Shown: piece after piece, positions 1 through 64,000 of the stretch
Position numbering within the stretch: the first letter of the stretch is position 1
Layout of the letters: each line of letters starts with the position of its first letter
Assembly: GCF_006345805.1 (NCBI RefSeq)
Contig: NC_042997.1
Location: 150,846,001-150,910,000 of the forward strand
Reading direction: 5' to 3'
Source: Octopus sinensis
Lineage: Eukaryota
Length of the DNA stretch: 64,000 nt
Translations under genes and position numbers: made by a program
Notes under the pieces: model-generated
Database searches by the model: none
Told to the model about the DNA's origin: nothing
What the model saw: the letters and a program-made list of their open reading frames with translations, nothing else

Positions 1-110
1 ACGATCACTGGTATTGTAACCGCCTTGAGATGCCACATTTTCTCAATTTCAATGAGTAGGTCTTTATATTTTCTGAGCTTGTCAAACTCTTTCGCTGAGA
101 TATTATGATC
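1..110 (-). mobile_element. R4/Dong-like non-LTR retrotransposon, REL endonuclease fragment (5'-truncated, runs off window)
   Basis: Minus strand translates DHNISAKEFDKLRKYKDLLIEIEKMWHLKAVTIPVIV, matching the REL C-terminal pattern KE..K..KY..L..EI..MW....PV; abuts (ATT)n. Confidence 0.85.
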
Positions 111-112
111 TA

Positions 113-146
<34 letters not shown>

Positions 147-190
147 CATCATCATCGTCGTCGTCGTCATCATCATCATCTTCATCATTA

Positions 191-260
<70 letters not shown>
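111..260. repeat. (ATT)n/(CAT)n microsatellite
   Basis: Direct reading. Confidence 0.95.
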
Positions 261-545
261 GAGTGAGAGAGCAGTGCATGCCATCAAAGTGACACTAGGG
301 TAAAATATACGAAGCCCAATTTACCCATCTGATAATGGTACACCAGTAATAGGCATCACAACCAAATGTGCGCGACATGGTGATCTCATATCAAGATAAA
401 CAGCGCATGACCTTGCAGGTGGGGCCTAGTTAGAATTTTCTTCTGGTCAAGTAACCCATCCCAAAGAAAAGGCCCCTGAATAAGGGTTGCTTAAGGATGT
501 TGAACGAAACACACATGTTACCAAAGGTGAATTATTCAAAACCCG
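261..545 (-). mobile_element. Interspersed repeat with (AAT)n 3' tail, probably a LINE 3' UTR or SINE
   Basis: GC-richer block ending sharply in the (AAT)n tract on the minus strand. Similarity to a common octopus repeat is from memory and unverified. Confidence 0.4.
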
Positions 546-669
546 AAGAACTCCATCTTCATCATATTGCAGCTTGTTGTCAGAATCAATATTATAATTA
601 CTCTGATATTAAATAATATTTCACTATTAATGTCAATCATTATCTAGTATTTTGGTAGATGCATCGCTG

Positions 670-684
670 GTAGTAGTAGTAGTA

Positions 685-754
<70 letters not shown>

Positions 755-1090
755 TGTTGTTGTTGTTGTTGTTGTTGTTCAGTAGTAGTATTAGTAGTAC
801 TAGTTGTTTCAGTAGTAGTAGTTGTAGTAGTAGTAGCAGTAGTAGTAGTAGCAGTAGTGGTTCTGTTTCTGGTGTTGATTATCGTGATAGTGACAGTGGT
901 CGTCGTGGTAACAACAGTGGAACAGGGAGTTGTGATAGCGGATGAGATGGTTATACTGGTGATGGTTGTTGTGGTTGTGGTGGTGATGGTGTGAATGTAG
1001 TAATGGTTGTTGTAGAAGTATTTTAAAATAGCAGGATTAACGCAGAAAATAATGAAGTGGTTGATGAAGTACACGATGATGCTGACGAAT

Positions 1091-1129
<39 letters not shown>

Positions 1130-1961
1130 GAGGAGGAGGAGGAGTAGTAGTAGTAGTAGTAACAGTAGTAGTAGTAGCAGAAGAAGAAGAAGAAGAAGAA
1201 AAAGAGGCGGGGAAGAAATGGAGGAAGAGGAGGAAGAGAAGATGAGTCCGGAGCAGAAAATGAAGAAGAAGAAGGGGATGATGAAAGGGAGGAAGAGGGG
1301 GAAAAGAAGGGGAAGGGGAAGAAAAGAAAAAATGAAGAAGAAAAATAAGAAAAATAAGAAGGCGAAAAAGAAAAGGAGGAATAGAAGAGGAAAGAGAAAT
1401 AAGAAGGAAACGAAGAAGAAGAAGAGAAGAGAAAGAAGAAGAAGAAGGAGAAGTAGAATGAGCAGAAGAGGAAAAAGAGGATGAAGTAGCTGAAGAGGAG
1501 GCTGAGGATGGAGCATGAGCAAGTGGATAAGGGGAAGTGGATGTAGAGCGACAAGTGGGTTAGGAGAAGACGATGTTCAACAGCGAAATTTAAAAGATAG
1601 TGAAGGAAAAGAATAAGTAGCAGGAAGAAGACAAAAAGAATAATAAGAATAACAGAAAATGGAATAGGAAGGATGGGAGAGGTGAAAGCAGGAGAGGGTG
1701 TTTGGATATTTTTTCTGTTGGTTTTAGTAATATTTTTCAGTTCGTATTCCATGTATAATTTTTCTTTACGGAAGACAATATAGCTCATTTTAGCAATAAC
1801 AGCAGACATCAGCAACCATTACCATCCTCCTCCTTCTTCTCATCATGATCATCATCATCCTAATCGTCATCATCATTACCATCATTACCATCATTATCAT
1901 AAAGAAGAGTGGTATTATTAGTTGTAGTTGTTATAGCGAAATTACTACTACTACTACTACA

Positions 1962-1998
<37 letters not shown>

Positions 1999-2240
1999 AT
2001 ACTACTACTACTACTACTACCACCACACCACCACCACCACCTCCAGCACTAATACTACTAGTAGTGGCAGCAGCAGCAGCAGTAGTAATAGTGGTAGTAG
2101 TAGTATTAATAGCAGCACAAATAGTAGTTTTAGTTGTTGTTACTGTTGTGTAGAAGTAGCTACAGCAGCTCTACTAGTAGTAGTTGTAGCAGCAGTTGCA
2201 GCAGAGGCACCAGCAACAGCAGTAGTAGTAGTAGTTGTTG
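670..2240. repeat. Compound trinucleotide repeat mosaic (TAG, TTG, GAG, GAA, CAT, TAC, CAC, CAG)
   Basis: Direct reading; source of the low-complexity ORFs at 640-2153. Confidence 0.9.
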
Positions 2241-2621
2241 TTTTTGTTGTCGTTAATATTGTATTAGCGTTACCATCGTTTTTACTTACTCTAAATTTTA
2301 TGTTACATTTCCTTCACAAAATTGAATTTCTAAATTTACATACTTCTATTAATATAAATCAAGTATTGGATAAATAGACTAATATCCTTAGAAATGGAAT
2401 GGAAAAAACTAGATTAAAAGGAAATCAGAGTTCCATTGCCCTGGCTAATCAGTTAATATGAGGAAATACATACACGAGAAAACGTAAATGAATAAATAAA
2501 TAAAAGTCATCGGAGGGGCAATGCATACTCGAGAAGATAAGTGGTGATAAGTTTTCTTTCACAAATTATAGCGTGGCTTGCAATGCGTTGTTTATCCATG
2601 CTTTTTAATTAAAGTGATTTA

Positions 2622-2627
2622 TTATTA

Positions 2628-2663
<36 letters not shown>

Positions 2664-2690
2664 GTAGTAGTAGTATTATTATTATTATTA

Positions 2691-2765
<75 letters not shown>
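2622..2765. repeat. (ATT)n microsatellite
   Basis: Direct reading. Confidence 0.95.
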
Positions 2766-2767
<2 letters not shown>

Positions 2768-2769
2768 TT

Positions 2770-3520
2770 AAGTATCACTAATATAAGTATTTATACTCCG
2801 GTGAAATTAAGAAATCAACTCGTGAATAAGAAAAACAGTCGGATCCATCACTCCCCCCCTCACACACAGATGTATATTTATATACTATTTATGCGTGTAT
2901 GTGTGTATGGACCTAGACGTGTCTATGCGCATATGTACACCATGTTCTATACACACGCAGAAGAGAATCGATTCATATGAAAAATAAAGTGGACAAAATG
3001 AAATATTTATAGTATATATTGTATAGAATTTGAGTGTTTTGAACGACTTCAAAAAGTGACAGTTAAATCAAACGTACTGTAATTCGTTTTAGGATATAAA
3101 TATGACCACTTACTTATCGGGAAATTTGTAAATTCGTTATTTTAATTTTTTTTTCTTCTATAAAGATCACCATTATAGATATTATACTACGGTAAATAAA
3201 CGAAAGCCTCGAATCCATCATTGTACACACATTGATGCACGCGCGCACACTTTAACACACGCGTGCGCGCAATTGTGTATGTACGCACACACGTGTATAT
3301 GTGCATTTGTACACCATGATCTAAACACACTCACACGAGTGTCGATTCATATCAAAAATAAAGTGAACACATTGCAATACTTATAGAAAAATATTGCATG
3401 AAATTAGAGAAGTGTGTCACCATTATAGGTATTTAAAATCCGGTGAAATTAAGAAATCAACTCGTAAGTAAACGAAACCCACAAATCCATACTGCACACA
3501 CTTGCGCGCGCCAGCGCACA
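2770..3520. repeat. Old degenerate tandem duplication/triplication
   Basis: TCCGGTGAAATTAAGAAATCAACTCGT at ~2797 and ~3439; TGTACACCATG and CGATTCATAT.AAAAATAAAGTG at ~2934-2990 and ~3308-3365; CACCATTATAG at ~3169 and ~3419. Confidence 0.7.
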
Positions 3521-3542
3521 GTCGCATGTCTGTCTCTGTACC

Positions 3543-3973
3543 TACTCTTTTACTCTTTTACTTGTTTCAGTCATTTGAATGTGGCCAAGCTGGAGCACCG
3601 CCTTTAATCGAGCAAATCGACCCCAAGACTTATTCTTTGTAAGCCTAGTACTTATTCTATCGGTCTCTTTTGTCGAACCGCTAAGTTAAGGGAAGGTAAA
3701 CACACCAGCATCGGTTGTCAAGCGATGTTGGAGGGACAAAGACAGACACACAAGCACATACACACACATACACACACACACACATATATATATAAATATA
3801 TATATACATATATACGGCGGGCTTCTTTCAGTTTCCGTCTACCAAATCCAACCTCAAGGGTTTGGTCGGCCCGAGGCTATAGTAGAAGACACCTGCCCAA
3901 GGTGCCACGCAGTGAGACTAAACCCGGAACCATGTTGTTCGTAAACAAATTACTTACCACACATACCTCTCCT
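3543..3973 (-). mobile_element. tRNA-derived SINE family A with internal (CA)/(TA) microsatellite
   Basis: Minus strand has a tRNA-like head (GTGGTAAGT...GGTTCCGGGTTTAGTCTCACTGCGTGGCACC), an internal microsatellite and an A-rich AAAAGAGTA tail; homologous to copies at 12124, 33330, 57255, 60178. Confidence 0.85.
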
Positions 3974-4179
3974 AGGTATGTTTAAAGATAATCAAACCGA
4001 ATTTTTATCGTTTCGAGCCACTCCCCCAAAGACTGTTTTTGCCAAATTTGGTGAAAATCCGTTAATCTGTTTTCCACTAATTTTCCGAAATCGCAAACAA
4101 AAACGGTTGATTACAATGCACCGCTTTCGATTAAGCTCGCAGCACATTAATAATAATAGTAGTAGTAACAATAATACAC

Positions 4180-5090
4180 TTGAAATCAAAGAGCAACTCA
4201 AGGAATGTGTGACTTCCATTAACATCTGTGCTGTCACTGTAGTCCGCTATGGTACTTCCATCTCGAAATGGACACAAGCGGAGATTGACCAACTCGATGG
4301 CACTACCCGAAAGGTAATGACAACGCATGGTGCCCTCCACCCTAAAGCAAATGTACACAGACTCTAAATGAAGAGGGGTAAAGCCGGACGTTGGCTGATA
4401 AGCATGTGGGAGTGCATCAACAATGAAAGAAGAAATATGGCAGAATATTTGGTAAACAGCAAACAAGACATGTCACAGTATACTGCTAGTGCAGAAGGAG
4501 GCAACGAAAAAGGACTTGAGAGTTCTCATGAATCCCGACCAAGAACACCCAGCGAGAGAGAAGAAACCCTTCTGTGTATGGAACTATATGGTCAGTTTCA
4601 CCGTGAAACTAACAAATTAAAAGACCAGAAAGCATCAAGGAGATGGCTCAACAAAGGTGACCTAAAAAAAGAAGACTGAAAACCTAATCATCGTTGCCTA
4701 AGGAAAAGGGCATTGAATACCAACTCAGTGAAAAAGCGTAACTCACATTGTTTGTGCTTGTGAAAGTCTTGCACAGAAAGAGTACAAGCGTAGACACGAC
4801 AAGGTAGCCCAAAATGTTCACTTGCTACTATGCTGTATATATGGATATGAGGTTACGGTTGCTTAGTACCGACATACACCGGTAAAGGTAATGGACGAAA
4901 AGGTGAAAGGCAAAAAACCTCTGGGACTTTGATTTCAAGATAGACACGGTGTTAGAGCACTGAAGGCTGGATATAGTACCTTTTAGAAGGGAGAAACAAT
5001 TGTTTGATAGTAAAGATATAATCAGCTGTACCCCTGGAGGAACGAAAAGAACTCTGCGACTCAACACTATATTTGGAACTATGAAGGTAT
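4180..5090 (+). mobile_element. R4/Dong-like REL LINE remnant (RT C-terminus, Zn-knuckle, REL), frameshifted
   Basis: KWTQAEIDQLDGTTRKVMTTHGALHPKANVHRL; LYGQFHRE...WLNKGDLKKE; HIVCACESLAQKEYKRRHDKVAQ; NLWDFDFKID. Starts beside a TAA/TAG tract. Confidence 0.9.
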
Positions 5091-5091
5091 T

Positions 5092-5510
5092 TTAACGGTC
5101 TAACAAAATGCAGGCAAGTACTTTTCCTACTACAGACAAAAGGGAAATCCCACGAAATTTACCACAAAGATCTTTTGGACACAATTTATACAATGAGACT
5201 GAAATGGCATCAATCCAGTCTTGAAGCACTTTCTCAGTTCTCCAACAGTGACAAATTAATATTGTTAAGAGTTCAAGCATTTTGTCACCCACATATTTCA
5301 AGACTTCTGCAGAGATTTCATCAAACCCTGGAGACTTATTGTTGTTCAGCTTATTCACAGCTAAATAAATGTCATTTAGAATTGCTTCAAATGTCATCTC
5401 TTCTATAACTGGAAGGTGTTCGATTTTTTGTATCATTCTCATGTCAGCGGATGATGGTCTATTCGAAAGTGCAGAAAAATGCTTTACCCAACGCATATGA
5501 ATAGAAACGG
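5092..5510 (-). mobile_element. RTE-like LINE reverse transcriptase fragment
   Basis: RWVKHFSALSNRPS...NKSPGFDEISAEVLK...DWIDAISVSLYK...CGKFRGISLLSVVGKVLACILLDR. Confidence 0.9.
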
Positions 5511-8500
5511 TGTCAGTCAGAAGCAAACGTCCAATTGCTGTTCTCACTGCATATATATATATGTACGTACATACACACGGACAGACATGCATATGTATAA
5601 TGTTGAAGCCATCCACAATTCTGTTTTTGTTACACATATATATGTACCGTGAAATAGGTATGCAGTTATCTTTCAGTTTGATATAAAATTCTTTCCATAT
5701 ATAACTTAACATTAAACATTGTAGTAAACGTGAGTGTGCGTATGTGTGTGCGTGTGTGATGATGTATACTCAAATACGTGCATTTATATATGTATATAAT
5801 ACACACACACATATAGATACACGGATATATACATGCATATACATTCATACAAATAGATATTGTTATATGCTTGGAGTTGTTAGGAACATTTGTCTATATG
5901 CTGGAGTTTTTCCCCTCGACACTTGATCTTTTCCGTTTTAGACAGGCTTACGAAAGAGTAATACGTCTGACAGTGATATCTACCGTAAGGTTGTATATTT
6001 GTTATAGATGGATTTTCGTTTAGGCAGATTATCTGCGCACTACTCTAGGAAAATTTAATATTGTAAGGCTGGCGAATATCTTTAAATCTGCTTGGAACGA
6101 GCAAATAAATTGCTCAATATTACCACACTCGATGTCAGGAATTCTCGACAAAGTGGCTGCTATGTTTTCAGTATCAATAAACATTATTTAGCTTTTAGAC
6201 TCAACTTAAGGATTATAAAATATTCTATTTAAAATAATCGAGAATCAAGCTTCATTTTATAAGAATTGTCATTTTCCATGAAGACTTGCATTTTATCTGT
6301 CTTTGCTATAAACCTGAGATATGGTCACCAGAGTAATAAAGTATCACAAGTTTGAGATTGTGGAGGGAAAAGGATAGAATTACACGCAATTAAATGTTTG
6401 CTTTTGTATGTACCATTCTGCCATTGTTGAGGCCGGGTTTAAAAGCGCAATGCGATAATACAACTGATGGATTTCTTCTATTATCTACTGTAGGGAACAT
6501 CCGTGCCTTAGAATGGTCGTACTTTAAGCTTCAATATTTTATGTATATTAGATTGTTCTCGAAATGCAGGCAACGCTTCCTTGTTACTTCCGTTCGAGAG
6601 TTACAAATAGCGATAATTTTCAAAGACTTACATTTCGTTGTGTGATGTTAAGTCACTTTAGTTTCTTTTTGAGTTGAAGACACATACTAACGATCAATTC
6701 ACTACAGAATATTCTGGATGCCGAAAAGTCATCACATCTATTAGAATCATTAGTGAAATGTGGCATATTATGTTTATGATATTCATGCTCCAGAGCAAAT
6801 TTATAATTATACAATTATTACAAATACAATGTTTGGTGGAAAGCTTCAAATCTTTATCTGATGAAAGTCGTATCTCCTGTTAACCAAACGCGACTCGTCA
6901 GTTCAGAAGCTTGTTTCAAAATCTAAGAATCTATCCCGTATGACAAAGATGTTGCTAAGTGAAACAGAATCCCGTATATCAAGTGTTGTGATCTTGAAAA
7001 GTTAATGTTGATAAAACGCACCGTCTGAACTGAACCATTTTTTAAATTGTTCAATCTAAACATAAGTACAAAAGAAGTAAAATATTTGAGAATAATCCGT
7101 ATTTCTTATATATATTCTTCTTCAGACGTGACTATTTCCCTATCGTCAGCGTACAACAAATCGTGAAATAGTGAAATAGTGTCACGATTGTTGTTAATGT
7201 AATTCTGAAGGAATTGATATTGGACAGTGATATATATTTCACGGACTTGAAATACTTGAATAATTACGAATGCAAGGTACACAGAAAATAACACTCACAG
7301 AGTTTAACACCATAGTTGGCACCAGCTTCTAGATGACTCGATTCTGATATAAAAGTATTAGAATTCATGTAGGAGTCCTTCAAGATGTGCAGTTAGACAA
7401 ACCTATCAGTAAATTTCGGTGAGCTCACAGGTTTTCATCAATTCACCAATCCCAATTGTAAGTTCTGCATTGTTCGCTACACAGTCATCATGAAAGAACT
7501 TCGAACGACCAGCCAAGATAATACTCGTTATAAGATAGTATCAAATAATATGATAATAGAAATGTTGCTTGTACAAAAGAAAAAAATATATTCCCTAAGT
7601 TTCATGGGATGAAACAAAGGAAGACAAAATGATGTGTGAAGTCAACGCATGTTTCATGTTAGCTTTCATTCTAATTATGTTAACAGACAAGGGCAACCTG
7701 AAAACAACAGGATTTTGATTTTGATGTTGTGCATATCTTACCCGGATGTTCTCAATAGAATTATGTGTCCAGCAATTTGAATGGTCTGACTCTTTGCTTT
7801 GTCAACAGCATGAGCATTTTTATATTCATCCATTATTTTATACATCTTGATTTTACATTGCGTGGTTTCAAGCAGACTTCTTTCAGCAAAATAGATGAGA
7901 ATTTCTTAAAGAGGTTTTGACCATGTAACTGATTATATGTCACAAGTACAACTCACAAGCGTATGTCACATACAATGAACGTTGGTGACTGTATGCGTGC
8001 GTAAGTGTGTATTTTCGTGTGTTTCTCTGTGGATGTGAAAGTGCACACTCGTGAAAATATGTTTCTCTCAGTTTTAGTTAAAAGTAGGAAAAATATCAAC
8101 TGCGAATAACAGCATGTGTATAGCATATGGTATACTTAATGTACCATTTCTTTTCTACTTTTTTAAATGTTTGATATTATATTTATGCTTCTTTCACATA
8201 GCGCTTTGCATCGTCCAGGCCTATATTATCCCGAAATGCATTTTGTCTTCTCATTTTTGTGGTATATGTTTTCATTGTGGTATATGATTTGAGGGATATT
8301 TCTTGCTACTTTGAGCTCTGGAAATGTCTACCTATGAGAGATAATGATAGCTTACGTAATCCAGAGCAACCTTAATGAGATATGAAATTATATACTTTCC
8401 ATTGCTGCAGATAATTGTAGAGTATTTTAGAAATATTAATATGGTATCTACTAAAGTCATAGCCTGACTTAACTATCCGCTAAGACTAACAATCATTTCT

Positions 8501-8902
8501 CAAAATTAGAATGCAGGTGTGTTCTGTTCTTGTTGCTGTCATTTTGTTACAGGTAATATGTGAACGAGAAAATCAATGACGAAATTATTTCCGTTTTATT
8601 TTCAGATATTGTACACCAAAGTAAACATTATTCATTGCTACAGTGGTTTTATTATAGTATTACTAAGGTGGTTTAGCTGCTATTTCTAACAATAGTGTGA
8701 CAATGTATGTTAGTGGCAATTTGTGTTGGAGCATACAGAGCATGGTTTCTGGTTCGGCCCTGTGTTGCACACTAGCTTCGTATGTTCGCTAAGAGTCTAT
8801 GGGAAATGTTCTAGTAAACAGTGGAATCGTTAATTTGCGTATATAATACTTCTATCTCTCTGTTTCTCTCACTGTCTATCCCCTTTACTCTCTGTCTTTC
8901 TT

Positions 8903-8944
<42 letters not shown>

Positions 8945-11900
8945 TTTCTACCTATTTTCTTTCTCACTCTCTCAGAAATGTCTGAGACAATTTCAATCTT
9001 CTTCAGGAAAATCCAGCTAAATTTAATATCCTACTAGACCAAACATAGGCAACATTCCTCTTGAGGAGAACAGCATAAAGCATGAAACGTGGACAAGCAT
9101 CAGGCAGCCTGCGCTACAAGAATGCAACAAAATAATTTTTCGCTAGGGATTTCAGAAAGTTGGTCCATGGCTGTTCTAAACTATCATAGCTTCTGTAGCA
9201 TCATTTAACATAAATGCACACGATAACCAGATTTGAGTAGTAATCTCTACTTCAGATATTCATTTTCAAAAAGCAGAAGCCTTAAATTTATAATATGTTA
9301 AAGTCCAGTTTTTCCACAAAGAAAAGGTATAATTTTCAAGCAGAACGTAGGGGATATTTTGCTTTATAATTCTTAAATATTACATATTAAACATGCGAAT
9401 ATGTACGATTGGGAATATGAAGTACGGGATATTTTTATATCTTGTGTGATCTCTTTGAAGCGCTAAGACATTGGATATAAGCTTATATGTATAAATGAGT
9501 CAAATAATACATTAGTGTTTGTGTATTAATAAGAGTGTGAGTAGTTAGGTGAAGGAGTGAGTCTGTGAAAGATTCATGACGGCACAGAACGTGCGCAGAT
9601 GAGTCAATTAATGAATGATGCAGTGAATGAGCGTATAAAGAAAACGGGCTAATAACTGCATGAATAACTCAGTGAGTGCTGTCAGTTGTCGGGTTAGCAA
9701 GACGATATGTCAGTGCGTCTCAGAGGGAACGTGTCATGACTTGTGAAAGTGGATATGCTCGTAAATGAGTGATATAGAGAACAATAGGCTGGAAGTGTTT
9801 ATATGATATTTGGAATTAAATGATATGATATTTGGAATTAAACTACGATAATAAATCCACGAATATAATATATACTAATTTAAATTTTACATGGGGAATA
9901 TATATGTTTCTCATACAGGCGCAAAGTTTCTCAGTTTGAATCGATTAAATTGGTCAGAATCTTTAAATAGTGTTTATTTTATTGAATGTGGAAAGATAAC
10001 ATATATAATTGACTTCGTGAAATTTGAATGCCACATACAAAAAAGGAAACTACATAACATTCGGGAATTTTTGCGGTACTCTAATATTTTTGTCATCCTA
10101 ACTTCACAGCATTTATCGAAAAATCGTAGCTACTAATAGAGAACGTAGGGAAATGTGTATCACTTAAAAATTTCTTTTAGACCAAATTGATTCTATTTAA
10201 ACTAGTGTTTAAAGCATTGTTTTCAAAGAAACATTACAACGGCGAATCAATTTGTAACTTTTTCTGTAAGTTAATATATATCTTAAATATATTTTTATGC
10301 GGCGGGGCTGCTTCCTTACTGTTAAGTTTTCTGAATACCTGAGGACATTGCAACTGATTTTTCTATTAGTATAGAAAATTAAATCGTCAATTCGATCACT
10401 ACCGTGCTTGTGCTTGTGCAATAAAGCAGCTTCATGTATGTCGAAAATATGTTGAGATGTTCGATGATCCTTACTCATCGCATGGTTGCTGGTTCGGCTA
10501 CATATGTCCACTAAGAGTCTAGAGGCAATGTTCTAGTAAACAGTGGAATTTTAATCGTTTTATGCGATTTGAAATTCGAGTACAACTATTCAAAATAATA
10601 TAACATAGAGTGAAATATCTGAAAGAGGAGGATTTCCAAGGCTTCTATGCTGTTGGCATTTTTGAAGTCGTAGCCCAGTGATCAATAAGCTCCTATTATA
10701 ATTTCCGAATTTTTCCATCCTTCGCATAGCAGCTTGTCGAAAGTTTTTTTTTTCTTTTTTAATCATAATATAGATTCGGGTGCCAAAACGTATATCAGTG
10801 CGTTATGGGACCTTGGGACGGAGAGAGAGAGAGAGCGAGAGAGATTGCATGTTTTGATTTCAAAGACATGAAGGTGAACCATTGTAACTTCAAATGAGCT
10901 CATTATGTTGCATATGTTCGGAGTTTGCAATTCGAGGATATTTTCTCTTCTCTATAACGAGTCACTGAGACTGCGGAAAGGGAATACAATGTGCTTTCAT
11001 CTTCGGGTTAGTCATTAAACAAGTTAGAGTGTTTATACATCATCTTGAACCATAATATGGAGATAGTAATTCAAAAGAACATAAAGTATTGCAAAGTAGT
11101 ATCTTATTTCATGCATTTTAAATAGCATTGCGGACAAAAAGAGAAAGAAATGGTCTGAACTTAATTGACTGCTAAAAGTTTAGCCTTAGACTTTGCATCA
11201 GTTTTCGATTAATTTCGTTTATGAGATGACTTATGAGAACCACTGTAATTCAGGTGAGCAGCGTAGAGGAAATCTAAGTTACTGGAATCCCACGTTTCAA
11301 ACTTTATACAGGGTTTAATCTTTTTAAGACACTTCACAGAGGAATACTCTTCATCATTTTCCTTGAAAATTTGGTGACAATGTTTCTGTATCTTGACAGC
11401 TACAAGTGCTTATTCCGATTTGGGAAATCTGGTATTTAAAGTTTTATGTTCCTTAAAGATTTTTGTTAAGTTTTCTCATTCCACTCTCATCGTAGTGACC
11501 GGTGGGATACAATGCATGATGAGACAAATACAAACTAATTGTGGCAAAAAAGAAAAAGGAAATTTGATATGAACTTCTAAGATTCACAAGCACACACATT
11601 CGCAAGCACACGTGTTAGTTTGTATGCGTACAACGTTTATGTAAAATCGCACATAAAGATATTGACCATTGATTAAATGAAAAAGCATGCAATACATCTA
11701 AGTCCAGTACTAAATTGATTTTAAAAGTAAATGATTGTCAGTAACCAGGAGGATTTCCTTATGCTTTTTTTTACAATAAATGCATACATACACATGCAAA
11801 CGTACATACATGCATGCATGCATATATACGCGCAAACATACACGTATACATTTATATGGGATGGACACATACATGTATATGTGTGTGAGTGAGTGTGTGT

Positions 11901-12123
11901 ATGTGTGAGTACGTTTGTGCATTTGTGTGCACGCAATTATTTATGTATATATATATATTTATGTATATATATATAGGGAGAGTTTACGAAATAACAAAAG
12001 ACGAAGACAGGTGGTGTACAAATATACATATATTCACACGCACACACACACACATATATTTATAAATACACAAACACAAACACACACATATATATATTTA
12101 TATAAGTACATATATATTTTGCC

Positions 12124-12665
<542 letters not shown>

Positions 12666-12799
12666 AATATTCAACCCTTATAATTCTATCTTACTGCGGC
12701 CTCGACGAATATTAAACGGAAGAATTGATTCCGATACTCATTTCACTTTAAAGATTGGTATCTATTTTGTCAGTGTCTGTTAACTCTCAAGCACACCAT

Positions 12800-12995
12800 C
12801 ACCAGTTGACGTGCATGGAGGAGGACAATCGAAGATACAAAGACACATACATACAAATACATATATGACGGAATTCTTTCAGTTCCTATCTGGCAAATTT
12901 ACTCTGAGCGTTTCGTTCCCCGAGAGTGCATAACTGAAAACACTTGTCCAACGTGCCACCACGTGCGACGGAGACCGGAAGCATGTGGGTGCGAA
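12800..12995 (-). mobile_element. Degenerate SINE family A
   Basis: TCTTTCAGTT..TATC..CAAAT...AAAACACTTGTCCAACGTGCCAC...GGAAGCATGTGG aligns to family A. Confidence 0.6.
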
Positions 12996-13014
12996 CCAAG
13001 CTTGTATGTTCCTT

Positions 13015-13300
<286 letters not shown>

Positions 13301-13868
13301 CTGTATTTTTGTCTTCCTGCATTTTTACGGATGATTGCAGATAAAATGATTTTGTATGAAATTGTTTGGTTTAAATACATGCAATATGCAAGCACATTAC
13401 CTTAGTAAATATATACGTAAATATCATATATATGAAAAATTAATTGTCCATCAAATCTCATTCACCACCGAGAAGGTTTAATAATATGCATAATCCACAC
13501 GTATAACTTATGTCCTTTCTACGCAATGCCAAAAATTACTGTATTTAATTCAACCTAAATGACCTAAATGCATAACCTCTGTATGTCTGTCTCCTGTCTT
13601 CTATTTCTATATTCTTCCGTATTCCTACCAACTTAATTATCTACATTCATTGCGGTCCGTGTTGACATTGATTGCCAATTCAACAGTATCCCGTATAGAT
13701 AGTACCGATAAAAATGATTAATGTATATCGTTAATCTCCAAACTAATTACCTGTAAATATCTTCTCATAATTCATTGAAGAATGTCCACGACTGAGCCGA
13801 TGGTCCTTCCTAAGATATACAAGTAATTCAACTATTTTCGTTAACTTTGGAGCGCTACTAATACTCAT

Positions 13869-14086
13869 TTCTACTATAGGTACAAGGCCTGAAATTTTGG
13901 GTGAGGGAGACAGTTGATTAGAGCAACCCCCAGTATGTAACTGGTACTTAATTTATCATTTATCGACCCTGAATGGATGAAACGTAATTTCCACCTCGGC
14001 GAAATTTGAACTCCCAACTTAGCAACGAGCGAAATGCCGGTACGTATTTCGTCCAGCGTGCTAAAGATTCTGCTAGCTCGCCGCCC
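13869..14086 (-). mobile_element. tRNA-derived SINE family B
   Basis: Minus strand GGCGGCGAGCTAGCAGAATCTTTAGCACGCTGG...GAGTTCAAATTTCGCCGAGG...CATCC...GGGTCGATAAA...AAGTACCAGT; homologous to 22262, 36178, 52370. Confidence 0.85.
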
Positions 14087-14618
14087 TAGTGCACTAATAA
14101 TACTACCACTTAATTCTAAGCTATAGTACATTTAGTTTATTTCTAAACATATACATCTCCTAATTTGTTCTATTTGATTTTATCTCATTCCCCACTTAAG
14201 CTTGTTTAAAATTACATAAATCTATTATTATAGTATGATATACGCTGACCTAATTCTTCGCATTGATAGTAGAAGTATGTGTGTAGGTGAATATTGTCGG
14301 CACATGAATGCGTATTAATACATATGTGTGTTATAAATGCGCAAATAATTATAGAGCGACATCTGGTCAACTAAACAAATTTGATCTTCTACTGACTACA
14401 AAATTACTATCTGACATAAGTATTTGAATGCGAATTGGTATGAGTGAGTGAATGAGCGTATGTATATGAGTGCGTGTACATGGATTTATCTAAGAATATT
14501 CATATGACTTATATGCGTTTGTGAGTGGTTGCAGTTATCAATGAGCTAAGGGTTAGGTTATATATATATATAGGTACATATATATAATATATATATATAT
14601 ATATATGTATGTGTATAT

Positions 14619-14673
<55 letters not shown>

Positions 14674-14679
14674 CGTATG

Positions 14680-14730
<51 letters not shown>

Positions 14731-17660
14731 GTATATATTATGTGTGTGTGTGTGTGTGCTTATGTATATATATATAGACACAACACATACACATATACAT
14801 ATATTGTTCCGCGACATCTTTATCAAAGCCTGTTTGGCGGTAATTTTTGCGTCATTAACTAACAATTATCTTTAAATAAAAAAATATTATTGCACTACTG
14901 TTTAGTCGCCAAAACAAAGTTATGTTGAAAAATAGATCCCAACAGCGAACAGCGTGAATGTTCAAATGGAATATTTAAGTATCGCAGATGGACGTTTGTA
15001 TCACTAGATTAGTAAGTAAGCCATATCTTCATTTTATTTTTATGTCAATAATGAACTTTCTCAGCACCCGACGTAAAGGTAAACAAGGAAAACTGATTGG
15101 CCAATTAAACCGTTTGGAGATTAATGCCCCCAATGAAAATAATAAATAAAACATTTGCTTCCACTGTTATGTCACAGTTAGATCCATCAATGTTACCTGA
15201 CAGATTTCAAATATCTAAAAGCGATTGGAATCTAGAACCACGATTTTAATAAACAGAGAAAAATGTTCTGCAGCATGTATTATGTACTATTTTCCTTTTT
15301 ATATAAACTGTAATATTTTCTAATTTTATGTGTGTATTTGCGTACGTATGCCTTTATAAATTGTTTTGATGGAGCTAAGATCTTTTTCTTGAATGGAGAA
15401 GAAAACTGTAAATGGTAAACAGAAATTCGGATATTTACTAAATGAAAAAAACTATACGAGCAAGATATTTCGATAGCTGTTTTTGGAGTAAAAGCATTGA
15501 CACATCATAAAGATAATATGTAACTTATTTATAAAATACAATATGCAAAAATGCTTCCGAACTCGCAAAGAAAATGCATTCGGGCACAGAAACCTTTAGT
15601 TATTGTTTTTTTTGTTTTTTTTCATTTAAACAGAATATCGTTATTCAGTAGTTATTTCTTTTCAGCAGCAGCTTCCAAAGGAAACCACCTTCACATATCA
15701 AACCTCTATTGGCTGATCAAATATCGTCATATTTATGGTAATACAAAAATATATACCTTCTTAGGTAGGTTCGCAAAGTCGTCATGCACGATAACACTAA
15801 AATACACAAAAGTTAAAGACACATTAGCAAGTGAGTTATAGAGATGTTAGTGTAGAATACCTATCCGCGCGCCAATTATGATATTACAGGTGTGTATCGT
15901 AATGAGTAATTTTTTTGTCATTTAATAACTTATTAAACTTCACATGTAAATGAAATGGGAGGAGAAATCAACTTTTTTTAATGTCAACGGGAATGGTAGA
16001 TAACTTTTCGACCATCAACATATCAAACAGAAAGAGACTTTACCAAAGATTGTGCAGTCAAATGTAATTGAATCATATCCATCGTTTGAGAAAAATCTAT
16101 CCTAGCGAATACGATAGACTTTCGGCGAGTTTCCCATCATCGCCCAGCAGATAAATATAATGAAGCATGCAAAATCTACTCTCGATTGTATAATAGTTCA
16201 CCCTAGATATGGAATTATGTCAAAAACTCATGTAATTTTCGTACGAGAACTACGATATGCAAACGTGTTTGATAATGCATAACGGAATCACTGAGACAGA
16301 CTACATAGAGAAATTGCAGAAAGAAAATATTTTTCATCGTTTATATTGAGTGCGGAGGTGTATCCCAGATGCTTGTAACAGTCTCGATTTCGCTAAGGGT
16401 AAACGCATGAGGGTTTTGTGAAACACAGCAACAACAGACAGATGCCAGCTGGAAAATTCCATATAGATTTCCTTTGATTTACTTCATACACAATCTTCAG
16501 CATGCGGTCGTATGTATTGATTCTGAAATCATATAATCAATTATTAATCAAACAACATCTGGCATTTAGGGATTTTAGAATTTGTTATAATGTGCATGTA
16601 TGGAAAAGAAGTTGAAGACTCTAAATTCTGTTTTTTATATTTAGTTATTTTCTGTCATCAATGAAGAGGGTCAATAAAATAGTAGGGGATAAAACGGCAT
16701 CTTTATATTTGTGCACTGCTGATTAAAAATCAACATTTATTCAAAAGAATTATCTTGTTAAAATCAACTCAATTCTTAGAGAAATCCATAGAAGCTTTAC
16801 TAGCATGAATTTATCTCCTGTAGTTGCAGAGAAATATCCAATATCCGTTACCGGTTTTACATTAAATTTGTATAAAATTTAAACGAGTTTTGAAACACAA
16901 GTGCAGATTTCATCCTTTCTTAAGCCTTATCGCATCAAGACACGCGTTTGAGAATGCTTTAATATTATGTTGAATATTGCTTAGAAAGAAAATGATAAAC
17001 AAATAGAAATATTAAAAAATGTATATTACCAACTTTCAATATATACTATCAATGATTATTTTAATGTAATATTCACTCTTTGATTTTAAAAATCTCGAAT
17101 TGACAGGTTTCGAGAGAAATAGAAAAAATATATGATATATGTATACTGTAAAAAAAAAACGACATGTCGGTTTTCGTAATAAAATGATAGCTAAGAAGGC
17201 TTTCTGCTGTTTCGGTACACATAAAGAAACCAAAGATTCCAATATTGCTATTCAAACAATGTATTCCACACAAACTCAGATATTCAATATCATGCAATTT
17301 TTATGTTTGGAATGCTTTCGTTTAGAATCCACACTAAATATAAGTTGAAGAAAATTTATGTAAAAACATACGATAAAATATGTTGTACATGTAACCACTG
17401 AGTTTGAAGAATTAATATGATATTAATACACATAGATATTACACGTACATATGTACATATACATAGATATATACAAATTAAAACACAAACACACACACGT
17501 TTATATGTATATGTGCATATATATATGTATATATAAATATGTATATATGTGTGTGTGGGTGTTTATATTATATATGTATGTATATATGTGTATGTATGCA
17601 TGTATGTTTGTATATATGTATACATGTATATACCTAATTTATATAAATGCACACACACAC

Positions 17661-17709
<49 letters not shown>

Positions 17710-17735
17710 ATATATTATATATATATATATATATG

Positions 17736-17767
<32 letters not shown>

Positions 17768-18332
17768 ATATATATATATACATATATACATATGCATATG
17801 TATACATAAATATATATAACATACACACACACACACACACACACATTATATAGACAAAATTGTCTATTGTAACGTTATGTGTATGCAAATGAAGCTCCCA
17901 TTTCATTATGTCAGCTATATATGTACGCATGTATGTATTGATTGATTTCGCTCTCCAGGAGAGCAAAAATCAATCATCATGGAGGAATTTACAGTACTCT
18001 GCGAAGGAAGACGCATCATTATGTTCGAGCTACAAGAAAAGGGAATATCAGTAATTGGCTATTGAGGCACCTGTGAAGTGGTGGGGTTTCATCTAATTTC
18101 TCGTTGTATTCGGCCCCTGTAGTCTCCCACTGTGTTCGGAGTATTGTTCCCTACAAAATATAGGTCTGAAGGCTACATAGAATATAGACATGCCACATCG
18201 GAACCAGTGGAAATAAATTGTTAGTTGTGTTCCACAAGAACACTCCCACCAAGTATACATGTTATAATGCGAAACTATTCTGATTCAATAATCTTAAATG
18301 AGGAAGGGTTTCCGGACTGCGATATATTCAGA

Positions 18333-18366
<34 letters not shown>

Positions 18367-20865
18367 CAAACATGCATAAAAATATGTACATATCTGTGTT
18401 TGTGTGCGTGTATATATCTATGTATATTATGTATATGTGTCTGTGTGTGTGTATGGAGCTTTAGCCAGCAGGAAATGATACCAACACATTTCAACCCTGA
18501 AACTTAATACCCACTCCTATTTATCGGTCGGGCAAATCACTACTTATCATCAGCTCCTCGCTCTTGCTTCATAACCAGCATGATGCTCTTTCTGCTGCCC
18601 CTCATTCCTTGTACACGGCCGCCTGTCGCGTTTTTATTCTCATTCCAATAACTATAATCACATCCATAACAACTTGACAGGAAAACCCCTCCAGTTACAT
18701 CGACTATGAGCCTTCATGACCTAATCAATTTTCCCCCTGCAATCCTTTATATATGGGAGTGAGATGATAACTCTCTGTTTTCTCGACAACATGTGCATAT
18801 AAGGCATTAGAAAATGCATAGCAAAAGAATTCCACTTGCATGGAAAATGCATTTCACATGCTTATACCAATTCATCATTCATTAGAATTTCGACTGCAGT
18901 TTATTACGTTTGCACTTCCTTTTTATAGGAACATTTACATACGACATTTATTAACGTGAAGTTTAATGAATGCCCTAGTCTTACTGCTTGACATCTTCAC
19001 CAAACATTATATTCCGGAGCAGTAACTAAACACGAGCCTTCCTATATTATAAATTGGATACCTGCCATATTTAAGAATAAGAGTTGAGTAGAGGGACTTC
19101 TATGTTGGACTTGCCTGCTTCTTTCAAAGACATAACCGATTCTGATTTCCAAGCTCTGCAGGTGTAGTGAAACCCATAAAACGAATTGTTAATATATGTA
19201 TAAAAGTGTGACTTGTCAAACATCATTTAATCTATATTACGATATAAAGACATACAGCGCACATTATAGAGCTATTGTATACATCTTTGCTACAATTAAG
19301 TTCCCATTTTATTTCCATAATGCCCATAGAGACGATCAATAATGTTGGCAATAAAAAAAATAAATTATGATAACCTCTGGGATAATATATTTTGCATGCA
19401 GAAAGATATTAACTGCTCACAGAATAAAATGAAATAATATTCATATAGACTAAACTATAATGTCATTGGAGAATATATATGTATGTTAAATGTAGAGAGA
19501 CATGAAAGAAAGCGAGCTGCAATATAAAATTACAACGCCCGTATACACACATACACGCATACGAGAACAATGATGACAAGTAAATTGATCAAAACAGTAA
19601 CAATATCTTTCGTATACGGTGGAAATCAATATATATATAATGTAAATAAAGTTTTACTTATATACATATCAGTTGATTTAATGTGCATTACGGTCGAATA
19701 TTTAAGAAGGTTATGTTGCAACTACAAGATCCTGGCTTCGATACTGCCACATGGGCCTGTGTGAACATCGTTAGTGTTCAACTAGCTGTTAACTTGTGAC
19801 TGAGATTATGTAAGCAGGAAATGCAGCGAAAACTGACGGGTCGATTCTACCTGTGGTTTAAAGCAGCCTTAAATCACTCTAAGCTCACTCACATATCGCA
19901 ACATGTCAAACTGACTTTTTCTGATATTCATGCATAAACATATATAAAACAATATACATATATATAACAAATAGCTGGACCTGAGTACAAAGTACTACAC
20001 ACAGAGGTTCTAAACAAAACAATGGACGTTTAATGCTGAAAAATCATACATTTTTGTGAGCTTGCATTCGCTTGTGCCTATACAAAGATTACGTTAATTT
20101 TACTATAGACAAACGACAGTTTCACAATATATTTGCATGTAATCTTAGGCAACTGATTTATTCACTAATTTCATTATTATTTGAAATATCAGAGAAGTAT
20201 TTTCTTACGACTTAACACTCTATTAATTCTGCTTAGAATTCACGATAAGAAAAACAATTTTAATTTCACTTCTAGAATAAACAAGCCTGTCCTTTTTATT
20301 TATTAATGTTTACTCTGCAATTCCCACGAACAGGCGTCAGATAAACTAAATCTCAAATGTCGCATTAATTTCGTAGATAAATCTCTTATAGAATCTATGC
20401 TTTTAACAATCAACACAAGTTTTTTTTTATACAATATAAATAGAATGGATTTAAAATGTTATTAAAAATATTACATTTGAAATCTAATATCACAAATGAA
20501 TAAAATATAATGGCGAAATATTGCAAAGAAACTGGAGACTGACAATAGTGTCTCGATCATTAGATTGCTTACAACTAACATCTTTGTTATGGCAATACCT
20601 GTATTGCAGACAAAAAGAAAAAATGCACTACGATGTGGATCAAATAGACTAGTTAATATATGTTCGGAATACTGATCAGCAATTTTGGTTATATGGAATT
20701 ATAATGTCGTAAAGTGACTTTCTGGCTTTTATCTCGAACTGACAGTATATTTAAACAATGTTGTGTACTTCCAGCAGTTTCTATACGGAAATAATACTCT
20801 TTATCTGCTGAGAAATGCAAGTCAGTATATGGACAGCATAATTCTGAGAGTTTTTTAATATTGTG

Positions 20866-20913
<48 letters not shown>

Positions 20914-21229
20914 TTGTGTGTGTGTATGTAAATAATAATGGTATTTTTGTAAGCTTAAATCTTATAGCAATCGCCGTGTAATGACGAAGGGAAATAGTCT
21001 AATAATGGGCCATATAAGCCCTCGACAGAAGAAATAGGCTTTCCCATCTGTGTGGGACTCTAACCACATCCCTTTGTAAACGCGACTAAGTGTCTTACCG
21101 ATTACGCCATGGGGGAAAGCCTACGTATTTTTTTCTGTCGAGGGTTTATATGCCCCATTATTTGACTATTTCCCTTAATCGTTGCATAGTGATAGCTATA
21201 AGCTTTAAGCTTATAAAAATACCATTATC

Positions 21230-21420
21230 ATTATTTACAGAATTATACACCTCGACACTGTTTAACAAAAGGAAAAAAACTTCATTTCGACGATGCTGTA
21301 AAACGCGCCTTCCAAGATTTTATTAACTCTAGATTGCCAGGTTTTTACAGTTCCGGGTCGGACCGCCGAAAGGTCAGAAGTGTATTGACGATATAGGTGC
21401 ATACTTTGATCAATAAAATG
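21230..21420 (+). mobile_element. Mariner transposase 3' remnant
   Basis: KGKKLHFDDAVKRAFQDFINSRLPGFYSSG...QKCIDDIGAYFDQ*. Confidence 0.7.
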
Positions 21421-21487
21421 ATTCCGTGTATTTATAAAACGTTGGCAAACTTTTTCTTGTCTTCAAATTTTATACTTGACGACCTAT

Positions 21488-21559
<72 letters not shown>

Positions 21560-21623
21560 TATATTATATATATATATATATATAAATGAAAGAATGGATT
21601 CGAACGAAGATGTTAACAAAATT

Positions 21624-21716
21624 CCTTTACTCTCGACATATGTTTCGAAGACAACATGGTTTCATTCCAAAGGAATAAAGGGTGCATTATGCAATCTTCT
21701 CATCAGGAAAGAAAGG
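21624..21716 (-). ncRNA. Type I hammerhead ribozyme, apparently intact
   Basis: CCTTTCTTTC-CTGATGA-GAAGA..TCTTC-GAAA-CATATG-TC|GAGAG(T)AAAGG: 10-bp bulged stem I, G10.1-C11.1, palindromic stem III ACATATGT, GUC triplet. Confidence 0.85.
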
Positions 21717-21760
21717 GAGAATTTCGAAATTTTTGTTTGTCTTGTTGTCGAGAGATGCTC

Positions 21761-21851
21761 CCTTTCTTTCCTGATGAGAAGATTGCATAATGCACCTTTT
21801 ATTCCTTTGGAATGAAACCATGTTGTCTTCGAAACATGTCCAGAGTAAAGG
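21761..21851 (+). ncRNA. Type I hammerhead ribozyme, right-arm copy with N1.1 mismatch
   Basis: CTTTC-CTGATGA(21771)-GAAG..CTTC-GAAAC-AT-GTC|CAGAG; the first stem I pair is C-C. Confidence 0.7.
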
Positions 21852-22090
21852 AATTTTGTTAACATCTTCGTTCGACTCCATTCTTTCATTTATTCAAATA
21901 CAACACACAAATTTCTGCACATGAACCCAGAGTTTCTACCCTTGGACAGGTCGCTTCAACCGTGTTTCTGACGTGAATTTGCTACCCTGGTTTCGGTTCA
22001 ACAAATTTTCCATGCTGACGATAAACATAGGATAATTCATTCACCTATTTAAATATATATACATACACACACACAAACACACACACACAC

Positions 22091-22162
<72 letters not shown>

Positions 22163-22261
22163 ATCGTATTCAAAGTGACTAAGTTTGCCAAGCACCACCA
22201 GCATTGCCAGAACCAAAAGTGTGAACAACTCTTAGCTACAGGTAAAGCACTTATCTATTCT

Positions 22262-22420
22262 TTCCTACTCGCGGAACAAGGCCTGAAATTTGGGTTGGAG
22301 CCAGTCGATTACTACACCCACTCCAGTATGCAACTGGTACTTATTTTATCGACTCCGAAAGGAAGAAAGGCAAAGTCAACCTCGGCGGAATTTGAACTCA
22401 GAACATAAAAGCATTTATCT
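22262..22420 (-). mobile_element. SINE family B, partial
   Basis: ACTGGTACTTATTTTATCGAC..GAAAGGAAGAAAGGCAAAGTCAACCTCGGCGGAATTTGAACTCAGAAC. Confidence 0.8.
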
Positions 22421-22714
22421 CTTGACTGACAAGGGAAAACAGCCTCTCTACACGAAGCGAGGAGTGTCATATCATCGATAATTTCGGATTGAATTAAACC
22501 TCACCAGTGATATTCACTCTGCTGGCTAGGCTTAAATTGAACTCACTATGTATGTTTATAGAAAATACCATACGATTTAGTGGCTGATTCACTAAAACTG
22601 TGAAGTGAAAATTATAAATTAAGGTTGCTACTCGCAGTTTAAAAGCCAAAAGTTTGTAGTACTGTCATCACTAAAGTGACTAAGGGTGCAGACAGACAGG
22701 CATATAGATACATA

Positions 22715-22757
22715 GATACATAGATACATAGATAGATAGATAGATAGATAGATAGAT

Positions 22758-22819
<62 letters not shown>

Positions 22820-22835
22820 AAGAAAGAAAGAAAGA
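22715..22835. repeat. (GATA)n microsatellite
   Basis: Direct reading. Confidence 0.95.
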
Positions 22836-24694
22836 CAGGTAGACGAATGTGGTTCAAAGCTGATTTCGACGTACAGGTTCCTGAGATGTTTGAGGAGATG
22901 AACCATCAAGAATCTATATGGTTTTGTTTTCAAAGTATAAAGTTCATTATTCCTACCATGGTATATATTTTCAAAACATAGACAATACTAATTTATTACT
23001 TTCATTTAGCTAAATACCAGAATTTGATAAATGAAAATCAACTGCAAGCAGAGCTACATATGGAAATGGCAATCTTAGGTATTGAAATACATATTGATTC
23101 TTACAAATGCAATATTTCTTGTTCCATTTTGTGTAAACGTTTCGTAATTCAGTGCCACTAAATAAATAAGCTTCGCCCGAGAAATGTGATATTTTTGCAA
23201 GTAATTGCTCCAACGCTACTCATTACATCTACATCACAGTCGGCGGCACTGTGATTTCGTTTATCTAAAAGCTGTATATTTGGCAATTGCAGCTAAAATA
23301 CCGTTATACTTTCGCATATTATAAATGGATTGATATCTTTAGTCCTAGCAATGCGACCGCAATAAATTATCTGTGAAGTTATGCTCGTGTTCTGTACAAA
23401 TCCACAGAACTTTCAAAACCATCAGTTTCTCTATTGATTTCTTGTGAACACAAATTTACTAGTTCCTAAAATACAGATAGATATACCAACCTTATTTTCG
23501 AAGAGAAGGAATTCATGTGATAGGAAATGCTACGGATATTATTTATAAAGTTACTCATTAGATTACTGGTATAAGAGCGGGGGAAAGGGGGAGAGGAGGC
23601 GATTTGAGAGAAGTTATGGTGAGTGAAATATGTAATTTTCTTTGAATAAACGTTTCCTCCGTTCCTTATCCCCGTCTGTAAAGCTTTCATGTGATTAGTT
23701 GAAGGGAAAGGTGAAGAGCGAGAGAAAGAGAGGGTAAGGCGACGAGTGAAAGAGAAAGAGGTATAGTGCTGTCTATTAAATCTATGAAATTGTGCGTAAT
23801 GTATACAAAGTGGATATATAAATTACATTAAGTGATGATCATATTCCAAGTTCTATCATTTTTCGATGTGCCGCAGATGAGTGACTATTTTTTATATACT
23901 GGCAAAATACAGGCTACGATTTCAGATTTTTTGGATAAAGTTTTCAGAAATAATCCAATAAGTTTATCATTAATTCCATGAAATATCCACGGGTCCAGCT
24001 AGTCAATATAATCAACAATAAAATCGTATATATTACATTTGAGGTATATAAAGATGTGCTTTATTTTTTGCTCTTCCATTAAATATAGATGCTTAAACGA
24101 TTATATATACTAAATAACATAGATCTTATCATTCACATATTTAATTTGAGTTGATTGAATGTTCAAAGCTGGAAATATAAACAGTTTTTGAATGACTGGA
24201 AATATGTTAACAAATGTATGAAATAATTGATTGTACATATTATCACATACTCAGCACAACATATACACGTATAGATATTATTTTCATATCCCATCCAAAA
24301 CCACGTCACAGAAGACAATTGTATTATAAATTATTTGCAATGCAATAGAATGATATGTTTAACCGACAACTACATTTGACTGAAAACTACATTCGACTCT
24401 TTCGATAGTTCAAATGTATTTACATGCACCTTATAGCACGCTGAATATAAAGTCCGCTGTTCCCCAACCGGACCTGAAAATACACAAATCTCATGAACTT
24501 GATACTACAGTTGTAACATCATTCGAGTGTTTCCATATTAGATCATTTGTATTTAATTTTAACCACGTTATTATCAACACTTTTATTTTTAAAATTTACC
24601 TTTGGAATTCCAACCTCCTCCAGACCTTTTTCTATTACATAGTGTTTAAATAGATAACTGAAAATCTATTGAAGAAAAACATATATATATATAT

Positions 24695-24755
<61 letters not shown>

Positions 24756-25297
24756 ATATATATGAGATAAACACATAAATGCGGAACGAAGAGGAAAAAT
24801 AGTACTCGAATACCAGATGTTGAGTAATGTGCTTTATTACAAAACAGCAAAAATATCACAAAATCTGCTACTCAGACATTCACGCTCCCATTGGTTAGAC
24901 ATATGTATTTAGAATGGAACAAAAATAAGGTTATAAGCAAAAATATACAATTAGTTTAATAGGCACACATTTGAAAATGGTTTTGTTTCATTGGTCCATT
25001 CAACAAACGGTCTCTTTCATGACGGTTGCATAGAATGAACGAGTTGTGGTATAAAAACATCAGCTTATTATTAAGAAAATCGAAGCAAATCTTCAATCGA
25101 AAATAGCTTATAAAGAAGATCAGTGGCTGAATACCTAGGGTAAATAATTATCAGTAAAATATTAATCAAATATAACATTAAAAGTTATATCCGTTTAAAG
25201 AAATACGTTGGATTACGTATACATTTAGCAGTATATATACATACCAAACCATCTACATACATATACACACTAAACATACAGACGCATGTACATAGCT

Positions 25298-25348
<51 letters not shown>

Positions 25349-25389
25349 AACAAATATAGACAATACATAAATATATATCCAAATGCAAG

Positions 25390-25433
<44 letters not shown>

Positions 25434-26202
25434 ATGCGCGCACACGCATAATATATCTTGGTGCATGCTTAAACAAGTTAGTTGTTACAGGCGAAAGAAA
25501 GAGAAATAAAAAATTAGAGAAAGAAAGGGGAAATAGAAAGGGATAGATAGGGATCATGGCGTTCGAATGTATGTAAAGGCAATTTGATACTCCGTTTCTC
25601 TTGCGCAACGAACGCATAAAAACGCACACAAATTATATGTATATCTACATAAGCACAAAAATAAAATACGAATATACATACATATAGATACGCATACAAA
25701 TATACTAAAACATATACGCAAATACATGCTCACATATACACAACTATTTACACATATGTATACACATTTATATATGTTTGCATATACATATATATGTATA
25801 TAAATATATATATATATATATATTACACATATATATACATACATATTTATATATATATATACACATACATACACAAAAGTATACGCATATACATATACAT
25901 ACATATACACACCTACAATTCATACATATACATGAGTATATAGAGACATATCTTCACATCAAGATAAATATATACATCAGAACGTATATCTACAAAACAT
26001 TTTTTAAACTTTATATATAATATTAAAACATGAAAATATCGAAATTGCATTAATTTGATATAATATAATTAAATACGTGAGTAAGCAAAAAAAAAAAACC
26101 CTCGGTGAAGCTGAAGCTTAAATTTGTAAAACAGTCGAAGGCTTTCTCAAAAAAAAGCATTGGAAAAGAAAACTTAAATTCAAATGCGAAATTCAAAAAA
26201 TT

Positions 26203-26830
26203 TTACAAACACAGTATTTTGTCGGTTGACATTTCATACTTTACGGCATGCCTGCAGGAATTCAACAGCTCGCGTCTATGGTTCAATGTATTTTTATCCT
26301 GGAATATGATGAAGAACTTTTCTGAGAGGCAAAGATTACGTTTTATAGGTCTTTTATAATCTCCATGTCTGGATGCTGATGCTTTTACTAGAATTTCCCA
26401 TGTTAATTTGAAAGGACAGGTGTCATTCTCTTTCACTTCCCAGGCATGCTTTACAAAACTTGTCGCTGTCCTCTTATCGAGGTATTGGAAATAATTTCTG
26501 TGGGAATAGAATCGAGTCTTAAATGAATTTTCCGAAGCACCTGCATATGTTTTATATTCTTGCTAGACATCTACTGGCACTTTGGCTCTATAAACGATTC
26601 CTTTTTCCAGACATTTTCCTTCCAACAAACACCAAATCTCATCTTTGCAGTTGCAGTTCCTCAGATTAAATTCGGCAGAGTATCTCTCTGTAATAATGTT
26701 CGTGTTATGCTGGCTAATAAAAGAGGTGAAGTTATTGCAACAACACTAGCTAACCTTCAGTGTTCTCATTTAAATATTCGATAGAAGTTATGGCTACTTC
26801 CTGAATTCCTAGAGGCACGCCACAAAGTTT
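26203..26830 (-). mobile_element. Penelope-like element remnant: RT thumb-linker and C-terminal GIY-YIG endonuclease
   Basis: RTLKVS*CCCNNFTSFISQHN...RNCNCKDEIWCLLEGKCLEKGIVYRAKV...*..TYAGASENSFKTRFYSHR...TWEIL...NLCLSEKFFI...LNHRRELLNSCRH; two in-frame TAG. Confidence 0.9.
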
Positions 26831-26856
26831 GAAATGTGAGCTGTCATTTATAATGG

Positions 26857-27620
26857 ACAATTATAGACCGTCATTGAGAAAAGACCATATGAAACCATCC
26901 AAGAATTGGTAAAAGAACTGCAAGTCAGTCGGAGAACTGCCTGTAACTATTTATATGCTATCGGAATATCAAAAAGCCTTGACAAATGGGTACTACTCGA
27001 TTTGAATGAAAATCAGAAAATGCGCATGTATGAAGTTCGTCGCTTCTTCTCTGCAACTAGACCGTATTGTAACTTGCGATGAAAAGTGGATTCGACCAAT
27101 TATAAAAATCGGTCTTCTCAGCAGTCGATCCAAAATAAATCCCCGAAAAACTTCCGTAAACTCGAGCTCTTCAAAAACAAGGTTATGACGATGTTTGGTG
27201 GTGTACTGCTGGACTGAACCACTATAACTTCTCAAAACCGGAAAAAGCATTACTGCAGAAAAATATCGCCATGAAATTGCCAAAATGAATGACAAACCGT
27301 TACTCCTCCGTCCCAGATTGAAGAAGGCCAATAATTCTCATAACGATGCACCACCACTCATTTCACTAATGACGCTCCAGAAGTTGAAGAATTCCCGATC
27401 CAGTTCATTCTCCATGCATTTCTCCTACCGACTACCACATTTTCAAGCACCTTGATGGCATCATGCAAGAGAAGAATTTCAAAAATCAAACATGCTGTTG
27501 TTAGTGCGTTCAAAGTGTTCATCACCTCCAGAACTCCATATTTTATGTTCCCCAAATGAAAAAAAATTGTAATCTGTTGGCAGAAAATGTATTGATTGTA
27601 TTGGTACTTACTTTGATGGA
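26857..27620 (+). mobile_element. Mariner-type transposase pseudogene
   Basis: KSLDKWVLLDLNENQK (WVPHEL-like), LDRIVTCDEKWI, DYHIFKHL, WQ..CIDCIGTYFD; frameshifted. Confidence 0.9.
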
Positions 27621-27903
27621 CCACCTTAAATGGTTTTAGTCAAACAAATAGACCTCTGAATTTATTCTATCTTACCATTGCCGAACCGCTGTATTACAGG
27701 AATATAAATACCGTGCCAATTGATGTCATGTGATAGTGAGGAGAAAAACACACACACACGCACATAAATATATCCATCTATCCATCCATCCATTAATCCA
27801 TACATACATTCATTCATACATATATACATACATACATACACACATACATATATACATACATGCATGCATATATATATTTATATATATGCATATATACATA
27901 TAT

Positions 27904-27959
<56 letters not shown>

Positions 27960-28151
27960 ATAGTATATATATATTTATATATATGGTTATCGTGTTTTCA
28001 CTTAAGAACGTACTACACTATAATATACAGCTCGTCGAAATATATATATATATATATATATACGCATTACTACAAACAGAAACAGCCACTGACATAAATA
28101 TCTTTCTATGTATCAATATCTATTTCACTCTCTCTATATATATCTCTCTCT

Positions 28152-28214
<63 letters not shown>

Positions 28215-29527
28215 AATACATATGTATATACATGCATACATATGGATATAGGGGAAATGATATAGTGAGAGAAAGATACAGAGAGCATCCTCTCACGACA
28301 TCAACGAAGATGGTTTTCTCAATGTTCCATCGTGAATGTTTGTCTTTCCATATGTTTGGTTGGCCTTTAACTTCATGTTATGTTTCAGTGAATAGAATAT
28401 CACTGCGGATAGTGGACTTAGCGTGCGTATTCACCAAATTATATCGTATCTCAATATTGTCTTGTCTTCATCATTATAGCGCAGTACATCAAAACACGCA
28501 CGACATTGAACAACAGTACAGATGCGTGCAATGTATCCGTAAATCTTCTCTTTAGTTTTGTTTCATGTCATGTTTTATTCTGAACCCTCATGTGAAGCAA
28601 ACATAGTTAAATATTTGTATACGTGTATATGTTTTTGTATTTGAATGTGTACATCTGTCTGTTTGCTAGTGTATTGGGTATTAAATATATTACGAAGTAG
28701 TTTCGTATTTACTCATTTTTTTATGTACAGAATGCTATGATGAAGATCTAGAACGTCACAGAGGGATTTGTGAACTACTTGGAACATAACTTCGAGGGAC
28801 GCATAGGATGATATAAAACAAAACAATAAAAAAAGGAGAATTGTTGATAGAAGAATGAAACATCCTAAGAATTCACGGGGTAACTATAATATAATTCTGC
28901 ATTGATAAATGTTTACATATACAAAGAGGGGAAGAAAAAGAAAGATATATATATCTATAGATATACATATACGCGTGCATATATACTTGTATATATGTCA
29001 ACGTATACATATCAGCACACGCATATCTATGTATGCATATACATATCTATGTATGTATATATATATATATATATATTTATATATCTATACGCATGTATAT
29101 ATATATACATATATATATATACACACACACACGCACATGTATGTATATATATATGTATATATATATATTATAGATATATATATATATGACTCTGTGTGTG
29201 TGTGTGCACAATCAATAGCTGTATCCCTATATTCACCAATATATTTGAATATTGTAGTGTAAATTAAATATCAGATCGTCTATCCAGTCAATGTGGTTCA
29301 TTTACTCCATATTGTTACTCTATATTGCTGATAGCAATAGCACTTAACTATAAAACTGACTTTCATCCCTGTTTAGTTGAAAAAATATAATTGCCACCTT
29401 TACAAGTAGTCTTACAAACCTATGCATATAGCAAAATGCATATCTATACATACACACAAACACACACACATACTTATATATATATTTATATATACAAATA
29501 TATAAGATTTATATACGCATATATACG

Positions 29528-29576
<49 letters not shown>

Positions 29577-29636
29577 TATATATACACACATATATATATA
29601 CATATATACATATATGCATATTATATATAAATATAC

Positions 29637-29709
<73 letters not shown>

Positions 29710-29908
29710 TGTATGTATGTATGTATGTATGTATGTGTGTGTAAGTGTATCTATGTATTATTAATTATGTATGCATGTATATTTACAGTCGTGAATTCAT
29801 TCATGCAAATGCGTGTGCTTTATATGCTATTAGGTATTTTATCGTGTATCCATATGTGTGTATGTATCTATGTTTGTGTGCATGTATGTGTGTTTGTAAA
29901 TGTTCTCT

Positions 29909-29974
<66 letters not shown>

Positions 29975-32689
29975 TATACATTGTCTACGCGATTGTATGC
30001 TTTAGAGAGTGTACTTCTTACACGCGATACGCTAACAATGCGGCATCGAGGCAGCAGCTAGCACTTATTGATACGTTATATTCCAGCTTTCTCTAATGAT
30101 CTTTCTTTTCCATTTGCAGATATTTTGTCTTTCCTTCTATCTTTGATTCCGCTTTCCTCTCTTTTTCTTACTCTTTCATTTCAGATTTTTCTTTCTTTTT
30201 CTTTTACCTTCGCGAGTAAATGAGCGGTTTTACGTATCACGATCTCCGTTGGATGTCAGAATGACATGGCACATCAAAGTCTTAAAGATAATTTTGATTT
30301 CGTTTCCAAGTTACTGGTACAAATTTGAAAGATTGTTAAAATCCCACAAGACAGACTTACTTAACAATATTGAAATGTGCATAGTTGTATAACCTGATGA
30401 ACGGATTCATGCATGCTTCTACTAGCATAACTTAGGGTATGAATTGGTATGTAACTTGATGCATTGATTACTTTCACGTTATTTAGCATATTACAAGTAT
30501 GATTATTAATTTTATTGCCGAAATAATATGAAAACTCAGACATTTTAAAAGGACAAGATTAAACTAGCAAAAAAGAATTTGGGAGCACGTTGTCTCTCTG
30601 GGCAAACCACGAGCTTCTCGCATCACCAAATCTTTGCATCCTTCAGAGGATACATTATAATCTTATTTTCTTCTCGAACAGCCACTGGGTTGATAAAATT
30701 TAAATATACCACCAAGACAATTCGTGATTTGTACGCTAATAGCAATGTTGCTCTTCAATTATCAAGACACTTTTGTATGTGAAACACATTAAAAGGTTCA
30801 AATCAATACCTAATTTCCCCGTACATCTGACCGTCATGACTTCGATTGCACTAATCATTCGAGCTGTTTATTCACTAAAATGAAGAACCTTGAATATAAG
30901 CGATTATTATAACTAATGAAACAGCAGAAATCTTTATTGCAATCCCGAAAATCACATGCAATATGAATAATGCTGCAACCATTAATGGCTGGTGATAGTA
31001 TTACACTTTTATATATTCACTAATATGCGATTACGTGATGTAATTTCTTTCTTCATATGATTGATTTTACTGCGTTTTCTTCCATATGTCAGTAAAAGTT
31101 TAATACCAAATCAAGCTACTAATACCATACGTACGGAACTAAACAGAGAGAAACAATAAAAATAGGTTCCTTAATAATTGTTAATTGGAAGATTTACATA
31201 TTGTAAATATTCTCACGTACAACATTAGCACAAATAACACTATTTTATGTGTGTAGTTCATCATAGTGCATGACATGCGCATGGCCCTCGAAATGGAGGT
31301 TATTCGCCAACACGGGGATTCAGTATTTGTATTGAAGTGAAAGGGACAAATCTCTTTTAGACAAGCACTCTAATATTTCACTTAAAGCAGCTTCCTTTCT
31401 CTTAACGTACTATAGATAATGGTTTTAATCAATGAAGAATAGATATATGCACCTTTCGTATAATAGATAGCGTTTTGGATTTACGTAGGGAATTAAATAA
31501 AGGTTTTCAACTCTAGAACAGATTATTATATCAAAATGTTTCTTCTGTTGCATTATGAAATGGAAATAGACAAGACGAAAGTTCTTCTCATTCTTAAATG
31601 ACATGGCTCTACCTTAAGATGTAACTCAATGATGAAGCGTTATGTAATTTGGAAAGCTTTACACTCTCAATTTTATATTTGAAAGTGATAGGAGGTATAC
31701 AATAGCTTGGATTGGGTAATTCGATAAGAATCAAGCAAATCTTTTCATTTAATATAGCTTAAGTAGATAACGGATGGATTGACCTATCAAATATATTACA
31801 AGGAAGTAATTATGTTATTGAATAAAATAGAATGACAGTTGTACCATATGAAAATCAATTACAGGAATAAATATCGAAATTTATCAATTTACCACTGCGA
31901 TATATACATTTCTAATGATCAGAGATAGCTTAAAGTTACAATATATTCCTATACCGTTGAATCAGTAACTACTAATTAATGAAATTACATCAGAGAGTTG
32001 ATTCTTTTTATCTCTATGATATTCCTCTCTATACTATAGTTAAGAAGATATTCAGACTGATAATAGAATGTGAGGATATCCTCTAGTACTGCTATTTTGA
32101 TGGTTATATTTTTGAATGATATTAAACGACCTGGTAATCGCTATATTGTAACCTGCTTGTAGAGATGTGATTCATTTAGACAGGTTATGATGCAGAAGCA
32201 TTAGGAATATAGAGAGAGACAAAATCCTATATGGGTGATTGTGTATGTGTGTGAGTATGTGTGTGTGTGTGTGCATGTATGTGTGTGTGAGTGTATTTGT
32301 CAGTGTGTGTGTACGTAAATATGTGTATGTGTGTTTGTAAGTTTGAACAAATCACTACATATATCAAATGGATGTGTAATAAAACTATTCCGCACATACA
32401 ATAACAGCCATACCAACAATCCAACATACTTCAATTGTCAGCTGCCCCACAGATAAATACTATATATCGTATATTGTTATCCATGCGGTACTACATATAT
32501 AACAATCCTATACAGTTAACTCGACATGTTGAGAATAATATACTGTGGCCCGAAACAGGTAGCGTAGGATCTTTTGTGGTAAGCACTAATACGTGTAGAC
32601 TTTTTGTTGTATAAAAAGTATATACATACACACACACAAACACACACACACACACAATCACACACACACACACATATACATATATATAT

Positions 32690-32737
<48 letters not shown>

Positions 32738-33329
32738 TGCATACATTCACATATATATATATGTGTGTATATATGTATGTACTTCGCCCGCATTTGACCA
32801 GACTGATTATGGTAGTTTGGGCTCCTGCTACGTCATCTGGGACATTCTCCATTTCATCTTTGGACCACCTTACTTAGATCGTTCAAAGCTCTTTCTGCTG
32901 CATTTTTGTTATATGTATTCATTCTCTTCTGTTGTATATAGCTGTAAGATTTTTTCTAGTTATATATGCATTAATTCTTTGTATGTTGTATTTACATAAT
33001 ATCTTGCTTGTTCCTGTCTTAAAATACAATCGCTAGCTTTTTCCCAGAAGCTTAATAGGAGCTCTTGCGCCTCCAAGATTGAGAGGTCTTCATGGTGAAT
33101 GACGCGAAACCACTATGCTATTTCGGGTCACAGAGTGACGAGGAAAAATCAGATGTGAATATTCCGCGCATCATGTGTTTACCTAGATTTGCCTTCCGTT
33201 AAATTTTCGTCTAGTGTTCCGTTTTCTCCGCTTTCATCTAAAGATTTCTTTCGGTTGTGTTCTTTCTGTTCAGTCATTAATATTGATATATATGAAGGAG
33301 TGACTGGTTCGGGAGTAAGCTTCATACTA

Positions 33330-33462
33330 ATGAAGCTTGCTCCCCAACCACATAGTTCCGGTTTCAGTCCCACTGCGTGGCACCTGCTCGAAGATAGGGC
33401 CAACCAAAGCCTTGTGAGTGGAGTTGGTAGAGGGAAAACGAAAGAAGCCCGTCATATATATG

Positions 33463-33528
<66 letters not shown>

Positions 33529-33682
33529 ATTCTATTTGTGTTTGTGACGTGTTTACGCCCCCGCAACCTACCTGTTCGACAAGAGAGACCGATAGAATAA
33601 GACCTGGGGTCGATTTGTTAGAATAAAGGCGTTGCTCCATCACGGCTGCAGTCAAATGACAAAGAGGTAAAAGAAAATAATA

Positions 33683-33686
<4 letters not shown>
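33330..33686 (+). mobile_element. SINE family A with internal (TA)(TG)n
   Basis: AACCACATAGTTCCGGTTTCAGTCCCACTGCGTGGCACC...GAAAGAAGCCCGTC...CTGGGGTCGATTTG...GCAGTCAAATGAC. Confidence 0.85.
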
Positions 33687-33752
<66 letters not shown>

Positions 33753-33754
<2 letters not shown>

Positions 33755-34401
33755 CAACAATTGAGGGTAAAATTAATTAATTAATCAATTTCACCAAGTA
33801 TTCAGTATGCAAAGGGACCATTTAAGGCGAATTCAAATTATTACATTATATAAAAGGGCTTAGTAAAATAAATTACTTTGCCGCATACTGAACTCATTAG
33901 AAATAGCAGCCAAAAAAACTTTTTTAAAACTATTTCTAATACTTAAAGAAAACCTCTCTCATATAGTGTTTGCTCAATTCAACTCACGAAAGTATGGGGG
34001 TAGAGACATTAAAAAATCAAATGCAAAGGTTATTTGAGAACGTACGTTTCAAGATTAGTCAAACTCGACATTTCTATCATCAGCTCAGAACTCCCTGGTT
34101 TGGATTTGAAAACACTGAAAGTGGGAGCATACCCTTTCGGCTTCTTATCGCTTCTGAAGGGAGTTCTGAGCTGATGATAGAAATGTCGAGTTTGACTAAT
34201 CTTGAAACGTACGTTCTCAAATAACCTTTGCATTTGATTTTTAATGTCTCTACCCCCATACTTTCGTGAGTTGAATTGAGCAAACACTATATGAGAGAGG
34301 TTTTCTTTAAGTATTAGAAATAGTTTTAAAAAAGTTTTTTTTGGCTGCTATTTCTAATGAGTTCAGTATGCGGCAAAGTAATTTATTTTACTAAGCCCTT
34401 T

Positions 34402-34408
<7 letters not shown>
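33753..34408. mobile_element. PLE pLTR-like element with inverted copy (arms 33846-34096 / 34158-34408), (TA)n on both sides
   Basis: Arms differ only in homopolymer lengths; 61-bp spacer; HHR-like motif in each arm. Confidence 0.9.
34167..34219 (+). ncRNA. Hammerhead-like motif with irregular stem II (mirror copy on - in the left arm)
   Basis: TGAG-CTGATGA(34171)-TAGA..GTC gagttt GAC..TCTT-GAAAC-GTAC-GTT|CTCA; perfect palindrome AACGTACGTT; U-U at 10.1-11.1. Confidence 0.6.
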
Positions 34409-34457
<49 letters not shown>

Positions 34458-34462
<5 letters not shown>

Positions 34463-34982
34463 AAGAGAAAAGTTGGAGATAAGATTAATAAAAGTTTATT
34501 GAAACATTGACAAGGCCAGATTTTCAGTTGTTTCAATTCATTTGTTACAGTATAAAATCAACCAAATTCAACTTAATTTAACTAAATCAATTTGGTCAAT
34601 TACTACAAGCAAAAATATCTTCAGGTAATGACGTACAAAGAAATTTTTCATATTTAAAACAATGAAAACATTAAACAGGAAAAATACGCTGTAACATGAA
34701 AGTAAAACATATATGCATTTATAAAAATAGATAGTTAAAAAATAAATAGCTATATAGTTATAGTCATAAATTAATATATATACATATATATATTATTAAT
34801 ACAGACATAAACATGCAAACATACGATCAATGGGGATGTGTAGAAAAAATTGATTTAGTTAAATTAAATTAGATTTGGTTGATTTTATATTGCAAGCGAT
34901 GAATTGAAATTATCTTAGGTCTGGTTTGTCAATGTGTTAATAAACTTTTATTGATCTTATCTGCATCTTCTCTCTTGCTTTT
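34458..34982. repeat. Older diverged inverted repeat (arms ~34458-34593 / ~34847-34982)
   Basis: ATAAGATTAATAAAAGTTTATT..AACATTGACAA..CCAGA vs TCTGG.TTGTCAATGTG.TAATAAACTTTTATTGATCTTAT. Confidence 0.8.
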
Positions 34983-36177
34983 TATAATGTTAATAATATT
35001 ATGTCTATGTGCCTATATTGCTAGGTATTCACCTAGTCTAATCTTGGACATTTTTATGGTGGTTTATATCCTCACTGTATATATATATATTATAGGGTAG
35101 CGAATATTCGTTATATATATCCCTACCAGTGGTCTAACACGTATAAATAGTCAATAGACAACATATTCATATTTTAAAATAGTGTATATTTAAACACGAA
35201 AGAAAAATTACCCTTTGACAGGTAATTTTTACATGTTAGACATAGCAGCCAATACGGCCAAAACCACAATTTAACAGCAATTTTCGATGTAATTGAAAAA
35301 TAAAAACTTTTACCTTGTTATTTATTATCGGTTATACGATGGTTTCGAAATTTCTTTAGCAAACAATATTATTTGTCATCCTTTAATAGGTAATTTAGCA
35401 TAACAATATCATTGGTAGGCGAATTTCTCGTCAGTAACCGTGTGTGTGTGTGTGTGTGTGTTTGCATGCATCGATGCACACGCAGATACATAGATAAATA
35501 AATAAACAGACAGATACGTACTTGCATACATACGTACGTACGTACATACATACATAGCAAATTAAAATGACGAGGGAATAATAAAGTATATCACGAATTT
35601 ATTCAGCTTACAGCTATTATGTTATACGATGAAAATGCACTCATTGTTGAATGCTTGTGCATCCCCCGATTGCTACATCGTACCTTCAAAAAGGATATGT
35701 ACTTTTATTTATACACAAACGAAAATGTAGGAAAGTCTTTATTGGCCCTCATAATCACTATCTGATTCTCATTTTCATCTTTTTCCGCTGTGTTCTTTCT
35801 CCCTTCCTTTCACTGTCTTGGATTCAATCCCATTGAAACTTTTCCATTTACAAGACATATTGTACATGTTTCCTTTTTTTATTTATATTTTTGTAGAAAC
35901 TCTTTATATATGCTTTTGTAATAAGTTGATTGCATCTTATTACAGAAAATTTTTTATCTCAACGAGTGTTGTAACATAATTTCTTATTGCCTGGTGATTT
36001 TTTATTATATATTAATTCTCTTTACGCACACAGTGGATTAATATATAATCAAAATCACCTGATGCTTTGTTCTGATGCATATGTATACGGACATGTAACA
36101 TAAAGTAATTAGTATCGCTATACCAAAGGGAAATGATAATAATAACGATAGTAATAATAATAATATAATAATAATAA

Positions 36178-36366
36178 TCACAAGACCTTAAATTTTGGTG
36201 CGGGGGGAGATAAGTCGATCTCTTGACTGGTACTTGATTCATTGTCCCCCCAGAAGGATAAATGGCAAAGTCGACCTCGGTGGAATTTGAACTCGGAACG
36301 TAGCAATTGGCTAAAGACCGCTAAACAATTAGCCCGGCGTGCTAACGATTCTACCAGCTCGCCGCA
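36178..36366 (-). mobile_element. SINE family B within (TAA)n
   Basis: Homologous to 13869-14086. Confidence 0.85.
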
Positions 36367-36816
36367 TTAATAATAATAATACTAATAATAATGATGATGC
36401 TTTCATTAATTTGCGACATGGACGAAGGATGAGGGGGGGCTATCCAAAGATACACATAAAGTATTGGAAATGACAAAAGATAATAACTTATTTTTTAAAT
36501 GTTTCAAAATGAATGAAAACAATAAACTACACATGGTATACACTGAAAAAGACGGAACACATGCATAGCCTAAAAGATTTTTAAAAAGGGGGCGGGGAAG
36601 ATAATGGGTGGATGATAGAGACATGGCCCTCCTGATACGGGGATGCCTAAAATCCCAGTAGCAAGTACCCTCTCGAATACCTTCTCTCCGACTCACAGGT
36701 CACCACTTAGAGTGGTACCGTCCATTCTTGCTATTTTCACGCCCCTTTCTTAAGCCCACTCACGGAAAGCACTTCCATCCCCACACTCAATTTCTTTTCC
36801 AAGAGAAACTTGACTA

Positions 36817-36857
<41 letters not shown>

Positions 36858-38169
36858 ATAATAATAATAATAATAATATAATAATAATAATAATAATAAT
36901 AATATCAACAACAACATCAATAATAATAAGAACGCCGGCCTTGACAGTGGCTGGACGTGATTTTCGCTGCTGTGAACATTCAGCAGCAGAAAACACAGCA
37001 ACACTAATATAACTCAACAGGACAACGGAAAACTCTCAAAGACTGGAATATCTACAATTTCCCGTTAGTTTTTAAAATTTCCCTCAAAATAAGTTAAGAA
37101 AATTACATATCTACAGTTTTTGAAGACACAAACGATCATCTTTAAAAACCTTAATATCTACATATTTCTGTGAAAATTTTATTCCTCTTTTCTTTTCTTT
37201 CTCCCTGAGTATTCTAAAATGTAAATTTCCTTTTTATTGCAAAAGCACTATTGTCTCCTCTAATTGGACATACAAACGAACATCTCTAGAAAACTTTAAA
37301 ATTTAAATAATCTACAATTTTCTGTGAAAATTTAATCTTTTTTCCTTGACAAACCGAGTATGTAAAAATTAACTGCAAGAAAAAAGAATGAAAGGTGTTA
37401 GTACCTGCCAATATATACAAACTGCATAATTACAAAAAACTGTAAACCAGAGCAAAACTTATGAAATGAAGACAAAATTTCATAGAAAAATATTCAGAAA
37501 TTCAAAAATTCAACCTGGTGAACATCAGTATATATATAAATATATATATATATTATATATATATATATATATTATATATATATATAATCATTTTTTCTAT
37601 AAGTAATTAAAAATAGAAAATTGTGACATGGTTATTTTCATGGCCAAGGTAAGCGCTCTCATTGACTACTAAACACATTTGACCTCTGCTGACCCCAAGG
37701 GTGTGAGGCTGCCTTTGTCACATTATCGCACAGGAATGCCCATTGCTGATATCTCTTCACCATCTGCCGAATCTATTTACAGACCTGAGAAATTTAATCT
37801 ATTCACCAAGCTGTCTATCTTGCTCCTCCCAGTCGCCTATTTACGATAATCTCAACTACAAGACAAAACTTGAAACTAAACAGCATTCAATAAAACCTTT
37901 TAATAATAAATGGTGATGGTGGTAATAATGATAATAATAAGAATTTAGCCAAAACACATGTCGGATCACAGGAAATATTAACAATGACAAATAAAAAAAA
38001 TCAATATCGGTGGTAATGAAACTGAAGCCTTTGATGGTGACAGTGTTACATCCAGCAGACTCAAAGATACTTGTTCGACTCCAGCTTGTTGTTATCCAGC
38101 AAGGAACCAGCACACACAGCGTAGATGCAACAAAAAACCAATGCTGTGATTTTTTGAGTGTTACTACAT

Positions 38170-38915
38170 GAGCGACCTCGTAGACGAAAATGGTGTTCAT
38201 CTTAGGGGATACCGATAACGTATGCATGATGAATGGACAGAAAGAGGATTGTTTCAACTCATGGAACACAGATTATGTGATCAAACTAGAGCAATAAGAA
38301 AAAAATCGTTGTTTCACATAAGTAGAGCTCGAAACTACGAAATCGCACAGCAGAAAACAGAGGTGAACTCAATAATAAACCACAGGAAAGGAAGAGTGAG
38401 GGCTTGCTCGATGAGACATATAACTTGTTTGGAAGAAGACAATAAAACTAAAGATGGGCGAAACAAGATACCTACGACAGAATAAAGCCAAGACTACAGG
38501 AGAACGATAGCGACATTATTTGTAAACTTAAAAAGGTTGATCGGTGGAAATTGAACCAAGAATCGAAAAATTTAAATGAAATTCTGAAATACATGGAAGC
38601 AAAAAATATCACAGAAACAAGCAATCTGATTAAGGCAGCAAATATTATTGTAGCAGAAAATGTGGATGTTGATGTCAAGAAAAAAGAAATGTAACGGGAG
38701 TGACAAAAGGAAAGATCCATGGTGGAAAAGAAAAATACAGGCGGAGTTTGATATGTTCTCGAGGGACAATTCTGTGATAGACCGAAAAGAGAAGTGGGAG
38801 CTTAAAAGCGAACAAAAACATCAGGCACAAAGCAGGAAGTATAATATTGAAGCGAAGGGCTTGCAAGTTGTAATGTAGGAACTGAAACAGCGCCCCGTTG
38901 CAAAGAAAGCCCGGT
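38170..38915 (+). mobile_element. R4/Dong-like LINE N-terminal ORF remnant
   Basis: MHDEWTERGLFQLMEHRLCDQTRAIRK; ITETSNLIKAANIIVAE; DPWWKRKIQ; KYNIEAKGLQVVM*ELKQRPVAK. Confidence 0.8.
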
Positions 38916-38930
38916 TCGAAATTTCCCCAA

Positions 38931-38976
38931 GACACCTGATGAAGGCTGGAGGGTATATCAGCCGAAACGTTGTTTT
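38931..38976 (+). ncRNA. Minimal PLE-type type I hammerhead ribozyme
   Basis: GACAC-CTGATGA-A-GGCTG gagggtatat CAGCC-GAAAC-GTT|GTTTT; loopless palindromic stem III AACGTT; one stem I mismatch. Confidence 0.8.
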
Positions 38977-40018
38977 AACAACAAACAAGATGGGGACAAA
39001 TATTCGTCAAATGTAAATAATTTAGCTCATGTAAATTATGGGCTACAGACAAACGCAACTGAATATGTGTAGGATAAATTATATTACACCAGTAATACGT
39101 TGTGTTTGTATCGACAGTTTTGCAAGATGTTAATAATTTATTTGCTTCATTAACATATTACAATAAAAGCAGCCTGGCATTGAAAGTAACAGAGATCGTG
39201 TTCAGTGTGTGAAGGCATCTTTCTGTTAGCTCTTTAATCAAATATTGATTCCATTTCCACCAGACAGACACAAAGCATCACATGTTTTCGAAACTTCTCG
39301 TGTTTGGTGACAGGTTCCGGCGCTTGCCTTTGCTTGACCACTGCTTATTCTCGTAAGGATTGCAAAAGAAATATTTTCCTTGGATTATTACTTGTCGCGA
39401 TCCATGGTTCATTTCCTGCGCTCGTGATGTTTTATAAACTGAGATGAGGCAGAAACTTTGGTGAAGGAGTAAAGAATTGGTATCAGCGCTGCACGAAACA
39501 AATAACATAAAAGTGGTTGGTTCAACATGACGATCTCTACCATGAATGCTAGGCTCCTCTCGCTGTAACTCGAGGATTAAAGCAAATAAATTATCAAAAT
39601 ATAGCAACACTTTTCACTCAACACAATAAATATGCAATGCGTTTGTTCCAGACAATTTTAATAACCATAAGCAATAACGTTAATGAATTAACTGCAATTT
39701 ATTAATTATTTATACATGTTTCACTGATTAATACAATGTAGTTTACAAATAAATATTGAAAAATTCATAAGGGAACAACGTGAATTTATTTCATATAAGC
39801 AATTAAGCACAAATTATTTGACGAAACACAAATCAAATTTCCATTCATAATATACGTAGTCATTATTTGTTAATTTTAATATGATTATATTGTGTGATTT
39901 AAATTTAAATCCCCGGTTAGCTTTTGTGTAATATAAGCAGGATTCTTTAGCGACATTTTCAAAATGGACTGCTGTTATACGTTTTGCATACACTACATTA
40001 TAATTGAAGAATGCTTTA

Positions 40019-40070
<52 letters not shown>

Positions 40071-40534
40071 ATATTTATATTTATTTTTGTTCAATTCTGA
40101 AAAGAATTTGCCTGATGTAAGTGAAGGTACTTGTTAGAATTTCGAAATATTTATGTATAATTTTGCGAGTTTAATTAATGATTATTTAACGATACCTGAA
40201 AACAATGCTATCCTCAAAAACTCTTTTTAAAATCGCGTTCAAAAGTTGTTGTTGTTATTATTATTACTATTGTTATTATAATTATTATTATTATTATTGA
40301 GTAGTCTTCATTTTATTGCGTGATTTCATTGCACAACCGAGTGCAGCTCTGTGTTTATTGGGTATTGTGCTGCGATTTGATGTAGTGATTTTATGTTCTA
40401 TGTTGAAAGTGCTTTACGTAGGATGCGTGCTGTGCCTAGTTGTGCTATTTTTGTATGTTATATACACCTGTAAGTCCTGGTGTTTGGTGATGTATTTGTG
40501 TGAATGTTATTATTATTATTATTATTATTATTAT

Positions 40535-40872
40535 GTGAAGGCGCATGGTTCAGTGTTTAGAGCTTCGAGCTTACGATCGTTAGGTTGTGAGTTCGAATCC
40601 TGGACTGAGATGCGTGTTGAGTTCTTGAGGAAGACACGTTATTTGACGTTGCTTCAGTTCACTCAGCTGTAGAAATGAGTTTTGACGTCACATGTTCCAA
40701 GCTGTAACGGCTCCCAAGCCTCCCCTTGGATAACGCTGGTGGCGTGGAGAGGGGAGGCCGATATGCATGGGTGACTGCTGATCTTACATAAACATCATTG
40801 CCCGGACTCGTGCCTTGGAGGGAACTTTCTAGGTGCAATCCCATGGTCAGTCATGACCGAAAGGGGTTTCAG
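40535..40872 (+). mobile_element. tRNA-derived SINE family C flanked by (ATT)n
   Basis: A-box-like TGGTTCAGTGTTT, B-box GTTCGAATCC, central CTTGAG.AAGACAC...CAGTTCACTCAGCTG. Confidence 0.8.
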
Positions 40873-40911
<39 letters not shown>

Positions 40912-40912
<1 letters not shown>

Positions 40913-41480
40913 GTCATTTCCATTTAACTTGTCAGAGCTCTCGATTTCACTTGCACCGAATAATTTGGCAAGAGAGGACAGCAACCTCTTGTCAAATATC
41001 TCACAGCGTCTCCTTCCACGATACGTAATTCACAACAAAGTACCAATCTCAAATTCTTCGCTGTCCCCAAATAAATCAATTTTCTCACTATGTTCTTCCC
41101 TCATGTCTCTCCCAATATCTCCTACACATTTCTGATACTTGGACGTTGAACCTCCCACTACCCCTACAAATTCTGTGACGACAATTACTGTCTTCATTGC
41201 CTACATTCGTTCAATTTCAACTATTTTTGGCTTGTACTTCTCAATCTTCTCCAGCTCTTTGTCACCCACTCGTGCATCTCCAGTTATTACAATATCTATG
41301 ATGTTGTCTTCCTACATCCTTTTATCCAGTAGATCAATGTCTAATCTCCGAACATCACTCATGACCTCACGCTGCATTGTAAAATCTAAGCTCTTATATT
41401 CATTATTCTCGTTGATGCCTTCTGGTTTAAGCTCGTTCCAGGTCAATGTCCTTTGAAAACAGTACTTCTCACAAAATCTC
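40912..41480 (-). mobile_element. R4/Dong-like LINE 3' end (REL endonuclease) with (AAT)n tail
   Basis: CEKYCFQRTLTWNELKPEG...RRLDI...DIVITGDARVGDKELEKIEKY...EIERM; ends in the TAA tract at ~40875-40910. Confidence 0.85.
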
Positions 41481-41505
41481 TATTGAGCAAATCTGTTTTA
41501 CGCAG

Positions 41506-41569
41506 AAACAACGCGGAAACATTGATAAATCTGTCATTACCTGGAAGCAAGGATTTCAATTCTCCTTTT
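41506..41569 (+). CDS. Candidate internal coding exon (phase 2 to phase 0)
   Basis: Acceptor TCTGTTTTACGCAG, donor GTAAGT, open frame xNNAETLINLSLPGSKDFNSPF; phase-compatible with the 42343 exon. Confidence 0.5.
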
Positions 41570-42342
41570 GTAAGTCAATTCATTTCACAGAAATGTTTGA
41601 TTCTGAAGCTTTCCTAGAATTAGTATTTTCATTGTTTATCGGTTAAGTCATTGGAATTAATTAGTAGGAATGCTAGCTTTATAAACACCACAGCTCGGAT
41701 ATTGTATCTAGTAATTTCAATAGTGTGAATAATTTAGAAGCACAGAAGTGCTAGGCGCTGATTTTATAATTGCGAATTTTATTCTTCCCACCCAGAACTT
41801 TTGGTTGATTATCTAATTTATCCCGTAACATATGAATGCATTTCCTCAAATTAATTTATTTTTTACTATTCCATGCCTTTTGTGTATGGTTCGATATGTA
41901 TTTGGGGTTTCAAATTTTGCTTCAAATTATAGTTGTGTAACAATACAAGGCTTATATTTACTTGAATGACCAGTTACAATAAATTGAATTTGATAGAATG
42001 TACAGAACTCTTTTGTCTTCACTTCATATGTATTTCTACAACTGATTACATTGATGTTTCTCTATTGAAAAACGAAAAACAAATGGCGTGACACTATGTC
42101 GTTAATGTGCCGGGGAAAATAAATGAATATCATGAGTTTTAATTTTATTCTGCAAACTATAGTTCATTCTTTTCTACAAAGACGAATCTTTCTTGTATAT
42201 ATATATGGCAACAATAATTATCGTTCTTAAAATATTTAAATATACCTGAGGTCTCGATGGATTGGGATTAGATTTGGTTACTGCTATTCTTGTTGATTTT
42301 TCAAAACTATTTTACCCTGGTTCTTTTAACGATTTAAATTAG

Positions 42343-42576
42343 GATGAAGATCCATCTAACATTGTCTATTGCAGTATTGTTTTACCTAAGGAGTGTATCA
42401 TTGAAAAGTCGCTTCGTTTTGAAGGTGATAGCTGTCATTGGAACAAGACTGAACTTGGTGACTCCAGGAGCGTTTATGACGGCATAAAGAGTCCCTGTTT
42501 TTCGCATTCGATTTCAGAGATGTACAATATATGTTGCTTCCAAGATGAGTTCTGCAAGACAAGCGAAAATGTATAA
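42343..42576 (+). CDS. Candidate terminal coding exon, Cys-rich, family unassigned
   Basis: Frame opens exactly at the AG (42341-42): DEDPSNIVYCSIVLPKECIIEKSLRFEGDSCHWNKTELGDSRSVYDGIKSPCFSHSISEMYNICCFQDEFCKTSENV* (77 codons), GC higher than flanks. Confidence 0.5.
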   Translation, partial: DEDPSNIVYCSIVLPKECIIEKSLRFEGDSCHWNKTELGDSRSVYDGIKSPCFSHSISEMYNICCFQDEFCKTSENV

Positions 42577-44046
42577 GAACATGAGATATATAGATAAAAT
42601 GAATCAACAAAAAAAGTAAATAATGAAGTTGTCTTAAAGAAAACAAAGACTGAATATCGACCCGGTTGTTGAAATTATTTATTAGTATGGCAGCAAATCC
42701 AAGATAAAAATGATAATCACGTTGACATTTTCAAAATGCCTCTACTGAAAATGAAAACGAAAATATGCTATTTTTATCACAGGGTAATTTTCTCATTCTA
42801 TACAATTTTATGTACAGTTTAAGATAATGAAGTATTTGATTTTCTTTAGTAAGTTTACGGATAAAATACAGATAAAAAAGTATCCATTCTAAATACATTA
42901 TTTGCACACATGTTGCTAACAGATTTTTTATAACGCCCAATTTTATAGAATCACAAAAGCACGCTTATATTTTCATTTCTGGTGAGCTGTTGAAACTATA
43001 AGCTGATATATGAAACGGAAGTTTAATCCCATTTTTTATTTACATTTAGTCAATAAAAAGAAAATCATATAAAGAATGTCAGAAACGTTGTAATTTCAAG
43101 CTATAGGCATAACATATTCATTTATCAGTTGCAAGAAACTTTACAAATGTCGAATAAATAATAGTTAATGTTTCGAAACATTATCAATTCTATTGAATGT
43201 AGTTAGTTGACGAGTTTATCAGCTATGCTTGTTACTGTGCTCTTAGCCAATAGATTATTTGGGGAATATATCAGAGAAAACTATAGAAAGTATTTTGTGA
43301 AAGAAAGTCATCTTGTTTAGAAAATGTCACTTTGAAATTTGAGATATGTTTATCTCTGTAAAAGAACATTAAGTATAACAATATGATTTTATACACGTGA
43401 TTAATTCCATTCATCTTGATCATTCGGTAATTCGAGACCGGGCACTCCGCCTCACTAGTGCGTGGGAAAATAAATGGATAATTTATAATTCAATTTTAGC
43501 TTTAAATTGGGATAAATACTTTATTATGCCGCGAAAAATAAATATTTCTTCCAGTAATTTCATGCGGTAAACTCATTATTCACCCTAAAATTATTTAAAA
43601 TTGCATGATGAATAGAAAAGGTTATAAAACATTCATGTGCATAGGAAGAAAACTAGAGATTTTCTAACCCCTGAAGACAGAATATTGTGAAGAGCATGCC
43701 ATTTCCAAGAGAAAATATTAAGAAACTTTTGCTCAACCTATAACTTCTAAATTTGCCTCGAAGAAAAATTTAAAATCTTGTTTCAGGATGCGCGCAAAAG
43801 TCAAAGATAAAAGACTGCGGAAATAATATATGAGAATGTTGATAGCAAGAGAAAAATCAGCAACAGATTTATATCGGAGACTGCAGGGACATAACATAAC
43901 TGTATGAAAAGAAGAGTTATAGAAATATCAATACTTTTCTACATATAAACTTTTAGTGGCGAGGAAAATATTTCAAGTCTCATAAGCGGGTTGTGAAAAC
44001 AAAACGTACACATGCATATATGAATACAGGTGTCTTGTACAATGTA

Positions 44047-44250
44047 TATAGGGAAGAGTACTGAAAAGTCCCTGGTGTCGCGAAAGGACAGGTTGGAGGC
44101 GCAACACTGTGTGTTCATTTAGAGGGCTTAGAAAAGGTGAAGGACCGCTACAATAAGTGTGTGAATTTGAGAGGGGGACACGTTGAATAAAATCATAATT
44201 AACTGATCCTCCTGTATTTCCTTTTATCCATTTCAGTCCCACCTCGTTTA
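44047..44250 (+). mobile_element. Mariner internal-deletion derivative (MITE-like)
   Basis: Imperfect TIRs GAGTACTGAAAAG / ATTTCAGTCCCACCTCG; internal GLEKVKDRYNKCVNLRGGHVE*. Confidence 0.65.
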
Positions 44251-44287
44251 TATATTGATTAAACCTCGCTAAGTTAAATATTTAAAT

Positions 44288-44350
44288 CACCTGAAGAATG
44301 ACTGTAACTCGAAATTTTATGAATTGGACAGCCATGAAACGATCGTAGTG
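44288..44350 (+). ncRNA. Type I hammerhead ribozyme, solitary
   Basis: CAC-CTGAAGA-ATG(A)CTGT..ACAG(C)CAT-GAAAC-GATC-GTA|GTG; palindromic stem III ACGATCGT; short stem I. Confidence 0.7.
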
Positions 44351-44616
44351 TTATGCTAATTATCTTTTTTTAATAATTTTGATATACATTTAAAATAATA
44401 TAAATTAATTAATCTTATGCATTGGCTTAAGTTTTTCATTGTATAATTTGCCTAATAGTGGTTTTATCTCTAATTTGATATAATATATATATATATATAT
44501 ATATACATACGCGTATGCCAGTGTTTGTATATATATTTATATATTAACTTCCAATTATTCCTATAAGAAACATTTTGTAACAAACTTTTTAATGTAATTT
44601 CAGTGTTTATCAAAAG

Positions 44617-44850
44617 TGAAGGCACATGGCTTTGTGGGTAGTCTACTAAAGTCATGATAGTAAGCTTGTGGTTTCGATTCCTGGACCAGCTGGTGCGTTG
44701 ATCTTGAGCAGAACACTTCATTTCATGTTGCTTCTGTTCACTCAGCTGGTAAACATGATACAGAGCGGCGTTCCGTCCAGGGAGGAATATATATGACAGG
44801 GAAACCGATAAGCTAGGAAACCGGCCCTATAAAACATATGGACTAATGTG
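44617..44850 (+). mobile_element. tRNA-derived SINE related to family C
   Basis: GTGAAGGCACATGGCT...GTTTCGATTCCTGGACC...CTTGAGCAGAACACTT...TTCACTCAGCTGG. Confidence 0.7.
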
Positions 44851-45376
44851 AACTAGCCATCAAAATTTCTACTTGTAAGACAGGTAGTGTATGTCTCAGA
44901 ATATTCTGCTCTGTTCTTATCTTTGAATGATATTTGGTTTTTATTTTCAGACCAGTCAATAAACATCTAGGAGTTTATTATTTAGCATCTTGTAATATAA
45001 TCGCATTTAATGCAGGGCTGCTTAGTTTTGCCTTACTTCACGCGTATTATAATAGAAATAGTATTTAAAGTCTTTACATGTGTGATTATGGAAAGATTTG
45101 TATCAGGTCTTGACAGATCATCAAGAACCTTCACTCCAAAGATATCAAGAATTAATTGTCAGAAAATAGCATAAGTAAAAAAAATCATTTATAGCACGCT
45201 TGCACATTTTTATATAATTGATTATAATAAATAGCATATCGTTTACTAAATCTTATTTTACAATCGTTTTCATTATTGATAAATATTTTGCCTAACCATT
45301 TATTTCCATATATACAGACATACATACATACACGCACACATGCACACACGAACACATACACGCAATCACACACAGA

Positions 45377-45428
<52 letters not shown>

Positions 45429-45716
45429 CATATACTATATATACCAGTAGCTGAAGAAAACAACGAAATTTGCAAACAAAGCATTGTGATAAATGTACAA
45501 ACATTTTATACCGTAACTCCGCTCCTATCTGTCCAACAAACATTCAGGAACATGGAGTTTAATGAAACTGTTATTTTCTCGCTCCCCATCTCTCTCCCTC
45601 TTTATACACACACACACACATATATATGTATGAGTACGTATGCATATGTATGTATTGTATGTATATGTATATATTACGTAAATGTATATATGCATGTATA
45701 TGTATGCATATGTATA

Positions 45717-45754
<38 letters not shown>

Positions 45755-45942
45755 CAGGCGTACATGTATATATATATATATATATTTGTTGAAATGGAAA
45801 GATGAATTTTCTTGTTACAGATTATTCAAAAGTTTAACCGATACCTGGGTAGCAAAAATCACAGCAGAAAAAAACACGGTTGGAGATAAGACCATTTGGT
45901 GTTGCAACCGTGCGTTGGTGCGGATAATTGAAGTTTAATATA

Positions 45943-46054
45943 ATTAGTGAATGGAAGAAATGGAGTTGAACGAAGATTGTACAGAATTCCTTTTATTAGA
46001 ATGTAATAAAAGGAATTCTGTACAATCTTCGTTCAACTCCATTTCTTCCATTCA

Positions 46055-46059
<5 letters not shown>
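45943..46059. repeat. Perfect 56-bp fold-back (spacer GAATG), same family as 21582-21893
   Basis: 45943-45998 is the exact reverse complement of 46004-46059; followed by (TA)n. Confidence 0.95.
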
Positions 46060-46097
<38 letters not shown>

Positions 46098-46373
46098 TAT
46101 ATATAATTAATCAATAAAAATGGTCTATGACTATTTAATTTTTTCCCACTAGGCCGCTGGTGGCAAAAAGAATTCTACAAAATTTTTTTTTTTTTTGCCA
46201 CCCTATATTGATTAATTATGAATTTTCTGGTTAATTCCGTAATGGAATCGACGGCTTATATTTATTTGCTGCCGATAAATTTGGCGCGAGTGCGACGATT
46301 TGAAAATTTTAGGTCAGATATTACCTTGGCAGGGTCGGAAATGCCTCGTGAAAATATCTGTTCCGACTTGGCT

Positions 46374-46480
46374 ATTTCTTGTTGAAGAATCTGAGGGCCT
46401 ATGGAAGATTGGTTTGATTTAATTTAATCAGGTTAGTTTACCATTAAACAGCAGATGAAACGGTGCATCGTACAAGAAAT
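46374..46480 (+). ncRNA. Array HHR copy 1 (C3>U, predicted inactive)
   Basis: ATTTCTTG-TTGAAGA-ATCTG..CAGAT-GAAAC-GGTGCATC-GTA|CAAGAAAT. Confidence 0.75.
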
Positions 46481-46872
46481 TACAGGGTAAATGTTTTTTA
46501 AATTTTCTCCTGTTTACGGAATTAATCTTTATTTGCGGTTGAAGCTTTGGCTGTTATTTCTAGCGGGTGAATGGCCTATTATGGCCGTTCCTTGATTGTT
46601 GATGTTGAACTTAAAAATGGTCTATGACTATTTAATTTTTTCCCACTAGGCCGCTGGTGGCAAAAAGAATTCTACAAAATTTTTTTTTTTTTTTTGCCAC
46701 CCTATATTGATTAATTATGAATTTTCTGGTTAATTCCGTAATGGAATCGACGGCTTATATTTATTTGCTGCCGATAAATTTGGCGCGAGTGCGACGATTT
46801 GAAAATTTTAGGTCAGATATTACCTTGGCAGGGTCGGAAATGCCTCGTGAAAATATCTGTTCCGACTTGGCT

Positions 46873-46978
46873 ATTTCTTGCTGAAGAATCTGAGGGCCTA
46901 TGGAAGATTGGCTTGATTTAATTTAATCAGGTTAGTTACCATTAAACAGCAGATGAAACGGTGCATCGTACAAGAAAT
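46873..46978 (+). ncRNA. Array HHR copy 2
   Basis: ATTTCTTG-CTGAAGA(46881)-ATCTG..CAGAT-GAAAC-GGTGCATC-GTA|CAAGAAAT; cut predicted after 46970. Confidence 0.88.
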
Positions 46979-47369
46979 TACAGGGTAAATGTTTTTTAAA
47001 TTTTCTCCTGTTTACGGAATTAATCTTTATTTGCGGTTGAAGCTTTGGCTGTTATTTCTAGTGGGTGAATGGCCTATTATGGCCGTTCTTGATTGTTGAT
47101 GTTGAACTTAAAAATGGTCTATGACTATTTAATTTTTTCCCACTAGGCCGCTGGTGGCAAAAAGAATTCTACAAAATTTTTTTTTTTTTTTTGCCACCCT
47201 ATATTGATTAATTATGAATTTTCTGGTTAATTCCCTAATGGAATCGACGGCTTATATTTATTTGCTGCCGATAAATTTGGCGCGAGTGCGACGATTTGAA
47301 AATTTTAGGTCAGATATTACCTTGGCAGGGTCGGAAATGCCTCGTGAAAATATCTGTTCCGACTTGGCT

Positions 47370-47476
47370 ATTTCTTGCTGAAGAATCTGAGGGCCTATGG
47401 AAGATTGGCTTGATTTAATTTAATCAGGTTAGTTTACCATTAAACAGCAGATGAAACGGTGCATCGTACAAGAAAT
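47370..47476 (+). ncRNA. Array HHR copy 3
   Basis: Same motif; core at 47378; cut predicted after 47468. Confidence 0.88.
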
Positions 47477-47870
47477 TACAGGGTAAATGTTTTTTAAATT
47501 TTCTCCTGTTTACGGAATTAATCTTTATTTGCGGTTGAAGCTTTGGCTGTTATTTCTAGTGGGTGAATGGCCTATTATGGCCGTTCCTTGATTGTTGATG
47601 TTGAACTTAAAAATGGTCTATGACTATTTAATTTTTTCCCACTAGGCCGCTGGTGGCAAAAAGAATTCTACAAAATTTTTTTTTTTTTTTTTTGCCACCC
47701 TATATTGATTAATTATGAATTTTCTGGTTAATTCCCTAATGGAATCGACGGCTTATATTTATTTGCTGCCGATAAATTTGGCGCGAGTGCGACGATTTGA
47801 AAATTTTAGGTCAGATATTACCTTGGCAGGGTCGGAAATGCCTCGTGAAAATATCTGTTCCGACTTGGCT

Positions 47871-47977
47871 ATTTCTTGCTGAAGAATCTGAGGGCCTATG
47901 GAAGATTGGCTTGATTTAATTTAATCAGGTTAGTTTACCATTAAACAGCAGATGAAACGGTGCATCGTACAAGAAAT
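47871..47977 (+). ncRNA. Array HHR copy 4
   Basis: Same motif; core at 47879; cut predicted after 47969. Confidence 0.88.
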
Positions 47978-48369
47978 TACAGGGTAAATGTTTTTTAAAT
48001 TTTCTCCTGTTTACGGAATTAATCTTTATTTGCGGTTGAAGCTTTGGCTGTTATTTCTAGTGGGTGAATGGCCTATTATGGCCGTTCCTTGATTGTTGAT
48101 GTTGAACTTAAAAATGGTCTATGACTATTTAATTTTTTCCCACTAGGCCGCTGGTGGCAAAAAGAATTCTACAAAATTTTTTTTTTTTTTTTGCCACCCT
48201 ATATTGATTAATTATGAATCTTCTGGTTAATTCCGTAATGGAATCGACGGCTTATATTTATTTGCTGCCGATAAATTTGGCGCGAGTGCGACGATTTGAA
48301 AATTTTAGGTCAGATATTACCTTGGCAGGGTCGGAAATGCCTCGTGAAAATATCTATTCCAACTTGGCT

Positions 48370-48476
48370 ATTTCTTGCTGAAGAATCTGAGGGCCTATGG
48401 AAGATTGGCTTGATTTAATTTAATCAGGTTAGTTTACCATTAAACAGCAGATGAAACGGTGCATCGTACAAGAAAT
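48370..48476 (+). ncRNA. Array HHR copy 5
   Basis: Same motif; core at 48378; cut predicted after 48468. Confidence 0.88.
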
Positions 48477-48656
48477 TACAGGGTAAATGTTTTTTAAATT
48501 TTCTCCTGTTTACGGAATTAATCTTTATTTGCGGTTGAAGCTTTGGCTGTTATTTCTAGTGGGTGAATGGCCTATTATGGCCGTTCCTTGATTGTTGATA
48601 TATATATATATATATATATGCATGTATATATATATATATTTATACATGTATGTACA

Positions 48657-48727
<71 letters not shown>

Positions 48728-48933
48728 CGTTATTATTAAAATTATAATGTACGCCATAATCGAAACTGCAGCTTTTCTGCGGGATAGGTCGTAACACACA
48801 CGTGGTTATAAAGATAGATAGGTATCACATTCGGCTGTATGATTTGGGGAGTGCCGTTGAATATTAGTTATTTGATGAAGCTTAATCACTTTCATATTTA
48901 ATCCTAACACTCGCAAATTTATAACTCGGAGTA

Positions 48934-48993
48934 TTACGTTGAGGAGAACAATAGGTAAATATAATATACTTTAAGTTCGAAACGCGTCTGTGA
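48934..48993 (+). ncRNA. Hammerhead with C3>U, different family
   Basis: TTACG-TTGAGGA-GAAC..GTTC-GAAAC-GC-GTC|TGTGA; palindromic ACGCGT. Confidence 0.65.
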
Positions 48994-49477
48994 TTAACCG
49001 AAGTCGTGAGAACTCATCGTTTATCTTTTAACCTACATAAAATATTGTGTTATTGTCTCGGAGACATTAGCGTCTATTTTTCTTTCAGTACGTGGCGACG
49101 TACTTAGCTAGCCGCTGATTATAATTATGCATAGAATTAAATTATAGAATATTATATATATATACGTTTCTATATATATTTGTGTATCATGACTCATGCC
49201 TTGGTTTCTTCGAAAAGTTGAAGTTATGTACTTTTATGTCTCTTTCTTCTTCTCTCTTTCCATCTCCTCATACTTTTACTCCTTTACACTGTGTTATCAT
49301 CTTATTGATATATACCATTCTCATTTTCCATATTTCTTCACCAATTTACTTTGATGACTGAACATCCCATACTCGAGGATATCCCAGAAACAGATGTAAG
49401 ATTTTGAATTTCTTCCTGTAATAATACTGTATATGAATTGAGATGTTTGCCTTGCTTTAAAAGTTGACATCCTGTTT

Positions 49478-49520
<43 letters not shown>

Positions 49521-49522
<2 letters not shown>

Positions 49523-49644
49523 CTGATTTAATCTCCAGGGATACAGGCATCCAGCAACAGGACCTCCGTAATGCTATGATGGACCGTGAAGTCTGGCGTT
49601 GCATGGTAAGTTCCATTGTCTCGACGACGGTTGAACAATGATGA
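49521..49644 (+). mobile_element. RTE-type LINE 3' end within (TA)n
   Basis: [35 protein letters not shown], ending TGATGAT. Confidence 0.75.
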
Positions 49645-49647
49645 TAT

Positions 49648-49698
<51 letters not shown>

Positions 49699-49771
49699 AT
49701 ATATATATATAATTTCTATATATATATTTAAATATATGTAAGTTTATACATATATACATATATATGTATGT

Positions 49772-49810
<39 letters not shown>

Positions 49811-51479
49811 CACATATATATATATACATATATATATATATACTAGAGCCTCGCCATCTGATGCAGTTTAATGTCATACCAGGGATAAAATACATACTAA
49901 ATACATACATGAAAACATACAATGAGCATTTATTTCAATTATTTCATGTTTTATGAGTATATTCCTATGTACATATGAAGTATGAATCATTTACATTAAG
50001 AAAATATTCTCATTTCCGATTTCAGTTCTGCAAATATTTTTGTTGTTGTTTGTATTTAATAATTTTCGTAGTATATATCTGAACTCCGTTGTGTTCGTTT
50101 GTTTTTCTTGTTATGGGACTCGTATTTATCTTCTCTAATTTTTTGTCCTCTGGAAAGATAATTTAAGAGTACTACTGTCTCATTTTCCAACACCATAGCA
50201 TTTTCCACTCTCCTCCTTCACCATCCCCATCACTATCATCGTCCTCATCGTCATCATAATCTTTATCTTTACAATTAGCAACAGCTGCAAGAAAAGCACT
50301 ATCAGAACCATCATAATTATCAAAATAGCCATAGTTATTTTGCTTCTATATAGTCATCAATGATTAATGTCCGCCAAAAAAAAATAATAAATAAAATAAT
50401 CACACCAGTACTTGAAAATCTCTCTTAATATTATATGAAGATAATTCATCATAGATTATCTAATTATTTCCTCGGTGATTATCTTGTACGACTCTAGACA
50501 AATGCGCCTCTCCGACAACAACCTCGCCTTTTTGATAAGTAATTAATTACACATTTTCCCATTCTTTCTGCATAAATATCTCTTTCAGAATATCTGTTCC
50601 AGTTTCATCCTTTTTAACACAATCATTCATTATTTTGGCATACGTACACGAAAAAAATATTTCATAGCATCAGGCGTAATTAAGTTCGCATTTCTCTTCA
50701 ATAATACAGATACAATATAGTCCACTTTTTCTACTCTTTTCTCTATATTTAGCTTTCGTAAATAACTTATCAGTAAATTTTAGTGCATATGGGTTATAGC
50801 AAAACATTATTAAAACACGAAATTTACATTATGTTCTCGGACTCACTCAGAATGAGAATCCAATCTACTTTATAAAGCTGCGCTTCGTAGTGGTTAAATA
50901 TTTAGCTTAATACGCTACATTTATAGAATCTCTGTATAATGTTTTATTTGTTACTTCCAAGTACATGGAGTCTAATTTAGCTTCTTCTCCTAGAGCAGAA
51001 GCACATTATATTGTATGAACATTTGATCATGTTTTTTGTAATCATTGGTGTATGTCACCAAAGGCAATGTAGTTTTCCAATTTAGCTTAAGGATATGAGT
51101 CATGTTATTGTGTATACAAATACCTAAATACCTTTGAAGCAGAATATAAATGAATTATCGATTGTAGTGTGGAATAAAATCATTTAACTAATTTTATTAG
51201 TATTAAATATTGATTCCTATTATAGGCCAAATATCGTGCAAGACGACATATTTGATTCAATGAAACTTTCGATTTGATTGTTTCATTGATATTTATTCAA
51301 ACAATCAAGGTAGATTTGCTCGATTTACTTATAAACATTAATTTATCATCGAGAATTTAAAAAATAAGTCTAATGAATGATGAAAGCCGAACTGCAATAT
51401 AGCAGATACAAAGACTGGATGATCACGAAGGGAAATTATTTGATGTTAGGCTTATTCTCTACTTACTGGGAAAGAATAA

Positions 51480-52060
51480 CGAAAAGTGCATATTTTCAAG
51501 AGAAATTTCAAATTGTTAGATGAAAGTAATAACCAAGACAATTTCTCTGTACTCAACGTACAATGTATTTTCAAGTGACATTAAAATTACATTCGGTGTC
51601 GAGAAATTTACTATGCTGGAAGAGTAAAAAAAAATAAGACGAGATAGTAGTGAAATATTTATTAGTTACAATAATAAATTGTTTCTTGTAGAAGTAGCAA
51701 AATGTCTAGGAATATTAGAAAATAATAAAGTTAAAAGTGTAGAAATTCAGAAAGCTTTCAGTATAGAAAATGCCCTGTAAAATAAGATTTTGAAATCCAA
51801 ATTGAATACTAGAAATATTACACAATTCACTAATTTATTATCATTAATAAGGCATGAGACAGGATTAACTGAGTGACGAAAGGATACATTAGGTAATGTC
51901 GGAAGACGAGAAAACGACTCATACTGTACAGCAGCATGCATCCTGCTAAATACATGTCGACCGTTTATACCAGTAAAGAACAGGAGGAAGGCTATGAATT
52001 CACCTTGAAGGCATTTTAGAATTAGAGAAGAGTTGATAAATGAAGGTTCATTTACGGAGC
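51480..52060 (+). mobile_element. Decayed R4/Dong-like RT fragment
   Basis: FSSDIKITFGVEKF; ILKSKLNTRNI; VDRLY..RTGGR in shifting frames. Confidence 0.7.
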
Positions 52061-52369
52061 CATTACAACGTTAATGAAGCAAATATAAAAAAGAATGACA
52101 AAATATGAATTGCTAACAAGGGGAACACTGACTTTGGCTAGGAAAAAGTGTTGAAGTATTTCCAAGAAAGAGCTTGGGAGGTCGATTCTAACAGCACCTC
52201 GCAGAATCACACATACCTTCGATTATTGTTATATTGAGTGAACGAAAAATTTGAAAGATATCGTTCGAATAATGAACTGCCATAAGCATGTCTTCCAATC
52301 GGTTGCCGGCATACTCTGCTGGAATCTGTGCAAGAGACTTCACTTTGCATGCAGGAATACAAGAGCTAT

Positions 52370-52780
52370 AGTTAACACACCGGGTGAAATGCTTAGCGTT
52401 AATTTGTCTGTCTTTACCTTCTGAGTTCAAATTCCTCCAATGTCGACTTTGCCTTTCATCCTTTCGAGGTCGATAAATTAAGTACCAGTTACGCACTGGA
52501 GTCGTTGTAATCGACTTAATCCGTTTGTCTGTCCTAGCTTGTTCCCTCTATGTTTAGCCCCTTTTGGGCAATAAAAAAATAAGAAACGTTAGCACCCTGG
52601 GTGAAATGCTTAGCGTTATTTTGTGACTTTACGTTCTGAGTTAAAATTTCGTCGAGGTCGACTTTGCCTTTCATCCTTTCAGAGTCGAAAAATTTAGTAC
52701 CAGTTGCGTACTGGGGTCGATCTAATTGACTGGCCGCCTCCCCAAAACCTTCGGGCCTCGTGCCTTGAGTAGGAAAAATA
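52370..52780 (+). mobile_element. Head-to-tail SINE family B dimer
   Basis: Two GTTA(A/G)CAC.C.GGGTGAAATGCTTAGCG...GTCGACTTTGCCTTTCATCCTTTC units (~52370, ~52585) with different 3' tails. Confidence 0.85.
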
Positions 52781-52984
52781 TTGGGTTTTGCTTGTTTAGC
52801 ATTCACATTCGTTAGTCGTATTCATTGCATGTGAAACCTTTTCCATCTGGAGGACTGAAGTGCTTGATTTCCTCATTATTTTTATTGTAGGTGATGGTTA
52901 CATTTCATAATACATGGTACGTTTCAGTATTGAGAAATTTATACGTTCTAATTTTCAATATATTTACGTCTAATAGGGCATCGA

Positions 52985-53165
52985 GCTGGACAAATCATTA
53001 GCACTCCAGGCAAAATGCTTACCGGTGTTTCGTTTGACATAAACTTCTATCTTCAAATCTCGCAGGAGTCGAATTTGCATCTCATCATTTTCGTGTCGTT
53101 AAAATAAGTACCAGTTATAAACTTGTGTCAATAACAGTGACGTACCCATCCCTTAAAATTGCTTA
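52985..53165 (+). mobile_element. Degenerate SINE family B
   Basis: GAGCTGG..AAATCATTAGCACTCC.GGCAAAATGCTTA...AAATAAGTACCAGTT. Confidence 0.6.
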
Positions 53166-53788
53166 CTTTTTGAAACCAATATCTATAAGTCTACTTATTT
53201 GCCTCTTTTAATTAACAGACGTACGTACATAGTCACACAAGCTCATACATATAGACACACTCAAACAAGCACGCATAGACACATGAATTCATGCATACGT
53301 TCACATTCACATACACACATACATGTATACAAACACATATGCACATGCACACATGCATATGTGCATAAACTAGCACACATGCACACAGGAAGACACACAC
53401 ATGCGTACAAACACACAAAAGGAATGCAGCTCCGATAACGGACATATTCAACATCCACTGGCAAGATAGAAAAGTAACGAATATTTTGGAAAAATATATA
53501 AATAATAAATGAGTGGAAACTGAAGCGGTGAGACAGTCAGATATTAGAGCATTAGGGCAGTATGACTCTCCCCAGCCCCCAAAAATTTGCTTCAACAAAC
53601 GAATTCACTTCAAGGCTCTATCAAGCCAGATATAAAACTTCGATATCTGACTAACTGTACACTGGGCACCGGTTCAGACAATGCCAATTTGATGAAGGTA
53701 GTGAGATCAAGGAAGGCACATATATTTGAAAACTATAAACGGCAAAGGTAAAAGCCCATATGTCGTTTTCGACGGGAGAGTCCATCGC

Positions 53789-53823
<35 letters not shown>

Positions 53824-54239
53824 GGGGGGTGTATGTGTGTGTCTGTGTGTGTGTGTGTGAGTGTATATGTGTGTGCGTGTGTGTGTATATGTGTCTGTGT
53901 ACGTCATTTTCCCACCGATGCTATATTTATATATATATATATATACATAAATGTAAACTAAAGTTTGTTAAGTTTTATTCGAAACGGTTGTAAGTGAAGA
54001 TGATCAATTTCATGTTAATATTAAACGATTATCAACTTCATAATCTCCATTTTCTTTTCTTCATTTAAATGAATATAAACTATATTTTTAAATATACCTA
54101 TTATTTTAAGTTAATATATTCACCGGAATTAAAAATAATAGGTATTGAACGAGTATTTTCTTCGATGAAACTATCCCTTCATGAGGTCTTAAACGACTTC
54201 TAATTAAATATATATATATGTACATTTATATATATATAT

Positions 54240-54290
<51 letters not shown>

Positions 54291-54333
54291 ATATATACAC
54301 GTACATACATATATACCTATGTGTGTGTGTGTG

Positions 54334-54812
54334 TAAGGAAAATAAGTCAAAATAGAAGATACTAACAAACTTTTATCATGAAAAACAGTTCAGTACCGGT
54401 TTCAGTCATTGAGATGTTTTCAACTCTAAGTATGGAAAACAATTAAATAGTATAAAAGTTAAGTGAAAAGGTTTTTTTTATATACTTCCATAGTATTCAA
54501 ATAAAGGGGGAATTTTCCTTGTTTCTGCCTATCTCTGTCTCTCTTGTTTCTCTTGTGGGTGTGAGGTAGTTATAACTACATTACACCCACAATCGAAAAA
54601 GAGAGACACAGATAAGTAGAAACAAAGAAAATTCCCCTTTTATTTGAATACTAAGGAAATATTTTCTTTAAAACATTTTTTATATAACTTTTTCACAATT
54701 TAATTGTTTTCAATGCATAGAGTTGAAAAAGACTCAGTGACTGAAACCGGTACTGAAATGTTTTTCATGATAAATTTATTTTAGCATTTTCTACCTTGAA
54801 TTACTTTCCTTA
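54334..54812. repeat. Old fold-back inverted repeat with decayed HHR-like GAAACCGGTA
   Basis: Arms roughly 80% complementary around the central palindrome GTAGTTATAACTAC (54566-54579). Confidence 0.85.
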
Positions 54813-54891
54813 TATATATATCAACACGTGCGTTCGTTTTCAACCTTCTACACACACACACATATATACATATATAGGTATTTATATATGT

Positions 54892-54978
<87 letters not shown>

Positions 54979-54980
54979 TT

Positions 54981-55015
<35 letters not shown>

Positions 55016-55017
55016 TA

Positions 55018-55905
55018 AAATTATAAATTAAGATATCTATGAGATACCACCATGCTGAAAATAGCAGCCATAATCTGACGTTAAAGGCACCTAAATTGTC
55101 CGTATATCAACACGGAGAGAAAACAAAGAGACAAGATGAAGCTAGTAAAAAATTACTGGATAATTCTGGATCCGGCTATCTGGCTTTGCATTTATGAATG
55201 CTTTGGCTCGTCAGCAGAATACACACAGAAAATAAACATAAATACATATATATATATATATATATAAATGCAACATGCGAATCATTATATATAAGAACAT
55301 GTACCTACATATATATGCACGTATGCATCAATGCCAGTTCAAAAGGCCCGTCGCTTAATTCCATGTGAGCTATGGTCAAAATATCGCCGCAGTAAATACA
55401 GTTACGGAATAAATTAAAATGTATATAAATAAGGATATGATCGTTAATTTATAAATAAAATAACGATTTTATCAAGTGGTCAGCATGGAAAGCTGCGGGC
55501 ATTTTGAACTGACCATGATGCATACGTACATATATATGTAGGTATAAGTTCGTATATGTAAGGATTCGTATGTTATATTTATATATATATATATTTATGT
55601 TAATCTTCTGTGTGTATTCTACTGACGAGGCAAAGCATTCATAAATGCAATGTCAGAAATGCGGATCTAGAATTATCCAGTAATTTTTTTACTAGTTTCA
55701 TCTTGTCTCTTTGTTTTCTCTCCGTGGTTTTAGGTGGTTTTGAAATCAGAACATGGCTGCTATCTTCAGCATGGCGGTATCACGTAGATTCCATAATTTA
55801 TAATTTTAATAATTATCAACTCTGAAGGTTATTTTTTCCATGCTGACCACTTGATGATATCGTTATTTTATTTTTAAAATAACAATCTTATCCTTATTTA
55901 TATAA

Positions 55906-55909
<4 letters not shown>
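55018..55909. repeat. Interleaved inverted repeats A (55018-55354) / A' (55492-55806) and B (~55416-55491) / B' (~55835-55909)
   Basis: Manual alignment of reverse complements; an HHR in each of A and A'. Confidence 0.8.
55616..55673 (+). ncRNA. Hammerhead variant (mirror copy on - at 55163-55220)
   Basis: ATTCTA-CTGACGA-GGC..GCATT cata AATGC..GTC-A-GAAA-TGCGGA-TC|TAGAAT. Confidence 0.7.
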
Positions 55910-55981
<72 letters not shown>

Positions 55982-56021
55982 TTAAAAAAGGAGATTTGGA
56001 ACACGAGTTGTGATATATAAA

Positions 56022-56338
56022 AAAAGGAAATGAAGAAAATGCTGACAAAATAATTTAAGTAAGGGAGAGTGTATTTAATTAGGTGGTGAAAGTTCTTTTT
56101 ACCGGTTGCGCATTTGTTATGCTTATCAAAAGATATTTTGAGTGAGATAGAGTTCCTTTCTGATTGATTTTTTCTCTTATCAGATAAGAGAAAAAAATCA
56201 ATCAGAAAGGAACTCTATCTCACTCAAAATATCTTTGATAAGCATAACAAATGCGCAACCGGTAAAAAGAACTTTCACCTAATTAAATACACTCTCCCTT
56301 ACTTAAATTATTTGTCAGCATTTTCTTCATTTCCTTTT
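56022..56338. repeat. Near-perfect ~160-bp-arm palindrome (1-nt spacer at 56182) with decayed HHR
   Basis: Arms differ by a few small indels; TTGATAA-GCAT aacaa ATGC-GCAA-CCGG-TA in both arms. Confidence 0.9.
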
Positions 56339-56359
56339 ATATATATATATATATTATAT

Positions 56360-56390
<31 letters not shown>

Positions 56391-56628
56391 CTATATATGT
56401 ATGTATATATATATATATACGCATATATGCGTGTGTGTTTATATGTATATATATATGTATGTATATATCTATATATGTATGTATATATATATGTATATAT
56501 AAGCATATATGTATATATATATATATCTATATATGTATGTATATATATGTATATATATATATTATATATATATAATATATATAATAATATATATATATAT
56601 ATATCTATATATGTATGTATATATAATG

Positions 56629-56664
<36 letters not shown>

Positions 56665-56711
56665 TTATATATATAATATATATATATATGTATATATATG
56701 CATATACATAT

Positions 56712-56758
<47 letters not shown>

Positions 56759-56799
56759 ATATATATATATATATGTATGTATATATCTGTATATGTATG

Positions 56800-56834
<35 letters not shown>

Positions 56835-56845
56835 ATGTATATATG
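56339..56845. repeat. Compound (TA)/(TATG)/(TG) microsatellite
   Basis: Direct reading. Confidence 0.9.
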
Positions 56846-57029
56846 TACACAAAAGCACACACACTTATAAAGACAGGGGGTAGGAAATTAGGGATGTGAA
56901 CGATTAAAATATCACGCATTATATATCAATGTTCATTGAGACAAAAAGCGTTCGTCTTGATTCGATCATTGAAGCAGTTAGCTTCCGAAATTAGCATCCA
57001 ATTGGTTGAGCAGTCTGCAGATGCGCATA

Positions 57030-57230
57030 CTCTTAACGTAGTTTTGTGGGAGATTCAGCGTAACACAGAATGGGACAAAGATGGCTCTCTCAATAGCAGG
57101 CACGACTCATTTCCTTTTCAGCTGAGGGGTCTTTTCAGCAACGAGAAATATCACATTTTATTCACGGACACAGTGCGCCAACGGGAATCAAACTCATTGG
57201 CTTAGAATTACTAACCACTATGTGATGCTC
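57030..57230 (-). mobile_element. tRNA-derived SINE, degenerate
   Basis: Minus strand GGAGCATCACATAGTGGTTAG...GAGTTTGATTCCC...GTGTTACGCTGAATCTCCC...ACTACGTTAAG. Confidence 0.55.
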
Positions 57231-57254
57231 CTTAACACAATGTTCTTTTATTCA

Positions 57255-57450
57255 TTACTTGTTTCCGTTATTTGACTGCAGCCATGCTGGAGCGCCGCCT
57301 TGGAGTGTTTTATTCAAAAACATTTACACTAGGATTTTTTTCTTAAGCCTATTACTTATTTTGTCGAACTTTTTGGCCGAAGCGCTAAGTTACAGGGACA
57401 TAAGTACATGAACAGCGGTTGTCAATCGGTGATGGGATGATAAAAGCAAC
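57255..57450 (-). mobile_element. SINE family A, 3' half
   Basis: TTACTTGTTTCCGTTATTTGACTGCAGCCATGCTGGAGCGCCGCC...GCTAAGTTACAGGGAC. Confidence 0.75.
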
Positions 57451-57458
57451 GCAAACAT

Positions 57459-57491
<33 letters not shown>

Positions 57492-57517
57492 CGCATATAT
57501 GCGTGTGTGTTTATATG

Positions 57518-57580
<63 letters not shown>

Positions 57581-57625
57581 ATGTATGTATTATATGTATG
57601 TATATATATATGTATGTATACATAT

Positions 57626-57688
<63 letters not shown>

Positions 57689-58729
57689 CACTCCAGCGTT
57701 TTATTAAGATTACTATTTATGATATGTAAATATAATGAAACAAATATTAATCACAAAAGCAATCGGGTTATCTAATCAAAATTTTAAAATTTATAACTAC
57801 AAATCGATATATTATCCACAATAAAGTAATAAATGTCCTTATCTAAACTTTATAATATGGTAACATCAAATGAACATAAAAATAAAAAGCAAATATTTCG
57901 TTTAAAAATAGCATTCTAGAAGTAAAATAGTAGAACGTCAAAAGAGAAAGAGTAAAACAGTGAAAGGAGAGGAGAGAACATAGTAATACAGTGAAGGAGA
58001 GGCGGAGAGTGTAATAGCCATGACTGAAAGAATGAGATAGAGTAATGACCGTTTATGAATGAAGAACACGGATTGTATCTTCGGTTCTCAACATAGGAAA
58101 CAGGAAGAAAGGGGCGAATAAAGTAAATGACCATTCAACACTTTGTAAGTGCATATGTATACGTGTGTGTACCAAACAGGGAGGTATGTGAATATTTGTA
58201 TGTGCGTGTCTGTGTGAATGTGTGTGTGAATGTGAGTGTGTGCGTGCGCAATGGAAATGTACATCTCTGAAGATAAAAACTGAAATCATTTCAATTTTGT
58301 TTGAGTATGTGTATGTATGTGAGTAATTCGGAAATATGCGAAAGATTGTATCGCTGATTGTTCTCTTCTTCATATTGTAGCTTGTTTAAATAACAATTAT
58401 CCATCAATTATAACCAGCACGGGGTGGCCTAATAAATAAATATAGCAATGAAAAGTAAGATTATTAAAGAATTAAATGTAAAAAATCCACCGTCTCACAA
58501 ACACAGATGCACACAAATCTTAAATATTAAACAATTTTTTTTCAATTTTTAAAAAGTAAATTCTTTTTTTAAATTTTTAAAAATTAAAAAAACAAACAAA
58601 CGTGGGGAAGCAACTAGAATAGTACAAACAAAAGGGTGAACCGAAATTATCAAACTCTTAAAAAACACTAAATCATCTAATAAAACACCTATAAAAGACA
58701 ACCTTAATTAAAATTTTTAAACACGCATT

Positions 58730-59630
58730 TATTTATATGAACACAGAAAAATCCCTTTCAGAGTTTAGCTGCCTTCTTCTAGAAAATAGAATCAAAAATA
58801 ATTCCTCAGAACAAAGAGAGCAGAACCTATTATCAATTCTAAAAGCCGGGGCCGTCGATAAATTTCTCCATTCAATAAAGTACATTTTATTATTATCTTT
58901 ATGATTCCAGATGAAATTACTAAGACTAGTAGATGAAGCCCTATTTCTGTTCCTAAAGGAATAGTAATGATTCGAAACACTTTTCTTAAAATAATTAGCA
59001 GAAGAACTAATGTAAAAGTAATCATTACCTTCAGAAATAACTTTAGTTTGATAGACGATATTACTAAATAAACAATTTTCTTTGTTTCTACAATCACAAA
59101 GGCCATTCTCACCTCTATTTGCACCTTCATTAATTGAATTATCATTAATTAAAAATGCTATTACCTCCAATATTATTGAAACTTATATCAGAAATAGAAT
59201 TCAAAATATCCCTGCCAACCTAGGAAAATCATTAACATTGGTACTCATGGTCCAGTCTCGCTAGTATTAACAAGTTATCTTGAGGATAAACCTAGATAAT
59301 TTATTTTCATTAATAGAAGAAATAATCTGAGATAAATTCCAAAAAGCAACCTTAACTGATCTAGGATTCAAAATCTCGTAATATCTATTTTTTATTGAAG
59401 TGTTTTAAAAACAATTTATACACTGGTCCAAATAAGTTACCTTTTAATTGACTAGCATTGGATATAACAAATCAAATAATGTTTCTCTTGTCCAAAACAT
59501 ATTTAGAATAGCATAAATTATTCACCTTATAGAGAAACTTAGAACTTTTATTTCATGTTGAATTTTTCGTTTGCGTTATTTGAATTAATTAGACTCCGAA
59601 ACAATTTGTAGAATGTATATTGGTTCAGTA
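58730..59630 (-). mobile_element. Decayed Penelope-like element (thumb and GIY-YIG)
   Basis: KRNII*F...KHF; ILNPRSVKVAF; CDCRNKENCLFSNIVYQTKV...FYISSSANYFKKSVSNHYYSF...LSNFIW...IEW...CSLCSEELFLIL...LNSERD. Confidence 0.88.
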
Positions 59631-59636
59631 TCAACT

Positions 59637-61031
59637 TGAATTTTGCAAGAGACAGACCAAACGCAGAAGGTCTAAATTGCAATGTACTATCGTATACAAG
59701 CATTGTTAACTGATATTAAAGGTTGAAATGATTTGGAGTAACTTTGAGGAAGGAGGAAACCAAGTTAAGAGGGAGAAACAGAAATAGTCCTGAACAGGGA
59801 TAACTCTGAAAGGGTATCAGGGATTGATGGAAAAATAGATTAATTGTAATTTCTTCTCTTTTTAAATAAGGTTTAGATTTAACTTGTGGCATACATTTAA
59901 ATGTTTTCCGTTTTCTCTAGGGATAACATGAATATATTCATTGCTTTGTTTCCTTTTCCTCATTTTTGATTTATCATACATTGATTGTTGTTATATGCAT
60001 TTGATTGATGAATTCAATAAAATTTGTCTACACTTACAATTTTTCCTTTCTTTATACTTCTTTTACTATTTTTGCAAATACTAAATATATATTTTTATAT
60101 ATATTCTTTACTTGGATTGGACAGGTGGACTTGGATGTTTGACTCGTATATGTATGTATATATAAATAAATGTGCATACACGGCGAGCTTCTTTCAGTTC
60201 CCCTCTTCTAAATCCACTAATAAAGATTTACTCGGGCTAATGGTATAGGAGAAGACTACTGAACTAAGTGCCACGCAGTGAGACTGAACCCTAAAACATG
60301 TACTTTGAAAGCAAGTTTCTATCCACACAGCCACGCCTAAGTAGAAAAATATCAATAGAATAGACACGATATGAATATATCATTACTCGATTTCTAGTCG
60401 GGTTAATTAGCGTAATTAACATCACATAGAAACGTTAACAGACAGAGGTATGACAACACATTCACCTTTCCAGACTACGCACTCTTCGCTGTGATAGAAA
60501 TGATAATATTAGTGAAAATCTAAACCAATTTCAACTCCGAACTTTGCAAATGTAGAGATATATAACCAATTTATACTACATCGGGAAACAGCTTCAATTT
60601 CTCTTAACATATACAATTACTTGAACCATCCCGAAATATAACAATACAGTTAATGATAATCAATCAAATGCATATAACAACAATCAATGTATGATAAATC
60701 AAAAATGAGGAAAAGGAAACAAAGCAATGAATATATTCATGTTATCCCTAGAGAAAACGGAAAACATTTAAATGTATGCCACAAGTTAAATCTAAACCTT
60801 ATTTAAAAAGAGAAGAAATTACAATTAATCTATTTTTTCATCAATCCCTGATACCCTTTCAGAATTATCCCTGTTCAGGACTATTTCTGTTTCTCCCTCT
60901 TAACTTGGTTTCCTCCTTCCTCAAAGTTACTCCAAATCATTTCAACCTTTAATATCAGTTAACAATGCTTGTATACGATAGTACATTGCAATTTAGACCT
61001 TCTGCGTTTGTTCTGTCTCTTGCAAAATTCA
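59637..61031. repeat. 373-bp inverted duplication (59637-60009 / 60659-61031), 649-bp spacer
   Basis: About 3 substitutions seen between the arms. Confidence 0.92.
60178..60339 (-). mobile_element. SINE family A, 5' half
   Basis: GGCGAGCTTCTTTCAGTT...GTGCCACGCAGTGAGACTGAACCC...CCACACAGCCACGCCT. Confidence 0.8.
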
Positions 61032-63594
61032 TTTCACTGATCGAACACAGTATAAATTATGAAAAAAAAGTCATCAGACGGGCGATGCCTACATTGCGCA
61101 CACACAAACTCAAAATATAATTTAATTTAATAATCTCAAATTCATATTTGAAGAAACTTACAACAAGAGTTATTTCTCCTGCTTATCGTTTATGCATCTG
61201 TAGCAAAGGAAAAATAAATATTTTGATTCACCAAACCAAAATTTAATGAGTTAGGGCCACTCACTCAATGAGTATTTCTGCCAAATCCTTTCAGCCATTA
61301 TCCAGTGATTTTGTAAAGACACCTAGACAAAGAGGAGCGACTACAATACCCTGCTTTCGCTTGCACGCGCAGGGTAATGAAGATTTAAATTTTTGCGACT
61401 AAGATTAATATTCATTTTGTTTATCATATATATTTCTTTTGCCGAATTCATATAAGTATCCTAAACGTTCAAAGTGCTTCTGTTAAATTTTGTAATAAAA
61501 TGTCTTCGCTTATATTCATGTAAATGTGCGCACTCCCTTCTCTTTAGCATGTCACAATTAATCTAATATACAGTCTATCATATTACAACTGTGTAGATCA
61601 TTAGAACCCTATAGATAATTCATGTGCCTTTGGCAAATTGAGACCTAAGTATATTGGACATATACCTATAGCATTAACATTATTTCGTATGCTAAGTCTA
61701 TATTACTTTGGGTGTTGCATTACAAGTGCTGTCGGCATTTCAAATTAATGTAATGAAAGGGATAATAAATAATTAGAAACTCTTAATTGCGCACAACAGA
61801 GAATAAGTGCAAATATATCATGCAGATTAGTGTAGGCGCCTAATTGGTGTATTTTACATTTTGGCGTCAGCACCGCTATTTCTCTATAGCATCTGTTCAG
61901 GAAAACCAAAGCATTCTAATAAAGACGGTCACTTGGTAATCCACTGCAATCTAAACATTTGAAATGATTACTCAATATGTTATCATGAAAAACACATTTC
62001 CAAAAGTGAGTGAAGGAGTGTCTCTTGCATGACAGCCATTCATAGTGAGAGAGAAATACTAAAAAAAATTGTTTAAAAGTGAATGCAGGTTTGAAACGAA
62101 CTAAAACTCAGTCTTATTTTATTTCCATTTGGATAGGATACTATTTCGTTGTCCAAATGCATGGTTTAATGGGAAAGCATGACTTGATCGATTTGAATTT
62201 GAGTAAATTTGATGGCAAATAAATTCTCAAAGCATCTCACATAAAATAGGAGTCCCTGCGGTCGGTCCGAGTTAATACGGTTTTATTCTTCGCTTTATAA
62301 ATGTCTCTATAACCTGCACAATATTTGCTCAAAAACAAATTCTGCAGAACGAATAATGAATCAAACTACTTTGTTTCTCTCTTTTTTATTTATTCGTTCT
62401 GAATAAGAGATCTCACTTAGTTGAAACATTCCTGTCCTCAGTTCTTGAAATTGAATGAAAACTTTCGAAAGATAGCATGAACAAAATTAACTTGCTAAAG
62501 TAAAATAATGAAAATTTTTCTATATTCATCTTTTCTTTTTTTCTCATTTTGTGTGTGTGATTTGGCTCTTATATTTAATAAGAAATAAATTTAATTTCCT
62601 AAATCTATAAGGTTTGAAGTAACAAAACTGCAAACAAAGCACATTTTATGATCTATCGAATTTCTAAGCAAATGAAAGAGTGGCCATAAATCTTAAATTA
62701 CAGTTATTTAATTTTAGAGAGAAAAAAAAACTCTACCTGTATCACTTCTATCACACCTTAAGAAAGAAAATAAACGCACGCTAGGCTATTAAATTATACA
62801 ATGATCTGAAAAGAAATGAACCAGCAAAAAATATTACGTTGATATTTCAGTTATATAAAGCAAACAAAATCTCTTTAAAATATTTAATATTTGTTTCACT
62901 ATTTCCTTACGTTCAATGATCATTCCTCACAAGTAATAGAAGAAAGACGGGAAGGTGGTCCGGCATAACACATAACCACTTCAAACTAACATAGAAAGAT
63001 TTGCTATCACTGATATAAATGTGCTTAAAGTCAGTAAATAGAAAATGAGTAAATGTATCCGATACAAAAATATTTGACATCTTATTCATAATGTACTGAA
63101 TATTTAAAATCTAGTGTACCATCGAATAATAGATGTGAAGTACTTTAGCTAATGAGTTTCATAAGTATTTTAACGAAATAATTTCGTATTTAATTTGTCA
63201 ACCATATCAGTAAGACTAATTTTCCAGTTTGGAAATATTCTACGTCTAAATATTCATATTACTACGTTTATTATGCGAGATAAGTGAAATTTAAAATTAC
63301 TACTAAGGATTAAGACTTCATATCTGCTGGGCATATAAATGGAATTCAATTGCGTAAACACTCTTCATTTTGCCAAGAGCTTTAACACTTTATTACGAGT
63401 GATAGATTAAAAGTTGAAACTACGCTATGTAGAATACGTTTATTGATTATTCTATCTTTCTCTGTATGTGTCACACTCACACACACACTCTTTCTCTCTT
63501 ACCCACTTGCACACACAGACACGCACTCTCTCTATCTTTCTCTCTTACACACACATACACACACACACTCACAATCACATACTCTCTAGATATC

Positions 63595-63790
63595 TTTTAT
63601 CTTAGTCATTGGACTGCGACCATGTTGGGGCTGCCTACAGATATCAAATCGAAGAAATCGAGGCATTACTCATTTTAGAGGCCTGATACTTATTATACTG
63701 GTTTGTTTTGTGTCGAATCTTTAAGTTACGGAACTTATGTAAATCAAAATCGATAATTAGGCAGTAATAGGAAACAATCATAGACACAAA
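63595..63790 (-). mobile_element. Degenerate SINE family A, 3' half
   Basis: CTTAGTCATTGGACTGCGACCATG...TGTCGAATCTTTAAGTTACGGA. Confidence 0.55.
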
Positions 63791-63819
63791 AAGACACATA
63801 CACACATAGATATACATAC

Positions 63820-63851
<32 letters not shown>

Positions 63852-64000
63852 GGGGGGAGAACGAGAGATGGAGAAAGAGAGAGAGAGAGAGAGGAACAAC
63901 GAGCTACTTTCAGCATACAGCTACCAAATCGATTCACAAGACATGGGTCGCTGGACTGGGACCATGTTGGGGCGCCTTCAATCCTCAAGTCTATTATACT

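What the first reader, a model, noticed from the sequence alone, without database searches (positions are those of the whole stretch)
46116..48599. Five-copy ~499-bp tandem array with one type I hammerhead ribozyme per unit: candidate cephalopod retrozyme / self-processing circular RNA
Seen: five head-to-tail units (periods 497-501), no ORF, (TA)n on both sides. Each unit has ATTTCTTG-CTGAAGA-ATCTG[~58-nt multi-hairpin insert]CAGAT-GAAAC-GGTGCATC-GTA|CAAGAAAT: 8-bp stem I, 5-bp stem II closed by A-U instead of the usual G-C, near-palindromic stem III (ACGGTGCATCGT), GUA triplet. Predicted cuts after 46472 (dead copy), 46970, 47468, 47969, 48468 would release 498-501-nt monomers. Established: tandem type I HHR repeats in metazoan genomes (non-LTR retrozymes, PLE pLTR repeats) self-cleave to monomers that can circularise, and palindromic stem III favours dimeric folding in tandem transcripts. 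Inference: a non-autonomous ribozyme retroelement mobilised in trans by PLE RT/GIY-YIG, possibly by rolling reverse transcription of a circle. The unit looks larger than the few-hundred-nt monomers I recall, and I know of no description of this family in octopus.
Basis: partly seen in the sequence, partly recalled or inferred. Interest (0 to 1): 0.95.

Follow-up and report, generated by a model that had tools for sequence, protein, structure and literature searches.

The report
Tandem hammerhead-ribozyme retrozyme array
Five head-to-tail copies of a 499-bp non-coding unit, each carrying a self-cleaving hammerhead ribozyme motif, sit inside a (TA)n microsatellite; by sequence this is a new family of an already described kind of animal mobile element (a non-LTR "retrozyme"), not a new kind of system.

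Summary
Window 46115-48599 is a 5.0-copy, 499-bp tandem array at 99% identity. Four units carry a complete type I hammerhead (HHR) motif; unit 1 has a C3-to-U change in the core. A descriptor scan expects 0.015 such motifs per shuffled window. Rfam does not reach its threshold: Hammerhead_1 scores 15.9 bits against a cut-off of 34, and only when 131 nt are searched alone.

A transcript spanning two adjacent units folds, unconstrained, into a double hammerhead with a 12-bp inter-unit helix III (pair probabilities 0.92-1.0). The monomeric helix III is unstable (-0.2 kcal/mol). The ribozyme is therefore predicted to work only in multimeric transcripts.

Every testable published criterion for metazoan non-LTR retrozymes is met. 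Cleavage, circular RNA, genomic copy number, host taxon and the mobilising enzyme could not be tested.

Published retrozyme units span 51-972 bp, a roughly 500-bp hammerhead satellite has been known since 2000, and retrozymes are already described in molluscs.

Two additions: a 14-nt inverted unit fragment sits at the 5' junction, and at least two other hammerhead-bearing elements lie in the window, one a Penelope-like foldback. Verdict: new member of a known kind, modest interest.

The parts
46115..48599 (+). Tandem array of 5 units minus 8 nt. In the cleavage frame it is a 362-nt partial unit, four full monomers and a 131-nt partial unit. Period 497-501, 36% G+C.
46374..46480 (+). Hammerhead domain of unit 1. 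The core carries C3-to-U (TTGAAGA at 46382). The cleavage site GUA|C falls after 46472.
46873..46978 (+). Hammerhead domain of unit 2, complete. Helix I is 8 bp. The core is CUGAAGA. Helix II starts with A10.1-U11.1 and continues as a long imperfect hairpin. Then come GAAA and helix III ACGGUGCAUCGU. The cut falls after 46970.
47370..47476 (+). Hammerhead domain of unit 3, complete; cut after 47468. This copy gave the sub-threshold Rfam Hammerhead_1 alignment.
47871..47977 (+). Hammerhead domain of unit 4, complete; cut after 47969.
48370..48476 (+). Hammerhead domain of unit 5, complete; cut after 48468.
47469..47969 (+). Example of a predicted released monomer (501 nt). The others are 46473-46970, 46971-47468 and 47970-48468. 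As a circle it folds to -137 kcal/mol with 60% of bases paired (z -4.5). The minus strand reaches only -96 kcal/mol.
46958..46969 (+). Helix III segment ACGGUGCAUCGU of unit 2. It pairs over 12 bp with 47456-47467 of unit 3 in the predicted double hammerhead.
47153..47198 (+). Hairpin GGTGGC-A/T-rich-T(14-18)-GCCACC, present in every unit (unit 3 copy given). The T-run length accounts for the variation in period.
46103..46116 (-). A 14-nt exact inverted copy of unit positions 235-248 (TATTGATTAATTAT). It sits between the upstream (AT)n and the first unit.
   Evidence: Only 1 of 61,456 other window positions has a 14-mer match to the unit.
46058..46105 (.). Upstream (AT)24 flank of the insertion.
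48598..48727 (.). Downstream (AT)~65 flank of the insertion.
45950..46052 (.). Perfect palindrome with 49-55-nt arms abutting the upstream (AT)n. The arms are 82-84% identical to the outer tails of the hammerhead-bearing foldback at 21585-21890. This is context, not part of the array.

Best explanation
This is a young, non-coding, non-autonomous retroelement of the metazoan non-LTR retrozyme class, inserted in a (TA)n microsatellite.

Proposed cycle:
1. The plus strand is transcribed through the array.
2. Adjacent units pair through the self-complementary 12-nt helix III segment and form double hammerheads. In these, the catalytic core of one unit cuts after the GUA of its neighbour.
3. [quoted passage not shown]
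4. A host tRNA-type RNA ligase closes them into highly base-paired circles. The isolated hammerhead is held inactive in a circle because its own helix III is too weak.
5. A reverse transcriptase supplied in trans copies the circle or an uncleaved multimer at a nick in (TA)n, producing a tandem cDNA array. The most likely source is a Penelope-like element with a GIY-YIG endonuclease.

Shown here: the array, the complete motif in 4 of 5 units, its improbability by chance, the double-hammerhead fold, the stable strand-asymmetric fold of the monomer, the (TA)n flanks, and the inverted junction fragment.

Inferred, not shown: transcription, cleavage, ligation, and the identity of the reverse transcriptase.

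The confidence of 0.75 is for the class assignment (a hammerhead-bearing retrozyme-type element). Present-day activity is less certain, roughly even odds.
For: - Array and unit identity.
- Complete type I core (C3-A9, G12-A14, A15.1-U16.1, H17=A) with helices of 8/5/4 bp in four consecutive units, against 0.015 expected per shuffled window.
- The canonical hammerhead fold lies only 0.5 kcal/mol above the minimum free energy. Helix III as a hairpin gives -0.2 kcal/mol, but -17.5 as a duplex with itself. Two domains together give -79.3 against 2 x -31.5.
- The unconstrained minimum-free-energy fold of 46873-47476 is a double hammerhead, with pair probabilities of 0.92-1.0 for all 12 helix III pairs.
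- Rfam Hammerhead_1 aligns over the full model in the same register.
- The monomer circle folds to -137 kcal/mol (z -4.5, 60% paired), and the plus strand is 41 kcal/mol more stable than the minus strand.
- There is no ribozyme motif on the minus strand, which fits a DNA-encoded element of one polarity.
- There is no ORF over 55 aa and no homologue.
- G+C is 36%.
- The published criteria are met (PMC7229834 sections read; preprint 10.64898/2026.07.22.740005).
- The array ends are internal to the monomer (positions 140 and 131), so the template spanned uncut or re-ligated GUA|C junctions.
- (TA)n covers only 3.9-6.5% of the window.
- A 14-nt inverted unit fragment sits at the 5' junction.
- Two further independent hammerhead motif loci lie in the window, one a PLE-style inverted foldback.
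- Microsatellite and (TA)n targeting, and inverted 5'-truncated copies, are published PLE traits (PMC8557442).
Against: - No Rfam family reaches its gathering score. The best Hammerhead_1 score is 15.9 bits against a cut-off of 34.
- The 10.1-11.1 pair is A-U, whereas G-C is the most conserved pair after 15.1-16.1 (PMC3088659, PMC4209133). This may lower activity.
- No loop-loop or pseudoknot tertiary contact could be identified.
- There is only one locus in 64 kb, and no relative in any searchable collection. No covariation test was therefore possible.
- Five copies at 99% identity carry almost no comparative information.
- The window holds no RT or GIY-YIG ORF.
- No expression data are available.
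- One variant is shared by adjacent units 3 and 4, and the edge units are the most diverged. Both are as expected from DNA-level unequal exchange, so part of the array could have grown without RNA.
- The U14-18 run in every unit would terminate Pol III transcription of the plus strand.
Confidence: 0.75

Rival explanations
1. A locally amplified minisatellite. One hammerhead-bearing fragment landed here once, for example the terminal repeat of a Penelope-like element. It then expanded to five copies by unequal crossing-over or replication slippage. The ribozyme would be a passenger relic, with no circular-RNA or retrotransposition cycle for this family.
For: - The preprint 10.64898/2026.07.22.740005 proposes exactly this route of local amplification from PLE termini.
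- The edge units (1 and 5) carry the most private changes, and units 3 and 4 share a variant. This is the pattern expected from DNA-level homogenisation.
- The unit occurs at a single locus in the window.
Against: - Four of five cores are intact, and the 12-nt helix III palindrome is invariant.
- The strongly structured, strand-asymmetric fold of the whole 500-nt unit suggests selection on the RNA.
- The inverted 14-nt junction fragment and the (TA)n flanks point to a reverse-transcription event.
- The two models are not exclusive.
Confidence: 0.15
2. Part of an autonomous Penelope-like element. The units would be its pseudo-LTRs, not a separate non-autonomous family.
For: PLE pseudo-LTRs carry type I hammerheads with a palindromic helix III, and PLEs insert as tandem or inverted partial copies in microsatellites (PMC4209133; PMC8557442).
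Against: - There are five consecutive units with no RT or endonuclease ORF between or beside them.
- The unit has no similarity to the other hammerhead-bearing elements in the window.
- PLE hammerheads have a highly conserved G10.1-C11.1 pair and a 1-2-bp helix III, unlike this motif.
Confidence: 0.05
3. A chance hammerhead-like motif inside an ordinary tandem repeat, or an assembly artefact.
For: Rfam finds nothing above threshold.
Against: - Shuffles expect 0.015 motifs per window even at much laxer helix lengths.
- The full-model Rfam alignment falls in the predicted register.
- The double-hammerhead fold emerges without constraints.
- The units differ at about 9 positions and in T-run length, which a collapsed or duplicated assembly would not produce.
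Confidence: 0.02
4. A DNA copy of an exogenous viroid-like or satellite circular RNA replicon, captured by a cellular reverse transcriptase.
For: It is a structured unit of about 500 nt with a hammerhead, arranged as a multimer like a rolling-circle intermediate.
Against: - Only one polarity carries a ribozyme. No hammerhead, hairpin, twister, HDV-like or other ribozyme family is found on the minus strand.
- The 36% G+C and A/T-rich make-up match the host window.
- No match was found in the viral or metagenome collections.
Confidence: 0.02

Closest known systems
Metazoan non-LTR retrozymes (Cervera & de la Pena 2020, NAR, PMC7229834; Li, Clavereau & Pollet 2026 preprint 10.64898/2026.07.22.740005)
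   Same: - Short non-coding tandem repeats with one type I hammerhead per unit.
- Low G+C, and no LTR, PBS or PPT.
- A highly self-paired predicted monomer.
- At least two consecutive complete ribozymes.
- Five units, as in most families (75% have 7 or fewer).
- Already reported in a mollusc (mussel, 350-390 bp).
   Different: - The unit is 499 bp. That is above the 170-400 nt stressed in 2020 but inside the 51-972 bp range of 2026.
- The 10.1-11.1 pair is A-U instead of G-C.
- Helix II is extended by a 58-nt imperfect hairpin.
- Helix I is 8 bp.
- The sequence is unrelated to anything retrievable here.
Newt satellite 2 / axolotl retrozyme hammerheads and the double-hammerhead model (Forster et al. 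1988, as cited in PMC4209133 and PMC7229834)
   Same: Monomeric helix III is too weak to hold. A palindromic helix III/loop 3 lets two tandem copies form one extended helix III, so cleavage is expected in multimers only.
   Different: - Here the dimer helix III is 12 bp with two G-U pairs.
- The amphibian units are about 330 nt and occur in up to about 10^5 copies.
- Copy number here is unknown.
pDo500 satellite of Dolichopoda cave crickets (PMC2837043)
   Same: Tandem units of about 500 bp carrying a hammerhead. Natural compensatory changes at the 10.1-11.1 pair are reported there.
   Different: pDo500 is an insect satellite making up about 5% of the genome. Here there is a five-copy array in a microsatellite.
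Minimal hammerheads in pseudo-LTRs of Penelope-like elements (Cervera & de la Pena 2014, PMC4209133; Craig et al. 2021, PMC8557442)
   Same: - Type I topology, palindromic helix III and presumed dimer mode.
- Tandem and inverted insertion structures.
- Insertion bias for microsatellites, with (TA)n reported for the Naiad clade (Neptune's zinc-finger linker is only hypothesised to confer such a bias).
   Different: - No RT or endonuclease ORF.
- Helix III is longer than the PLE 1-2 bp.
- There is no nucleotide between A9 and 10.1.
- The 10.1-11.1 pair is A-U.
- Naiads, the clade with the (TA)n bias reported in Octopus, lack hammerheads.
Plant LTR retrozymes (PMC4918200)
   Same: A non-autonomous element that makes circular RNA through hammerheads.
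   Different: The plant elements have type III hammerheads in two LTRs, with a PBS, a PPT and 4-bp target-site duplications. None of these is present here.

Membership tests
Metazoan non-LTR retrozyme | Head-to-tail tandem repeat of a short unit (150-450 bp in PMC7229834; 51-972 bp in the 2026 preprint) | tested here: met
   Period 499, 5.0 copies, 99% identity
Metazoan non-LTR retrozyme | A type I hammerhead with a complete catalytic core in each unit | tested here: met
   Met by descriptor in 4 of 5 units. Rfam RF00163 gives only 15.9 bits against a cut-off of 34, so it is met by motif descriptor and not by the curated covariance-model threshold.
Metazoan non-LTR retrozyme | [quoted passage not shown] | tested here: met
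   Four consecutive complete motifs; canonical fold at -31.0 kcal/mol
Metazoan non-LTR retrozyme | No LTR, PBS, PPT or protein-coding capacity; G+C below 50% | tested here: met
   ORFs are 55 aa or shorter and have no homologues. G+C is 36%.
Metazoan non-LTR retrozyme | Target-site duplication longer than 4 bp, when present | tested here: inconclusive
   Both flanks are (AT)n, so no duplication can be read. Craig et al. note the same problem for PLE insertions.
Metazoan non-LTR retrozyme | Predicted stable, highly self-paired monomer or circle | tested here: met
   -137 kcal/mol, 60% paired, z -4.5
Metazoan non-LTR retrozyme | Self-cleavage of transcripts and accumulation of linear and circular monomer RNA | not testable with these tools
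   Needs in vitro transcription and northern blots or RNA-seq from the source animal
Metazoan non-LTR retrozyme | Multiple dispersed genomic copies (a mobile family) | not testable with these tools
   One locus in the window. No eukaryotic genome collection was available, and the protein, metagenome and viral look-ups found nothing.
Penelope-like element (autonomous) | An ORF encoding a telomerase-like RT, with or without a GIY-YIG endonuclease, flanked by pseudo-LTRs | tested here: not met
   No such ORF lies in or beside the array. No Pfam RT or GIY-YIG hit was found in any window ORF of 120 aa or more.
Plant-type LTR retrozyme | Type III hammerheads in two LTRs, with PBS and PPT | tested here: not met
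   Helix I is the open helix (type I), and there are five equal units with no LTR architecture
Viroid-like or satellite circular RNA replicon (Avsunviroidae type) | Ribozymes in both polarities; an RNA-only replicon | tested here: not met
   No ribozyme motif on the minus strand, and the element is encoded in chromosomal DNA
Canonical hammerhead (Rfam Hammerhead_1 consensus) | G10.1-C11.1 closing pair of helix II and a short loop 2 | tested here: not met
   A10.1-U11.1 and a 58-nt helix II extension. Natural active variants at this pair exist (PMC3088659, PMC2837043).

The most novel reading that the evidence does not exclude
This family would be an obligate double-hammerhead retrozyme with an unusual core periphery: an A10.1-U11.1 pair and a helix II of about 30 bp. 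It would be mobilised by a (TA)n-targeting Penelope-like endonuclease/RT through twin-primed, rolling reverse transcription of a circle.

On that reading three features would be junction-level footprints of the mechanism: the 14-nt inverted unit fragment at the 5' junction, the near-integer lap count (5 units minus 8 nt), and the neighbouring palindrome whose arms start at the position equivalent to a hammerhead cut site. The mechanism has so far only been hypothesised for animal retrozymes.
Probability: 0.15. Interest if true: 0.6.

Novelty: new member of a known kind. Interest (0 to 1): 0.35.

Why it matters
In the searchable literature, no paper that mentions both hammerhead ribozymes and cephalopods describes one.

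The locus also has clean junctions, which could inform how animal retrozymes integrate:
- an insertion inside a (TA)n tract;
- an inverted micro-fragment at the 5' end;
- array ends internal to the monomer.

The hammerhead variant is a convenient test case for how far the periphery of the ribozyme can drift while dimer-mode cleavage is kept. It combines an A-U pair at 10.1-11.1, a long helix II and a 12-bp dimer helix III. None of this changes the current picture of these elements.

Tried and rejected
- Rfam at gathering score on the whole window gave nothing. At E<=10 on 45900-48800 it gave only microRNA-like hits to the flanking palindrome and to (TA)n, which are artefacts of perfect hairpins.
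- ARAGORN on 45000-49500 found no tRNA-like part, so there is no SINE-type Pol III origin.
- The 55-aa ORF of the unit is not on record as a gene and has no homologue.
- The exact 26-nt core string was absent from metagenome contigs.
- A gapped core pattern gave 28 metagenome hits. All lacked helix I and helix III and are chance matches in unrelated contigs.
- A 24-nt helix III/I string was absent from viral contigs.
- Identifying the organism failed. The LINE-like RT ORF at 5092-5712(-) matched only two anonymous ENA metagenome fragments.
- ORF 58733-59170(-) looked GIY-YIG-like to me by eye, but it had no protein homologue and no Pfam support, so I dropped the idea.
- Pfam on all 16 ORFs of 120 aa or more found no RT or endonuclease.
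- blastn of the unit against the window found no second locus and no similarity to the other hammerhead elements.
- Covariation analysis was not attempted, because five copies at 99% identity carry no signal.
Full report
**1. The observation**

Tandem Repeats Finder reports one array at 46115-48599, with period 499, 5.0 copies, 99% matches and no indels of note. Aligning the five units gives 99% mean column identity. The differences are:
- a T-run of 14, 16, 16, 18 and 16;
- three private transitions in unit 1;
- two 1-nt deletions in unit 2;
- one G/C difference shared by units 3 and 4;
- three private transitions in unit 5.

(AT)24 lies directly upstream (46058-46105) and (AT)~65 directly downstream (48598-48727). 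The longest ORF in the array is 55 aa. It has no homologue in the 5.8-billion-protein collection and is not on record as a called gene. The unit occurs nowhere else in the window.

**2. The ribozyme motif**

I wrote a type I hammerhead descriptor with these elements, in order: helix I, CUGANGA, helix II, GAAA, helix III closed by A15.1-U16.1, H17, and the return strand of helix I.

With minimum helix lengths of 5/4/3 bp it finds exactly four sites in the window on either strand. The cores are at 46881, 47378, 47879 and 48378, each with helices of 8/5/4 bp. In 200 shuffles the mean is 0.015 per window. Unit 1 has TTGAAGA (C3-to-U) at 46382. The cuts after GUA would fall after 46472, 46970, 47468, 47969 and 48468.

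Only when 131 nt are searched alone does Hammerhead_1 (RF00163) appear as the top hit. It scores 15.9 bits against a cut-off of 34, with E 0.22, over the full model 1-45. The alignment is in the same register as the descriptor and shows a 58-nt insertion in loop 2.

So the curated model agrees on the architecture but does not certify the motif. The shortfall comes from the insertion and from a helix II that does not match the consensus.

**3. Anatomy**

The 58-nt insert is not several hairpins. It is one long imperfect hairpin that continues helix II. Helix II opens with A10.1-U11.1.

Published surveys call G10.1-C11.1 the most conserved pair after A15.1-U16.1. They also report natural, active ribozymes with a U-U mismatch there (PMC3088659) and compensatory changes at this pair in the cave-cricket satellite (PMC2837043). 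I therefore treat the A-U pair as a deviation that may slow the ribozyme, not as evidence that the motif is false.

The canonical monomer fold (-31.0 kcal/mol) lies 0.5 kcal/mol above the minimum free energy of -31.5.

**4. Dimer mode**

The helix III segment ACGGUGCAUCGU folds on its own with only -0.2 kcal/mol. It pairs with a second copy over 12 bp at -17.5 kcal/mol. Two hammerhead domains together reach -79.3 kcal/mol against 2 x -31.5.

More tellingly, I folded the 604-nt transcript 46873-47476, which spans the ribozymes of units 2 and 3 with their natural 390-nt spacer. Its unconstrained minimum-free-energy structure is the textbook double hammerhead:
- 46958-46969 pairs with 47456-47467, with pair probabilities of 0.92-1.0;
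- both helices II form;
- the helix I strands are exchanged between units.

In that topology the core of one unit cuts the site of its neighbour.

This behaviour matches what is published for newt and axolotl retrozymes and for PLE hammerheads (PMC4209133; PMC7229834).

**5. The monomer as an RNA**

Closed into a circle, the 498-501-nt monomers fold to -137 to -140 kcal/mol with 60-62% of bases paired. Against dinucleotide shuffles the z-score is -4.5.

The complementary strand reaches only -96 kcal/mol (z -3.25 against -4.19 with the same kind of shuffle). The strand carrying the ribozyme is therefore also the better-folding one. No ribozyme motif of any Rfam family or of my descriptor lies on the minus strand.

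**6. Junctions**

In the cleavage frame the array is a 362-nt partial unit, four full monomers and a 131-nt partial unit. That makes five units minus 8 nt (GTTGAACT). Its ends are internal to the monomer, so the template must have run through intact GUA|C junctions. It was either an uncleaved multimer or a re-ligated circle.

Between the upstream (AT)n and the first unit lies ATAATTAATCAATA (46103-46116). This is an exact inverted copy of unit positions 235-248. Only 1 of 61,456 other positions in the window has any 14-mer match to the unit, and that one is a homopolymer.

I read this as a trace of a second priming event on the same template. It would be comparable to the inverted 5'-truncated copies described at PLE insertions (PMC8557442). 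That reading is an inference.

(TA)n covers 3.9-6.5% of the window. Landing inside such a tract is therefore mildly unlikely by chance. It fits the microsatellite and (TA)n bias reported for PLEs.

**7. Context**

A relaxed descriptor (helices of at least 4/4/2 bp) gives six hits, representing three independent loci, against 0.015 in shuffles. The two extra loci are both on the minus strand:
- One lies directly after a (CA)n tract (core at 35434; CGGTTA-CTGACGA-GAAATT...AAATTTC-GAAAC-CATC-GTA|TAACCG).
- The other lies in the right arm of a 300-bp foldback at 21585-21890 that abuts (AT)n (CTGATGA-GAAGAT...GTCTTC-GAAAC-ATAT-GTC|GAGAG). The two arms of the foldback are 95% identical.

The perfect palindrome at 45950-46052, which abuts the upstream (AT)n of the array, is 82-84% identical to the outer tails of that foldback. 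Its arms begin within about three nucleotides of the position equivalent to the foldback's hammerhead cut site.

A third, perfectly symmetrical foldback at 33912-34341 carries a hammerhead-like motif in each arm, judged by eye.

Hammerhead-bearing elements with PLE-style inverted insertions are therefore recurrent in this stretch. However, no RT or GIY-YIG ORF is present in the window.

**8. Comparison with what is known**

All sequence-level features used to define metazoan non-LTR retrozymes are met:
- type I hammerhead in short tandem repeats;
- multiple copies;
- no LTR, PBS or PPT;
- G+C below 50%;
- a self-paired monomer;
- at least two consecutive complete ribozymes.

Target-site duplications cannot be read in (TA)n. 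Cleavage, circular RNA and genomic dispersal cannot be tested here.

The unit size is not exceptional:
- family consensus lengths run from 51 to 972 bp;
- circles from 150 to over 1000 nt are mentioned;
- the pDo500 hammerhead satellite is about 500 bp.

Retrozymes are already described in a mollusc (mussel). None of the papers holding both 'hammerhead ribozyme' and 'cephalopod' describes a cephalopod retrozyme. I could not confirm that the window is from a cephalopod.

**9. Verdict**

The interpretation as a retrozyme-class element is the best-supported reading, with confidence 0.75 for the class assignment and lower confidence for present-day activity. The claims of unusual size and high novelty are not supported.

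This is a new family of a known kind. Its points of modest interest are the obligate-dimer fold, the A10.1-U11.1 pair with a long helix II, and unusually readable insertion junctions.

Noticed in passing
window 45950-46052: Perfect palindrome with 49-55-nt arms abutting the (AT)n just upstream of the array. Rfam scores it as various microRNA precursors below threshold, which is an artefact of the hairpin. The arms are 82-84% identical to the outer tails of the foldback at 21585-21890. They start within about 3 nt of the position equivalent to that element's hammerhead cut site. This could mean that a 3' self-cleavage product was reverse-transcribed from both sides of a (TA)n nick.
   Followed up: partly
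window 21585-21890: A 300-bp foldback (arms 95% identical, tails pointing outward) beside (AT)n at 21528-21584. Each arm carries a minimal type I hammerhead motif. It is complete on the minus strand (core at 21706; G10.1-C11.1, palindromic ACAUAUGU, GUC site). The plus-strand arm has a 2-nt deletion in loop 3. It looks like a pair of inverted, 5'-truncated Penelope-like copies. Rfam gives no hammerhead hit.
   Followed up: partly
window 35336-35441 (minus strand): A third independent hammerhead motif directly after a (CA)n tract: CGGTTA-CTGACGA-GAAATT...AAATTTC-GAAAC-CATC-GTA|TAACCG. Helices are 6/6/2 bp, with an insert of about 70 nt in helix II. There is no Rfam hit. The extent of the element was not determined.
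   Followed up: partly
window 33912-34341: Foldback with 100% complementary arms of about 185 nt and a 61-nt centre. By eye each arm carries a hammerhead-like motif (CTGATGA ... GAAAC-GTAC-GTT|CTCA), with helix II opening in a U-U mismatch or bulge. It did not pass my descriptor.
   Followed up: no
window 5092-5712 (-) and 3978-4367 (+): ORFs that resemble fragments of a non-LTR (LINE-type) reverse transcriptase. The first matches two anonymous metagenome RT fragments carrying Pfam RVT_1 (66% and 41% identity). No intact element is present.
   Followed up: partly
whole window: Very dense microsatellites. There are 105 perfect (TA)>=6 tracts covering 3.9% of the window, plus many (CA)n and compound repeats. 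G+C is 26-38%. Apart from the LINE-type RT fragment listed above, no ORF of 120 aa or more shows a credible protein-family match, and no Rfam family reaches its gathering score. This looks like intergenic or intronic metazoan DNA.
   Followed up: partly
window 58733-59170 (-): A 145-aa ORF with cysteine pairs and a Y-I-S ... FKK..H..SF stretch that reminded me of a GIY-YIG nuclease. Neither the protein search nor Pfam (best hit zf-RVT, E 0.48) supports that.
   Followed up: yes
window 640-1815 (-): The longest ORF in the window (391 aa) is made of low-complexity runs (F/S/Y/T/L/Q homopolymers). It is a by-product of simple repeats and not a gene.
   Followed up: no
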